Source: a virus. Taken from it: DNA of 32,000 nucleotides. The notes under the pieces are model-generated. The model was not told the DNA's origin and ran no database searches. It saw only the letters and a list, made by a program, of their open reading frames with translations. The position numbers and the translations under genes were made by a program. The stretch spans positions 1-32,000 of the IMG/VR virus record IMGVR_UViG_3300045988_148646. One strand, given 5' to 3'. Numbering within the stretch: position 1 is the first letter of the stretch; the number at the start of each line of letters is the position of its first letter. Below are positions 1 to 32,000 of this stretch, piece after piece.

Positions 1-105
1 AAGTGGCTCTCTTCGTGGATTTAGTGGCTCTGAGCAATGGATTGCATGGCTCTGTCCAAATGGATTGGGTGGCTCTATTTTCGTGAATTGGGTGGCTCCG
101 CCACC
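1..105. repeat. Five phased direct repeats, consensus TGGATTnnGTGGCTCT, 22-23 bp period, in a GC-rich non-coding spacer
   Basis: Copies at 2-10 (cut by the window edge), 16-31, 38-53, 61-76 and 84-99. The last copy runs into a GC hairpin GGTGGC-tcc-GCCACC (91-105). No ORF covers the region. Confidence 0.7.
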
Positions 106-123
106 ATGGAATATTCAATTTTT

Positions 124-891
124 TTATTGAATTTCAATTAAAGGTGTAGCACTTACCCAAATACCACCAATCTTTGCAAGATTTTTTTTCACATTAATTT
201 CATCAACTCTGACTCTATCCACATATACTACCGAATTTGTAGTATGTAACACGTTGTCATTATATCCGTCTGAACCTCGTACTTTCGTGATCATAGACAA
301 CGGAAACCAACCACCTAATTGTGATAAATAGGCACAAGTATCGTTATTAATCTTTTTTAATCCTTGATTACCAATCTTCATTTGTACAGATGTTACATAA
401 GAACCAACGTGTAAAATTTGGTCAATCGCTTCAGTTGGTTGAGGCTTAGGTTTAGATGTTTGAACTGGTTTAGCAGTTGCGAAGCATTTAGGTCTGAAAG
501 CAGTGTCAAACGTAGCACTATAAGGTAGTTTACATAAAGTGAACGCTCCATTCTTTCCACCTTGATTTTGCCCTAAGAACCAACCATATTTACCATCAAT
601 GTCAGAATCGAAGATTGCAATGTGTGAGTATGGTGTCCATCCTGCAACTTCTCTAAATACCGCAATGTCTCCTGGTTGCATAACTGTGACCTCGTTGCAG
701 TAGTTCAAAATTCCATTAGTCTTACGATTATTCCAAATATCCTTAACATATCCACTTGTAGTACAGTGAATCGCCTTATATCCTAAATCAATCATGTACT
801 TCATAGTTCCGTCCCAACATTGAGCGCCATAATAGCCATCAATGTCATAGGCTTTCCCCATTACTTTTTGTTTAAAATCATTATAATTCAT
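124..891 (-). CDS. Endolysin: N-terminal CHAP peptidase/amidase plus C-terminal cell-wall-binding (SH3b-like) domain
   Basis: 255 aa. It has the CHAP catalytic motifs GAQCWD (Cys) and SHIAIF (His). It directly abuts the holin gene and is the last gene of the late operon. Confidence 0.85.
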   Translation of the reverse strand: MNYNDFKQKVMGKAYDIDGYYGAQCWDGTMKYMIDLGYKAIHCTTSGYVKDIWNNRKTNGILNYCNEVTVMQPGDIAVFREVAGWTPYSHIAIFDSDIDGKYGWFLGQNQGGKNGAFTLCKLPYSATFDTAFRPKCFATAKPVQTSKPKPQPTEAIDQILHVGSYVTSVQMKIGNQGLKKINNDTCAYLSQLGGWFPLSMITKVRGSDGYNDNVLHTTNSVVYVDRVRVDEINVKKNLAKIGGIWVSATPLIEIQ

Positions 892-1116
892 TTACTCTTC
901 CTCCGGTACACTAATTTCAGGTAATCCACCAATACTAGTCAATAACGAAACAACGCCTGACAAAAGCGCTGACGAAATTACAACTCGCCAATCAACGGCT
1001 TCCAATAATGCAGATGCTCCAATAACACCAACAGCAGTTTGAGCAATTGTCTTTAATGCTCTGATACTTGCATAATAGCCATATTGAATCCACCATTCTT
1101 TACTATATTTTTTCAT
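892..1116 (-). CDS. Holin (small, two hydrophobic helices, phi LC3-like size class)
   Basis: 74 aa with two predicted TM segments and a charged C-terminus (PEEE). Its stop abuts the endolysin start. A GGAGGT SD lies 8 nt upstream of the ATG. Confidence 0.75.
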   Translation of the reverse strand: MKKYSKEWWIQYGYYASIRALKTIAQTAVGVIGASALLEAVDWRVVISSALLSGVVSLLTSIGGLPEISVPEEE

Positions 1117-1155
1117 TTACAAATACCTCCTATCCTAATGATAGTATTTAAATCG

Positions 1156-1174
1156 TTTGTACACTGTACAAAAT
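1156..1174 (-). promoter_or_regulatory. Candidate late operator/promoter element: 19-mer TTTGTACACTGTACAAAAT containing the perfect palindrome TTGTACA-c-TGTACAA
   Basis: The exact 19-mer recurs at 23699-23717. It sits 41 nt upstream of the holin ATG. A weak -10-like TACTAT (1141-1146, minus strand) lies 10 nt downstream of the palindrome. Confidence 0.55.
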
Positions 1175-1195
1175 AAAAGACCGTATTTAACGGCC
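1171..1195 (-). terminator. Rho-independent terminator after the 157-aa gene
   Basis: On the minus-strand RNA the stem is GGCCGU/ACGGUC (one G.U pair) with a 5-nt loop, followed by UUUUAUUUU. It starts right after the stop codon at 1196-1198. Confidence 0.6.
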
Positions 1196-1669
1196 TTATT
1201 GATACATATTAAACATGTCTCGTATATGTGTCTTAATCATTGTTTTTTCTTCATCTGAATCAACGCATCCATGAATCATAGTTACGATTTGTTGCATACA
1301 TTTCATAGTCTTATCTAATTCACGATGAGACTTTTCCAAATCCATCTCACCTTTTGTACGCTCATATTCTTCTTTGAACGCTTTATATTTTTTCAAATGT
1401 TCTGCAAGCTTATAAACAATATCTTCTGTTTCTGGATCATGAATATTATATCCATCATTATCTTCTTTTAATCTTGCAACAGTTGAAACTCCATCTTTTC
1501 CTATCTCAATCTGATATTTATTTCTCATTGCTTCTATAGTTTCAATGTCTTTGATATTATCTAAAGCTTGAGATAATGCATGGAAATAAGATTCTGCATA
1601 TCCATATTTCTCTAACATGTTTACTGACTCATGCATTATCTTTTCATTAACTTCCATTGCTTTATGCAT
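1196..1669 (-). CDS. Hypothetical helical protein (accessory block)
   Basis: 157-aa ORF in line with its neighbours, with a weak AGGT SD. I recognise no motif. Confidence 0.6.
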   Translation of the reverse strand: MHKAMEVNEKIMHESVNMLEKYGYAESYFHALSQALDNIKDIETIEAMRNKYQIEIGKDGVSTVARLKEDNDGYNIHDPETEDIVYKLAEHLKKYKAFKEEYERTKGEMDLEKSHRELDKTMKCMQQIVTMIHGCVDSDEEKTMIKTHIRDMFNMYQ

Positions 1670-1678
1670 ATTTTTTAC

Positions 1679-2098
1679 CTACGCAATCTTCTTAATAATG
1701 ATGTTTGCATTTTGAACAGATAAATCCAAGCCACTGTTATTTGCTAATGCAATTGTATAAGATGCACCACATGGAACTTGAATTAGAGTGTCTCCACTTA
1801 CATTTCCATACGCACTTGCAGTTGCAACAGTATAAATAGATTGTGTTCCACCAATTGCTTCTCCGTTTAGTTCAAGCACTAAAGAAGCTTGTCCTGCCGC
1901 TGCACTCGTAATATCCGCAGTATAAGTTACTTCATAGATACCTGGCTTTGTTAGTGTAAACAATCCACTTCCTAGATCATGTGCCAACCATCCTTTACAT
2001 GGACACTGACAGGATTTACTTCTTACACGATCTGTAGGAAACAATACATTATTTGAGTTATCGACTGTCTGAACAGCCGTAGCAATACTATTAATCAT
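1679..2098 (-). CDS. Stand-alone BclA C-terminal-domain-like (C1q/TNF-like jelly-roll) protein
   Basis: 139 aa with a strong SD (AGGAGGA). The pattern NVLFP...G.F.L...G.YEV.Y...A....L.LELNG..IGGT... ends in NANIIIKKIA, which resembles the BclA CTD ending SASIIIEKVA. It has no collagen-like GXX repeats. Confidence 0.6.
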   Translation of the reverse strand: MINSIATAVQTVDNSNNVLFPTDRVRSKSCQCPCKGWLAHDLGSGLFTLTKPGIYEVTYTADITSAAAGQASLVLELNGEAIGGTQSIYTVATASAYGNVSGDTLIQVPCGASYTIALANNSGLDLSVQNANIIIKKIA

Positions 2099-2111
2099 TT
2101 CTTTTATCCTC

Positions 2112-2144
2112 CTATTAAAATAGGGATAGCCTTTCGACTATCCC
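2112..2144 (-). terminator. Hairpin/attenuator between the 207-aa gene and the BclA-like gene
   Basis: Stem GGGATAG (2123-2129) pairs with CTATCCC (2138-2144) across an 8-nt loop. The minus-strand RNA continues UAUUUUAAUA. Confidence 0.4.
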
Positions 2145-2185
2145 ATCAAATCCAAAGGCAATTGCCTAATCACATATGTGCTAGA

Positions 2186-2809
2186 TTATAAGTTGTTGTA
2201 GCCATTACATCCACATCCGTTGTTATAAGCGTAATATGGTGAACATGTAATGTAAGCTGGTTTTGGTGTTGGTTGCAAAGTATTAATGATATTTGCTGAT
2301 TGTGCCTGTTGACTTAATTGGAAATTAGCCGTCAATAATTCACGGTCACGATCAGCTAAACGATCACGTAATTCTTGCATAGTGTTTGCATTGATCAACG
2401 CACGTGTTGCTTCACCTTCTGAATGAATTGCTGTTGTAATGTCACAAGTATTTTTGAAACTTTGAGCATTTACATTGTCAATTGCTCGTTGAGTGTTGCA
2501 GCAGCATTCTTGTTGCTGAGCTTGCAAGTTTTGAAGTCCTAACTGATTAGTATAGCGACTTTCTAATACATCACGTTGAGTTTGACAACCTGTTTGAGAT
2601 ACATTTGTGTTTGTGTTAAAAATGTCTCGTTTAATGAATTCTTCATTCAATAAAGAATCATTTGTTAGGTTTCCGTTGCCATATCCTCCATATCCAAATA
2701 ATACGAAGATTAGCAAGATCCAAATCCACCAACCTCCTCCGCCTCCAAAGCCGTCATTTCTTTCAGCTAAGTTGTAAGTTGGTTGAATTCCCATTCCGTT
2801 TTCCATCAT
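2186..2809 (-). CDS. Membrane-anchored Gly/Trp-rich, Cys-rich coiled-coil protein (unknown function)
   Basis: 207 aa. The N-terminus GFGGGGGWWIWILLIFVLFGYGGYGNGN is a single TM flanked by Gly runs. Then come a Q-rich helical region with CCC and single Cys residues, and a C-terminus CSPYYAYNNGCGCNGYNNL. SD is AAGGAGAA. Confidence 0.65.
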   Translation of the reverse strand: MMENGMGIQPTYNLAERNDGFGGGGGWWIWILLIFVLFGYGGYGNGNLTNDSLLNEEFIKRDIFNTNTNVSQTGCQTQRDVLESRYTNQLGLQNLQAQQQECCCNTQRAIDNVNAQSFKNTCDITTAIHSEGEATRALINANTMQELRDRLADRDRELLTANFQLSQQAQSANIINTLQPTPKPAYITCSPYYAYNNGCGCNGYNNL

Positions 2810-2850
2810 ATATGTTCTCCTTTCTTTCTATAATAACGGTTTAGCCGTTG

Positions 2851-3093
2851 TTACCTGATTCCAAATTGTTTTGCCATTTGTTGAAGTTGTTGCTTTTGTT
2901 GTGGATTTAAATTACCCATCATCTGATTTAAAATCATTTGTGGATTCTGGCCACTGTTCATAAGCATTTGAAATTGTTGAAATGCTTGTGGATTTTTCTG
3001 TGACAAAATATTCATTAACATTTGTTGGGGATTTCCCATATTCATCATATTCATTGGATTCATATTACCCATAATACTTTTTAAAGGATTCAT
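2851..3093 (-). CDS. Gln/Asn/Met-rich low-complexity protein with repeated NPQ..M motifs
   Basis: 80 aa. An ATGA start/stop overlap with the upstream gene suggests translational coupling. The sequence is dominated by M, N, Q and P (MNPMNMMNMGNPQQMLMN...NPQMILNQMMGNLNPQQKQQLQQM). Confidence 0.6.
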   Translation of the reverse strand: MNPLKSIMGNMNPMNMMNMGNPQQMLMNILSQKNPQAFQQFQMLMNSGQNPQMILNQMMGNLNPQQKQQLQQMAKQFGIR

Positions 3094-3530
3094 TTTGTCT
3101 GTGCTCCTTTCTTTGATTGCTCATTAGCTTGTTTTGGTGGTTTGCTTAATGCACAGATCAAATCATCTAATTTCTTTTCGATTCCATTTACACGATTTTC
3201 AATACTGTTAGAATTATCTTCCGTGATTTCTTCAAATTTAAATTTTTTAAATGTTCCATCTAAAGATTTCATATAAAAAATAGATTTATTGTTATCAAAT
3301 AAAATCGTTGGTAAATTTGCATTCGCAAAGTTTCTAGCTTCATTCTCATCATTCACCCATTTTCCATTAAAATCAAAATTACCTTGTTGTTGTGGTGTAA
3401 TCTGATTATTAATATTGATAGGTGGAATATTTGCATACTGTTGTACTTGCTGAATTTGTTGATCTATCATTTGTCTTTGCTGCATCAAGCTATCAATTCG
3501 TGCTTGTGCTGGATTATAATTGTTATACAT
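3090..3530 (-). CDS. Hypothetical protein with a Q-rich N-terminus
   Basis: The ORF track starts at GTG 3539. ATG 3530 has the better-spaced SD (AGAGGTGG). The product begins MYNNYNPAQARIDSLMQQRQMIDQQIQQVQQ. Confidence 0.6.
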   Translation of the reverse strand: MYNNYNPAQARIDSLMQQRQMIDQQIQQVQQYANIPPININNQITPQQQGNFDFNGKWVNDENEARNFANANLPTILFDNNKSIFYMKSLDGTFKKFKFEEITEDNSNSIENRVNGIEKKLDDLICALSKPPKQANEQSKKGAQTK

Positions 3531-3600
3531 TTCAACCACCTCTTTACGCTTTAATTATATGGTTACGTAATAAATAATTTAATACTCGAATAATACTCAT

Positions 3601-3642
3601 AAAATACCCAAAATAAAATGAGCAACCATTATAGATTGCTCA
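3601..3642 (-). terminator. Rho-independent terminator overlapping the end of the sigma-region-4 gene
   Basis: Stem TGAGCAA (3619-3625) pairs with TTGCTCA (3636-3642) across a 10-nt loop that contains the stop codon. The minus-strand RNA continues UUUUAUUUUGGGUAUUUU. Confidence 0.6.
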
Positions 3643-3862
3643 CATATTTATCGAACATTTTTCTTGCTTTGCATACTCTGTTCCTTATGGTTTGTACTTC
3701 CATATGTAATGCATCTGCAATTTCTGTGCATGACATATCATACACGTATCTCATAATCAAAACCTGTTCATATTTCTTTCTTAATCCAACAGATTTGATA
3801 AGTATTAATGCATCATTAGGACGTATCTCTTTTAATCTGTCAGCTTTGTTAATATAAACCAC
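3629..3862 (-). CDS. Stand-alone sigma-70 region-4-like HTH protein
   Basis: 77 aa. The segment RKKYEQVLIMRYVYDMSCTEIADALHMEVQTIRNRVCKARKMF matches the region 4.2 pattern (..ILxxRYxxxMSxxEIAxxLxxSxxTVxxRxxxAR). No region 2 is encoded here or in adjacent ORFs. Confidence 0.6.
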   Translation of the reverse strand: MVYINKADRLKEIRPNDALILIKSVGLRKKYEQVLIMRYVYDMSCTEIADALHMEVQTIRNRVCKARKMFDKYVSNL

Positions 3863-3870
3863 CGCCTTAA

Positions 3871-4104
3871 TTAAATTCGTTGGTTTGAATTAGCTTCGCA
3901 AGAACAATTATTCACATGATCATCTTTCCAATAACCACGACAAACAATAGTAGAATAAAGAACAATAATCACTAAAACCAATACTGTAATAATCGTTCTA
4001 CTTGTTTTATAGTTTCGATCAATTAATTTTGAGCAAAAACCATAAATATTATCTACTTTTTCTTCTACATTCTGAAGTTTCTTGTTTGCATCTTTAATAT
4101 CCAT
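3871..4104 (-). CDS. Small single-pass membrane protein with a Cys-containing C-terminal tail
   Basis: 77 aa with an N-terminal amphipathic helix, a TM segment (IITVLVLVIIVLYSTIV) and a tail with CxC. It overlaps the upstream gene by 11 nt. Confidence 0.55.
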   Translation of the reverse strand: MDIKDANKKLQNVEEKVDNIYGFCSKLIDRNYKTSRTIITVLVLVIIVLYSTIVCRGYWKDDHVNNCSCEANSNQRI

Positions 4105-4387
4105 TTTTATTATGATCCTCCAACGCTTTTACACGATTAAACAAAGTAATTATTTGTTGTTTTAGTTCTGAAAGCTCCACTTCCATTGAATTGCTTCCTT
4201 TTTTTATTTCTGAAATTGAATCTTTAATATCACTTAAATCCGATTTAATATGTTCTAATTCATTCTTCAAAAATGCCATATTGGATATTTGCTCTCCATC
4301 CATCTTGCGGGTGCCACGATTATACGTAATAAATGCAATTACAAGCATGCATGCAGAAATAATAACACTAAGATATTCTCCACTCAT
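4094..4387 (-). CDS. Small membrane protein: N-terminal TM plus coiled coil (BhlA/UviB- or XhlA-like architecture)
   Basis: 97 aa. The TM segment is LSVIISACMLVIAFITY, followed by basic residues and then heptad-like LKNELEHIKSDLSDIKDSISEIKK...LSELKQQIITLFNRVKALE. Confidence 0.5.
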   Translation of the reverse strand: MSGEYLSVIISACMLVIAFITYNRGTRKMDGEQISNMAFLKNELEHIKSDLSDIKDSISEIKKGSNSMEVELSELKQQIITLFNRVKALEDHNKNGY

Positions 4388-4453
4388 ATTCGTTTTCCTT
4401 TCAAGTTTTCATTCTATTTAAATATAATAATTCACTAAACCTTATTTATTTAA

Positions 4454-7105
4454 CTATTTAGCATCATTTCTATAAGCGTTTAAATTTCCATCGTAACTGA
4501 TATAGTTCATACGTTTGCCACTTCCATCATCAGCAAAAGGACTACTCCACCAATCTATCTCAATTCTACCACGATAACACCCACGTAATATTTCAGTAAA
4601 TGGTAGTGTTCCTTCTACTGTTTTATCACCAACGATTTCATTTGTTGGAATGTTCCATGTAGTTTCCGTTGAAGTACCAATCATAATAAGCGTTGAGCTT
4701 TGTAGTCTATTAGCATAATCAGCTACAAAATCTTGAGGTTCTGTGATTCCATTCTTTGAAAGCAAACCTAAACGATAGCACGCTTCGATTGAGCAACCAA
4801 TGAAAATATTAGAGTGCTCAAATCTACCATATGTTTTTCTATCACCTAACACAATCGCATTATAATCATGATGTAGTTTAACATCTTCAAAAATAAAGTG
4901 TTCACCATTGCACGCTAAGCCTTTTCCACAGTACCAAATGTTAGAATGTTTTACATAGTTTTGAATACCGTAGTTTGAACCACGACCTACACGAATACCA
5001 CAACATTCTGCATTTGGTGTATTTTCAAAAGTAGCATAATCAAGCAAGTGTTCTTCCCATGATCGAATATTTACACTATCGATCATAGTTGATAAACATC
5101 TAGTTGTGTCAACATATGTGATAGGTTTGTCATATTTAAAACCAATGATATTGAAATTTTTAAAATTAACAGAACAAGCTATACGATCAGCCTCTTTAGA
5201 AATGTCATATCCAGCACCTAGAATAATGTTATTTGTAGAATCATCAAAAGAATTATGTAATTCTTCACTAACAACTAATTTAACACCTTCAAAATCTTGA
5301 GGACTAGTTTTATGCTTTCCACACATTGTGATATATCTTCGTCTACTTGAACCATCATATCCTAGTAAATTTTCATTTAAAGATAAACTGACTTTTGCAT
5401 TATTGCTTGTTTTCCATGCTTTATTAATGTTATAAGTTCCGTCCATTAATTTAATATTAATAGAATTAAAACTACCAACTAAAGCACTTAATACATCTGT
5501 ATCATTTGTACCATCACACACGATATCACTAATCTGCTTGTAGGAATATTTTGAATCTGATGCACTTACAACAATATCATCGTTGTCATGTGGTTTATCA
5601 ATATACCAAATTTTAATACCAGATAAATCCGAAGCAATACTAATAGGATTAGTTTCGTCTTTTGATTTAAAATGAATATGTAAATCATGATTTCCATAAA
5701 TTGAAAAAGGTGTTTCAGTATCAATTCCATCACCATCAACATAATAATGACAAATCATTGTATCTGGGAATGTTACTAAAAATAATCCATTTCCACCAAT
5801 AATTTGTGGTGCTACTCTGTTAGGTACTTTTGTTTCTAGTTGTCCTTCTGGATAGTATGAACCATTTATAAAATTAAGATTAACTTGATTATCTTTATGT
5901 TGTTTTTCTTTTTCAACTTTAAAGTTTAAAATTCCAACTGACTTAGCAACACGAATAAATTTATAGTCTTTATCTGCAACTAAAGTATAACTTCTACTAA
6001 TTTGTGGAATATCTCTCCATAATGTTAAATTAGTTGGTTCTGAACTAGAATAAATGTCTGTGTTATATAATGTGACTGTTGTATTTGCCAATCTATCAAC
6101 ATCAACTGTAACTGTTACAATTTCACCTTTTTTAACATCTATAATATAATATTCATCTTCGGCATACTGTTTCACGTAGTTATTTAAAACGACTGGCTTA
6201 ACAATAGATTGCAAATTATATAGTGCTGTATCATACGTAAATACATTTAAATTTAATGTATCTGTTAGTGAATTTCTAAATACATTCATCTTTGTTGCAT
6301 CTTTTTTAAGATAGAAAATCTTTTTTTCTGAAGTCTGTGATAAATTCAAAATTGTATCAATAATAACATTACTTGAGTCATAAAAAGATATTGAATATTG
6401 ACCGTTTCCATTAAACACTGTATCTAATAAATACATTGTGTTTGCTTTTAAATCAACAACGAATGAATTAATTTCATTCGTTGATAACGTATCAACTTGT
6501 GCAATACTAACTAATCCACTGTTAGCATAGTCCCCTAAAACTTCATTTAGTGAATTAACTTGTGATTGCAAATTATCGTTTTGCTTATTTATCATATTTG
6601 ATAATTCGTTATAGATTTGTGCAATTCTATCTTCTTCCTCACTACTAGGTGTATAAGATTTAATATAAATTCCATCAGGTGTAATTACAGATGCAATTTG
6701 TGTAGACCATCTTTGATCAATTACGCTTGAACTATTTTTAGTCATAACTGCGCTCATCGCAAAATGTAATACTCCTGAATTTTTCAAAGCATCAAATGGT
6801 ACTTTCCATGCAAATTCACAAGTATCATTATTAATTGTTTTGTTAATCGCAATTGACTGACCCTTAACTCCCTTAGAATCAATCCAATTTATATAAACAA
6901 TTGAATCTTGCATTTTTTGAATATCAGATAACTTGTTTCTGATTCTAAATTTAATCAGTTTAGAATTTCCATCATATTGCACTCCGAACAATCTAGATAC
7001 ATTATTAATATTAATAGTATGTGTATCTGTATCAATCGTAAGATATTCGTCATCATAATCATAAGCAACCGCATCAAAGCTTAGTCTTGCTTTCAATCCA
7101 TCCAT
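4454..7105 (-). CDS. Tailspike / receptor-binding protein: BppU-like N-terminal domain, coiled-coil neck, C-terminal beta-helix-like (depolymerase-like) region
   Basis: 883 aa and the last large structural gene. It has a coiled coil EEEDRIAQIYNELSNMINKQNDNLQSQVNSLNEV. The C-terminal third carries repetitive G/N/C-rich short strands (GIRVGRGSNYGIQNY..NIWYCGKGLACNGEHF..) typical of right-handed beta-helices. Confidence 0.65.
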   Translation of the reverse strand: MDGLKARLSFDAVAYDYDDEYLTIDTDTHTININNVSRLFGVQYDGNSKLIKFRIRNKLSDIQKMQDSIVYINWIDSKGVKGQSIAINKTINNDTCEFAWKVPFDALKNSGVLHFAMSAVMTKNSSSVIDQRWSTQIASVITPDGIYIKSYTPSSEEEDRIAQIYNELSNMINKQNDNLQSQVNSLNEVLGDYANSGLVSIAQVDTLSTNEINSFVVDLKANTMYLLDTVFNGNGQYSISFYDSSNVIIDTILNLSQTSEKKIFYLKKDATKMNVFRNSLTDTLNLNVFTYDTALYNLQSIVKPVVLNNYVKQYAEDEYYIIDVKKGEIVTVTVDVDRLANTTVTLYNTDIYSSSEPTNLTLWRDIPQISRSYTLVADKDYKFIRVAKSVGILNFKVEKEKQHKDNQVNLNFINGSYYPEGQLETKVPNRVAPQIIGGNGLFLVTFPDTMICHYYVDGDGIDTETPFSIYGNHDLHIHFKSKDETNPISIASDLSGIKIWYIDKPHDNDDIVVSASDSKYSYKQISDIVCDGTNDTDVLSALVGSFNSINIKLMDGTYNINKAWKTSNNAKVSLSLNENLLGYDGSSRRRYITMCGKHKTSPQDFEGVKLVVSEELHNSFDDSTNNIILGAGYDISKEADRIACSVNFKNFNIIGFKYDKPITYVDTTRCLSTMIDSVNIRSWEEHLLDYATFENTPNAECCGIRVGRGSNYGIQNYVKHSNIWYCGKGLACNGEHFIFEDVKLHHDYNAIVLGDRKTYGRFEHSNIFIGCSIEACYRLGLLSKNGITEPQDFVADYANRLQSSTLIMIGTSTETTWNIPTNEIVGDKTVEGTLPFTEILRGCYRGRIEIDWWSSPFADDGSGKRMNYISYDGNLNAYRNDAK

Positions 7106-7107
7106 TT

Positions 7108-7401
7108 CTAGTCTCCTTTCACTTGAAGAATTCCTTTTAATGGTGTTTCTTTAATTCCGTTCACATCAATATGAACCATCCAATTATAAACACCAACAGA
7201 AAGTTCATCCGTTTGGCAAATCACCTTCAAAGATTCATCAATAGGAATTCTGATATATTCTTTGCCATCTTTATAAATAATGAACTCTAAAGAATCATCC
7301 TTACCAGGAACAAATACTTGTCCATTCTTATACTTAATTAAAATATCTGTATAGATGGTATCTCCTTGATTTATGAAAATATGATCTCTTTTAATTTCCA
7401 T
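7108..7401 (-). CDS. Small beta-rich tail/baseplate accessory protein
   Basis: The likely start is ATG 7401 (MEIKRDHIF), 2 nt after the upstream stop. The ORF-track start at 7437 would overlap the upstream gene by 34 nt. Confidence 0.55.
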   Translation of the reverse strand: MEIKRDHIFINQGDTIYTDILIKYKNGQVFVPGKDDSLEFIIYKDGKEYIRIPIDESLKVICQTDELSVGVYNWMVHIDVNGIKETPLKGILQVKGD

Positions 7402-7403
7402 TT

Positions 7404-8450
7404 TTAATCCTCTCCATATCTTTTTGCACCCTTCCATTGCAATCCTGTATCACAATAAAGTCTACACTTCTCAAATGTTTTTCCATCACTACTCAAAACA
7501 AATGATTTTCCTTTTCTCCATTTGTTTCCATCAAACACCCATACTTCTCTATAAGATGCGGATGCAATGATATAAAAGTAATAATAATCACTCATTCTTC
7601 CTAAAGTATCTGTTACATAAACAAACATTCTATACTGATTACCATTTGATACCTTGAACTCCTTAGTTAAATTACTTGAAGTGATACCGTCTCCCATGCC
7701 ATCATAATCCCAGCAACTCTTAGCAACATGTGAATCATCTGTTGTATGTGCAACGCATACTGCATTATCATACTTATCATCAATATGGGATATAGTTACA
7801 TCTACACTCGTAACAGATATTTTTTTATAGTCTTCTAATGTCGTTGCATTTAATACCGTTTGAAGTAAGTATGATCCTGAACAGTCTGCCATAAACGGTT
7901 CGATATGAAATTCATAACTTGTCGAACCTTTCAGTCCACTTACAACATGCGTACCATTTAATTTGTCCACAATAAACTTTTGTGTTTCACTTGAATAAAT
8001 ACGCAAAGTATACAAATTGTAAGGATTCGTTTTTAGCCTTCCATAAATAGAAATTGAGGTACTATTAATATCTGTTATCTTTGCTTCATATGTTGGCAAT
8101 TCAATCTTAGGTGTAGTCAATCTTGCTTTTCCTGATAAATTTGGCCATCCTTGACAACTCGCATTCCATTCAAAAGACCGTTGCCTATTGCAATACATAG
8201 GGTCATTAATTTGTCCTAGATAATACCATCCTGAATCCTGGATATAATTTAAATCCCATCTTGAAATAGTTTTAGATAGTCCTCCAAGTCTAACAACGTT
8301 GGTTGCTTGAATTTTGAAGTTTCCAGTGAACCTAAACCTTACATCAGCTTTAAATTTTAAATTTGGATACGATCCTTCATATTTCTCATTGTAAGATTCA
8401 AACGTAAGTATTAATTGCGGATTATATTGTAATGTTGCTAAAACAGTCAT
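7404..8450 (-). CDS. Baseplate/tail fibre-associated structural protein with an FN3-like segment
   Basis: 348 aa located between baseplate genes. The central segment ITDINSTSISIYG..YTLRIYS..VSGLKGSTSYEFHIEP looks like fibronectin type III. Confidence 0.55.
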   Translation of the reverse strand: MTVLATLQYNPQLILTFESYNEKYEGSYPNLKFKADVRFRFTGNFKIQATNVVRLGGLSKTISRWDLNYIQDSGWYYLGQINDPMYCNRQRSFEWNASCQGWPNLSGKARLTTPKIELPTYEAKITDINSTSISIYGRLKTNPYNLYTLRIYSSETQKFIVDKLNGTHVVSGLKGSTSYEFHIEPFMADCSGSYLLQTVLNATTLEDYKKISVTSVDVTISHIDDKYDNAVCVAHTTDDSHVAKSCWDYDGMGDGITSSNLTKEFKVSNGNQYRMFVYVTDTLGRMSDYYYFYIIASASYREVWVFDGNKWRKGKSFVLSSDGKTFEKCRLYCDTGLQWKGAKRYGED

Positions 8451-8453
8451 ATA

Positions 8454-9050
8454 CTATCCCTCATATTTGATATAGATATCTCCAGCTTTATCCCCATCTT
8501 GTACAACAGGATCTGATGTACCATATCTAACATTAACTGTTAATTTCAGTTGATTTTGAAATTGAGCAACATAATTTTCCAATTCACTCTTAAATGCATT
8601 TACTTTCGCAACCAATTCCATCATTGATTTATATTCTTCAGTTGATTCTAACGATTCTTGCGCTGCAAGATTATCAACAACCTTAATCTTAAAATTAAAT
8701 GTTGTGACAAACGTTCCACTAGATTCTAATGTTACCTGGCATTCACAAATCCCTAATTCTGCCAAGATGTTTTTAAAAGTTTCTGTATCTGAGAATTCAA
8801 TTTCGTACGCATTTGAATTCTCAAACCTTGAGACAGATGTTGAACCAACACTAACCATTAATCCACTCGGCTTTTTAGTCCATAAAATCGCATGCAAAGA
8901 ATCATCAACATTTGAACTATTACTAGTAATCACATCATCACTGACAAAAATTCTTAATCCTCGTCCTGAATCAGCTCTTACCATTTCAACAATCAAGTTT
9001 TCATTTGGCTTTGTTAAACTAACTGTTAAATCACTATACACAATTGCCAT
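8454..9050 (-). CDS. Baseplate upper protein-like (BppU N-domain-like)
   Basis: The likely start is ATG 9050 (MAIVYSDLTV), with a GAGG SD 6 nt upstream. It follows Tal, as in lactococcal-type baseplates. Confidence 0.5.
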   Translation of the reverse strand: MAIVYSDLTVSLTKPNENLIVEMVRADSGRGLRIFVSDDVITSNSSNVDDSLHAILWTKKPSGLMVSVGSTSVSRFENSNAYEIEFSDTETFKNILAELGICECQVTLESSGTFVTTFNFKIKVVDNLAAQESLESTEEYKSMMELVAKVNAFKSELENYVAQFQNQLKLTVNVRYGTSDPVVQDGDKAGDIYIKYEG

Positions 9051-9051
9051 G

Positions 9052-10632
9052 TTATACCTCACTTTCTAATACAAGATCTAAATCTTCAGGACGTTCCGTA
9101 ATCAAGTTATAGGTTAATTTATTTAAATAAAACCTTTCTCGTTTTCCAAAATCAGTCTCTACAAAAATCGAATCATTTATTTTTAATGTCTGTGCATTCG
9201 GCACATTGTACGTAAATAATTCTTCAAATTTAATAGACGTTTCCGTTTTCGGTTCTTGCAGTTCTTTCTCCAAAGATTTTTTTGCCTGTATTCTAAGATA
9301 GTTTCTTAAGTTTGCTTCATTTGTAAATACACCCAACGTTGTTTTCTTTGCTTGTGAATCATCCGCAATCAATTTGATATCGGAATATTCTTTCACATCA
9401 ATTCTGTGAATTTCATTCGTATCCCAATTACTAGCCTTGATAATCTCGTGATTTGGTAAAATGCGTCCATTGTACGCTTTAGGTATGATTCCTGTAACTA
9501 CATTTTCCATTGATTTTTTCTGAGTATATTCTGACATTTCTTTATTACTTATAAAGAAATCGTTTGGCTTCAAATTGGAAGCATAATAATCCGGATTTCC
9601 AAAGTAGCAATCATAATTGTTGAACATCGCAACAAATCTATCCCTTTCACATTCAGGCCATCTGTTCATCATAGAATTTTCTTCTGTTCCAAACAAACAT
9701 TGAATCAGATTATATCGAACCCAATATGCCGTTTGTGTGGAATCCACATCTTCAATCATCCATTTACAAGCATTTCCTACACTTTTATCTGCAACGATAA
9801 CTTTATTTCCATTTCCAATGCTTGTTGAACCAGGATAAATGCTATAACCTACGTTTCCATATGGAGCAATATCATAACTAGATCCATTGTTTATGAACAA
9901 CCATTTTTCAGAATCATCTGAAGGGCTTTCGGATAGACTGCCTAGCACAACCTTTCCTGAATCCAATTTCAACCATCTACATGAACATAATGATAAAATT
10001 CCATATATATCTCCATATTCGTTTGGCCCTACTTTTTTCAACATGAAAGTCTGTGCAGACGTTCTGTTTCTTTGATACATCTGTAATTGTATAGATGCAT
10101 CTTCACTTGCACCTGGAACATCTAAGCAATATCCATTGCTTAGAGCATTACGGAAATAAACTATTTTTCCATCTTCTGCACTAACATTCGCATAATTTGC
10201 ATATTCCCCATGTCCATAAATTTTATAAGGATAATTGGGCCGTGAATTTGTAATAATATCATTTGCGGTATTCACTGCATCTTGCCACGTACCACTCATA
10301 GTACGATCATCAAACACAAACACTTCTTTTTGAGAATCAAAGAACACATGTGTTGCATAGCATGTATATGTATCGCTTTGCTTGTTGTATTTTGGATACG
10401 CAATTCTATATAACTGAGGTTCTTCAAAATTTATATCCACTTTAAACACGGATTCATCACTGATTTCCATACCCATCAAATCACTTTTTGGAAATTCTAT
10501 TTCTACGCACCAAATAGAATTTCTTTCAAATACTGCTTTAGCACTAACACAATGTTTTAAAATTACATCTCCATTACGTTCTTTCATTTGTGCATATGTT
10601 GTTTTTTTTCTAGAAAAGAATAAATGAATCAT
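9052..10632 (-). CDS. Tail-associated protein (Tal / prophage tail endopeptidase family N-terminus) with an inserted ricin-type beta-trefoil
   Basis: 526 aa, immediately after Dit. Residues 155-296 show three subrepeats ending in AQTF, EKW and CKW (QxW-like), starting from GYCLDVPG. Confidence 0.65.
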   Translation of the reverse strand: MIHLFFSRKKTTYAQMKERNGDVILKHCVSAKAVFERNSIWCVEIEFPKSDLMGMEISDESVFKVDINFEEPQLYRIAYPKYNKQSDTYTCYATHVFFDSQKEVFVFDDRTMSGTWQDAVNTANDIITNSRPNYPYKIYGHGEYANYANVSAEDGKIVYFRNALSNGYCLDVPGASEDASIQLQMYQRNRTSAQTFMLKKVGPNEYGDIYGILSLCSCRWLKLDSGKVVLGSLSESPSDDSEKWLFINNGSSYDIAPYGNVGYSIYPGSTSIGNGNKVIVADKSVGNACKWMIEDVDSTQTAYWVRYNLIQCLFGTEENSMMNRWPECERDRFVAMFNNYDCYFGNPDYYASNLKPNDFFISNKEMSEYTQKKSMENVVTGIIPKAYNGRILPNHEIIKASNWDTNEIHRIDVKEYSDIKLIADDSQAKKTTLGVFTNEANLRNYLRIQAKKSLEKELQEPKTETSIKFEELFTYNVPNAQTLKINDSIFVETDFGKRERFYLNKLTYNLITERPEDLDLVLESEV

Positions 10633-10634
10633 CT

Positions 10635-11417
10635 TTATTTCTCCCTATAATTACGTATAATTTCTGCACGAATAGCACCAATATCCGTTGTGATCAATAC
10701 ATTATTTGAACCATAATTAAATTTAAGTCCGTCAAAAGATCCACTTGTTTTCAATGTGTCATATTTATACGTTCCATTTTTATAGTATGTTTTCATATAA
10801 GAATTCTCTGTATTGATTTCAACATAAGAAATATCCGATGTACCATTGAAAGGATTTGTGATTGTAAAATTATTTCCATTACAATTGATCGTAATGTTTT
10901 TCGCATTCATGGAAGTGTTATATAAACGATAGATTGGATATGCTGTTTCATAATAATTCGCAAGTTCTACCTTTTTACCACTTACAATATCGTATGGTCT
11001 TGAATACTTATTTACGTATCTGTAAGGTTCACAAATAAATGTGATTGTAAATTCGCTTCCTCTTCCAAAGTCTCTTGAATCTATATCAAACGTTACATTT
11101 TTTACCTTCCAATAATGTTCTCTATCATCACTAGTTAACTCCAATATTCCTTTATTTCCATTAAAATATTGTTGAATTTTATAGATACGATCTAGATATT
11201 CTTTCTTGCTATTTAAAACAAAGTTGCATTTGATAGGAATTTTGCGATCTTGATATACACCTGTATGACGATACGATGTCGTACCGTCACCAAGTGTAGA
11301 TGTTTCTACAATTTCCTCTGCCATAGGAATAACAGGACGTTCGCTTACCTTTAATAAATACATAATATTTTGCGTATAACGCAGTTTATTTTCAGGTGTA
11401 AATCTAAAATGATACAT
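10635..11417 (-). CDS. Distal tail protein (Dit)
   Basis: It lies directly after the tape measure gene. The likely start is ATG 11417 (MYHFRF), with a GGAGGT SD 6 nt upstream. Size is about 260 aa. Confidence 0.7.
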   Translation of the reverse strand: MYHFRFTPENKLRYTQNIMYLLKVSERPVIPMAEEIVETSTLGDGTTSYRHTGVYQDRKIPIKCNFVLNSKKEYLDRIYKIQQYFNGNKGILELTSDDREHYWKVKNVTFDIDSRDFGRGSEFTITFICEPYRYVNKYSRPYDIVSGKKVELANYYETAYPIYRLYNTSMNAKNITINCNGNNFTITNPFNGTSDISYVEINTENSYMKTYYKNGTYKYDTLKTSGSFDGLKFNYGSNNVLITTDIGAIRAEIIRNYREK

Positions 11418-11418
11418 T

Positions 11419-14400
11419 CTATGAACCTCCATTTCCCCATGATTTCAACATATCTCGAATTGATATAATTTCTTGTACAGTATCTGTAACAACATTTCCA
11501 TCCAATTGCATAGGTTGTAGATTGATTGTTAGATTACAATTCCCAATCGCATTAATCATTTGATCCAATCTATTTGTGATTGCACTCAAATTTATATTAC
11601 CTACGCTTCCAACGCTTCGTGATGTAGTTCCACTCATAATAGCTGTTGTAGCATTCGCAACAGATGCATATGGACTGATATCAGAATATGTAGCGATTGC
11701 ATCTGCACTCATTGGCATAATATCTGTATCAACCACAGGTTTATCCGCATTAAACAAAGATTGTGGAAAATATTTTTTATTGTTATCACCTTCAACAACT
11801 GTCTTCTTTTTTGTTATTTCTGTATACGTGATAGGATGACTGTCAGCATAGCTTTGAGCTTTATCAATATTTGATTTAATATCTGAATAAGCTTTAGCGG
11901 AGCTAGTAACCATGTTATCTAAAGATGGTTGCAATGCTTTTTCCATTTTTCCACCCATAGTTCCAACAGCAGCTGATGTAGTACCATCATTCGCAAATGC
12001 ATCGGAAATACCAGTAATACAGTCATCAGCATCTTTTTTCAGTTTTTCTCCAGCTTCCTTCATATTAGGGTCTGTTTTTGCCATCATTTCTGTCACTGCT
12101 TCACCGACTGTCATCTGTCCGTTTACAACCTTTTCAGCTACACCATCAGGAATTTGTTGACCTTCCATTCCGGCAGTTTGAATAGCTTGCGCCAATGTGA
12201 TCAAACTATTCATCGCATTTGTAGCTTCGGTGATACTTCCACAGTTTGCCAAAATTCCATTCGCAACATCCATTGGTATTGACCCACCAATCATACCGGC
12301 TTTATCTACAAGTTGTTGAAAATTCATCAAACTAGCCATGTAGTTAGCTGCTTCTACCGCATTTGCAGTTCCATTTGTAATTCCTAATTGAATGTTCTGA
12401 GGAATTTGAATACCAGCTTGTGCAGCTTCTGCGGCTAAATCAACATATTGCTGTTTCATCGTTGCACCCATTTCAGTAAATGACTGCGTTTCTAAATAAT
12501 TTGATTGCAATATAGCCTGAGTCTGTGTTTCGTGCAATTTTGTATAAGAATCCGCTAAATCAGTGCATAAAGTTGTAATAGTATCTTTCAATGCACTTGA
12601 TTGATTCATGTATTCTTGCATTGACATCTGACCGTCAACATACTCTGCATTTAATTTTTTAAATGCTTCTGTTGTGCTCTTTATGCTTTCTGTTAGTTCT
12701 GCATTCTTTAATTCCGCTTTTAATTGAGCAGTGGCATTTTTCTTTGCGATACTTGCCAACGCTTCTTGTTTTGCTTCTTCTTGAATCTGAGTGATTCTTT
12801 CTTTGATTGCATCAATACTTTTATAGTGCGCATCCTCATTTAGATTTAACTTGCCAGTATTCGCATCAATCTCCACTCCTAAATCAGGATAAAGTTGATT
12901 TAACTCCCTAACCGCTTCTGCAAGCATAGTCTTTTGTGTAGCATTTAAAGATTCTTTTGCGTTAAGATCTTCAATTGTTTTCATCAAATGACTTGCTGTT
13001 TTGTTGTTTTGAGTATACTGAGTTACAATTTCACCCATGCTTGTCTTAACTTTAGACATTGACTTTGCATACTTCTCATAACCATCAACAACTTTTAATG
13101 TAACTGCATAATCTGTATCTTTATATGCAAGCTCTTTATTTGCAGTTTCCATCGCTTCCTTGCGCGTTTTATCCGCCCAAACAACAGCACCTGCGAAAGC
13201 ACCAAGTGCAACTGTAACAGCAGTGATTGCTGGATGTGTTAGCACAAAACCTTTTGCCAAAGAAAGTACAGAAGTACTTGCTAATTCTCCTGCTTTTGCA
13301 GCATCACCAAATCCATCTGCTACTTTTTCTAAGCTTGGATGTGCTTTAGTAAAGAATTTAACAGCGCTTTGCGTTGCACCAGCTACTTTACTTACACCTT
13401 TTGCGGTTGGATAAGCGGCTGCCGTCAACAATAACATCTTTGCGATTGTCTGTTGTGTTCCTTCATCTAAATTAGAGAATGCGTTAGCTGCCTTTTTTAC
13501 TATCTTTAATAGATCTGTTAAAGTAGGTGTAAATGCCTGACCTAATTCATTACCAGCTTGCTTAATAGCTTCCCACGTTTGAGATAATTGAGATTTCAAA
13601 GTCGCATAACGCTTTTCTGCTTCGTTTGCCATTGCCGTATTGTCATTCCAGGCATTTTTAGAAACATTTAATGCACTAGCCAATACATCCGAACTTTGTG
13701 CCAAAGCACCCATTGACTGTGCTTGTCGTACTTCCTTAATACCTAGCTCATCTAATGTTTTTGTAACATCCGCCGATTTTCCAATACCTTCTACAAACTT
13801 TAAGAATGTTCCTGCTGCATCTTCTCCCCAAGCCTTTTGGAATTGTTGAGAAGTCATGCCAGACACTTCTGCAAACTTTTGTAGTTTCTTATCTCCAGTA
13901 GAAACAGATAGATCAATTGTCTTTAACATTTTAGAGACAGAACTACCACCGGCAGCGGCTTCAATACCTAATGAAGATAATGCAGTTGATAATCCTAATA
14001 CTTGGTTAGAGTTAAAGCCTACCATCTTACCTGCAACACCTAATCGTGTTGCCATTGCCATGATATCTGCTTCGGTTGTAGAGAATTTATTTCCCAAGTC
14101 TACGATTGTAGAACCTAAACGAGAATAATATGTATTCGTCTTTTTAGACTGTGAAACCATTACGTTTGAGAATTTGGCAATGCTTTGTGCTGCTTCTTCA
14201 CCAACAAGATTTGTAGTATCACCCAATTCTGTAATAGTTTTAGTAAATCCAACAATAGAATCTGTAGGGATACCCATTTGTCCTGCAAGTTCTGCATAAT
14301 GTGCAATATCTTGATAGGTACTCGATGTAGTTTGTGCAAGATTTTTTAAGCCTGCATTGATTTTTTCAAACTGTTGAGGGGTTGCATTTACTGTTTTTGT

Positions 14401-15189
14401 AACACCTGTCCACGCATCTTCAAATTCAATGGCCGCCTTTGTAGCGGCTGCAATACCTGCAAAAGATAGCATAGAATACGGCTTTACTGTATTCGCAAAC
14501 TGTAATGATTTTGAGCTTACTTTTCCTAACGTATCATACAGTCTTAACAATGTTTCATTCGTTGAAATGAATGATTTTGACATACCTGCCAATTCATTTT
14601 TAAGTCCTAAAGCACCTGCTTTTAAACCTAGATATGTGCGTTGAGAATCTTCGTATGTACTGCCTAAATCAACCAATACCTTTTTTTGTTCGGCAATACC
14701 TGAAGTACAATCATCCATTGCTTCTTTTAAAGTGACATTTCGTGAAGCTAATCTTTGGATAGCATTTTCGCCTTGTTCTGCCGAACGCGTACCATTCGCA
14801 ATAGCTTCTTTCCATGCATTGATTTGTTTATTGTTATCTGTATATTCTTTATTCAAAGAATTAAACGTGTGAGTGTAATTATCAATAGACTTTGATGCAG
14901 AAGCAACCGCATCTGACCACTGCTTCTGTGTCTTTGGATAATTCATCAGTTTCTTGTTATAGACTTCCAATTGCTTAGTTGTGCTTTTGATTTTATCTTG
15001 TAACAAGTTCTGATATGTCGCAAAGGACTGAAAATCTCCTTCGTTGAATTTCATAGAAGATTTCAGTTTTGACATTGTTTTATCTAATCCTGCTGTTTCG
15101 GACTTTATTTTATTAATCGCTTTTTGAAAGCCTGTAGTATCTCCATCAATTTTTACGGAGATACCTCTTACTTGACTATAACCTGACAA
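11419..15189 (-). CDS. Tape measure protein
   Basis: 1256 aa, mostly helical and Ala/Gln/Lys-rich, downstream of the G/GT chaperone pair. It uses a TTG start at 15189 with an AGGAGGT SD. Confidence 0.9.
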   Translation of the reverse strand: MSGYSQVRGISVKIDGDTTGFQKAINKIKSETAGLDKTMSKLKSSMKFNEGDFQSFATYQNLLQDKIKSTTKQLEVYNKKLMNYPKTQKQWSDAVASASKSIDNYTHTFNSLNKEYTDNNKQINAWKEAIANGTRSAEQGENAIQRLASRNVTLKEAMDDCTSGIAEQKKVLVDLGSTYEDSQRTYLGLKAGALGLKNELAGMSKSFISTNETLLRLYDTLGKVSSKSLQFANTVKPYSMLSFAGIAAATKAAIEFEDAWTGVTKTVNATPQQFEKINAGLKNLAQTTSSTYQDIAHYAELAGQMGIPTDSIVGFTKTITELGDTTNLVGEEAAQSIAKFSNVMVSQSKKTNTYYSRLGSTIVDLGNKFSTTEADIMAMATRLGVAGKMVGFNSNQVLGLSTALSSLGIEAAAGGSSVSKMLKTIDLSVSTGDKKLQKFAEVSGMTSQQFQKAWGEDAAGTFLKFVEGIGKSADVTKTLDELGIKEVRQAQSMGALAQSSDVLASALNVSKNAWNDNTAMANEAEKRYATLKSQLSQTWEAIKQAGNELGQAFTPTLTDLLKIVKKAANAFSNLDEGTQQTIAKMLLLTAAAYPTAKGVSKVAGATQSAVKFFTKAHPSLEKVADGFGDAAKAGELASTSVLSLAKGFVLTHPAITAVTVALGAFAGAVVWADKTRKEAMETANKELAYKDTDYAVTLKVVDGYEKYAKSMSKVKTSMGEIVTQYTQNNKTASHLMKTIEDLNAKESLNATQKTMLAEAVRELNQLYPDLGVEIDANTGKLNLNEDAHYKSIDAIKERITQIQEEAKQEALASIAKKNATAQLKAELKNAELTESIKSTTEAFKKLNAEYVDGQMSMQEYMNQSSALKDTITTLCTDLADSYTKLHETQTQAILQSNYLETQSFTEMGATMKQQYVDLAAEAAQAGIQIPQNIQLGITNGTANAVEAANYMASLMNFQQLVDKAGMIGGSIPMDVANGILANCGSITEATNAMNSLITLAQAIQTAGMEGQQIPDGVAEKVVNGQMTVGEAVTEMMAKTDPNMKEAGEKLKKDADDCITGISDAFANDGTTSAAVGTMGGKMEKALQPSLDNMVTSSAKAYSDIKSNIDKAQSYADSHPITYTEITKKKTVVEGDNNKKYFPQSLFNADKPVVDTDIMPMSADAIATYSDISPYASVANATTAIMSGTTSRSVGSVGNINLSAITNRLDQMINAIGNCNLTINLQPMQLDGNVVTDTVQEIISIRDMLKSWGNGGS

Positions 15190-15201
15190 TTTTAGTACCT
15201 C

Positions 15202-15818
15202 CTAAAATCTGTCAAAGTCGCTTTGGACTGCTTTACGAATACGAATTTTGTTTTTTGAATTATTTACTTTGGACTGCATATTTCCACGTGCAATAATCAA
15301 ATCAAACAATCTTCCTATGCCCATATCCTCTATTTCATCTATTTTTAATCCTAAATTTAATCCGCCTAATACTAAATCAGTGTAGCTTACACTTCTTTTT
15401 TTTTATCATCTGAAACCACTTGATCGGATTCATCCTGTACCGTTGCTTTATTCGCATTGATAACTTGTTCTAGAATAACAACTCCGCTCATTACATAGGT
15501 TTGATAATCTTCAATTTCATCAACAAAATCTTGGAACGCTTTTGTTTCTTTTCCATGATATGCGTCATACGTCTTGATACATACCCAAACTAATCTTTCA
15601 AAAAATAAAGATCCGTTTGCTTGCAATAAAACGAAATAAGGATCTCGATCAGGATTTCCTTCACGAACATTTTTTTCGATAGCTTCGCCAAATTTAATTT
15701 GCACTTCCTGAATATCCACTAACAAATCTCTGTTGAAACAATCTCTATAAATGCTAGCCGTTTTGCCTTTATACAATAAATTATATTTTTTACCATCAAT
15801 ACTTAGTGTCTGTTCCAT
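15202..15818 (-). CDS. Tail assembly chaperone GT fusion, made by a -1 programmed frameshift
   Basis: I translated the -1 frame from the A9 run by hand. It stays open for 64 codons (RSVSYTDLVLGGLNLGLKIDEIEDMGIGRLFDLIIARGNMQSKVNNSKNKIRIRKAVQSDFDRF) and ends at TAG 15202-15204, inside the TMP SD region. Confidence 0.7.
15387..15818 (-). CDS. Tail assembly chaperone (gpG-like)
   Basis: 143 aa between the major tail protein and the TMP. It ends ..DDKKKEV on a slippery A9 run. Confidence 0.8.
   Translation of the reverse strand: MEQTLSIDGKKYNLLYKGKTASIYRDCFNRDLLVDIQEVQIKFGEAIEKNVREGNPDRDPYFVLLQANGSLFFERLVWVCIKTYDAYHGKETKAFQDFVDEIEDYQTYVMSGVVILEQVINANKATVQDESDQVVSDDKKKEV
15396..15404 (-). other. 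Slippery A9 tract (GAU GAU AAA AAA AAA GAA) for the G/GT -1 frameshift
   Basis: A T9 run on the plus strand, 3 codons before the gpG stop codon. Confidence 0.7.
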
Positions 15819-15829
15819 ATAACCTCACA

Positions 15830-15849
15830 AAGAGGGGGTTGCCCCTCTT
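15830..15849 (-). promoter_or_regulatory. GC-rich 8-bp hairpin at the major-tail/chaperone junction
   Basis: AAGAGGGG-gttg-CCCCTCTT overlaps the major tail stop codon and has no strong U-tract. It may be a partial terminator or mRNA-stabilising stem. Confidence 0.45.
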
Positions 15850-16492
15850 ATAATGTGCTCACTTCCTTGCCATTATCACTTTGTACAACTACCGGTGTAC
15901 CTTCTTCCTGGCTCATTTCAATAGCTTTTGGAGTAGGTAATGTTGGAGCAGTTGTAAAGAAATTCTCATAATTTGTATCGCCTTTACGACATTTTGACTT
16001 TACCCATTGATGATCACCTTGTTCTACAGGAACAGCCGTAATATCCATTGATGTAGTAGCAGGATCAGTGCTCTCTTCTTTTGTTTCACCTTCTACATTT
16101 GGTCGAGCAAATACAACCTTATAGAAGATATGTTTTGTAGCACTTACATCACCTTCAAATTGGAACATCAACGCAACATTATTAGGCAACACATTTGCAT
16201 CTTCTGCTAAGTTACCTTCTTCTGTTGTCACTGTATTGAAAATCATTTTTTCAATTTCTTCCGGAATTTCAGACATTTCCAAACTTCCTGAATATCCATT
16301 GTTTGTATTCGTTGTGAAATACGCAGTGTTATCTGCATAATATGTATTTGTATCTCCTTCTGGATCTAGAGTTAATGATTTAGCACCTTTCCATGCAGTA
16401 GGCGTACCATATGTAATTGATCCTGCACTTTCTGTAAGAGAACATACATGTACATTTTTTAGACCGAATCGTACTTTGTTTTTTTCTGCCAT
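15848..16492 (-). CDS. Major tail protein (phi13-like family)
   Basis: 214 aa. The N-terminus KVRFGLKNVHVCSLTE..GSITYGTP is typical of Firmicute siphovirus major tail proteins, and the position is upstream of the chaperone. Confidence 0.8.
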   Translation of the reverse strand: MAEKNKVRFGLKNVHVCSLTESAGSITYGTPTAWKGAKSLTLDPEGDTNTYYADNTAYFTTNTNNGYSGSLEMSEIPEEIEKMIFNTVTTEEGNLAEDANVLPNNVALMFQFEGDVSATKHIFYKVVFARPNVEGETKEESTDPATTSMDITAVPVEQGDHQWVKSKCRKGDTNYENFFTTAPTLPTPKAIEMSQEEGTPVVVQSDNGKEVSTL

Positions 16493-16497
16493 AGTTT

Positions 16498-16908
16498 TTA
16501 TCCTTTCAAATATTTTTCGATTAAACTTGGCAGTTCCTTGATTGCGTTTGTTTCTCCATCTTTCCAGTGCTTAAATGCACGTGTACGTCTAGGAGAATTC
16601 CATAAATTATGTCCGTTTTCTAACAAATGTGTTAATGAGTATTCGTGGCCACTCGCATAAATAACACCGCGTGTATGAGCTAATTCACGTTCTATCTTAT
16701 ATGTTATAGACCTTTTATATTTTCCCTTTCTGCGTGTGTTTCTATCGTCTACATTGGCCTTAGCTTTAATAATATCTTTAGAATCTTTTGTAGTTTCTTC
16801 TACTGCTCTATCAATCTGCGCCAAAGAATGCTCTTTATATTCTTGAATAATCTTTCTGATTTCAGGCCCAAGCTGCGACATATCGCAATATACATCATTG
16901 ACGGCCAA
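16498..16908 (-). CDS. HK97 gp10-like tail-completion/neck protein
   Basis: 136 aa with a SGHEYSLTHLLENGH motif. It uses a TTG start with a GGTGA SD. Confidence 0.65.
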   Translation of the reverse strand: MAVNDVYCDMSQLGPEIRKIIQEYKEHSLAQIDRAVEETTKDSKDIIKAKANVDDRNTRRKGKYKRSITYKIERELAHTRGVIYASGHEYSLTHLLENGHNLWNSPRRTRAFKHWKDGETNAIKELPSLIEKYLKG

Positions 16909-17233
16909 CTAATGTCACCGTCCATTCTGTACAGTGTACTTTTTGAGTGTTTATATCTTCATCTGTGATGGTTTGGTATGGTATTTCTAATTCATCAAAC
17001 ATGTCTTCGATTTTAGCTTCTAATTCAAAATCTTTTTGATCAGTCACTAATCTATATATGTAAGTTCCAATCTTACAATACGTTCTATTGTCTGCAAAGT
17101 AATTATTTGTATAATCCAATGCATAATTCCCATAGGGGGTATGGGGTTTTGATTTGAAACTGCCATATACAAATTGTCCTTCACCTAAAAGTTCAGTGAA
17201 TTTAGCTACAATCTGTTTTCTTACTGTTTCCAT
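16895..17233 (-). CDS. Head-tail joining module protein (unassigned)
   Basis: 112 aa, overlapping both neighbours by 13-14 nt within the connector gene run. Confidence 0.55.
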   Translation of the reverse strand: METVRKQIVAKFTELLGEGQFVYGSFKSKPHTPYGNYALDYTNNYFADNRTYCKIGTYIYRLVTDQKDFELEAKIEDMFDELEIPYQTITDEDINTQKVHCTEWTVTLVGRQ

Positions 17234-17556
17234 TCTCCAGCGTCCTGTTGAACATATAGTTCAATCGTATCTCCGGATGGGAATGTACGATAAACCGCAT
17301 ACTTTTTGTCGTTGTATTTCACTGTCGTTTCATCATTGTAATCAATGCTTGGAATAACAAGCTTATACGCTAGCTGTATGCCTGCCTGGTAGGCTTCATT
17401 AAATTCTTTTGAATAAATTCCACCAACTCGACAAAATACTTCCTTCTCCGTTTCATTAACATGTTCCACACCATCTTCATCAACATATCTTTCTTTTTCA
17501 ATCAGATATGCCACATCATAATAAAGATTATTCTCACGAGTATATTCATATGCCAT
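17221..17556 (-). CDS. Head closure / head-tail adaptor protein (SPP1 gp16-like)
   Basis: 111 aa at the expected position. The C-terminal pattern ..VKYNDKKYAVYRTFP..DTIELYVQQ fits this family. Confidence 0.6.
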   Translation of the reverse strand: MAYEYTRENNLYYDVAYLIEKERYVDEDGVEHVNETEKEVFCRVGGIYSKEFNEAYQAGIQLAYKLVIPSIDYNDETTVKYNDKKYAVYRTFPSGDTIELYVQQDAGEWKQ

Positions 17557-17557
17557 A

Positions 17558-17860
17558 CTATCTCACCTTCTTATGGGATTTATCTGTCATAAGAATCTGA
17601 CGTAAATCCTCATATGTTTTAGCCATTTTTTCCTTTTCTGAAGCCTCTGTTGTACCAAATTTTGACTTTACATATGTTATTACCGCTACTACAATTTCAT
17701 CTTCTAAATCATCTTCATCAAATAGAATATTCAATCTATCCAAATCATATAAACATGCTCTGATATATATTTTGATTTCATCATCATAAACATGTGATTT
17801 TGCTCTTGTAGCAGCAGTTCTAACACGTTCTAGAAGGCTTTCAGAAATATTGAACGCCAT
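17558..17860 (-). CDS. gp6-like head-tail connector protein
   Basis: 100 aa, the first gene after the capsid, helical with an acidic central region. Confidence 0.6.
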   Translation of the reverse strand: MAFNISESLLERVRTAATRAKSHVYDDEIKIYIRACLYDLDRLNILFDEDDLEDEIVVAVITYVKSKFGTTEASEKEKMAKTYEDLRQILMTDKSHKKVR

Positions 17861-17870
17861 TATCTATCAC

Positions 17871-18014
17871 CTAAGCTTTCTTCGCACTGCTTTTTCGAGT
17901 GGTTTTCTTAGGCTCATCATCTAATACAACAGGTTCTTCATCATTTAATGATTGTGTTCCTGTTTGGCTTTCACCTTTTGTAACATCTCCATTGCTTAAG
18001 CTACTTTTTTTTTT
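17871..18014 (-). other. A10 slippery tract plus a 44-codon open -1 frame that fills the capsid-connector spacer (putative long capsid isoform)
   Basis: By hand translation, the capsid ends UUA AAA AAA AAA GUA GCU UAA. The -1 frame from the A-run reads SSLSNGDVTKGESQTGTQSLNDEEPVVLDDEPKKTTRKSSAKKA and stops at TAG 17871-17873. That frame contains no ATG, GTG or TTG start. Confidence 0.45.
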
Positions 18015-19297
18015 AACAAGAAGATGTATTGAGGATCTAATACTTTACCATCATTGATAACTAATGCCTGAGTTACTTCCTCATTCTTTTCATAATCCCA
18101 GTACTTCTTCACACCAAACTGCATATTTGAGTTAATCGCATAGGCTTCTTTTCCTACCCAATACATTCCGAAATATTCACCGTTTTGAGCTTCATCAAAA
18201 TCTTTAAACGTATCATTTTCAACGAAATTAACAGTTCTAGCTTTGAATGTAGCGCGTTCTGCACCATCAATAGGATTATATGTTTCTGCATAAACAGGAC
18301 GATTATTTTGATCAGCCAATGTTTTAATGTTTGCTTCATATGTAGCAGGAGTCATTACAAACTCTGGTTTTAATTTACGCATTGACAATGGAATCTTCGC
18401 AAAGAATTTTGTTTGCCATGATTTCCAATCTTTCATTTCTTCCGCTGTGAATTCAATAATGTGATCGGCTTTAATACGTCCACTGACTTTATTAGCTTCT
18501 GTTAAGATACCTTCACATTCATTATTTGAAGATTCACCTGTTAAAATTTCACGATCCATAGCTTCCAAATAAGCTTCTACAATAACTTCTGCTAATTTAG
18601 TTTCAAATGCATTTACAGTTAATACAGTTTGTAGTAATGTACGTGATAAACGAATTTCACCAATCAAATATCCAAATTGTACAAATTCTGTAACAGAACC
18701 GGCTTTTTGACGATCAGACACTGTTGTTTCTGTGATACGTTTGAATGTAGCCTTGAATGAACCGATAGGATATTTAACACCACCGCGGAAATTTGTATGT
18801 AATACTGCATTGTATAAGTAACCACGTGATTTACTTAATTCAGTCATTACTTTCTGAACAATTGTTTCAGGAATTAAAATACCTAGATCAGCTGCTACAC
18901 CTGCTTCTGCACTACGTTGTCTTAAGATTTCTGACTGTTTTCCTTTTTGAACGAATTCCATGAATGCACTACGATACTCCATATCGTCTTCCATTCCTTT
19001 TTTAGGTTCTGGCATTTGTGGATGTGCTTTATTACGAGCTTGTTGCTGTTGTGTAACAAAAATTTCATCTTCATCTTCAATAGATTTTGCCATAGTGTCT
19101 AAGAACGCATTACGTTGTGCAACTTGACCTTTTAATTCTTTGTCACGCTTTTGTAAGATATCAAATTCCGCCTGTAACATTTCCAAGTCTGTATTAGGAT
19201 CGTTTTTGTTGACCTCATCTTGAATTTCTTTAAATCTTTTTTGAATCTGTTCGTGATTCATTGCATTGAATGCTGCTAGTTGTTGCTCTGTAAACAT
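17996..19297 (-). CDS. Major capsid protein, HK97 fold, with an N-terminal coiled-coil delta/scaffold domain
   Basis: 433 aa directly after the prohead protease. The N-terminal ~100 aa are charged coiled coil, as expected for a cleavable delta domain. Confidence 0.9.
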   Translation of the reverse strand: MFTEQQLAAFNAMNHEQIQKRFKEIQDEVNKNDPNTDLEMLQAEFDILQKRDKELKGQVAQRNAFLDTMAKSIEDEDEIFVTQQQQARNKAHPQMPEPKKGMEDDMEYRSAFMEFVQKGKQSEILRQRSAEAGVAADLGILIPETIVQKVMTELSKSRGYLYNAVLHTNFRGGVKYPIGSFKATFKRITETTVSDRQKAGSVTEFVQFGYLIGEIRLSRTLLQTVLTVNAFETKLAEVIVEAYLEAMDREILTGESSNNECEGILTEANKVSGRIKADHIIEFTAEEMKDWKSWQTKFFAKIPLSMRKLKPEFVMTPATYEANIKTLADQNNRPVYAETYNPIDGAERATFKARTVNFVENDTFKDFDEAQNGEYFGMYWVGKEAYAINSNMQFGVKKYWDYEKNEEVTQALVINDGKVLDPQYIFLLKKKVA

Positions 19298-19908
19298 TAA
19301 TTAATAGCCTCCTTAATCTGCAACAACAAACTCAGTCTTTCTCGTTTCTTTTCATTTTCTTTTTTATCCCGTTCCTCATCCATTAAAGACTTTGCCCTTG
19401 CTTCAATAGATGTTTGATCATTTGCAGGAATCGACACTGCCGAAACATCATAAATTTTTGATACTTTACGTGTTGTCCACATCTTTTTATCTCTATCATA
19501 TGATTCCTCATCCACCGTGTACCTCCATGACATCTGAGTCACCATTCCTGCCTGAATACTGTCGTACAAGCGTTTTGCAGCTTCTGTTCTTCCTAAATCT
19601 GCTGCAACAAACAATCCGTGTTCATCCACTTCAACAATAAGTGAACCATTGCTTGTACGTGCATATACCATTCCTCCATGATCAAATTGGAAGATGATAT
19701 CACTCATATCAGCGTTGTCCAAACTTGAACGCTCTATCAACTCATATATTTCATTACCGTCATAATCTCGATAAAGAACATAAGGTTCAAATGTTGTAGC
19801 ATATCCTTCAACATAGTATTGAGTATCAATCCGTTTGTTTTCCGTCACCGGGTTCATTTGGAACGGAATCGAGCGCATTTGGATTTTGCTGTGGTTCGGT
19901 TTCGCCAT
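19297..19908 (-). CDS. Prohead protease (HK97 / S78 family)
   Basis: 203 aa between portal and capsid. The true start may be an internal Met (19878 or 19857), because the longest ORF overlaps the portal gene by 83 nt. Confidence 0.8.
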   Translation of the reverse strand: MAKPNHSKIQMRSIPFQMNPVTENKRIDTQYYVEGYATTFEPYVLYRDYDGNEIYELIERSSLDNADMSDIIFQFDHGGMVYARTSNGSLIVEVDEHGLFVAADLGRTEAAKRLYDSIQAGMVTQMSWRYTVDEESYDRDKKMWTTRKVSKIYDVSAVSIPANDQTSIEARAKSLMDEERDKKENEKKRERLSLLLQIKEAIN

Positions 19909-21109
19909 TGTAACTAATTCCTCCTTGATTTGATTTAGTTACCTGGATGTATTCACCTCGAATAAAACGTTTCTTACCTTCATCATTTGGTAAAGGCGCT
20001 TTGTTCATAATATTCAATGCCCCATCTGTATCAATCATTCCACGGTCAAACATTTGAGTCGCAACATTCAATTTTGTTTGTGTCGAATCATACTGTAAAC
20101 GATCGCTTGTTAGAATGATTTCACTACCATTCATAATCTGATTTACGGAATATAACATTCCACTCAACACTTCTCCAACTTCAATAAAGAAAGGTTCGAT
20201 AATCGATTCATAAAATGCATTCCATTCATCAGGTTTATATTTATTCTGCAAAATAGCTTCACTAATTCCAAAATAGCTGTATACACTATTTTCAATGGCT
20301 TGCTTCTGCTTGGCATCCACTAATAGTGGTTTACTTTCAATAGGTTTTACTTCATCAAAACGATTATCAACAAGGAATACACCTGTTTCATTTTTGTTCA
20401 GGTTATTTCTTAAAATCATGTTCTGTTGTTCCTTGTAATCCTCGTCATCATCAATTGGTGTTGAAATTCTAGCCAAGAATCGAACAATAGAACTCGACTT
20501 AATCGCATTGATTGCTCCTTCCTCCTGAGCAAGCATCAATTTAGCTGTTGTATCAAATGCATCATTCATATCACCAAAGTAATCATTTTTATACTGCATT
20601 TGTCTTAAATGCCCTACTTTACTGTATTCAATCAATTTTGTTTCACCATAGATGAAATTGAAATAAATATAAACTACACCATTGATTTCTTTTAACTGAC
20701 ACTGACTTGGAACAGCAGGCCATAATCCTTTTATCATTCCATATTCATCTTCAATTGGAATAATGAAAGCATTGTTTTCTGCAAAATATATGGTTGCCAA
20801 TCTTTTGTAAAATTGACTAGCCGTCATATAAGGATTTGGCTTTTTCTTAACCAAATAGTTATATATCTTGCCTTTGTAGTCTTTGTTTGTCAGTTCAGGT
20901 GAAGCCTTTCCACATGATGTAGCAATTCGATTGATACATGCTCTGCATAGTCCAATCTCATATATTCCACCATCATATGATGAATATACTGGTGAATATC
21001 CACCTAAGCTTGCAAACATAGAGTGTAATTGATTTTGTTTAGGTGCTGGCTTATTTAGTCCTAATAGACTTCCTAGCAAACCAAATCTTTTTCTTCTGCT
21101 TTTAGCCAC
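19826..21109 (-). CDS. Portal protein (HK97 family)
   Basis: 427 aa immediately after TerL, with a 1-nt start/stop overlap. Confidence 0.85.
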   Translation of the reverse strand: MAKSRRKRFGLLGSLLGLNKPAPKQNQLHSMFASLGGYSPVYSSYDGGIYEIGLCRACINRIATSCGKASPELTNKDYKGKIYNYLVKKKPNPYMTASQFYKRLATIYFAENNAFIIPIEDEYGMIKGLWPAVPSQCQLKEINGVVYIYFNFIYGETKLIEYSKVGHLRQMQYKNDYFGDMNDAFDTTAKLMLAQEEGAINAIKSSSIVRFLARISTPIDDDEDYKEQQNMILRNNLNKNETGVFLVDNRFDEVKPIESKPLLVDAKQKQAIENSVYSYFGISEAILQNKYKPDEWNAFYESIIEPFFIEVGEVLSGMLYSVNQIMNGSEIILTSDRLQYDSTQTKLNVATQMFDRGMIDTDGALNIMNKAPLPNDEGKKRFIRGEYIQVTKSNQGGISYNGETEPQQNPNALDSVPNEPGDGKQTD

Positions 21110-22767
21110 TAATTCACCTTCCTTTTCTTGTTTTCAAGGCGGTATTTAAATGTATCCCACCATTTTTGTCTTACTGTATATGCATCAATAACAGATGCAT
21201 ACCCATCAATATGTTTTCTTGGATCAGTTTTAATCATGCGGACACGATTGTCCTCCGCAACTTTTTTTAATGCCACACTAGACATATGTGCTTGTAAAAG
21301 TCCATTTGTTCCTGTATGAACAAACCCATCTCTTACATATCCTGTAAATTCATTAATAACCGGTGTAAGGTTAGTACCCTGAATGACATCATCCATCTTG
21401 TATCCATATTTCTTCATATCATCCACAAGATACTGAGCTGAATAACGGTCATATCCAACGACCACGCAATAAATCTTGTATTTCTTACGTAGCATTTCAA
21501 ACCATTCCGTAACATCTTCATAACGTACAAAGTTTTCCCCACTTGGACTTAAATAACCCAATTGAATAAATCTTGTATATGGTATTTTGTCTCTTTCTTC
21601 TAGCTCCTTGATTTTTAATGTTGGAAGCCAAAAATGAGTAAATATGTAGTCCTGTTCTTGAATTCGTATAACAACAGATGCGGCTGTTAAATCGGTTGTT
21701 TGTGACAAATCAATTCCACCAACTGCATATGTATGTGCAAAATCTTCAAATCTAAGTTCTTCACCTTTAACTTTGTTGATATCTTCTGCACTAAATAACG
21801 CTTCTGTTGAATTCTGTTTGATATTCGCATATTTTGTTATGAATTCAGCTTTATATGTTGGTGAGCTATGTGCTTTTAAAATTTCATTCTGCAAATATTC
21901 ATAAGAAACCGATATTCCAAGGTTTGGCATTGCTTTTCTTAATTCAATAGGATCATCCCATTTTTGAATATCATCAATCATATAAAAGAAAGGCAACATT
22001 TGTTTTTCATCAGACGTACCTAGTAAAACAGATGTTCCACGAACAAATAATTCATCATATAATCCTTCATCAATATAGTTTGCGGTACTTACAGGAATAT
22101 AAAGTGGATCAGGTCTTGCCCCGCCTGCCGACAACATAACGTTGTACATTTTCATACCCGCTTCACCTTCCCAGGCTGCAAACTCATCAAAGATTGTCAA
22201 ATATGGGTTGAATCCGTCTGACTTCTTAGATGCAAAGGCAATTGGCTCCCATCGACAATTGTTCTGTTTCATGTAGATATCTGTTCTACGTTTTTTCACT
22301 CTTTGACTCAACGCTTTAGAGTGTTCCATCATTTGATACAGAACATTGTAAATGATCTGCGCTTGTTTTAACTTTGGCGCTATATTGTATATCTGCATAC
22401 CTGCTTCATCAGATGTAAATCCAACATCAAGTTCAATACCTGCACAAAGAAATGATTTTCCTTGTTTTCGGCCCATGACCGTAGGTATTTCACGAAACTG
22501 CCTTTTTCCATTCTTATCAACAAGTCCGAATATGCACGCAATATAATATTTTTGCCAAGGCTCAAGCTTCACTTTTGTTGTTTTTCCTTCTACGTGATGA
22601 CAAAACGTTTCAATAAACGCTATATGCATTTCCGCTTTTTTCTCATCATAGAAGAAATCTCCATTTGCTAAACCTCTTTCAACATATTGAAGATTAAGTT
22701 TTATCCACTTACCGACTACATCTTCACCCGATTTAATACGTTCTTTATAAATGTCTAGATATTTCAT
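21109..22767 (-). CDS. terL: Terminase large subunit
   Basis: 552 aa with a Walker A-like MGRKQGKS and a Walker B-like LTIFDEFA. It overlaps terS by 4 nt. Confidence 0.9.
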   Translation of the reverse strand: MKYLDIYKERIKSGEDVVGKWIKLNLQYVERGLANGDFFYDEKKAEMHIAFIETFCHHVEGKTTKVKLEPWQKYYIACIFGLVDKNGKRQFREIPTVMGRKQGKSFLCAGIELDVGFTSDEAGMQIYNIAPKLKQAQIIYNVLYQMMEHSKALSQRVKKRRTDIYMKQNNCRWEPIAFASKKSDGFNPYLTIFDEFAAWEGEAGMKMYNVMLSAGGARPDPLYIPVSTANYIDEGLYDELFVRGTSVLLGTSDEKQMLPFFYMIDDIQKWDDPIELRKAMPNLGISVSYEYLQNEILKAHSSPTYKAEFITKYANIKQNSTEALFSAEDINKVKGEELRFEDFAHTYAVGGIDLSQTTDLTAASVVIRIQEQDYIFTHFWLPTLKIKELEERDKIPYTRFIQLGYLSPSGENFVRYEDVTEWFEMLRKKYKIYCVVVGYDRYSAQYLVDDMKKYGYKMDDVIQGTNLTPVINEFTGYVRDGFVHTGTNGLLQAHMSSVALKKVAEDNRVRMIKTDPRKHIDGYASVIDAYTVRQKWWDTFKYRLENKKRKVN

Positions 22768-23138
22768 TTAAATCTGCTCATGAACTCATCCAATTCATCA
22801 CCTTTTTTTCCGGATACTTCTGTTGTCTTTGACAGTGAAGTAGGTGACAAGCCAAGTTCTTTGCAGTATTTCATAATTTGATCACGTAATTGAACGGTAA
22901 TAATGTAGTATGGTGAGCGCGATAAATTCGTTGCACCGCCCTTGTTCGTATATTCAACAACCATCTGTAGTGATTTGTAGCCATTTGCTTTACTTGAATC
23001 TCTCCATTGCTTCATTGTTGAATCATATTGGGCCAATGCATCTGCAAGTGAATCAACCGCAACCGAATATTCAGGAGAAAATGTGCCTAAATTCTCTAGT
23101 TGTGAATTGATTCTTTTTTTCCATGCTCCTTTTTGCAT
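22764..23138 (-). CDS. terS: Terminase small subunit (P27-like)
   Basis: 124 aa directly upstream of terL. The C-terminal ..KYCKELGLSPTSLSK.. is typical of P27-family small subunits. Confidence 0.75.
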   Translation of the reverse strand: MQKGAWKKRINSQLENLGTFSPEYSVAVDSLADALAQYDSTMKQWRDSSKANGYKSLQMVVEYTNKGGATNLSRSPYYIITVQLRDQIMKYCKELGLSPTSLSKTTEVSGKKGDELDEFMSRFK

Positions 23139-23482
23139 TCATCATCCTCCCTTCCACATCCTATAAGCATTCCGTTTTCATCAAACTCAAAAGATGGTTT
23201 ACGTTTGGAATGTTCTTCAGCATGGCATAAGTCACACAACGCTTCCAAATTAGAATCGCCAAATAGAATGTGTATATCTCTATAGTTGTCCTGGTCAATA
23301 TGTACTTTGTGATGCACACAAGTTGACCTGGTATAGATACCTTTTTTCAAACATCTTTCACAAAGTGGATGTGCCTTCCTATACGCTTTGCTTTTCTTTT
23401 CCCAAGCCTTGCTTGAGTAAAATTTTCTAGCATAATTTCTAGCACCTGTTTTTGTTGCTTCTGAACCATAATATTTTTTCAT
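23096..23482 (-). CDS. HNH endonuclease (cos-packaging associated)
   Basis: It has CERC...HHK...N...LC..CH motifs. I prefer the MKKYYG start at 23482. The longest ORF (to 23593) only adds a hydrophobic, SD-less 37 aa. Confidence 0.8.
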   Translation of the reverse strand: MKKYYGSEATKTGARNYARKFYSSKAWEKKSKAYRKAHPLCERCLKKGIYTRSTCVHHKVHIDQDNYRDIHILFGDSNLEALCDLCHAEEHSKRKPSFEFDENGMLIGCGREDDECKKEHGKKESIHN

Positions 23483-23698
23483 ATCGCTACATTCAAAGTT
23501 TTGACCATAACTACAGTTAACAGATTTAAAGGACGACAAAAATAACAGTAAATACTTTGAATGCAGTGATATGAAAAAGACCCATGTTTCCATAGGTCTT
23601 TTTCAACGGGCACGAAATAATGAAACAATCCAAGAACTACCTTGTTTGTTCAGAAGATGTTTTCCAATCTTCACGACTACAGAATATCACGGTTTTTC

Positions 23699-23717
23699 TT
23701 TGTACACTGTACAAAAT
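23699..23717 (-). promoter_or_regulatory. Second exact copy of the 19-mer TTTGTACACTGTACAAAAT (palindrome 23700-23714) upstream of the packaging operon
   Basis: It is identical to 1156-1174. A -10-like TGATAT (23684-23689, minus strand) sits at the same 10-nt distance as TACTAT does at the lysis copy. Confidence 0.55.
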
Positions 23718-23734
23718 GAAGAAATTCAGATTTT

Positions 23735-23925
23735 ACCCCCCTCTCATGCGCTCATGACCCAGTTTTTTTGAACTCCCCACGCCGTTCCCCAAAACGCAAA
23801 AAACTTTTGAAAGATAGGGGGGTCTATGCTGATCTGATCCCAGCCCTGGGCGCTTTCAGGGTTCAAAATTTGAATTAAGCAGCTACCACCACACCGCACC
23901 GTTAACGGCTTCAATCATATGATTG
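23735..23925. other. GC-rich non-coding island, candidate cos region
   Basis: It is locally far more GC-rich than its flanks. ACCCCCCT (23735-23742) and AGGGGGGT (23816-23823) form an inverted pair, and CCCTG-n8-CAGGG forms a hairpin. It lies just upstream of HNH-terS-terL. Confidence 0.4.
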
Positions 23926-23928
23926 TCA

Positions 23929-24083
23929 TATATTTATTATCGTGTTGAAAGATGTTTCAACATGCATTGTTGAAAGCGTTGTTTCATAACATGACAATAA
24001 CTATATTGCATGTATTTATTATTGTGTTGAAAGATGTTTCAACACGTGTTGTTGTAAACGCTCTTTCATAACATTACCATAGC
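23929..24083. repeat. Two ~73-bp direct repeats (82-bp period), each with a perfect hairpin TGTTGAAA-gatg-TTTCAACA
   Basis: Copy 1 is 23929-24001 and copy 2 is 24011-24083. The hairpins are at 23943-23962 and 24025-24044. Each copy also has a second GTTG(A/T)AA half-site. Confidence 0.8.
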
Positions 24084-24092
24084 CGTATTAAT

Positions 24093-24110
24093 AGAACGCG
24101 CGCACGTTCT
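24093..24110. repeat. GC-rich inverted repeat AGAACG-cgcgca-CGTTCT
   Basis: Seen directly in the sequence, between the long repeats and the iterons. Confidence 0.5.
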
Positions 24111-24166
24111 TATATATGCAATAAACATTGCACCACTCCAATATATATATCAGGTCATGCGCTCAG

Positions 24167-24240
24167 CTGGTGCATTGTCTTCAATGATCTGGTGCATTGC
24201 CTTCAATGATCTGGTGCATTGCCTTCAATGATCTGATTCA
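24167..24240. repeat. Tandem 22-bp iterons, 3 full copies plus a partial one (CTGGTGCATTG[T/C]CTTCAATGAT)
   Basis: Units at 24167-24188, 24189-24210 and 24211-24232, with a partial unit from 24233. They are flanked by (AT)n tracts at 24141-24150 and 24277-24290. Confidence 0.9.
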
Positions 24241-24248
24241 AGCCCACC

Positions 24249-24272
24249 AAAAAAAGGACGTTCACAACGTCC
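24249..24272 (-). terminator. Strong rho-independent terminator for leftward transcription
   Basis: Stem GGACGTT-cac-AACGTCC (24256-24272). On the minus-strand RNA it is followed by U7 (the plus-strand A7 at 24249-24255). Confidence 0.65.
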
Positions 24273-24423
24273 ATAATATATATATTTTAGGTCTGTTAAC
24301 TACATCTTATAAGACCAAACGCAAACACTAGAGAAAGCCTTATAAATAGGCGCTTGCGTGCACGTTTGCAAAACTAAAAGCTTTTTAAAAAAATGAGCGC
24401 AAAAAAATATTATTAATTTTTTA

Positions 24424-24451
24424 TTGACATTACACATATAATGTTTATAAT
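24424..24451 (+). promoter_or_regulatory. Consensus sigma-A promoter: TTGACA-16 nt-TATAAT
   Basis: TTGACA at 24424-24429 and TATAAT at 24446-24451. A second TATAAT lies at 24437-24442, and an A/T-rich UP-like tract lies upstream (24394-24423). Confidence 0.75.
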
Positions 24452-24455
24452 GTAA

Positions 24456-24481
24456 GTGTAAGCTAAATAAAAAGCTTACAC
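24456..24481 (+). promoter_or_regulatory. Inverted repeat GTGTAAGCT-n8-AGCTTACAC at the predicted transcription start (operator and/or 5' stem-loop)
   Basis: It has 9-bp perfect arms and begins 5 nt after the -10 box. Confidence 0.6.
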
Positions 24482-24726
24482 AAAACAAACGGCGCTTACT
24501 CATAAAGCCAAGCCAAGACAACTTTAAATTGAAGATTGGACTTGATAATATGGATAAGTTTATAAGTTTATTAAATAGGTTATTGTTTAGGCTTCACATT
24601 AAAGTAAGCCTAGACATAAAAAAAGGGCGCTTACTCATAGATATAAAAGTCAATGAATAGCGTCATTAAATAAGCAAATAAATTATAGCGTCGTTTGTTT
24701 AAATAGTCAAGTTTGGAGGTGTAAAT

Positions 24727-24918
24727 ATTGTAAGAAAAAAAAGCGGTTTGTTTGATCAATCCAAGTATATACAAGACTACCAAAAGCAAACATATAAACG
24801 TTATATTTTTCAAGTAAGAAAAGATAATACAGATCTTATAAATTGGCTTGAGTCAAAGCCAAACAAACAACGTTATATACTTGATCTAATTGAAACAGAC
24901 ATGAGCAAAAACAAATAA
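24727..24918 (+). CDS. Small ribbon-helix-helix (Arc/CopG-like) DNA-binding protein, apparent ATT start
   Basis: Hand translation gives (I/M)VRKKSGLFDQSKYIQDYQKQTYKRYIFQVRKDNTDLINWLESKPNKQRYILDLIETDMSKNK. GGAGGT (24715-24720) lies 6 nt upstream of ATT 24727. The frame opens at 24703 and has no ATG, GTG or TTG before codon 59. The beta-alpha-alpha pattern is typical of plasmid and phage RHH proteins. Confidence 0.5.
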   Translation: MVRKKSGLFDQSKYIQDYQKQTYKRYIFQVRKDNTDLINWLESKPNKQRYILDLIETDMSKNK

Positions 24919-25052
24919 AAACGTGAACCCCTAGCACGTCGCCAAACTTGAAAGGGATTCACACAACGGCAATTATACACAATATTCAGGAGGTTAAGCC
25001 CGTCTTGTATATATTGCTTTTCTATTCTACCATAGACGGGTTAAAAAAGAAA

Positions 25053-25535
25053 ATGAAAGAACAAAAATACTATTATGGAAATGCTATAAGTGAATACGGT
25101 TTAGAAAATGGACGTGTTGACTATGGAACTCTAGCAAAGGCTTTTGATGCCGTATTAAATAACGATATTATGAACCTAACTTATGATATTGGATGTTGGG
25201 AGCAAGTGAGCGGTATCATTGACAACACGGACGAGATAGAAGAGCTAGAAGAAAAAAGAGACGAGCTAGAAGAAGAAAACGAAAATAACCCATCACAAAT
25301 TATTGAAAATGAAATAAATGAAATAAATGAACAAATAGAAGAACTTGAAAACGAGCAAGACGAGAACAACGAAGTCTTTCAATGGTTTATTGTGGATGAT
25401 TGGGGCGCTAGATTATTACAAGATATCGATGAAGTTGTTTACTACAATGAAAAACTTGATATGTATTTATGGGGCGTTACGCACTACGGTACTTCTTGGG
25501 ACTATGTTCTAACAAGCGTTAAAATTGATTGGTAG
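25053..25535 (+). CDS. Highly acidic protein with a central Glu/Asn-rich helical insert (unknown; DNA-mimic candidate)
   Basis: 160 aa from ATG 25053 (MKEQKYYYG). An alternative in-frame TTG at 25005 lies 11 nt after AGGAGG (24988-24993). The central tract is DEIEELEEKRDELEEENENNPSQIIENEINEINEQIEELENEQDENNE. Confidence 0.65.
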   Translation: MKEQKYYYGNAISEYGLENGRVDYGTLAKAFDAVLNNDIMNLTYDIGCWEQVSGIIDNTDEIEELEEKRDELEEENENNPSQIIENEINEINEQIEELENEQDENNEVFQWFIVDDWGARLLQDIDEVVYYNEKLDMYLWGVTHYGTSWDYVLTSVKIDW

Positions 25536-25548
25536 GTGTAATACACCA

Positions 25549-25698
25549 ATGTTAACACGCAAAGATCTTGACAAGATGAGCGCCTTCCAGGTGCTCATAC
25601 TTGCTTTATTGAAGTTTTACTTTTATATATGTTTTGACTTGCTTATCATGGGCTTAATATTATGTTTTTCTTGTATTATATTGCCACTTATTTATTAA
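25549..25698 (+). CDS. 49-aa hydrophobic peptide (not in the ORF track)
   Basis: Hand translation gives MLTRKDLDKMSAFQVLILALLKFYFYICFDLLIMGLILCFSCIILPLIY. A TAGGTG SD lies 10 nt upstream, and the ORF exactly fills the gap between two genes. Confidence 0.4.
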   Translation: MLTRKDLDKMSAFQVLILALLKFYFYICFDLLIMGLILCFSCIILPLIY

Positions 25699-25716
25699 AT
25701 ATTGGAGGTTTTAAAA

Positions 25717-25947
25717 ATGAATAACAAAGAATATATTGAGTTTACAGAAAAAAAGCTAGATCAACTAAATGTTTCTAGCTGTAAACCTTTTTCAATCAAT
25801 AAACATTTAAACGGCTTATATAATTTATATTATGGGCTTGACGTTGTGGCCTGGATGTTAAAACCGCGTGAACTCTGGCAGCTTGTAAATACTTTATGTA
25901 TTTTGGATATTTTAGGAGGTCTTAAAAATGACAATATGGAAGCGTGA
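25717..25947 (+). CDS. Hypothetical protein
   Basis: 76 aa from ATG 25717, with a GGAGG SD 8 nt upstream. It overlaps the next gene by 20 nt. Confidence 0.65.
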   Translation: MNNKEYIEFTEKKLDQLNVSSCKPFSINKHLNGLYNLYYGLDVVAWMLKPRELWQLVNTLCILDILGGLKNDNMEA

Positions 25948-26521
25948 GCGTGCTCACTTTAATTACTACATCACAAATGAAAGAAAACAACCACACATAT
26001 TTGTTGAAGCGTTAGGAACTCCCAGCGCTTCAACTGAAAAAATTTTAAAAGATCACGGTTTTAAGTTTGATCATAATAAATGCATGTATGTAGCAGCTCA
26101 AACAAATGACTTGAGGTTGTTCGTTGCTCATGATCTGGATAAAGTTTTTAACTATGATATTCAGTTGTTTTATAATACAGAAGCAAAAAAAGAACTTTGC
26201 GCGCCTGATATTCAGGAAATAAAAGATATTTGTTATTATTTTAAAATTTACAAGTGTTATATAGATATATTAAATAAGGATCTTTTTAAGATATGTAAAC
26301 CAGGATCAAAAAGCTTGCTTTTTACTTATAACACTAACTATAAAACTATAGACGTTTTTAATAGAAATAAGTTGCAAGAAAGTTATGTTTACCATGATGG
26401 TAAAATAGAAAAAATGAGCATCGAAAATAATGCACCAAAAAAGAAAAAGAAAGCAGCACCAGCACTTACAGAACAACAAAAGATCAATAAAATGATGGAA
26501 GATTTTGAATTTCCATTTTAG
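25928..26521 (+). CDS. Hypothetical protein with a Lys-rich C-terminal tail
   Basis: 197 aa with an AGGAGGT SD. I recognise no motif. Confidence 0.7.
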   Translation: MTIWKRERAHFNYYITNERKQPHIFVEALGTPSASTEKILKDHGFKFDHNKCMYVAAQTNDLRLFVAHDLDKVFNYDIQLFYNTEAKKELCAPDIQEIKDICYYFKIYKCYIDILNKDLFKICKPGSKSLLFTYNTNYKTIDVFNRNKLQESYVYHDGKIEKMSIENNAPKKKKKAAPALTEQQKINKMMEDFEFPF

Positions 26522-26535
26522 GAGGTAAAAAAAAT

Positions 26536-27111
26536 ATGGGATACATTGGTAATAAAATGAGCGTGCGCGCTTATGAAGCTTATGAAAGTGGTGAAAAGCC
26601 ACTTTCAAAATGGACTAAAACAGCAATCATTAATACAGTATTAGATTATAGAGATGATTTTAAATATGATGAGTTGAAAAAGTATAGTAAGGATGCTTTA
26701 AAAGCTTTCCTAACATATTCAAGCTGGCATCATACGGGATCATACTTTAATGAAACATTTTTCTATAGTTTGGATGAAAGTTTTATAGAAAACGAAAAAA
26801 ATCATATCATAAACGTTTTAGAAGAAAAAACGCAAGAGTTAAAAAAAGAAAAAGAAGAAAAAAGATTAAAAAAATGTGATGAAAAACTAGAAAAATGTTA
26901 TTTTATGTATACAGAATTTGAAGGAACTCGAAAACATCCAAAAGCTGTTGAACGTGAAGCTTATGGAATTATAAAAGGAAATTGGATCTATATGGAATCA
27001 GGAAAAAAATCATTGAATGGTAAATACATTTATAAAGTAAAAAAGTTTGATCGTGCGCCACGCGGAACGGCTCAAATCTTTAAAAATATCGAAAAAAGAA
27101 TTAAAAAATAG
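26536..27111 (+). CDS. Hypothetical protein with the N-terminal motif SVRAYEAYESGEKPLSKWTK
   Basis: 191 aa with an AGGAGGT SD 9 nt upstream. From memory, the N-terminal motif recurs in Firmicute mobile-element proteins of unknown function. This was not verified. Confidence 0.7.
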   Translation: MGYIGNKMSVRAYEAYESGEKPLSKWTKTAIINTVLDYRDDFKYDELKKYSKDALKAFLTYSSWHHTGSYFNETFFYSLDESFIENEKNHIINVLEEKTQELKKEKEEKRLKKCDEKLEKCYFMYTEFEGTRKHPKAVEREAYGIIKGNWIYMESGKKSLNGKYIYKVKKFDRAPRGTAQIFKNIEKRIKK

Positions 27112-27137
27112 CAGCTTATAAAAAGGCTGCTTTTTTT
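27110..27137. terminator. Bidirectional rho-independent terminator between convergent genes
   Basis: Stem AGCAGCTT/AAGGCTGCT (27110-27131) is flanked by an A-run upstream and T7 downstream, so there is a U-tract on both strands. Stop codons of both convergent genes abut it. Confidence 0.8.
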
Positions 27138-27693
27138 ATGCTCTCGTTCTTTTTATTTGCTTCTGGATCAGCTTTTTTTTGACTGGATTCGATGCGAAAA
27201 AGTTCATGAAAAGTTTAGTTTTAAACTCATATTCTTTTTGATCAATTTCCTTTATATCCAAAACCCTTTTAAATATCACTATCGCGATAAAGTTCGCAAA
27301 CAAGTTTGCATCTTTTTCTATTTCCTGGTTCTCATAATTTTCATTTTGAGAATCTTTATAACTTTCAAGTTCCTTTTTCCATATAGATACACTTCTTTCA
27401 TCCATAGAAAATACTTTTTGATTCTTCTTATATACACATGAATATTGATATAAATGTCTTATTTCATGTGCAAGATATATATAAACTAAACTACTATCTA
27501 TGGATGTATTCAGGTTTACACAAATCACATTTTCAATTGGATAGGATGTGCATATACTGCTATCTTTCACTTGAAAAAGTTCTTTATTGACTGGTTTCTT
27601 ATTAAGATCATAAACTTTATCATTTGCTTTAAAGTAAACTTTTGGAATCTTTATATTTAATAATGTGCATAGAAAACTTATATAATCATTCAT
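27136..27693 (-). CDS. Putative zinc metallopeptidase, ImmA/IrrE-like (HExxH ... ExxDANxFA)
   Basis: 185 aa with LAHEIRH and, downstream, QEIEKDANLFANFIA, which resembles the COG2856 signature E..EAN.FA. No adjacent Xre-type HTH gene is present. Confidence 0.5.
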   Translation of the reverse strand: MNDYISFLCTLLNIKIPKVYFKANDKVYDLNKKPVNKELFQVKDSSICTSYPIENVICVNLNTSIDSSLVYIYLAHEIRHLYQYSCVYKKNQKVFSMDERSVSIWKKELESYKDSQNENYENQEIEKDANLFANFIAIVIFKRVLDIKEIDQKEYEFKTKLFMNFFASNPVKKKLIQKQIKRTRA

Positions 27694-28348
27694 ACATCCA
27701 TTATATCTGAAAAACTTTATTTTGAAAAACTTATTTATCCAGGATCAGAAAAACTTTTTCAAGTTGTTTTTGAGACGTTGGAAAAAACTTTTGAGATCCT
27801 TTTTCGTGTTTGCATAGAATCGAACCGTCAAAAAACTTTTCCAGCAGCTGAGAAAACTTTTCTTTCTTCACATAATAAACATAATTCACAGACACATCTT
27901 CATCATCATGCGAATTGTATTCAAAAACTTTTTCAACCAGATTAGAACAAATCACACCAATTTGTACATTATCATACTTTACAAAAACTTCTTTATAAGA
28001 AAACTTATTTTCATCCATTTCATCACTCCTAAAAACTTTTACATGTCACTCAATATTCTTAAAAACCTTTTATATTCTTCTTCTGATTTTAGATAAAACT
28101 TATTACATCCATTCTTTATATCTTCATAATTAAAGCACTCAATTTCATCATCTAAAAACTTTCTATATAAACTTTTGAATTGCGATTCACAAATATATTT
28201 CTTATGAATTCTTAATCCTTGTTCATCTTCATACTTGATAAAAGTTTCGCCTGACTTATAAACACATACAATATGATCTTCCCATTGTACAAAAAAACCA
28301 TCTGTATTATGAATCAGAAAAAACTTTTTCGCTTCTGTTAAAAACTTT
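27673..28348 (+). repeat. Dispersed same-orientation array of AAAACTT (mostly AAAAACTTT) motifs
   Basis: I counted 15 exact AAAACTT copies, starting at about 27673, 27711, 27726, 27750, 27784, 27832, 27853, 27924, 27984, 28000, 28032, 28095, 28155, 28320 and 28341. There are 2 near copies and one more at 28743-28751. All are on the plus strand. Confidence 0.8.
27731..28018 (-). CDS. Hypothetical small protein
   Basis: 95 aa, with recurring KF/KVF/KFF dipeptides encoded by the DNA motif. Confidence 0.6.
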   Translation of the reverse strand: MDENKFSYKEVFVKYDNVQIGVICSNLVEKVFEYNSHDDEDVSVNYVYYVKKEKFSQLLEKFFDGSILCKHEKGSQKFFPTSQKQLEKVFLILDK

Positions 28349-28377
28349 ACCACACTATCACTCCTATTTATCTGCAA
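28039..28377 (-). CDS. Hypothetical small protein
   Basis: 112 aa with the same KF-rich feature. Confidence 0.6.
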   Translation of the reverse strand: MQINRSDSVVKFLTEAKKFFLIHNTDGFFVQWEDHIVCVYKSGETFIKYEDEQGLRIHKKYICESQFKSLYRKFLDDEIECFNYEDIKNGCNKFYLKSEEEYKRFLRILSDM

Positions 28378-28639
28378 TCGTTTCTATATAACAATTATAA
28401 TAAATGTATCTTTTTCCATCATAATCAAATTTCACATATCCACCATCATTTGTTTCAATGTCAATTCTTCCCTCATAGCTTGCTAAAACTTTTCCATCTG
28501 CTGTATACACATTGATTTTTCTATCCAATCCACCATTCAAATCTGATTTTACATCAGTACCCCAACGATCCACAGAAGCACATCCAAATAAAGAAATGCC
28601 AATCATTCCAACCATTAATAATTTGTATAATTTATTCAT
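28364..28639 (-). CDS. Small lipoprotein (beta-rich), paralog 1
   Basis: 91 aa with a signal peptide and lipobox (ISLFGC). It shares the motif YEGRIDIETNDGGYVKFDYDGKRYIYY with the next lipoprotein. Confidence 0.7.
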   Translation of the reverse strand: MNKLYKLLMVGMIGISLFGCASVDRWGTDVKSDLNGGLDRKINVYTADGKVLASYEGRIDIETNDGGYVKFDYDGKRYIYYNCYIETIADK

Positions 28640-28780
28640 TTTATTTCCTTCTTTCTATGTCCGATAACTATATATTATCAGACTAACTACAAACCTTTTA
28701 AAAGCCTAGTAAATAGGCTGCTTTGTAACACTTTTCTAAAATAAAAACTTTATGAATTTTTGAGCCATGCTATAATGTGC

Positions 28781-29182
28781 TTATTTATTTGTATCTTCTA
28801 CATTAATCAAGCCATGTTCAATCGTTTCTTTAGCAGGAAAGAATGTTATTTTATATCCATACGGATTTTCTTTTACCGAATCGGTCTGAATACTTGTATA
28901 TGTTACATCTTTTGATAAATGTGCATAAAACAATTTATATTTATCTTTTCCAGTTTTAATCGTTACATTCAAATCGCCATCACTATCTGTTTCAATAGAT
29001 ATTTTTCCTTCAACAGAAAACAACGGTTCATTTGTTCTAGTATTTAATGCCACAACCTTTCTCGATATTTTAAAGTTGTTTGCATCCACTCTTAAATTAT
29101 GATTAGCTGTATCTGATTCTTGGCATCCTACCAAACCTAGACACATTGTCATTCCTAAAATTGCACATAATATTTTTTTCAT
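28781..29182 (-). CDS. Small lipoprotein (beta-rich), paralog 2
   Basis: 133 aa with lipobox LGLVGC and the motif VEGKISIETDSDGDLNVTIKTGKDKYKLFY. Confidence 0.7.
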   Translation of the reverse strand: MKKILCAILGMTMCLGLVGCQESDTANHNLRVDANNFKISRKVVALNTRTNEPLFSVEGKISIETDSDGDLNVTIKTGKDKYKLFYAHLSKDVTYTSIQTDSVKENPYGYKITFFPAKETIEHGLINVEDTNK

Positions 29183-29646
29183 TTGTTCAAATCTCCCATA
29201 ACAAGCTTTTTAAGCTCTTTTTTCATTGCATAATACATTTTCATTCTGCTACAGAACTTTTCTCCTGAAAGCTTCTCAAATGGCTCTCCATTGATATAAT
29301 GACGTTTCATGTATAAACGAACATCATCATTTGGAATAAGATCAATAATTGTTTCAACCTCTCTCAGCTTTCCTAAAATGATATTCTTATCATCTTCAAG
29401 TACTTTTTCTTTTGAAATAAACTTTACAAGAACATCATTTGTAATATCCTTATTTTTCTTTGAATCCAGTCTCTGCTCAAATGATGGAGATTTCGGATCT
29501 GAAAATTCTTTTTTGCGAACCTCCAAATCCTTCAAGATTCCATCCAACGATTTAAACTTTCTTTCATAGATCTTGAACATTTCAAGCTTTTTAATTAATG
29601 CATCCACCTGAACATCTACATATTCTTCATAATCCGTCTTGCTCAT
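29179..29646 (-). CDS. Sigma-region-4-like phage transcription regulator (ArpU/RinA/DUF1492-like class), candidate late activator
   Basis: 155 aa. The C-terminus IPNDDVRLYMKRHYINGEPFEKLSGEKFCSRMKMYYAMKKELKKL fits the (ER.IL..RYI.G..WE.IA..L..S.R.V.R....AL) pattern of such regulators. Confidence 0.5.
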   Translation of the reverse strand: MSKTDYEEYVDVQVDALIKKLEMFKIYERKFKSLDGILKDLEVRKKEFSDPKSPSFEQRLDSKKNKDITNDVLVKFISKEKVLEDDKNIILGKLREVETIIDLIPNDDVRLYMKRHYINGEPFEKLSGEKFCSRMKMYYAMKKELKKLVMGDLNK

Positions 29647-29654
29647 CTTATCTC

Positions 29655-29801
29655 CTATGCAATCTCTTCAATTTCCTCAATGCTGCATGATGGAAATTTC
29701 ATATAAAACTTGTACATTGCCATACTTTTCGATTCCTCCTGAACTACCATCACACAAATATTATTATCTTTGATATATTTAATTCTGTATTTCTTTAACA
29801 T
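29655..29801 (-). CDS. Possible 48-aa ORF (not in the track)
   Basis: Hand translation gives MLKKYRIKYIKDNNICVMVVQEESKSMAMYKFYMKFPSCSIEEIEEIA. It fills an otherwise empty 185-bp gap but has a weak SD. Confidence 0.3.
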   Translation of the reverse strand: MLKKYRIKYIKDNNICVMVVQEESKSMAMYKFYMKFPSCSIEEIEEIA

Positions 29802-29831
29802 CTTTATATTCTAACCTTTCCAATCGCTTAA

Positions 29832-30014
29832 TTATTTTGTTTCATCAAAATCATCATACAAGTATTCTTTATTCACCTTATTTTTTAAATCCATAATTTC
29901 CAGCCTTTGTGCTGCAATCATATTCTCTAAACTTGTAATCCGCGAGACCATTGCACAACTACATACAATCAATCCACATATAGCACCTAACATTAATCCT
30001 ATTGTAAACCACAT
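29832..30014 (-). CDS. Small membrane protein with a C-terminal coiled coil
   Basis: I prefer ATG 30014 (MWFTIGLMLGAICGLIVCSCAM...) over the track's GTG at 30026. Confidence 0.55.
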   Translation of the reverse strand: MWFTIGLMLGAICGLIVCSCAMVSRITSLENMIAAQRLEIMDLKNKVNKEYLYDDFDETK

Positions 30015-30015
30015 A

Positions 30016-30162
30016 TTAAAAACCACTCTCCAACGGATTACCTGATGGTGCGTTCAATCCATATAATGTTGCATATGCAATAACTGCATATACAACATAA
30101 AGTACTGTACAAGGAATAATAAGATCCAGGTTCTTAATAATTGATTTTTTAATTTTATTCAT
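30016..30162 (-). CDS. Possible ~46-aa membrane peptide (not in the track)
   Basis: Hand translation gives MNKIKKSIIKNLDLIIPCTVLYVVYAVIAYATLYGLNAPSGNPLESGF. Its stop lies one nt before the next ATG (TAAtATG), and its start overlaps the upstream gene's end. Confidence 0.35.
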   Translation of the reverse strand: MNKIKKSIIKNLDLIIPCTVLYVVYAVIAYATLYGLNAPSGNPLESGF

Positions 30163-30451
30163 CATCATTTAAATAATCAAACTCTTTCATTAACTCATCC
30201 TTTGTTCGTTCAAATTCTGATTCGATTTGTTTCTGTACATCAATCTTTCTTTGTTTGAACCATTTCTTTTTAAATTCAGTAACTGCCCTTCGATAAGTAT
30301 CTTCTCCAGTGTCACTGCTCTTCCACCACTCTAAATCGTGTAGCACTTTAACTAAATCTTTCATCATTTCATCAAGTTGTCTATCGAACATTCTTCCAAC
30401 ACATTCATTTTCAACTTTGCAATACACATAGCTGTAACTTCCACCGCTCAT
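30155..30451 (-). CDS. Hypothetical early protein
   Basis: 98 aa with a GGAGA SD. I recognise no motif. Confidence 0.65.
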   Translation of the reverse strand: MSGGSYSYVYCKVENECVGRMFDRQLDEMMKDLVKVLHDLEWWKSSDTGEDTYRRAVTEFKKKWFKQRKIDVQKQIESEFERTKDELMKEFDYLNDDE

Positions 30452-30466
30452 TAGTTAATCTCCTTT

Positions 30467-30886
30467 TCAATCTATAATCTTTCTTCCGCAATTTGAACAG
30501 TATTTTGGTCTGTAACCATAATAAAATTCTTCTCTATTATCTTCGTCGATTTTAAATTCTGTATGGTCTACTGATATGAATCCACAATTAGAACATTTAA
30601 ATACATCCCTTGAATCATATTCTGATTCGTTGGTGCAAGTTTCTTCTTCTAACCATCCGAGTTCTATGCATTGTTGGATAATCGCCATTTTTAACTCATT
30701 TGCAGTTAAACTTTTTGTTGCATTTGCCATTCCACATTCCGTATACGAATATAAAATTTTATCTTTTAAATTAAATTGAATTATGTGACGCATAATTCTT
30801 CCTTTTCCATAGAAAATACAATCGCCAAAAGCACGTTTTGTATAACCTAGCTTTTTAAACATTTCTTCAGCAGTCATTAAATCCAT
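30467..30886 (-). CDS. Paralog-family module (MDLMTAxEMFxKLGY...ELGW) fused to a C-terminal CxxC...CxxC zinc ribbon
   Basis: 139 aa. The N-terminal 80 aa align with three neighbouring genes. The C-terminus has CSNCG...CSNCGRK. Confidence 0.7.
   Translation of the reverse strand: MDLMTAEEMFKKLGYTKRAFGDCIFYGKGRIMRHIIQFNLKDKILYSYTECGMANATKSLTANELKMAIIQQCIELGWLEEETCTNESEYDSRDVFKCSNCGFISVDHTEFKIDEDNREEFYYGYRPKYCSNCGRKIID
30689..30801. repeat. About 110-bp near-identical DNA repeat, copy A (partner at 31888-32000)
   Basis: The offset is 1199 bp, with about 7 mismatches by eye. It lies inside two paralogous genes whose flanks have diverged far more. Confidence 0.8.
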
Positions 30887-31137
30887 CCCAATTCTTCCAC
30901 CTGCTTGTAAATAGCAATTTGCTCTTTAATGCCTAAAATCTCAGTATGACGTTCTCCTTTTGAATCATAATGATTAACTTCATAAGTTTTATTTATTAAA
31001 TCAAAAGTAATGCAGTATACACTTGATTTATATTGCTTCTTGTACGAAACAAATCGATCGTTTAGCGTATTTTCTTGTATATACCCTAATTTTCTGAACA
31101 TCCCTTTAGCAGTTATCTTCATCTTCATTTGCCTCAC
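30877..31137 (-). CDS. Paralog-family protein
   Basis: It contains MKITAKGMFRKLGY...VEELGWI. The start may be 31128 or 31122 rather than 31137. Confidence 0.65.
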   Translation of the reverse strand: MRQMKMKITAKGMFRKLGYIQENTLNDRFVSYKKQYKSSVYCITFDLINKTYEVNHYDSKGERHTEILGIKEQIAIYKQVEELGWI

Positions 31138-31624
31138 AAGCTTCTAAAACATCGTGAATCTTTGTATCGTAACCAACACATTTGAAATATCCTTTATCTT
31201 TTAACTCTATTAATCGCTTAAACTCTGAAAGTTTACAACTTTCATGACAATCACGGTATGTTTGGATTAAATCAAATTCAAACTGACTCAATTTGTATAT
31301 TGGCTTTTTATACTGCCTTGCTAACCATTTAAATCTTTCTGCACCACAATTATTGCCAAACACACATTTGCTACACAACACACGACTACAGTTTTCGATT
31401 TTTCCCTTTGTAAAAGTAAAACGAGTACCTACTTTTAATAAATCCTCAAAATAATGTTCAAGATTCGTTTCTTGTTTTTCTTCAAAATGCTCATTTACTA
31501 ATCCAGATAGAAAATCCAAGTTAGTTTTAAAATTTTCTGTTGCTAGGACTGAATTAACACTTTTAGCGTAAAAAGCATCCTTAATATTTTTAACAGACTT
31601 TTCGTATTCTTCTTTCGTTGTCAT
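31106..31624 (-). CDS. Hypothetical Cys-rich early protein
   Basis: 172 aa with several Cys pairs (CSRVLCSKCVFGNNC). Confidence 0.65.
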   Translation of the reverse strand: MTTKEEYEKSVKNIKDAFYAKSVNSVLATENFKTNLDFLSGLVNEHFEEKQETNLEHYFEDLLKVGTRFTFTKGKIENCSRVLCSKCVFGNNCGAERFKWLARQYKKPIYKLSQFEFDLIQTYRDCHESCKLSEFKRLIELKDKGYFKCVGYDTKIHDVLEACEANEDEDNC

Positions 31625-31858
31625 TTAAATCCACTCCAGTTCCTTTAATTGTTGTTGAATTGCTTTAAATTCATCTACAGTGATGTTTTTAGCTTCATAT
31701 TCAAGCTGAGCGTAAAATGCATGGTCGCTTAAATAAAATTCGATTACAATATAGTCTCCGAGTATTCCACCATCTATTACATATCGAATCGATTCTTTAC
31801 AATCAATAAACTCATAACCTAGTTTTTCAAACATTTCTCTAGCAGTCATTAAATCCAC
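31625..31858 (-). CDS. Paralog-family protein
   Basis: 77 aa: MDLMTAREMFEKLGY...LKELEWI. Confidence 0.7.
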   Translation of the reverse strand: MDLMTAREMFEKLGYEFIDCKESIRYVIDGGILGDYIVIEFYLSDHAFYAQLEYEAKNITVDEFKAIQQQLKELEWI

Positions 31859-32000
31859 CCCAATTCTTCACTCTGTTGTTGAACCGCTTTTAACTCATTT
31901 GCAGTTAAACTTTTTGTTTGATTTGCCATTCCACATGCCATATACGAATAAAAAATTTTATCTTTTAAATTAAATTGAATTATGTGACGCATAATACTTC
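31849..32000 (-). CDS. Paralog-family protein, 3' part only (truncated by the window edge)
   Basis: Hand translation gives ..SIMRHIIQFNLKDKIFYSYMACGMANQTKSLTANELKAVQQQSEELGWI*. It shares the 10-nt overlap junction seen at 30877-30886. Confidence 0.65.
   Translation of the reverse strand, partial: SIMRHIIQFNLKDKIFYSYMACGMANQTKSLTANELKAVQQQSEELGWI
31888..32000. repeat. About 110-bp near-identical DNA repeat, copy B
   Basis: See copy A. Confidence 0.8.

Follow-up and report, generated by a model that had tools for sequence, protein, structure and literature searches.

A mobile six-gene accessory cassette upstream of the holin gene in a siphovirus prophage of Holdemanella biformis

Results

Organization of the locus

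The 3.2-kb block at positions 1196–4387 of the window (the whole 32,000 nt stretch of DNA that was analysed) is on the minus strand and consists of two backbone genes, p97 and p77TM, and behind them a mobile accessory cassette of six genes. The cassette begins with a helix-turn-helix (HTH) gene and its terminator, which are followed by the separately promoted genes P149-P80-P207-p139-p157 and a second terminator. A sequence-only reading had treated all eight genes as a single block, which is wrong. The eight minus-strand open reading frames that it described are all present with their coordinates, its domain calls are confirmed, and the hairpins, three in number, are stable and terminator-like. 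Its view of an accessory, separately transcribed insertion is upheld, and the block matches no described phage system, as it had also proposed.

The window represents the late region of a siphovirus prophage of Holdemanella biformis, with TerL, portal, tape measure and Dit genes. A Pfam search places an r1t holin at positions 892–1116 and a CHAP endolysin at 124–891, the cassette being located before the holin. The 883-aa "tailspike" shows no family match, and its name derives from position only. Hydrophobic segments are found in p97 (residues 1–24), p77TM (residues 32–59) and P207 (residues 20–39) and are absent from the remaining five of the eight block proteins; P207 is the sole cassette protein that has one. 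No signal peptide is present in any cassette protein.

Gene p97 (positions 4094–4387, minus strand) encodes a small membrane protein, with a coiled coil after the N-terminal transmembrane segment. Its family matches are all weak (phrog_1863, 1.4e-5; XhlA/haemolysin-type PHROGs, about 3e-3). The small single-pass membrane protein p77TM (positions 3871–4104, minus strand) has no significant family match in Pfam or PHROG. Each is found in one of 45 dereplicated lineages, and both are kept in L219, a natural deletion variant of the cassette. The two are lineage-specific backbone genes outside the mobile cassette, and the suggestion that these membrane proteins form part of an export system is not borne out.

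Distribution, mobility and loss

Homologous blocks are common outside the window phage. Among 139 loci with P207, P149 is present in 127, P80 in 120, the BclA_C protein in 102, p157 in 84 and the HTH in 75, and gene order is strictly collinear between loci. Dereplication gave 55 clusters, of which 44–45 lineages are countable when contig ends are allowed for. In these, P207 is preceded by P149 in 42/45 and by P80 in 35/45, and is followed, always in the same order, by a small beta protein (41/44) and a helical protein (34/44). The co-occurrence proposed as a check on the block is thus found, collinear in dozens of independent phage lineages, and the block is therefore more than a chance arrangement.

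The flanking genes are phage genes, for example terminase, portal, capsid, antirepressor and integrase, and the site of the cassette differs between genomes. It is between the holin and the endolysin in lineage L148, between Phage_min_cap2 and a scaffold gene in L003 and six other clusters, and among early, replication and integrase genes in Dulem virus 39 and C. perfringens phage CPD1. Genes on the opposite strand flank it in L098 and L127. Many hosts are Clostridia, and the cassette is also found on contigs assigned to Phascolarctobacterium, Megasphaera and Gastranaerophilales. Its presence or absence is polymorphic among close relatives. Three independent deletion scars are seen in metagenomic contigs (L150, L157 and L219), which indicates that the cassette is dispensable; the holin and endolysin are kept where it has been deleted. 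The cassette is mobile, having been inserted at different genome positions and sometimes lost.

HTH gene, terminators and operon promoter

The 77-aa product of positions 3629–3862 (minus strand) is a sigma-70 region-4-type HTH protein (Pfam Sigma70_r4_2, E 2e-10). It matches NCBIfam sigma models over their C-terminal ~50 residues only, and its score against Pfam Phage_antitermQ is below the cut-off (21.8 bits versus 26). In at least 17 of 45 lineages a gene for an HTH of this type immediately precedes P149. Among the 17 lineage representatives, 16 are soluble, 66–110 aa in length and consist of region 4 only; the remaining one is 184 aa, with extra N-terminal hydrophobic segments. All 17 are too short for a TcdR/UviA-type sigma factor, and an earlier proposal of a sigma plus holin-like export module is unsupported as stated.

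A terminator-like hairpin (positions 3643–3618, minus strand) overlaps the HTH stop codon, with a fold energy of -15.2 kcal/mol (z -4.67 versus shuffles). A hairpin plus T-run is present after the HTH gene in 12 of 15 lineages, compared with 64 of 600 random windows (11%). The hairpin that closes the operon (positions 1197–1177, minus strand) has -11.6 kcal/mol and z -4.64 versus shuffles. A third, between P207 and the BclA_C-like gene (positions 2144–2123, minus strand), is stable (-15.4 kcal/mol, z -3.97 versus shuffles); since it has a weak T-tract and lies against the ribosome binding site of the next gene, it is possibly an attenuator or an RNA-stability element.

The predicted operon promoter has a good -10 element, TATAAT at positions 3554–3559 (minus strand), ~20 nt before the start codon of P149 and close to the ribosome binding site, but no canonical -35. 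A -10-like hexamer is present 8–50 nt upstream of the P149 start in 34/45 lineages versus 26% of random windows. The -35 region is covered by a direct repeat, GAGTATTA-N3-GAGTATTA, with 11-bp spacing (positions 3580–3598, minus strand). Direct repeats of 7 bases with 10–13 bp spacing are present upstream of P149 in 15/45 lineages, 12 of these at 11 bp, versus 6% of random windows. The HTH protein is the presumed regulator of the downstream P149 operon, and the geometry of the repeat makes it a candidate HTH binding site.

A small phage protein with a region-4-type HTH, encoded upstream of its presumed target, resembles RinA/ArpU/DUF1492, Xpf of PBSX and lambda Q, and repeats at the -35 area of a promoter with a good -10 are likewise reminiscent of phage late-gene activators. 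There are differences, however. The cassette HTH proteins of 66–110 aa are region 4 alone, the gene lies where the late operon ends and presumably serves a single accessory cassette instead of the whole late regulon, and, in contrast to lambda Q, the terminator is upstream of the promoter. A separate DUF1492 regulator is located in the window upstream of the HNH and TerS genes.

Core proteins P149, P80 and P207

P149 is assigned to positions 3090–3530 (minus strand; 146 aa). The program-made start is a GTG at 3539 (149 aa), which is inside the Shine-Dalgarno sequence. The ATG at 3530, used in the sequence-only reading, is the better choice because it is preceded by the ribosome binding site AAAGAGGTGG and homologues open with MY(N)YNP. 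In the protein, a Q-rich helix is linked through IPPININN to a small beta-rich core, which is followed by a C-terminal helix. AlphaFold2 gives a mean pLDDT of 73, with about 90 for the core at residues 55–105. There is no Pfam match, no fold match in the PDB has an E-value below 0.24, and one to a collagen trimerisation domain is weak (E 0.32); fold matches in BFVD are uncharacterised or auto-annotated proteins of uncultured phages.

The P80 gene (positions 2851–3093, minus strand) overlaps P149 by 4 nt (3090–3093), in agreement with the translational coupling suggested for the pair. P80 is Met/Gln-rich and helical, with repeated NPQ motifs. Scattered members of the family have matches to chaperone-type Pfam models (SurA_N three times, XPC-binding twice, and STI1-HOP_DP, UBQLN1 and Trigger_C in one member each), all sub-threshold and in a low-complexity protein.

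The signature protein of the cassette, P207 (positions 2186–2809, minus strand), contains a hydrophobic segment flanked by Gly and Trp, QTQRD...CCC repeats, a long helix and a Gly/Cys tail, and a C-terminal PxPxY(L/I)(T/S)CSPY motif that is invariant in the family. There are eight Cys in the window protein, some of them in a CCC triplet and in a GCGC tail, and 5–18 across the family. The 5,321 homologues have no Pfam domain and are all named just "hypothetical protein"; they form 1,109 clusters at 50% identity, are mostly ~190–300 aa and show no fusions. No sequence relative is found in the PDB. AlphaFold2 places helices at 27–39 and 119–169, in a low-confidence model (pLDDT 46). The hydrophobic core has just ~12–14 residues and no positive-inside bias, so membrane insertion and topology are predictions only.

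Exchangeable modules

The first gene downstream of P207, p139 (positions 1679–2098, minus strand), encodes a stand-alone BclA_C protein, and its score is above the curated Pfam cut-off for PF18573, the C-terminal domain of BclA in the Bacillus exosporium (41.0 bits versus 38, E 2.1e-10). It also matches phrog_20016 at 1.2e-18, and similarity to solved BclA structures is marginal in sequence (E ~0.08). The protein is of the TNF/C1q-like beta-sandwich type. Among the best 120 homologues, nearly all are stand-alone proteins of 137–145 aa, with a few fragments and chimeras. The slot is occupied by BclA_C in 22/44 lineages and by an unrelated family, c5/c19, in 19/44; these alternative beta proteins are Cys-rich, as is P207.

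The last gene, p157 (positions 1196–1669, minus strand), encodes a predicted helical protein with a conserved C-terminal DSDFxEE(R/K) motif in its family alignment and no significant match in Pfam, PDB or PHROG. Helical modules are p157 in 13/44 lineages, DUF7841 in 15/44 and family c7 in 10/44, and several lineages have two of these together. The different types of partner module are intermixed along the P207 tree. Both p139 and p157 are exchangeable modules of the cassette.

In being a stand-alone protein of ~140–170 aa without a collagen stalk, p139 resembles ExsF (BxpB). The clefts of the ExsF trimer dock proline-rich leader peptides (PMC12357932; PDB 9H3D). By analogy, the invariant proline-rich motif of P207 could in principle be an ExsF-type ligand of p139. 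In other respects p139 differs: it has neither collagen repeats nor an exosporium leader and is in a phage, not a sporulation, context; moreover, the P207 motif is unchanged where c5/c19 replaces p139.

Discussion

A tentative reading, to which we give a little under even confidence, is that the cassette is an HTH-controlled accessory operon whose products assemble into a complex on P207, a single-pass membrane protein. The HTH protein would be made from the upstream late transcript, bind the direct repeats and turn on the -35-less operon promoter, and the products would then follow with a delay, as a late unit of their own. P207, with its coiled coil and many Cys, would anchor the assembly in the membrane. 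Its two near-obligate partners would be P149 and P80, the former as a coiled-coil adaptor that has a small, oligomerisation-like core, the latter possibly as a holdase for the hydrophobic Gly/Trp-rich segment of P207. The peripheral subunits would be interchangeable, one a small beta-sandwich protein and the other helical, here the TNF-like p139 and p157.

An unlikely alternative to such a membrane complex is a non-essential part of the virion, a fibre or decoration of the head or tail with P149 as trimeric coiled-coil shaft, p139 as knob and P207 as a factor for assembly or ejection. Jelly rolls of the TNF/C1q type are often found as fibre knobs, and P149 has a helix, small core and helix with the collagen trimerisation match noted above. 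The position after the tail genes in the window, or between min_cap2 and scaffold in seven clusters, is consistent with structural genes, and the deletion variants fit a dispensable decoration. However, an HTH gene, a terminator and a separate promoter would be odd for structural genes, and the cassettes of CPD1 and Dulem virus 39 are among early, replication and integrase genes. The replacement of the BclA_C module by an unrelated family also argues against a virion component, and all matching PHROGs are of "unknown function", none annotated as structural.

The cassette has features of phage morons such as stx in lambdoid phages and the lysis-adjacent conversion genes of Gram-positive prophages, in that it is predicted to be an autonomous unit, at permissive sites, polymorphic and dispensable. 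It could be a lysogenic-conversion or superinfection-exclusion (defence) moron, expressed from the prophage, with membrane P207 blocking other phages or altering host fitness; this is rather improbable. Its own promoter and terminators, the presence/absence polymorphism, a predicted membrane protein and insertion sites that vary and are frequently at the prophage edge or where the late operon ends would agree with it. But the cassette represents five or six co-adapted genes, which is large for superinfection exclusion; they have a regulator of their own and are very highly conserved between distant phages. P207, with 40–50% identity between hosts of different classes, is unusually conserved for an exclusion factor. 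None of the cassette products looks like a toxin or an enzyme, or like any known exclusion factor, and a PADLOC search gave no matches. The cassette is carried by C. perfringens phages isolated as lytic, and in L148 the holin gene overlaps at its end with the HTH gene, so that the two are apparently co-expressed, which points to the lytic cycle.

A role in lysis timing is similarly doubtful, and slightly more so. P207 would be an extra holin or holin regulator, with antiholin-like soluble partners, and p97, which weakly matches XhlA/haemolysin-type PHROGs, and p77TM would share the function. The 207 aa and single hydrophobic segment near the N-terminus give P207 a class III holin-like layout. 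This is similar to T4 gpT, with ~25–30 N-terminal residues, one hydrophobic segment and a ~165-residue C-terminal domain that contains Cys, and the small soluble partners recall the RI/RIII antiholins. The likeness is one of size and predicted layout, and there is no sequence or profile similarity to gpT. In the window the cassette is directly upstream of the holin and endolysin. In L148 it lies between a multi-TM holin (phrog_199), which the HTH gene overlaps, and the endolysin; this order of holin, sigma-like HTH, proteins without signal peptide and endolysin is similar to the clostridial sigma-plus-holin export loci TcdR/TcdE and UviA/UviB. These two lineages share an endolysin of ~80% identity and are not independent for that reason, and the holin association that the export module supposed is limited to them. 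The r1t holin adjoins the cassette in 1/44 dereplicated lineages, lysis enzymes are few among the flanks, and the cassette is mostly away from lysis genes, in the head module or early region of other phages. Canonical holins coexist with it, and holin and endolysin outlast its deletion. Neither P207 (by Pfam), p97 nor p77TM matches a holin family, the regulator, in contrast to TcdR and UviA, has no sigma region 2, and the cargo of the cassette is not toxin-like.

H. biformis is described as non-spore-forming. A spore- or cell-surface remodelling module, in which a Cys-rich protein and a BclA-like protein form an exosporium-type pair, is unsupported and highly improbable: the BclA_C domain is genuine, Cys is abundant in P207 and in the alternative beta proteins, many hosts are Clostridia and stand-alone TNF-like ExsF trimers anchor the exosporium (PMC12357932), but apart from this host the cassette is in contigs assigned to Phascolarctobacterium and Megasphaera (and Gastranaerophilales), it has no signal peptide or exosporium leader and only P207 is hydrophobic, P207 matches no spore-coat or exosporium family in Pfam, CotY/ExsY/CdeC-type families show no homology to the cassette proteins, and the BclA_C module is optional.

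The P207-anchored complex would be an accessory one, dispensable for virion production and release and strongly conserved across phages of gut Bacillota. The P207 family, which is without a Pfam model, a name or a solved structure, is the signature of a cassette that is widespread in viruses of gut bacteria.

Genomic setting of the block

The window is a siphovirus prophage late region, whose genes are on the minus strand and encode TerS, TerL, the portal, the tape measure, Dit and a Tal-like protein. These are followed by four unannotated tail-distal proteins, one of which is the 883-aa 'tailspike'. Downstream on the same strand are the eight ORFs of the block (positions 1196–4387), an r1t-type holin at 892–1116 (Phage_r1t_holin in Pfam, 6e-12) and a CHAP endolysin at 124–891. 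The block lies at the edge of the prophage, as host genes RadC, MreC and PolA come after the endolysin in a 99.7-kb contig. Near-identical copies of P207, the predicted membrane protein encoded at 2186–2809, are annotated in Holdemanella biformis (WP_302129787.1). With respect to deposited phages, megablast detects no DNA similarity and blastn detects only an 83-bp stretch.

The 'tailspike' (positions 4454–7105) is without a match in Pfam, NCBIfam or PHROG and is named by position only. Its length varies widely, from 632 to 952 aa, among otherwise near-identical relatives. Such variation would fit a receptor-binding protein under rapid exchange, an identity that is likewise positional only. 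Four plus-strand ORFs of 81–197 aa (24948–27111), which have no Pfam match, interrupt the minus-strand genome. Beside this island, at 27136–27693 on the minus strand, is a 185-aa HExxH protein with a weak match to DUF6782, a putative metallopeptidase. It was considered as the small HExxH protein of other cassettes (family c15), but there is no homology and it looks ImmA-type.

Definition and breadth of the cassette

A set of 140 loci with P207 relatives was assembled, and all ORFs were searched with iterated HMMs built from the window proteins. Dereplication at 85% P207 identity left 55 clusters, and the counts are restricted to loci whose flanking DNA is long enough. A fixed gene order recurs, (HTH)-P149-P80-P207-BclA_C-p157; it comprises five of the eight genes, frequently preceded by the HTH gene. 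P149 (3090–3530 in the window) is found in 42/45 lineages and P80 (2851–3093) in 35/45. An HTH gene of the sigma-70 region-4 type (3629–3862) is directly upstream in at least 17 of the 45. Downstream of P207 there is a small beta protein in 41/44 lineages, which in the window is the BclA_C-like p139 (1679–2098), and a helical protein in 34/44, which in the window is p157 (1196–1669).

The two small membrane proteins p97 (4094–4387) and p77TM (3871–4104) are present in 1/45 lineages, and an adjacent r1t holin in 1/44. All close relatives retrieved through p97 are from the window's own lineage. In L219 (6517–6963) p97 and p77TM are kept, while the segment from the HTH gene to the middle of the BclA_C gene is lost. 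Thus p97 and p77TM are backbone genes of the window lineage, perhaps associated with lysis, and the mobile unit extends from the HTH gene to p157. The sequence-only reading had described a single eight-gene block. All eight ORFs are present, and P149 does start at the ATG at 3530 as proposed, but the block consists of two backbone genes plus a six-gene mobile unit.

At 90% identity the P207 family forms 5,321 clusters, and 1,109 remain at 50%. P207 lengths are constant, and no domain fusions are seen. The cassette is carried by many phages of gut Bacillota, from both humans and animals, with sipho-, podo- and myovirus-like genomes. Carriers include cultured Clostridium perfringens phages that are under development for biocontrol.

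Insertion sites and loss

The genes that flank the cassette are phage genes, and the insertion sites differ. The cassette is upstream of the holin in the window. In the L148 lineage it separates a multi-TM holin from the endolysin, and in L003, L055, L074, L078, L082, L099 and L124 it occupies the interval between minor capsid protein 2 and the scaffold gene. It is beside integrase and replication genes in Dulem virus 39, among early genes in C. perfringens phage CPD1, and forms an island between opposite-strand genes in L098 and L127.

Two relatives in the L148 lineage, L150 and L157, have each lost cassette sequence between holin and endolysin, and their scars differ. The L150 scar (8685–8973) comprises a chimeric ORF, in which the first 6 codons of the HTH gene are joined to the last ~30 codons of BclA_C, and a truncated p157. 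L157 (8800–8955) retains P149 fragments, QKQMIESQLQNIQ, together with the p157 C-terminus. There are thus three independent losses, in L150, L157 and L219, and the cassette is therefore unnecessary for the virion or for lysis, assuming that these metagenomic genomes are viable. As competing accounts of cassette function, a part in lysis timing, a virion decoration, and exclusion or lysogenic conversion all have some positional support, and all meet specific counter-evidence.

In two database ORFs, P0140 (221 aa) and P0192 (200 aa), most of P149 is joined to the C-terminal half of BclA_C. These are probably further deletion chimeras without P80 and P207 and not functional fusions.

Exchange of partner proteins

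Clustering of neighbouring ORFs reveals further cassette members that are absent from the window. Immediately after P207 there may be c4, a protein of ~73 aa. The BclA_C protein can be replaced by small Cys-bearing beta proteins of families c5 and c19. These two families are related by hhalign (98% probability), which gives no signal between BclA_C and c5/c19. The c5/c19 profile finds nothing in the PDB. The endospore appendage families DUF3992 (Ena) and DUF4183 (F-ENA) are not among the Pfam matches of p139, c5 and c19 representatives. The position of p157 may be occupied by a helical DUF7841 protein (Pfam E 6.7e-23) or by c7, a helical family of ~197 aa, and c7 and p157 are found together in several lineages. 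Comparisons of p157, DUF7841 and c7, and of p97 with c23 (an analogous protein with a TM segment and a coiled coil), show no homology signal. Some lineages have the HExxH protein c15 or a Cys/His protein, c14.

An HNH homing endonuclease, family c16, is within the cassette in five clusters (L002, L106, L131, L132 and one more). In CPD1 it is free-standing and is located between P80 and P207 (L002:5032–5655, CPD1_038; phrog_374, E 5e-65). This suggests that the conserved P207 region is a homing target among co-infecting phages.

Along the P207 tree the partner types are intermixed. Whatever its partners, P207 has an invariant C-terminal motif, PxP(A/S)Y(L/I)(T/S)CSPY, and an invariant Gly/Cys tail. 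Because of this mixing on the tree and the invariance of the motif, a specific contact between P207 and a given partner cannot be inferred.

Properties of the individual proteins

Among the eight proteins, hydrophobic segments are confined to p97, p77TM and P207. P207 has no NCBIfam match and no PDB relative, and its best Pfam match is Flg_hook with an E value of 0.16. Its PHROG matches are to families of unknown function only, and the source names nothing beyond 'hypothetical protein'. The AlphaFold2 model is of low confidence (pLDDT 46); its only helices are a short one that covers the hydrophobic segment and a long one at residues 119–169. The hydrophobic core is short, with Gly/Trp/Asn flanks that show no charge bias by the positive-inside rule. 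P207 was also considered as a member of the ExsY/CotY/CotZ or CdeC families, but no Pfam, NCBIfam or PDB match supports this.

The genes of P149 and P80 overlap by 4 nt. The model of P149 (146 aa) has a confident small beta-rich core flanked by two helices; a fold search with this model finds no PDB match (best E 0.24). BFVD fold matches are only to proteins of uncultured phages, with occasional names that look like coiled-coil auto-annotations. A tblastn search of phages with P149 finds nothing, probably due to low-complexity masking, but HMMs do find P149 in CPD1. P80 is a Met/Gln-rich helical 'NPQ' protein. It has only sub-threshold Pfam signals, all to chaperone-type helical domains (SurA_N, XPC-binding/STI1, ubiquilin and trigger factor C). 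From these signals a chaperone-type role of P80 may be proposed as a lead and not as a finding.

The BclA_C domain call for 1679–2098 and the Sigma70_r4_2 call for 3629–3862, both made from the sequence alone, hold in Pfam (41.0 bits against a 38-bit cut-off, E 2.1e-10, and E 2e-10, respectively). p139 is a stand-alone TNF/C1q-like domain, and nearly all of its 120 best homologues are stand-alone as well. Nearly all are 137–145 aa in length and none of the 120 exceeds 221 aa. Most close homologues carry a precomputed PF18573 match. The 139 aa contain no GXX repeats, and there is no match to the NCBIfam exosporium leader. A BclA-type exosporium collagen-like glycoprotein is therefore rejected for p139, which lacks both the leader and the collagen repeats.

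Sequence and profile searches give no informative match for p157. Searches of solved structures with single sequences and profiles of P207, P149, p157 and c5/c19 give nothing below E 0.01, and Rfam yields nothing. The best holin match of p97 is Hol_Tox (E 0.0069, 16.7 bits, with a cut-off of 23.3), and p77TM and P207 have no Pfam holin match. As for XhlA-type lysis accessory membrane proteins, p97 matches PHROG 'hemolysin' families only at E 0.003, and c23 matches XhlA at E 0.008. None of the PADLOC-DB defence models is significant; the best are coiled-coil noise (LmuB for p97, 2e-4, and JetA for P149, 0.009). None of the core proteins is in a characterised family.

The HTH protein and the promoter layout

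The three terminator-like hairpins recognised in the block by the sequence-only reading are stable, with z-scores of -4.0 to -4.7 relative to shuffled sequences. A hairpin with a T-run follows the HTH gene in 12 of 15 lineages where this gene is adjacent, compared with 64 of 600 random windows of similar length. A -10-like hexamer is found 8–50 nt upstream of the P149 start in 34/45 lineages (26% of random windows). Seven-base direct repeats 10–13 bp apart are present upstream of P149 in 15/45 lineages (6% of random windows), and 12 of these 15 have a spacing of exactly 11 bp. On the minus strand of the window, the order is terminator (3643–3618), GAGTATTA-N3-GAGTATTA (3598–3580), 20 nt, TATAAT (3559–3554), RBS and ATG (3530). 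The distant lineage L090, with a P207 that is ~50% identical, has the same geometry but a different repeat, GTTTATCA. This layout favours, without proving it, a role of the region-4-only HTH in -35-region recognition at a dedicated promoter.

Of the cassette-linked HTH representatives, 16/17 are 66–110 aa and consist of region 4 only. The seventeenth (L126:8122–8676) is 184 aa, with several N-terminal hydrophobic segments before the region-4 HTH, and may be a membrane-tethered version of the regulator. All of the cassette-linked HTH proteins are too short for a full sigma factor. NCBIfam sigma models align to the HTH only over their last ~50 positions, and Pfam finds only Sigma70_r4 and r4_2. 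Group 5 sigma factors (TcdR/UviA/BotR/TetR) need region 2 as well as region 4, and region 2 is not found in the HTH by Pfam or NCBIfam. An antiterminator of the lambda Q type was also considered. Phage_antitermQ (PF06530) scores 21.8 bits, below the 26-bit cut-off, and Q-type antitermination is rejected on element order, as the terminator is upstream and not downstream of the operon -10.

The window has a DUF1492 gene (29179–29646), a region-4-like late regulator, upstream of an HNH endonuclease (23096–23593) and TerS (22764–23138). The phage therefore has a candidate late activator that is separate from the cassette HTH. A palindromic hexamer is present in two adjacent copies, TGTACAgTGTACA, at 1158–1170 (minus strand), in the interval from the cassette terminator to the holin RBS. 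It may serve the lysis genes as an operator or promoter element; these genes are behind the cassette terminator and would need a promoter of their own.

In L148, 26 nt (6365–6390) are shared by the HTH gene and the 3' end of the gene for a 173-aa multi-TM holin (phrog_199), so that the HTH appears to be translated from the message of the holin. In L148 (8950–9000) and L157 (8955–9000) the endolysin gene is preceded by an extended -10 promoter, TGTGCTATAAT, with just a few bases between it and the RBS. The P149 operon likewise has its -10 near the RBS, and this may be the late-promoter style of these phages.

Interpretation

The block had been seen as an unexplained, separately transcribed accessory block, and this is upheld and strengthened; it matches no described phage system. 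The gene set and gene order of the cassette, how widely it occurs, its mobility, its absence from some relatives through deletion, and the arrangement of terminator, promoter and repeats are established by the data. Activation of the accessory operon by the HTH, the time of its expression, anchoring in the membrane, formation of a complex and any chaperone role of P80 are inferred. The products most likely assemble on the membrane protein P207, which would serve as the anchor of a complex. P149 and P80 would be the fixed partners, and the beta-sandwich and helical proteins the exchangeable peripheral subunits.

One of two earlier proposals for function was a module of a sigma factor and holin-like proteins, as in TcdR/TcdE or UviA/UviB. 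This proposal fails: the HTH is without region 2, p97 and p77TM are restricted to one lineage and have no match among holin families, and holin adjacency is limited to two related lineages. Spore-surface remodelling, the other, is contradicted by a host range (Holdemanella biformis and others) that includes taxa not known to sporulate, by the absence of an export signal in the proteins and of homology to Cys-rich exosporium proteins, and by a BclA_C module that is optional. Two misleading annotations are thereby corrected, 'BclA-like, therefore spore surface' and 'sigma factor plus holin'.

A more far-reaching but improbable reading is that the cassette encodes a new, widespread phage 'organelle' or matrix. 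This would be a membrane-anchored threefold assembly with P207 as the anchor, P149 and P80 fixed, and swappable beta and helical subunits. It would be Cys-cross-linked or metal-binding, controlled by a mini-sigma-like activator, and would reorganise or protect the infected cell or the progeny. If true, it would be used by phages of anaerobic gut Bacillota, possibly also in some diderm hosts, and would be unlike any described phage system.

No description of the cassette was found in the literature on DUF7841, the matching PHROGs, Holdemanella prophages and C. perfringens phage proteomics. We rate the cassette as outside the known kinds of phage systems, which reflects missing functional knowledge and not a demonstrated new mechanism. 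It is well delimited, widespread and tractable, yet unknowns of this kind are numerous in phage genomes, and the cassette has so far revealed no surprising mechanism. What were anonymous hypothetical genes are now a defined unit with boundaries and with a promoter, operator and regulator that are all predicted. Natural deletion alleles and a culturable model, phage CPD1 and its relatives, exist for experiments. Within phage 'dark matter', conserved multi-gene cassettes of this type, selected for and yet dispensable, are the likeliest place for an undiscovered host-virus interaction.

Follow-up and report, generated by a model that had tools for sequence, protein, structure and literature searches.

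A mosaic plus-strand gene cassette beside the packaging genes of a temperate gut phage: a candidate establishment or anti-defence operon

Introduction

Why would a phage keep, next to its packaging genes, one cluster of genes that is read against everything around it and whose products match no named family? We addressed this question for a 32,000-nucleotide stretch of viral DNA (the window; IMG/VR record IMGVR_UViG_3300045988_148646, positions 1 to 32,000). The DNA comes from a temperate siphophage of the cos type that infects gut Bacillota and is very common as a prophage in the gut. The original prediction had pictured the cluster as a self-contained six-gene operon serving either counter-defence or replication and maintenance.

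Prior work offers a pattern for the first of these roles. In plasmids, anti-defence genes are concentrated in the part of the molecule that first enters the recipient (PMC11541004). In plasmid p576, strong promoters repressed by a ribbon-helix-helix (RHH) protein give transient expression of ard genes, and acr-aca operons work in the same way (PMC8708921). For Autographiviridae phages, one study reports that the early-injected region sets sensitivity to type I restriction-modification (PMC12455610).

Results

Extent of the island

The island occupies 24424–27131 of the window and is its sole plus-strand transcription unit, as had been predicted: no other credible plus-strand ORFs were found in the 32 kb, and GC and AT skew flip sign only over about 24000–27000. 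The predicted host-type promoter was confirmed as the only 12/12 consensus match in the window (TTGACA-16-TATAAT, 24424..24451, plus strand; 1 found vs 0.08 expected). It was kept in 17/17 siblings (phages with 98–100% identical TerL) that carry the RHH-type regulatory module, and homology with ArdA-type siblings ends at about 24407, just 5' of it. The bidirectional intrinsic terminator expected to close the island was located at 27110..27131, with an A-run 5' and a T-run 3'; it sits between the stop codons of the converging genes P6 (27111) and M1 (27136) and is common to both.

The plus-strand cluster is therefore real, but six was the wrong count, because an additional 36-aa ORF in the leader (P0) brings the island to seven genes, P0–P6. 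Strong Shine-Dalgarno sequences were borne out by GGAGG-type sites ahead of P1, P4, P5 and P6. The claim of short or overlapping spacers holds for P4 and P5, which overlap by 20 nt; it fails for the P1–P2 spacer, which is 134 nt long and contains conserved hairpins. None of the island proteins had a match in Pfam, PHROGs, NCBIfam, PADLOC or PDB, in keeping with the earlier statement that no product belongs to a nameable family.

Leader, antisense promoter and regulator

The promoter is followed by a structured 5' leader of about 270 nt (24453..24726, plus strand) with no match in Rfam. Its predicted fold has an MFE of −74.7 kcal/mol (z = −6.6, 0/200 shuffles) and includes an invariant 5' hairpin at 24456–24481 and a conserved 14-bp long-range helix, in which 24483–24496 pairs with 24687–24700 to enclose P0. 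This helix covaries across its four sequence variants: cognate duplexes have energies of −16 to −23.5 kcal/mol, whereas duplexes between different helix types reach −5.7 to −10 kcal/mol.

P0 (24550..24660, plus strand; MDKFISLLNRLLFRLHIKVSLDIKKGRLLIDIKVNE) is basic and amphipathic. An ORF of 36–40 aa was present in 14/14 leader variants, in three sequence types. Counted in its frame, pairwise codon differences were 161 synonymous and 57 non-synonymous, whereas the other frames gave 21/156 and 19/180; P0 thus varies as a coding gene does.

An antisense promoter (TTGACT-17-TATAAT, 24682..24710, minus strand; 11/12 match) faces the main promoter, and its −10 and most of its −35 are invariant columns of the alignment (A4). 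A non-coding antisense RNA is predicted from about 24675 to about 24255, over P0 and the main promoter; no conserved minus-strand ORF was found in this region. An intrinsic terminator (24256..24272, minus strand; GGACGTTGTGAACGTCC, then seven T residues) would end the antisense RNA in the RHH-type module. In ArdA-type siblings the terminator at this site ends a divergent HTH regulator gene, with the same site in L048. It was kept in 15/16 siblings; in L052 the stem shows a compensatory variant.

P1 (24727..24918, plus strand) is a 63-aa basic, RHH-like putative regulator. No ATG, GTG or TTG lies at the proper distance from its Shine-Dalgarno sequence, and TTG at 24748, the first canonical start, lacks such a sequence; we infer from the sequence a start at ATT, in frame and 7 nt past GGAGG. 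For the RHH assignment of the original prediction, all matches were sub-threshold (PDB 2kke, E = 0.3; the RHH domain of NikR; and, in one relative, Pfam RHH_1 at 0.01). Proteins with the P1 pattern occur near P2 relatives in at least seven unrelated loci. Regulator and effector are swapped jointly: RHH-type modules carry P1, and ArdA-type modules carry a divergent CI-like HTH gene and an 11/12 promoter.

A replaceable slot shared by P2 and ArdA

The next interval, which we call slot A, has sharp boundaries. On the 5' side is a junction element (24988..25052, plus strand) made of AGGAGG, a hairpin CCCGTCT...AGACGGG (24999–25040), an A-rich tract and an ATG, which stands ahead of whatever gene fills the slot and forms its 5' recombination boundary. 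The hairpin has a compensatory variant (CCCTC/GAGGG) in L060, L064 and L072; the fold of the P1–P2 spacer (24919–25060) was not significant on its own (z = −1.7). The 3' boundary is P3 (25549..25698, plus strand), a 49-aa hydrophobic membrane peptide found always directly after the slot. Between phages with TerL 98–100% identical, the interval from 25055–25065 to 25542–25567 is replaced as a unit.

In the window, slot A holds P2 (25053..25535, plus strand), a 160-aa acidic protein (pI 4.05; 41 D/E vs 9 K/R). A conserved split core (residues 1–55 and 107–160) flanks an acidic coiled-coil insert of variable length. Distant relatives keep the folded core without the insert; thus, DNA charge mimicry may not be the mechanism of P2. 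Its relatives form 3251 clusters at 90% identity and 725 at 50%. P2 had no match in Pfam or PDB, and its AlphaFold model was unreliable (pLDDT 56). Membership of P2 in the ArdA family was rejected: P2 gave no Pfam ArdA match at E up to 1, and a family profile gave no PDB match.

In siblings, the P2 position is more often filled by ArdA or by other uncharacterised genes. Among 24 loci collected via P6, and hence unbiased for the slot, the occupant was ArdA in nine, C13 in seven, C23 in three, P2 in two and other genes in three. The sibling ArdA is full length (Pfam PF07275, E = 1.1e-34; PHROG 2059 'anti-restriction', 8e-30). ArdA, P2 and C13 share a size class (156–166 aa) and a pI of 4.05, and P2 and ArdA never co-occur. 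That is, P2 takes the same slot as the ArdA family, with the same length class and pI, and the two are mutually exclusive. Because siblings have ardA at the same position, the island likely shields phage DNA on entry to a new cell.

Mosaicism within and beyond the lineage

The cassette diverges faster than the phage backbone. Nucleotide identity among siblings is 79–86% in the cassette, against 90–96% in the flanks and 98–100% for the TerL protein. It is also a mosaic of three independently recombining parts (slot gene, regulatory module and P4–P6 core), and P2-P3 and P6 are each found without the rest in many other elements. The 'self-contained six-gene system' was thus not upheld.

The frame around the slot extends further. 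A lineage with just 63% TerL identity carries ArdA-P3-C7-P5-x-P6 in the same place and orientation. In an unrelated 50-kb lineage (lineage 2), an RHH gene, a strong promoter, the slot and P3 stand directly upstream of TerS, with the junction element again ahead of P2. The slot draws there on the same gene pool (P2 in about 34 cases, C23 in nine, C13 in two, C34-like in two), and no ArdA was seen in it. Here transcription of the unit runs toward the terminase genes, so its direction with respect to DNA entry is not a conserved feature. Other Clostridia prophages and a Selenomonas phage-plasmid likewise have short P2 islands of opposite orientation next to their terminase genes.

Could the interval from the putative cos/HNH to M1 simply be a permissive site for unrelated accessory ORFans? 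ArdA would then be one passenger among many, and nothing could be inferred from it about P2–P6. Phyletic spread does differ between the parts (3251 clusters for P2-P3, 127 for P5, 331 for P6), the neighbors of P2 and P6 elsewhere are nearly all unannotated and unrelated, and contig breaks are scattered across the region; bioRxiv 10.1101/2024.10.15.618418 describes such diversity hotspots in phages. We nevertheless consider a hotspot without common function quite unlikely. Gene order and operon structure hold down to 63% TerL identity, and genes are exchanged at exact breakpoints that are used repeatedly, namely the hairpin element and the P3 start. That one set of alternatives fills the regulator-slot-P3 frame of two unrelated lineages argues for interchangeable parts over random cargo.

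The P4–P5–P6 core and M1

The P4–P5–P6 core is specific to the present phage lineage. It opens with P4 (25717..25947, plus strand; 76 aa, no family match) and continues with P5 (25928..26521, plus strand), a 197-aa basic protein with no family match that is itself confined to this lineage. In P5 a linker is rich in Lys and the C-terminus is conserved ([DE][DE][FM](EF)PF); we take this end to resemble the SSB tip motif. P6 (26536..27111, plus strand), a basic protein of 191 aa, belongs to a family that is widespread in phages and has an invariant SSWHHT motif; its model was confident (pLDDT 90.6), and it matched no known fold, including no anti-defence fold. The convergent gene M1 (27136..27693, minus strand) encodes a 185-aa HExxH protein with a weak match to the DUF6782 metallopeptidase family. 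It is a recurrent neighbor of P6, and its place in the island unit is uncertain.

These neighbors bear on the main rival reading. Phage morons are autonomous promoter-gene-terminator units of lambdoid and HK97-like prophages, typically single genes expressed from the prophage. The island resembles them in having its own promoter and terminator beside structural and packaging genes of a temperate phage, and a strong promoter and terminator in such a phage are also the signature of a prophage-expressed moron. It would then benefit the lysogen by superinfection exclusion, abortive infection or toxin-antitoxin-type defence, an account that we regard as unlikely; we are just as doubtful of its fuller form, with P3 acting at the membrane and P6 and the metallopeptidase-like M1 forming a two-gene module. 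Lysogeny itself is evident (host genes flank the L181 endolysin, and L183 has an integrase), and the promoter-genes-terminator cassette is autonomous in both lineages. The adjacent minus-strand genes M4 and M5 carry lipoprotein signal peptides, as exclusion morons typically do. In lineage 2, a MazF/PemK toxin (PF02452, 2e-18) and an M1-like protein are encoded close to the RHH-P2 unit; HicA, RelB and PemK are found in the vicinity of distant P6 homologues, and the pairing of P6 with a convergent M1-like gene is seen repeatedly in distant elements. However, most large-phage loci lack the M1-like neighbor at P6, and PADLOC gave no match for any of P1–P6 or M1. The commonest slot occupant in the P6-sampled siblings, ArdA, serves incoming DNA and not a resident prophage, and an autorepressed consensus promoter would fit a burst better than steady expression. 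Unlike a typical moron, moreover, the island has seven genes and a regulator of its own, with ArdA as alternative cargo.

Repeats upstream of the island

The non-coding stretch between the HNH gene and the island contains the upstream repeats that had been reported: two tandem 81-nt repeats (23927..24089), each with the palindrome GTGTTGAAAGATGTTTCAACAC, and three 22-nt direct repeats CTGGTGCATTGYCTTCAATGAT (24167..24240) that are candidate iterons. Region 23594–24007 is 89–96% identical across all siblings, and the 81-nt repeats are a candidate cos/terminase-binding or origin region. The island adjoins the packaging genes, and its end of the genome would enter the cell first; comparison of contig ends gave no consistent terminus.

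Tandem repeats and iterons directly upstream could suggest a replication, partition or maintenance module, with 23927–24240 as origin or centromere, P1 as a CopG/ParG/omega-type RHH regulator and P5/P6 as novel replication proteins. The RHH-like P1, the basic P5 and P6 and the conserved P4–P6 core would suit such a module, and the SSB-tip-like end of P5 would recruit host replisome factors. We consider the module highly improbable, and the recruiting role of the P5 tail equally so. No Rep, ParA/ParB, helicase, primase or SSB-fold match was found in any product, the related phage L101 encodes a canonical SSB at another place in its genome, the repeats are equally conserved in siblings with the HTH/ArdA module in place of P1, and P1-like RHH genes go with P2 in phages that have no such repeats. 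Because the phage integrates, plasmid-type maintenance is unneeded. The replication and maintenance half of the original prediction thus gained no support.

Discussion

With slightly better than even confidence, we read the island as an establishment or anti-defence operon, the phage counterpart of plasmid leading regions and of the p576 establishment operons. Host RNA polymerase would fire the consensus sigma-A promoter once the DNA is inside the cell, with no need of a phage factor. The first substantial product would be the slot-A occupant: here the acidic P2, in many siblings ArdA, a DNA mimic blocking type I restriction enzymes, and in further siblings one of at least five other uncharacterised genes. 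The membrane peptide P3 would follow and then, in the present lineage, the P4–P5–P6 core. The unit's own control module, comprising RHH-like P1, the leader with P0 and an antisense RNA running back from the facing promoter over the main promoter, would then curtail expression. Since P3–P6 are conserved and not variable, a fixed housekeeping step fits them better than an arms-race arsenal.

Counter-defence gained genuine, though indirect, support. ArdA in the P2 position of siblings and of the lineage with 63% TerL identity, the host-type promoter, the island's own regulator and its place beside the packaging genes favor it; against it, no sequence resemblance to known anti-defence proteins was found for any island protein.

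The closest parallel is p576 (Bacillus, pLS20 family clade II; PMC8708921). Both have strong sigma-A promoters, variable and mostly uncharacterised genes that include anti-restriction genes, mosaic gene content among close relatives and a Firmicute host. A small RHH repressor that belongs to the regulon (Reg in p576; PMC8708921) gives an entry burst and then shut-off, a role that the RHH-like P1 would have in the island; no similarity between P1 and Reg was demonstrated, and Reg-type dual heptamer operators were not found in the island. The p576 ard gene is ardC, whereas the siblings have ardA; control of the island would also involve the structured leader with its small ORF and the facing antisense promoter; and p576 is a conjugative plasmid, whereas phage DNA enters double-stranded. 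Plasmid leading-region islands (PMC11541004) likewise combine ArdA and similar genes with many uncharacterised ones near the first-entering end (as we place it here), in variable combinations between fixed boundaries and with SSB-related functions. They use single-strand (Frpo) promoters and show T-strand bias; the island has an ordinary double-strand consensus promoter, and phage lineages differ in how it is oriented relative to the end. Anti-CRISPR operons with Aca regulators (PMC8708921) also place a strong promoter and a repressor in one unit, with a hot-swappable effector and a retained regulator and frame, and guilt by association has found new effectors there (PMC8708921). Aca proteins, however, are HTH proteins, and their genes usually follow the effector gene; in the island the RHH-like gene precedes it, and the HTH variant in siblings is divergent and not co-transcribed. 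No Acr homologue is present in the island.

Finally, gene 0.3 of phage T7 (Ocr) is a first-expressed anti-restriction gene near the genome end. Like the island, it has a host-polymerase promoter near that end and a small, very acidic protein that is (in our case, would be) among the first made, and ArdA, which acts like Ocr, occupies the slot in siblings. P2 has no sequence similarity to Ocr or ArdA, and its conserved core amounts to more than an acidic surface. T7 also differs in its transcription-coupled entry, whereas the present temperate cos siphophage injects its whole genome rapidly.

If our reading is true, P2 is a candidate for a new anti-restriction family.

Genomic setting of the island

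The window phage is a siphophage of low GC content (about 32%), and its nearest isolated relatives by TerL, nd12 and the Butyrivibrio phages Arawn and Idris, share just 46–48% identity with it. All credible genes of the window lie on the minus strand (an HNH endonuclease (PF01844), small and large terminase, portal, protease, capsid and tail genes, and a holin/CHAP endolysin), save for the cluster at 24.5–27.1 kb. The plus-strand cluster of the original prediction was correct in its essentials, as all six ORFs exist and GC and AT skew reverse solely at this island. The gene count rose to seven with P0, an additional gene in the leader that precedes P1. The consensus host-type promoter corresponds to TTGACA-16-TATAAT at 24424–24451, the sole perfect match in 32 kb. 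The terminator said to close the unit is a hairpin at 27110–27131 with an A-run on one side and a T-run on the other; it lies where P6 and the minus-strand gene M1 converge, between their stop codons. The strong SDs attributed to the operon were present for P1, P4, P5 and P6. Short or overlapping spacers were found at P4/P5, which overlap by 20 nt; the spacer between P1 and P2 departs from that description, being 134 nt long and structured.

Judging from neighboring genes in metagenomic contigs, the window phage is temperate, because host genes or a tyrosine integrase adjoin an identical endolysin. In one contig this endolysin directly precedes host chromosomal genes (radC, mreC, polA and others), such that the prophage adjoins the radC-mreC-polA region (L181:1260–11015). 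In another contig a tyrosine integrase follows the endolysin (L183:3136–4233), which places the integrase just past the endolysin in the circular form of the phage. A temperate phage carrying a moron-like unit could express that unit in the lysogen for defence or exclusion; we consider this reading of the island possible and unlikely.

Downstream of the island, the minus strand carries the variable accessory genes M1–M5, followed by M6, which is DUF1492 late-regulator-like. Among siblings, i.e. phages with near-identical TerL, the M1–M5 stretch ranges from 53 to 100% identity. Genes M4 and M5 (28364–28639 and 28781–29182, minus strand) encode lipoprotein signal peptides with a lipobox Cys, which prophage superinfection-exclusion morons typically carry.

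The island also adjoins an 830-bp non-coding repeat region located upstream of HNH-TerS-TerL. Two 81-nt tandem repeats, each holding a 22-nt palindrome, and three 22-nt iterons occupy 23927–24240, with a GC-rich patch beside them at ~23740–23900. This repeat region is the likely candidate for the cos/terminase-binding region; the contig ends did not reveal the physical genome terminus. According to the lambda/HK97 rule, the DNA packaged last is injected first, and we inferred the position of cos and the direction of packaging from that paradigm. Because the presumed cos separates the island from the terminase genes, the rule implies that the island would enter the cell first, with its promoter leading. 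A replication or maintenance module had also been proposed for the island. No Rep initiator or ParA/ParB-type match was obtained for any island product, and we found no positive support for such a module, which we regard as very improbable.

A replaceable gene position between fixed junctions

The strongest fact about the island is that P2 alternates with ArdA and a few other genes at precise, reused junctions in genomes that are otherwise near-identical. Dozens of siblings in IMG/VR have TerL sequences 98–100% identical, and we clustered all ORFs from HNH to M1 in 30 of them. The resulting layout was regulatory module – slot A – P3 – (optional C7) – P4 – P5 – P6 – (optional C16), where slot A is the replaceable position held by P2 in the window and C-numbers denote ORF clusters. 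Slot A was occupied by P2, C10, C13, C23 (with C26 or C31), C33+C34, C35 or C31+C47, and never by two of these alternatives at once. Breakpoints in blastn comparisons were sharp on the left (25055–25065) and on the right (25542–25567, at the P3 start), so the content varies between fixed boundaries among close relatives.

Cluster C10 is ArdA, matching PF07275 over the whole profile (E = 1.1e-34) and PHROG 2059 ‘anti-restriction protein’ (8e-30). Retrieval of loci through P6 carries no bias for the slot A occupant, and in 24 loci obtained this way ArdA was the commonest (9 loci), followed by C13 (7), C23 (3) and P2 (2). ArdA, P2 and C13 are each 156–166 aa long with a pI of 4.05, and P2 has a net charge of about −32; P2 did not match the ArdA profile PF07275 at E values up to 1. 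In ArdA-type siblings the replaced segment starts earlier, at ~24407, and so takes in the promoter and regulator. These siblings have, instead of P0 and P1, a divergent CI-like HTH gene (E = 8e-4), a promoter matching 11/12 of the consensus and small membrane ORFs. The regulator is thus swapped together with the promoter among siblings. A distant lineage (L101, TerL 63%) has the order ArdA-P3-C7-P5-x-P6 with a convergent M1, positioned as in the window. No known anti-defence gene is present in the window itself; ArdA is present at the same position in siblings and L101.

An element at the slot A junction (24988–25052) consists of GGAGG, a GC-stem hairpin with a loop of ~28 nt, an A-rich tract and ATG. 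It lies upstream of whichever gene fills slot A in both this lineage and the unrelated lineage 2 (L004, L009 and others), and its stem shows compensatory changes. The element marks the recombination junction, and it could either bring the SD near the start codon or be a processing/recombination site.

The same slot in an unrelated phage lineage

Genes P2-P3 were also found in phages of about 50 kb that have no other gene in common with the window (lineage 2). Their unit runs RHH-like C17, terminator, ~1.1 kb of non-coding DNA, promoter (11/12 with a TG extension), 190-nt leader, slot, P3, small genes and terminator, and TerS lies ~420 nt past this last terminator. The unit reads the opposite way, so that proximity to the packaging site is kept and orientation is not. 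We anchored loci on TerS, which gives no bias for the occupant, and the slot was occupied by P2 in ~34 loci, by C23, alone or accompanied by C26, in 9, and by C13, a C34-like gene or an unrecognised gene in 2 each. ArdA was not seen in the slot of these TerS-anchored loci. A phage unrelated to the window phage thus draws on the same set of slot genes within the same frame. The alternation at slot A could also be explained by an insertion hotspot that is purely permissive; the reused frame argues against it, and we rate it as quite unlikely, below expression in the lysogen.

Two side observations concern lineage 2: one phage carries two identical tandem copies of P2 (L034:4213–5338, a contig shared with L239), and an M1-like gene lies 2 kb upstream of P2.

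More distant relatives of P2 (42–61%) were located in the Selenomonas phage-plasmid pSRC3 and in prophages of MAGs, among them Erysipelotrichaceae, Lachnospiraceae and Oscillospiraceae. At several of these loci the genes form a short island that runs counter to the adjoining terminase cluster, and an RHH gene resembling P1 is often close by. We also looked at 78 genes that neighbor P2 relatives in bacteria: Pfam matches were almost absent, and the set included no known anti-defence gene. A family of 80–92 aa ending in ...GRAYI.KG..R.YLDE.M.V was observed within 1–2 genes of P2 relatives in four unrelated elements (L080:5205–5447, L082:8499–8753, L093:3077–3355 and L094:7938–8204), adjacent in 3/4. 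Two more families recur near P2, one acidic with the motif ‘FWSGA...NDFxWF’ and another ending in ‘...YGLLxEFxENGI’; all three are uncharacterised. At L097:7791–9683, a gene whose C-terminal domain is P2-like lies upstream, by ~450 nt, of a gene for an ATPase of the FtsK/SpoIIIE family (E = 8e-41), a hint that the P2 family also occurs in conjugative or integrative elements.

Promoter, leader and predicted antisense RNA

A 12/12 promoter such as that at 24424–24451 is expected 0.08 times in 32 kb, and one arose in 8/100 shuffles. This main promoter, predicted from its consensus match, was kept in 17/17 RHH-type siblings. The leader that follows (24453–24735) folds at −74.7 kcal/mol (z = −6.6 versus shuffles) and begins with an invariant hairpin at its 5′ end. 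A covarying 14-bp long-range helix pairs 24483–24496 with 24687–24700, and four sequence versions of it occur among siblings. Covariation was judged by per-sequence duplex energies, which were −16 to −23.5 kcal/mol for cognate strands and −5.7 to −10 between helix types; in the alignment of the sibling leaders (A4), MAFFT sets the variants one column off register. The leader had no match in Rfam.

The long-range helix encloses P0 (24550–24660, plus strand), an ORF of 36 aa in the window that is retained at 36–40 aa across all three leader sequence types. Pairwise codon differences in P0 were 161 synonymous/57 non-synonymous in frame and 21/156 and 19/180 in the other frames, which is an indication that P0 is coding and, as the pairs are non-independent, not a probability. 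The predicted peptide is basic and amphipathic (pI 10.2, GRAVY 0.27).

Facing the main promoter is a predicted antisense promoter (24710–24682, minus strand, 11/12), whose −10 and most of whose −35 are invariant columns even amid differing surroundings. A minus-strand terminator at 24256–24272 was kept in 15/16 siblings, with one compensatory stem variant, and the divergent HTH gene of ArdA-type siblings would end at this terminator too. We rejected a protein-coding minus-strand gene between 24272 and 24680, as no ORF is conserved there. The simplest reading of the sequence is that a non-coding antisense RNA would be made across P0 and the main promoter. Such an arrangement is reminiscent of type I toxin-antitoxin systems or convergent-promoter switches: a predicted antisense RNA has its own promoter and terminator, and the sense transcript has long-range 5′–3′ pairing. 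It differs from type I systems in that P0 is not hydrophobic and has no transmembrane stretch, as a small membrane toxin would.

Two candidate operators for P1 were considered and rejected, the leader direct repeat GGCGCTTACTCATA and the long-range inverted repeat, since neither leader type nor helix type tracks P1 type. The window and L072 have a common P1 with different helices, and L001 and L003 have a common P1 with different leaders; thus, these repeats are not the specificity determinants of P1.

The putative regulator P1

Gene P1 has a perfect GGAGG (24715–24729, plus strand), and the correctly spaced in-frame codon is ATT (ATA in L032 and L069, two of the siblings). A canonical start codon first appears 21 nt further on, lacking an SD, and P1 probably starts at ATT. 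Such a weak start codon would hold synthesis of the putative repressor low relative to the effectors. The RHH identity first given to P1 stood at the level of sub-threshold matches: its best PDB matches were RHH proteins (E = 0.3 and 2.1), and Pfam RHH_1 (0.01), DUF6290 (0.0012) and the regulator families TacA and RepB were each matched by no more than single relatives.

Proteins P2–P6

That the island products belong to no nameable family was borne out, as P1–P6 gave only coiled-coil noise in Pfam, PHROGs, NCBIfam and PADLOC. The PADLOC-DB defence models yielded this noise for P2 and no match for P1, P3–P6 or M1. PDB-sequence profile searches with alignments of P2, P5, P6 and the RHH protein, and with P4 and C13 alone, returned nothing significant. 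Searching 23600–27300 by blastn against phage and plasmid collections gave no match. By tblastn, P2 matched nothing in the curated phage collection and had one partial match among plasmids (Selenomonas pSRC3), and P6 had one partial, unannotated match among phages.

The P2 family is large (3251 clusters at 90% identity, 725 at 50%) and has a split core. The N-terminal half reads YYGNxISxYG...DYxTL...DAVxNN and the C-terminal half EIVYYNEKLDMYxWGVTHxGTSWDYVLT. They flank an acidic coiled-coil insert that ranges from absent (Selenomonas pSRC3) to ~250 residues (members of 439–453 aa), and both halves are conserved whatever the insert length (P0384, P0386, P0389, P0407 and others; L080:5770–6168). 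Domain fusions were considered for the long relatives (300–450 aa) and rejected, as these have only longer coiled-coil inserts; one SpoIIGA fusion is a likely gene-calling artefact. The AlphaFold model of P2 was unreliable (pLDDT 56), with only an acidic helical hairpin at residues 59–102 confident.

Gene P3 encodes a hydrophobic peptide of 49 aa, and P4 is an ORFan. Protein P5 is limited to the phage lineage of the window; across its 127 clusters, identity to the window copy is mostly 75% or more and falls to 53% in the most divergent one listed. Its C-terminus (26440–26521, plus strand) has a Lys-rich linker and then a conserved [DE][DE][FM](EF)PF, seen in relatives as DDFEFPF, EEFPF and EDMPF. 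Bacterial SSB docks partner proteins via a DDD(I/L)PF tip and recruits genome-maintenance proteins; we take the resemblance of the P5 tip to it as a lead only.

Protein P6 belongs to a phage family that is widespread and in which the motif SSWHHT is invariant. Its model was confident (pLDDT 90.6), a PDB fold search gave no match (best E 0.38, TM below 0.22), and the sole matches in BFVD were uncharacterised viral relatives. Some distant P6 homologues reside in long arrays of tiny unknown genes in 60–160-kb elements, and some are close to the terminase genes of further phages; one such phage has a Lar restriction-alleviation gene within the same array.

P6 and M1 (26536–27693) form a convergent pair whose 3′ ends sometimes overlap; M1 (27136–27693, minus strand) encodes 185 aa with an HExxH motif. 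The pair recurs where P6 is only 42–49% identical (L075–L079, L101, L142–L144, L146, L154, L164). An obligate pairing was rejected, as most large-phage loci with P6 are without M1.

Discussion

We interpret the island as an establishment/anti-defence operon in which P2 is a candidate anti-restriction protein, a reading to which we give slightly better than an even chance. It follows from the alternation of P2 with ArdA, the reused frame and the parallels with plasmids. The establishment genes of plasmids pLS20 and p576 are driven by strong sigma-A promoters, controlled by an RHH autorepressor and expressed transiently when the plasmid enters a cell, and their cargo is mosaic, mostly unknown and includes an ard gene (PMC8708921). 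The layout of the island, with P1 as the putative regulator, resembles this pattern, as it does that of the anti-defence islands known from the leading regions of plasmids (PMC11541004). No island protein of the window has a demonstrated or homology-supported function. As P3–P6 are conserved and not variable, they may serve a fixed step (end protection, circularisation, host takeover) and not one particular defence.

We tentatively propose a broader idea, which we consider less likely than not: that temperate gut phages carry a dedicated, portable establishment cassette beside the packaging site, with new families of effectors and entry factors included. In its frame, a regulator would be combined with a consensus promoter, a junction hairpin and a structured leader that has a micro-ORF and an antisense RNA. 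One effector from an interchangeable pool would plug into this frame, ArdA being the only known member of the pool. P2, C13, C23/C26, C33/C34 and C35 would each stand for a new family of anti-restriction or anti-defence proteins, and the entry-stage factors, also new, would be P3 (the membrane peptide) and the core P4-P5-P6. Through its SSB-like tip, P5 could act as a decoy for SSB-docking host proteins or recruit them.

Anti-defence cassettes that act at entry and encode a repressor of their own are a kind of system already known. What is new is the setting in a temperate cos phage of gut Clostridia-like hosts, the defined plug-in slot common to several lineages, the unusual leader/antisense control module, and protein families that are all uncharacterised. 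Gut metagenomes of humans and animals contain the phage lineage and the P2 family in great abundance, the sequences within single clusters of P5 and of P6 number in the hundreds, and all island proteins are dark matter. The leader device, with its micro-ORF, covarying long-range helix and face-to-face promoters, is compact and worth study by itself.

Restriction barriers hamper genetic tools and phage work in Clostridia, and the frame yields at least five short candidate anti-restriction/anti-defence families for these bacteria. A pattern like the alternation at the slot allowed new anti-CRISPRs to be found from aca genes, and the frame (regulator, junction hairpin, slot, P3), which has ArdA among its occupants, is a guilt-by-association anchor as the acr-aca pair is for anti-CRISPRs. 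Establishment by such a cassette would carry the ‘leading region’ principle from conjugative plasmids over to temperate cos phages.

Follow-up and report, generated by a model that had tools for sequence, protein, structure and literature searches.

A dense single-strand array of the word AAGTTTT laid over small phage genes: a candidate binding array for a late activator

The window—a 32,000-nucleotide stretch of viral DNA from a temperate gut or oral phage, with Solobacterium as its probable host—carries on its minus strand a set of small genes overlaid by many copies of one short word, all in the same orientation (Table 1). Read in the direction of these genes, a gene for an LtrB-like protein lies downstream of replication genes and small early genes and is followed by a Phage_VG64-like lipoprotein gene and then by the operon that holds the array. 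The hairpin and overlapping promoter-like site at 28674..28719 possibly mark the start of this operon; at its other end, a hairpin that is flanked by an A-run and, opposite, by a T-run is likely to serve as a two-way terminator between the operon and a module on the opposite strand. Judged from these sequence features, a single putative transcription unit would extend from the promoter-like site to the terminator. The opposite-strand module is cos-proximal, encodes ArdA in one relative and is headed by a promoter (24424–24451) that matches the consensus at 12 of 12 positions and points inward; the end of this strongly promoted module lies 0.5 kb from the array.

Two small genes, orf95 and orf104/112, carry most of the copies; the latter is likely to start at a GTG codon at 28353, after an AGGAG. 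Their products resemble each other towards the C-terminus, where KF positions fall into register (29% identity over 49 residues). In a third paralogue these positions read K-L-L and K-V-L, and the Phe codons are thus not required. An AlphaFold model of the orf95 product reached a pLDDT of 82, and a structure search with this model yielded no significant match and no known DNA-binding fold. Deletions and duplications have their endpoints exactly at motif copies. The metallopeptidase-like gene is missing from some relatives.

Table 1: Features of the array operon and of its surroundings in the window.
Feature	Coordinates	Strand	Remarks
Single copy AAAAAACTTTTGA in GC-rich cos-like region, upstream of HNH and terminase genes	23798..23810	+	
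Hairpin with A-run on one side and T-run on the other	27110..27131		
Metallopeptidase-like gene (HEIRH motif, weak DUF6782 match)	27136..27693	-	One copy, codons 6–8
Core array, 15 exact AAAACTT	27673..28348	+	Reads AAGTTTT on coding strand
orf95, small gene, 7 copies	27731..28018	-	Real gene, pN/pS 0.28; family confined to lineage
orf104/112, 4 copies	28039..28377	-	Distant orf95 paralogue; fast-evolving, pN/pS 0.62
Near copy AAAAACCTTT	28061..28070	+	
Near copy ATAAACTTT	28167..28175	+	
Lipoprotein gene (weak DUF5052 match), first of array operon	28364..28639	-	
Outlying exact 7-mer within DUF5052-like lipoprotein gene	28485..28491	+	Missing from first-pass list
Promoter-like site (TTTAAA, 17 nt, GATAAT), overlapping hairpin	28702-28674	-	9/12 match; such matches no commoner than in shuffles
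Hairpin AGCCTA-N5-TAGGCT, then TTTT	28719-28699	-	Read from sequence
Outlying copy AAAAACTTT in spacer after VG64-like gene	28743..28751	+	Just upstream (minus-strand sense) of hairpin and promoter-like site
Phage_VG64-like lipoprotein gene, between activator gene and array operon	28781..29182	-	
LtrB (DUF1492)-like late activator candidate, proposed array reader	29179..29646	-	0.8 kb upstream of array; 155 residues

Between 27673 and 28347, the plus strand holds 15 exact copies of AAAACTT and the minus strand none. The copies start at 27673, 27711, 27726, 27750, 27784, 27832, 27853, 27924, 27984, 28000, 28032, 28095, 28155, 28320 and 28341, and most are extended beyond the 7-mer: to AAAAACTT in 11 of the 15, to AAAACTTT in 10 and to AAAAACTTT in nine. 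This recount agrees with the first-pass annotation, which had listed 15 exact plus-strand copies across the two small genes, the 5′ end of the peptidase gene and both intervening gaps; copies were located in all of these places, as were the two near copies that it had mentioned. The additional copy that it had placed at 28743–28751 is real, and the spacer holding this copy is near-invariant across 23 distinct relatives. In 5000 dinucleotide-preserving shuffles of the local 711 bp, AAAACTT occurred 0.53 times on average and four times at most, against the 15 observed. In the same shuffles the commonest 7-mer of any kind averaged four copies, and throughout the window every other 7-mer stays at or below six copies per 700-bp stretch.

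In the coding sense of these minus-strand genes the word is AAGTTTT, and a logo built from 310 distinct contexts gave the coding-strand consensus rAAAAGTTTTt with the hexamer AAGTTT as its strict core. One-mismatch variants within AAGTTT are not enriched in the arrays, whereas variants of the flanks are. Spacing between copies is irregular, from 13 to more than 300 bp, and shows no periodicity; phasing at the helical repeat of 10–11 bp was absent across 56 loci, with a mean Rayleigh power of 0.4–1.8 against 1 for random positions. Tandem Repeats Finder reported a single 15-bp, two-copy repeat and no longer repeat unit, no repeat family longer than the motif was found, and we rejected a decayed tandem repeat on the lack of such a unit. 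Nor did the logo reveal a conserved −10 element at constant distance from the copies, as it held no information there beyond that of neighbouring copies.

The word is selected at the nucleotide level, rather than as a peptide. On the coding strand it occupies all three frames, as had been noticed at the outset: AAG TTT (KF) eight times in the two small genes, AAA or GAA GTT TTT (KVF or EVF) three times, and AGT TTT (SF) once, in the peptidase gene. Density peaks in the non-coding spacers, where the copies at 27711, 27726 and 28032 amount to three per 57 bp of spacer. The codon shuffling proposed in the first-pass annotation as a check on its claim of a DNA word was carried out by resampling synonymous codons of both small proteins according to the window's own codon usage; this gave 2.34 copies on average (sd 1.32, maximum 9) against 11 observed, and none of 30,000 runs reached 11, so that the simulated density never matched the real one. 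Synonymous choice points the same way, as all eight Lys-Phe pairs in the two small genes use AAG TTT, against seven of 25 elsewhere (Fisher p = 4.6e-4), and third codon positions are more conserved within motif copies (0.990) than outside them (0.923). Frameshifted orf95 variants (P0064, P0070, P0035 and P0047) still read K-S-F at the sites checked, and an inserted, unrelated membrane-protein gene carries five to seven copies. The array thus has the properties neither of a peptide repeat nor of a decayed tandem repeat. Avoidance of AATT or AAATTT sites was also considered and rejected: AATT occurs 355 times in the window, where a rough hand estimate from base composition gives about 380, and Lys-Phe pairs outside the array are freely encoded as AAA TTT.

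These results make it very improbable that the array is a functionless by-product of paralogous proteins that need, at several positions, a lysine followed by hydrophobic residues, with AAG TTT either inherited or spread by gene conversion or slippage. Such an origin would account for the aligned KF positions of orf95 and orf104, for the location of most copies in these two genes and for the deletions and duplications that stop exactly at motif copies. Paralogues at 29% identity should, however, no longer share synonymous codons, the third paralogue shows that the Phe codons are dispensable, and the word also fills spacers and an unrelated membrane-protein gene, in three frames and with no longer repeat unit; to this are added the excess conservation of synonymous sites inside the copies and the lack of any inverted copy in the relatives.

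Among 59 related phage loci, each array contains 13–23 copies (median 16) over 627–1409 bp, and within the arrays 954 copies lie on the one strand and none on the other. Word density is 17 per kb in the arrays; outside them it is 0.38 per kb on one strand and 0.41 per kb on the other. The array persists even though its region diverges much faster than the structural genes, with a DNA identity of 85–92% compared with 95–97% for structural genes and 99–100% for the large terminase protein. Some inserted genes in the region (YjcQ-like, g91 and g97) hold only 0–2 copies. A pattern scan of viral contigs recovered true arrays only in the present lineage, the remaining hits being AT-rich giant-virus repeats or unrelated repeats of three or four copies; the protein families of orf95, of the Ltr-like protein and of the inserted membrane protein have no members outside this phage lineage, and blastn and tblastn searches against cultured phages gave no matches. 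A literature search on the word AAGTTTT returned nothing relevant. One relative, L211, has the common replication module and diverges downstream; its sequence ends before the terminase genes and it is therefore unusable as an array-less control.

The LtrB-like protein encoded beside the array operon is the best candidate for a reader of the word. It scored 20.5 bits against Pfam DUF1492, just below the cut-off of 21.5; some close homologues carry a precomputed PF07374 match, and a profile search starting from it reached one protein with DUF1492 (38.9 bits) and one with Sigma70_r4_2 (30.4 bits), which together place it in the Ltr superfamily. Its predicted structure consists of long helices and a C-terminal three-helix unit, and Foldseek found no significant match for the whole model. 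The protein is conserved at 93–97% in all relatives, far above the genes of the array. A single helix-turn-helix of the sigma region 4 type reads a strict element of just this length, 6–7 bp, as with the −35 hexamer.

Activators of the Ltr type (RinA, ArpU, LtrA, LtrB and LtrC of Gram-positive siphophages) bind 7-nt direct repeats that directly follow their own gene, with a terminator and the late promoter coming next; the characterised RinA, ArpU and LtrC have two to four such repeats and then activate the operon for terminase, structural and lysis genes (Quiles-Puchalt et al., 2013; PMC3753634). The locus described here resembles these control regions in its head-to-tail direct repeats with a 7-nt core (the 7-mer AAGTTTT, in one orientation), in a site size that fits a sigma region 4-type helix-turn-helix and perhaps in the order of copy, hairpin and promoter-like site: the copy at 28743–28751 is followed by the hairpin (28719–28703) and by the promoter-like site, though this site stands before the array operon, not before terS, and its 9/12 match is of a kind no commoner than in shuffles. 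It differs in that known Ltr regions hold 2–4 copies in a spacer block of about 59 nt, whereas here 13–23 copies are spread over 0.6–1.4 kb of mostly coding DNA. Known regions also lie immediately distal to the activator gene and before terS, whereas here the lipoprotein gene intervenes, the array starts 0.4–0.8 kb beyond the activator gene, and terS is about 5.6 kb away, beyond the opposite-strand module and the cos region.

Our preferred reading, held tentatively and with a good chance of being wrong, is that the array is an expanded DNA-binding array for a phage protein, with the LtrB-like activator as candidate reader; of the roles suggested in the first-pass annotation, we still favour that of an array bound by a phage regulator. 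The array would be a cis-acting multi-site element of some 16 head-to-tail copies of AAGTTT[T], A-rich on their 5′ side and superimposed on two small paralogues, on genes inserted here and there and on the spacers, at the far end of the early region. Its reader on duplex DNA would be a sequence-specific phage protein—most probably, among the candidates, the LtrB (DUF1492, sigma-70 region 4-like) protein—and an Ltr-type site would here have grown 4- to 10-fold in number and spread into coding sequence. Such an array could act as a high-capacity platform that keeps many activator molecules beside their own gene, with a threshold or delay for late transcription through titration as the likely effect; alternatively, it might concentrate the activator for the flanking promoters, namely those of the array operon and of the late genes near cos, 4 kb away. 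That the word is read as DNA rather than RNA, that its reader is Ltr-like and what binding achieves are all points that we infer.

Several observations sit awkwardly with an Ltr-type reader: a lipoprotein gene and some 430–830 bp lie between the ltr-like gene and the array, the copies number 13–23 instead of 2–4 and fall mostly in coding DNA, the opposite-strand module and the cos region separate the array from terS, and some inserted genes carry only 0–2 copies. Activator and array are never found apart, as neither extends beyond a single lineage. A cooperative DNA-binding array would not usually show such irregular, unphased spacing. Closer to the late genes lie other repeats (three of 22 bp at 24167–24240 and two of 81 bp at 23927–24089), and the real Ltr sites could just as well be these.

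As the array runs in the direction of transcription, moreover, all the features found would also suit a reading at the level of mRNA. The transcript, reading AAGUUUU, would then offer about 16 strict short sites to an RNA-binding factor or to the seed of a small RNA, as a sponge or multi-site target, or would form a cluster of cleavage sites for a sequence-specific endoribonuclease. We regard this RNA-level reading as a serious rival, though as rather unlikely in itself. All copies run with transcription within one putative unit, and the word ignores reading frame and fills spacers; seed or sponge arrays such as CsrB likewise combine a strict core with flanks that are free to vary and with irregular spacing. 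The sequence AAAAGU amounts to two A-R-N triplets, then a U-run, a binding sequence of the Hfq type, and a G followed by an AU-rich stretch resembles the preferences of RNase Y and RNase E. The array nevertheless adds no structure: both strands fold no better than shuffles (z = −0.25 and +1.48), and searches for Rfam families and tRNAs gave no matches, on which grounds we rejected a structured RNA. Outside the arrays the word is neither depleted nor strand-biased in the phage, and there is therefore no sign of genome-wide nuclease pressure. The likeness to CsrB and RsmZ extends to many short strict-core motifs, irregularly spaced in what appears to be one transcript; these sponge RNAs, by contrast, are non-coding, with a known protein partner and a defined fold that presents GGA in hairpin loops, whereas the present operon encodes proteins under purifying selection. 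To our knowledge, all known bacterial sponge RNAs are non-coding. A signal of the other kind, polar and read by a DNA translocase, might be Chi-like and act against AddAB, brake packaging some 4 kb before a terminal cos or, from a place just behind an anti-defence module at the leading end, pause genome entry in the manner of the first-step transfer of phage T5. Signals that translocases read typically combine strict one-strand orientation with irregular spacing, some 4 kb separate the array from cos, and the cos-proximal module has its perfect inward consensus promoter and, in one relative, ArdA. We consider such a signal, which has no direct support, quite improbable. In 9.9 kb of host flank the word occurs four times against 2.4 expected and on the other strand once against 2.0, which, as far as so small a sample shows, falls short of what a host Chi would give; known Chi sequences are G-rich; and we know of no two-step entry among temperate cos siphophages. 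Taken together, either an mRNA sponge of about 16 sites for a host RNA-binding factor or small-RNA seed or a one-way DNA signal that stalls entry or packaging right behind the leading-end anti-defence module has, in our estimate, only a modest chance of being right; if true, it would be a mechanism undescribed for temperate phages and a clear case of a regulatory code over a protein code.

A DNA reader other than the Ltr-like protein—another phage protein, possibly the orf95 or orf104 product, the small terminase subunit or a host nucleoid protein, with a role in packaging, in silencing of this accessory operon or as a roadblock to transcription that arrives from the opposite-strand module—shares the same evidence of selection on nucleotides, and the nearby end of the strongly promoted opposite-strand module would suit it, as would the single copy that lies centrally in the cos-like region and is unchanged in 44 distinct relatives. 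The 13-mer AAAAAACTTTTGA, which had been reported as shared between array and cos region, does occur exactly twice (at 27782 and 23798), but the connection is weaker than it first seemed: in two relatives that keep the array, the cos copy is replaced by GGGAGTTTTTT, and it resembles half of an inverted pair specific to cos, AGTTTTTTG and CAAAAAAACT, so that its kinship to the array is uncertain. The 22-bp and 81-bp repeats that adjoin cos are classical candidates for the terminase site, copies are absent from the 8 kb upstream of the large terminase gene in a phage with 48% identity in that protein, the orf95 model has no known DNA-binding fold, and nucleoid proteins prefer AT-rich DNA in a loose way that does not match a strict hexamer; we judge a reader of this sort unlikely. 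A replication origin, with iterons in genes, or a partition centromere is scarcely credible. Direct repeats in AT-rich DNA within genes do give a superficial likeness to lambda ori, the comparison offered in the first-pass annotation, but in relatives the genes for a replisome organiser (Phg_2220_C) and a DnaC-like loader lie 8–10 kb upstream, and the organiser gene carries its own four 24-bp iterons (L193:9523-9618). The motif is just 6–9 bp long with unconserved flanks and irregular spacing, whereas iteron origins of the lambda O or TP901-1/Tuc2009 type have regularly spaced repeats of 11–24 bp in or near the initiator gene; DnaA boxes were not found near the array. The centromere proposed there fares no better, as an integrase is present, a prophage of this lineage lies within a bacterial contig of 1.74 Mb and neither the window nor some 20 kb of relatives showed any partition genes, whereas parC, parS and tubC go with NTPase and adaptor genes on extrachromosomal elements. 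Intrinsic bending, a further suggestion, does not hold as an array-wide effect: curved DNA has A-tracts in phase at about 10.5 bp, and here 10–11-bp phasing is lacking (Rayleigh about 1–2, against 1 for random).

Repeated short words that overlap coding sequence are known from the lambda ori iterons in gene O and from P1 pac in pacA, with seven TGATCA/G hexamers; where a cis element overlaps coding sequence, the protein must accommodate it. P1 pac has a strict hexamer, as here. Both systems consist of 4–7 regular sites in or near the gene of their reader, in contrast to the roughly 16 irregular sites of the present array; the replication origin appears to lie elsewhere in this phage, unlike lambda ori, and better terminase-site candidates adjoin cos, unlike P1 pac. 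A parallel to the titration that we propose is Escherichia coli datA, likewise a reservoir that holds a regulator (DnaA) and sets a threshold, although datA consists of a few 9-bp boxes in non-coding DNA, with IHF.

Two codes share the same DNA at this locus in an unusually clean form, with about 17 copies per kb on one strand over fast-evolving proteins, and every copy could be erased by synonymous changes that leave the proteins unaltered. If RNA or a translocase reads the word, the mechanism would be new. If the late activator reads the array, Ltr control regions would prove expandable into high-capacity arrays, and the phage would provide a natural test system for a titration-timed switch to packaging and lysis, a switch that also governs transduction in Gram-positive bacteria.

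Between 27673 and 28347, AAAACTT occurs in 15 exact copies on the plus strand and in none on the other, nine of the 15 extending to AAAAACTTT; across the whole 32-kb window, the plus and minus strands carry 21 and 10 copies, respectively. Shuffling the local 711 bp 5,000 times with dinucleotides preserved gave a mean of 0.53 copies and a maximum of four, and no other 7-mer exceeds six copies per 700-bp stretch anywhere in the window. The first-pass annotation had described a one-orientation array beyond chance at 27673–28348, accompanied by two near copies, an outlying copy and a 13-mer held in common with the cos-like region; all of these are present, the 13-mer AAAAAACTTTTGA lying at 27782 and again at 23798, within the GC-rich cos-like region. 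The array is real and strongly selected, and coding does not account for it.

The genes under the array all lie on the minus strand, so that the word on the coding strand is AAGTTTT. When the protein sequences of the two small genes, orf95 and orf104/112, were held fixed and synonymous codons were redrawn from the codon usage of the window, resampling yielded 2.34 copies (sd 1.32, maximum 9), whereas the genes hold 11, a count reached in none of 30,000 runs. Lys-Phe pairs are 15 times commoner in these genes than elsewhere in the window and are always written AAG TTT (8/8, against 7/25 elsewhere; p = 4.6e-4). The word is read in all three frames (as KF, KVF/EVF or SF), and the densest part of the array is in the spacers, with three copies in 57 bp. 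Tandem Repeats Finder and a repeat search found no repeat unit longer than the motif, bar a weak upstream TG that reflects Leu/Val-Glu codons. The earlier view that the conserved unit is a DNA word rather than a peptide repeat thus withstands codon resampling and agrees with the AAG TTT bias, the use of three frames and the spacer copies: it is the word that is selected, not the peptide.

The array was found in every related locus covering the region (56 IMG/VR loci, further metagenome contigs and a Solobacterium record). Among the 59 loci in which it is not cut by the locus end, arrays hold 13–23 copies (median 16) over 627–1409 bp (median 984), with all 954 copies falling on the coding strand; word density is 17 per kb inside and 0.38 and 0.41 per kb outside, on the two strands. 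This is a fast-evolving region, with DNA identity of 85–92% against 95–97% in the structural genes; the large terminase protein is 99–100% identical across the family. With pN/pS at 0.28, orf95 is a real gene; six of its seven sites are retained in 88–100% of 50 distinct sequences and third codon positions are conserved at 0.990 within sites versus 0.923 outside; orf104 is looser (pN/pS 0.62), with sites gained and lost. Among the orf95 variants examined (P0056, P0057, P0060, P0065, P0064, P0070, P0035 and P0047), deletions and a duplication end exactly at motif copies, and frameshifted natural forms still read K-S-F at the sites checked, their tails being kept open by a word that gives K-F, K-V-F or K-S-F according to frame. 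An unrelated inserted membrane-protein gene carries five to seven copies; other inserted genes (YjcQ-like, g91 and g97) carry none to two. The 9-mer AAAAACTTT also turns up, with no known link to the array, in other phages from the same metagenome: one group has it in three 32-bp tandem repeats in the portal/scaffold gene gap (L093:1500-1572, L113:7873-7944), and another contig has four copies in a promoter-like spacer (L085:1342-1406).

A logo of 310 distinct contexts reads rAAAAGTTTTt, with no information beyond. Within arrays, enrichment is seen for variants of the A-rich 5′ flank and of the last T but not for one-mismatch variants of AAGTTT, which makes the hexamer the strict core. Spacings are irregular (common values 15, 16, 21, 24, 33–34, 38, 48, 60, 71 and 87 bp), and the copies recur at no regular period, helical or otherwise. 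The first-pass annotation had described the A5-C-T4/5 junctions as intrinsically bent; with such spacing the array cannot sum to a curved segment, nor does it resemble a regular filament site.

Features of the array region and its surroundings, those from the DUF1492-like gene to the terminator in order of transcription
Feature	Position	Strand	Remarks
DUF1492-like gene, candidate late activator	29179-29646	-	First
Phage_VG64-like lipoprotein gene	28781-29182	-	Second
Spacer, 140 bp	28640-28780		Third
DUF5052-like lipoprotein gene	28364-28639	-	Fourth
orf104/112	28039-28377	-	Fifth; likely start GTG at 28353, after AGGAG
orf95	27731-28018	-	Sixth
HEXXH peptidase-like gene	27136-27693	-	Seventh
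Two-way terminator hairpin (putative)	27110-27131		Last
Opposite-strand module, about six small genes	~24729-27111 (24424-27111 with promoter)	+	Between array operon and cos
Promoter of opposite-strand module	24424-24451	+	TTGACA, 16 nt, TATAAT; consensus 12/12
Near copy	28061-28070	+	
Near copy	28167-28175	+	
Outlying exact copy	28485-28491	+	
Outlying exact copy	28743-28751	+	
-10-like hexamer TAAAAT	23735-23730		Interval to the G of the cos-region copy, 23735-23804
-10-like hexamer GATAAT	28679-28674		Interval to the G of the 28743-28751 copy, 28679-28748

Past the opposite-strand module lies a cos-like region rich in repeats, followed by the HNH, small and large terminase and structural genes. 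The gene content of the module is highly variable among relatives, one of which encodes the anti-restriction protein ArdA there (L276:14514-15020), and it has the look of an anti-defence island at the leading end. Facing the module promoter is a minus-strand promoter close to consensus (24710-24682; 11/12), followed by a minus-strand terminator (24272-24256); the convergent overlapping transcripts suggest a transcriptional-interference switch or a short leader RNA preceding the late genes, as at lambda PR′-tR′. The two small lipoprotein genes flanking the start of the array operon may encode superinfection-exclusion proteins; PHROGs labels the Phage_VG64-like family a recombination directionality factor, which is unlikely given the lipoprotein signal peptide.

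To judge from its relatives, this is a temperate siphophage: they encode an integrase, a CI-like repressor, a second tyrosine recombinase, a Phg_2220_C replisome organiser and a DnaC-like loader, and one copy of the phage is embedded in a bacterial contig of 1.74 Mb. Only one host record carries a name, a metagenome-assembled Solobacterium genome. In one relative the second recombinase (299 residues; L193:7849-8748) sits in the early operon, and the integrase is separate, beside the lysin gene.

Several roles were set aside. A lambda-style origin, suggested initially, is opposed by initiator genes 8–10 kb away, by a lack of DnaA boxes near the array and by the relatives’ organiser gene having its own iterons. 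These are four tandem 24-bp repeats of type GAATGGTCAAAAATGACCAATnTA within the Phg_2220_C gene, beyond the window end (L193:9523-9618); an origin inside the initiator gene is the classical layout, and they are probably the phage ori. The centromere-like role raised alongside it does not suit an integrating phage with no partition genes in the window or in about 20 kb of its relatives. Both strands folded no better than shuffles did, and comparison with Rfam gave no match; RNA structure was set aside accordingly. As for terminase sites, better candidates adjoin cos: the stretch 23927-24240, bounded by the terminator on one side and the GC-rich cos core on the other, holds two 81-bp direct repeats (23927-24089), each with a palindrome, GTGTTGAAAGATGTTTCAACAC, and three direct repeats of 22 bp (24167-24240; CTGGTGCATTGCCTTCAATGAT). 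The small terminase subunit, or alternatively the late activator, may bind at these repeats. The word is absent from the 8 kb upstream of the large terminase gene in a phage whose enzyme is 48% identical. The cos-region copy, invariant in 44 distinct relatives and replaced by GGGAGTTTTTT in two others that retain the array, resembles one arm of an inverted pair around the GC-rich core; it may or may not be linked to the array. The G of this copy and that of the copy at 28743-28751 each lie exactly 69 nt upstream of a -10-like hexamer, which may be coincidence.

The closest precedent for the array is work on the Ltr late-activator superfamily (RinA/ArpU/LtrA/LtrB/LtrC), whose members are the sole phage factor needed to switch on terminase, structural and lysis genes and bind two to four direct 7-nt repeats just after their own gene, followed by a terminator and the late promoter (PMC3753634). 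The array likewise consists of direct repeats whose core is 7 nt long, and they lie downstream of a DUF1492-like gene, which occupies the corresponding position; the array differs in copy number, location inside genes and distances from the activator gene and terS. After the copy at 28743-28751 come a hairpin and a promoter-like site, which precede the array operon and not terS; promoter-like matches of this kind are no commoner than in shuffles. A single sigma region 4-type helix-turn-helix reads a strict 6–7-bp site. The DUF1492-like protein itself scores 20.5 bits against DUF1492, below the cut-off of 21.5. Close homologues have precomputed DUF1492 matches, and searching with a profile derived from the protein retrieves a true DUF1492 protein at 38.9 bits and one with Sigma70_r4_2 at 30.4 bits. 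Its predicted model has long paired helices and then a three-helix C-terminal unit; a Foldseek search with the whole chain was uninformative. On the precedent, this gene, the direct repeats, the site size and the hairpin with its promoter-like site, we tentatively propose, as a possibility still short of an even chance, that the array is a putative expanded Ltr-type binding region. It would hold many activator molecules, which would set a threshold for late transcription or be concentrated near their targets.

Since the array runs in the direction of transcription within a single putative transcription unit, all its features fit equally well a word read on mRNA. The transcript might offer many sites to an RNA-binding protein or a small-RNA seed, as a sponge or a target, or carry clustered endoribonuclease sites; no partner or supporting structure was found, and we consider this main rival unlikely. 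Less likely again are reading by another DNA-binding protein, origin as a by-product of paralogy, and a polar translocase signal, whether a Chi-like site, a packaging brake or an entry pause; the word is not clearly in excess in 9.9 kb of host chromosome, a sample too small to weigh on the Chi-like reading.

The copies could be erased by synonymous recoding. As an Ltr-type repeat region, the array would be a variant of a known system; a role on RNA, or as a translocase signal, would make it new in kind.
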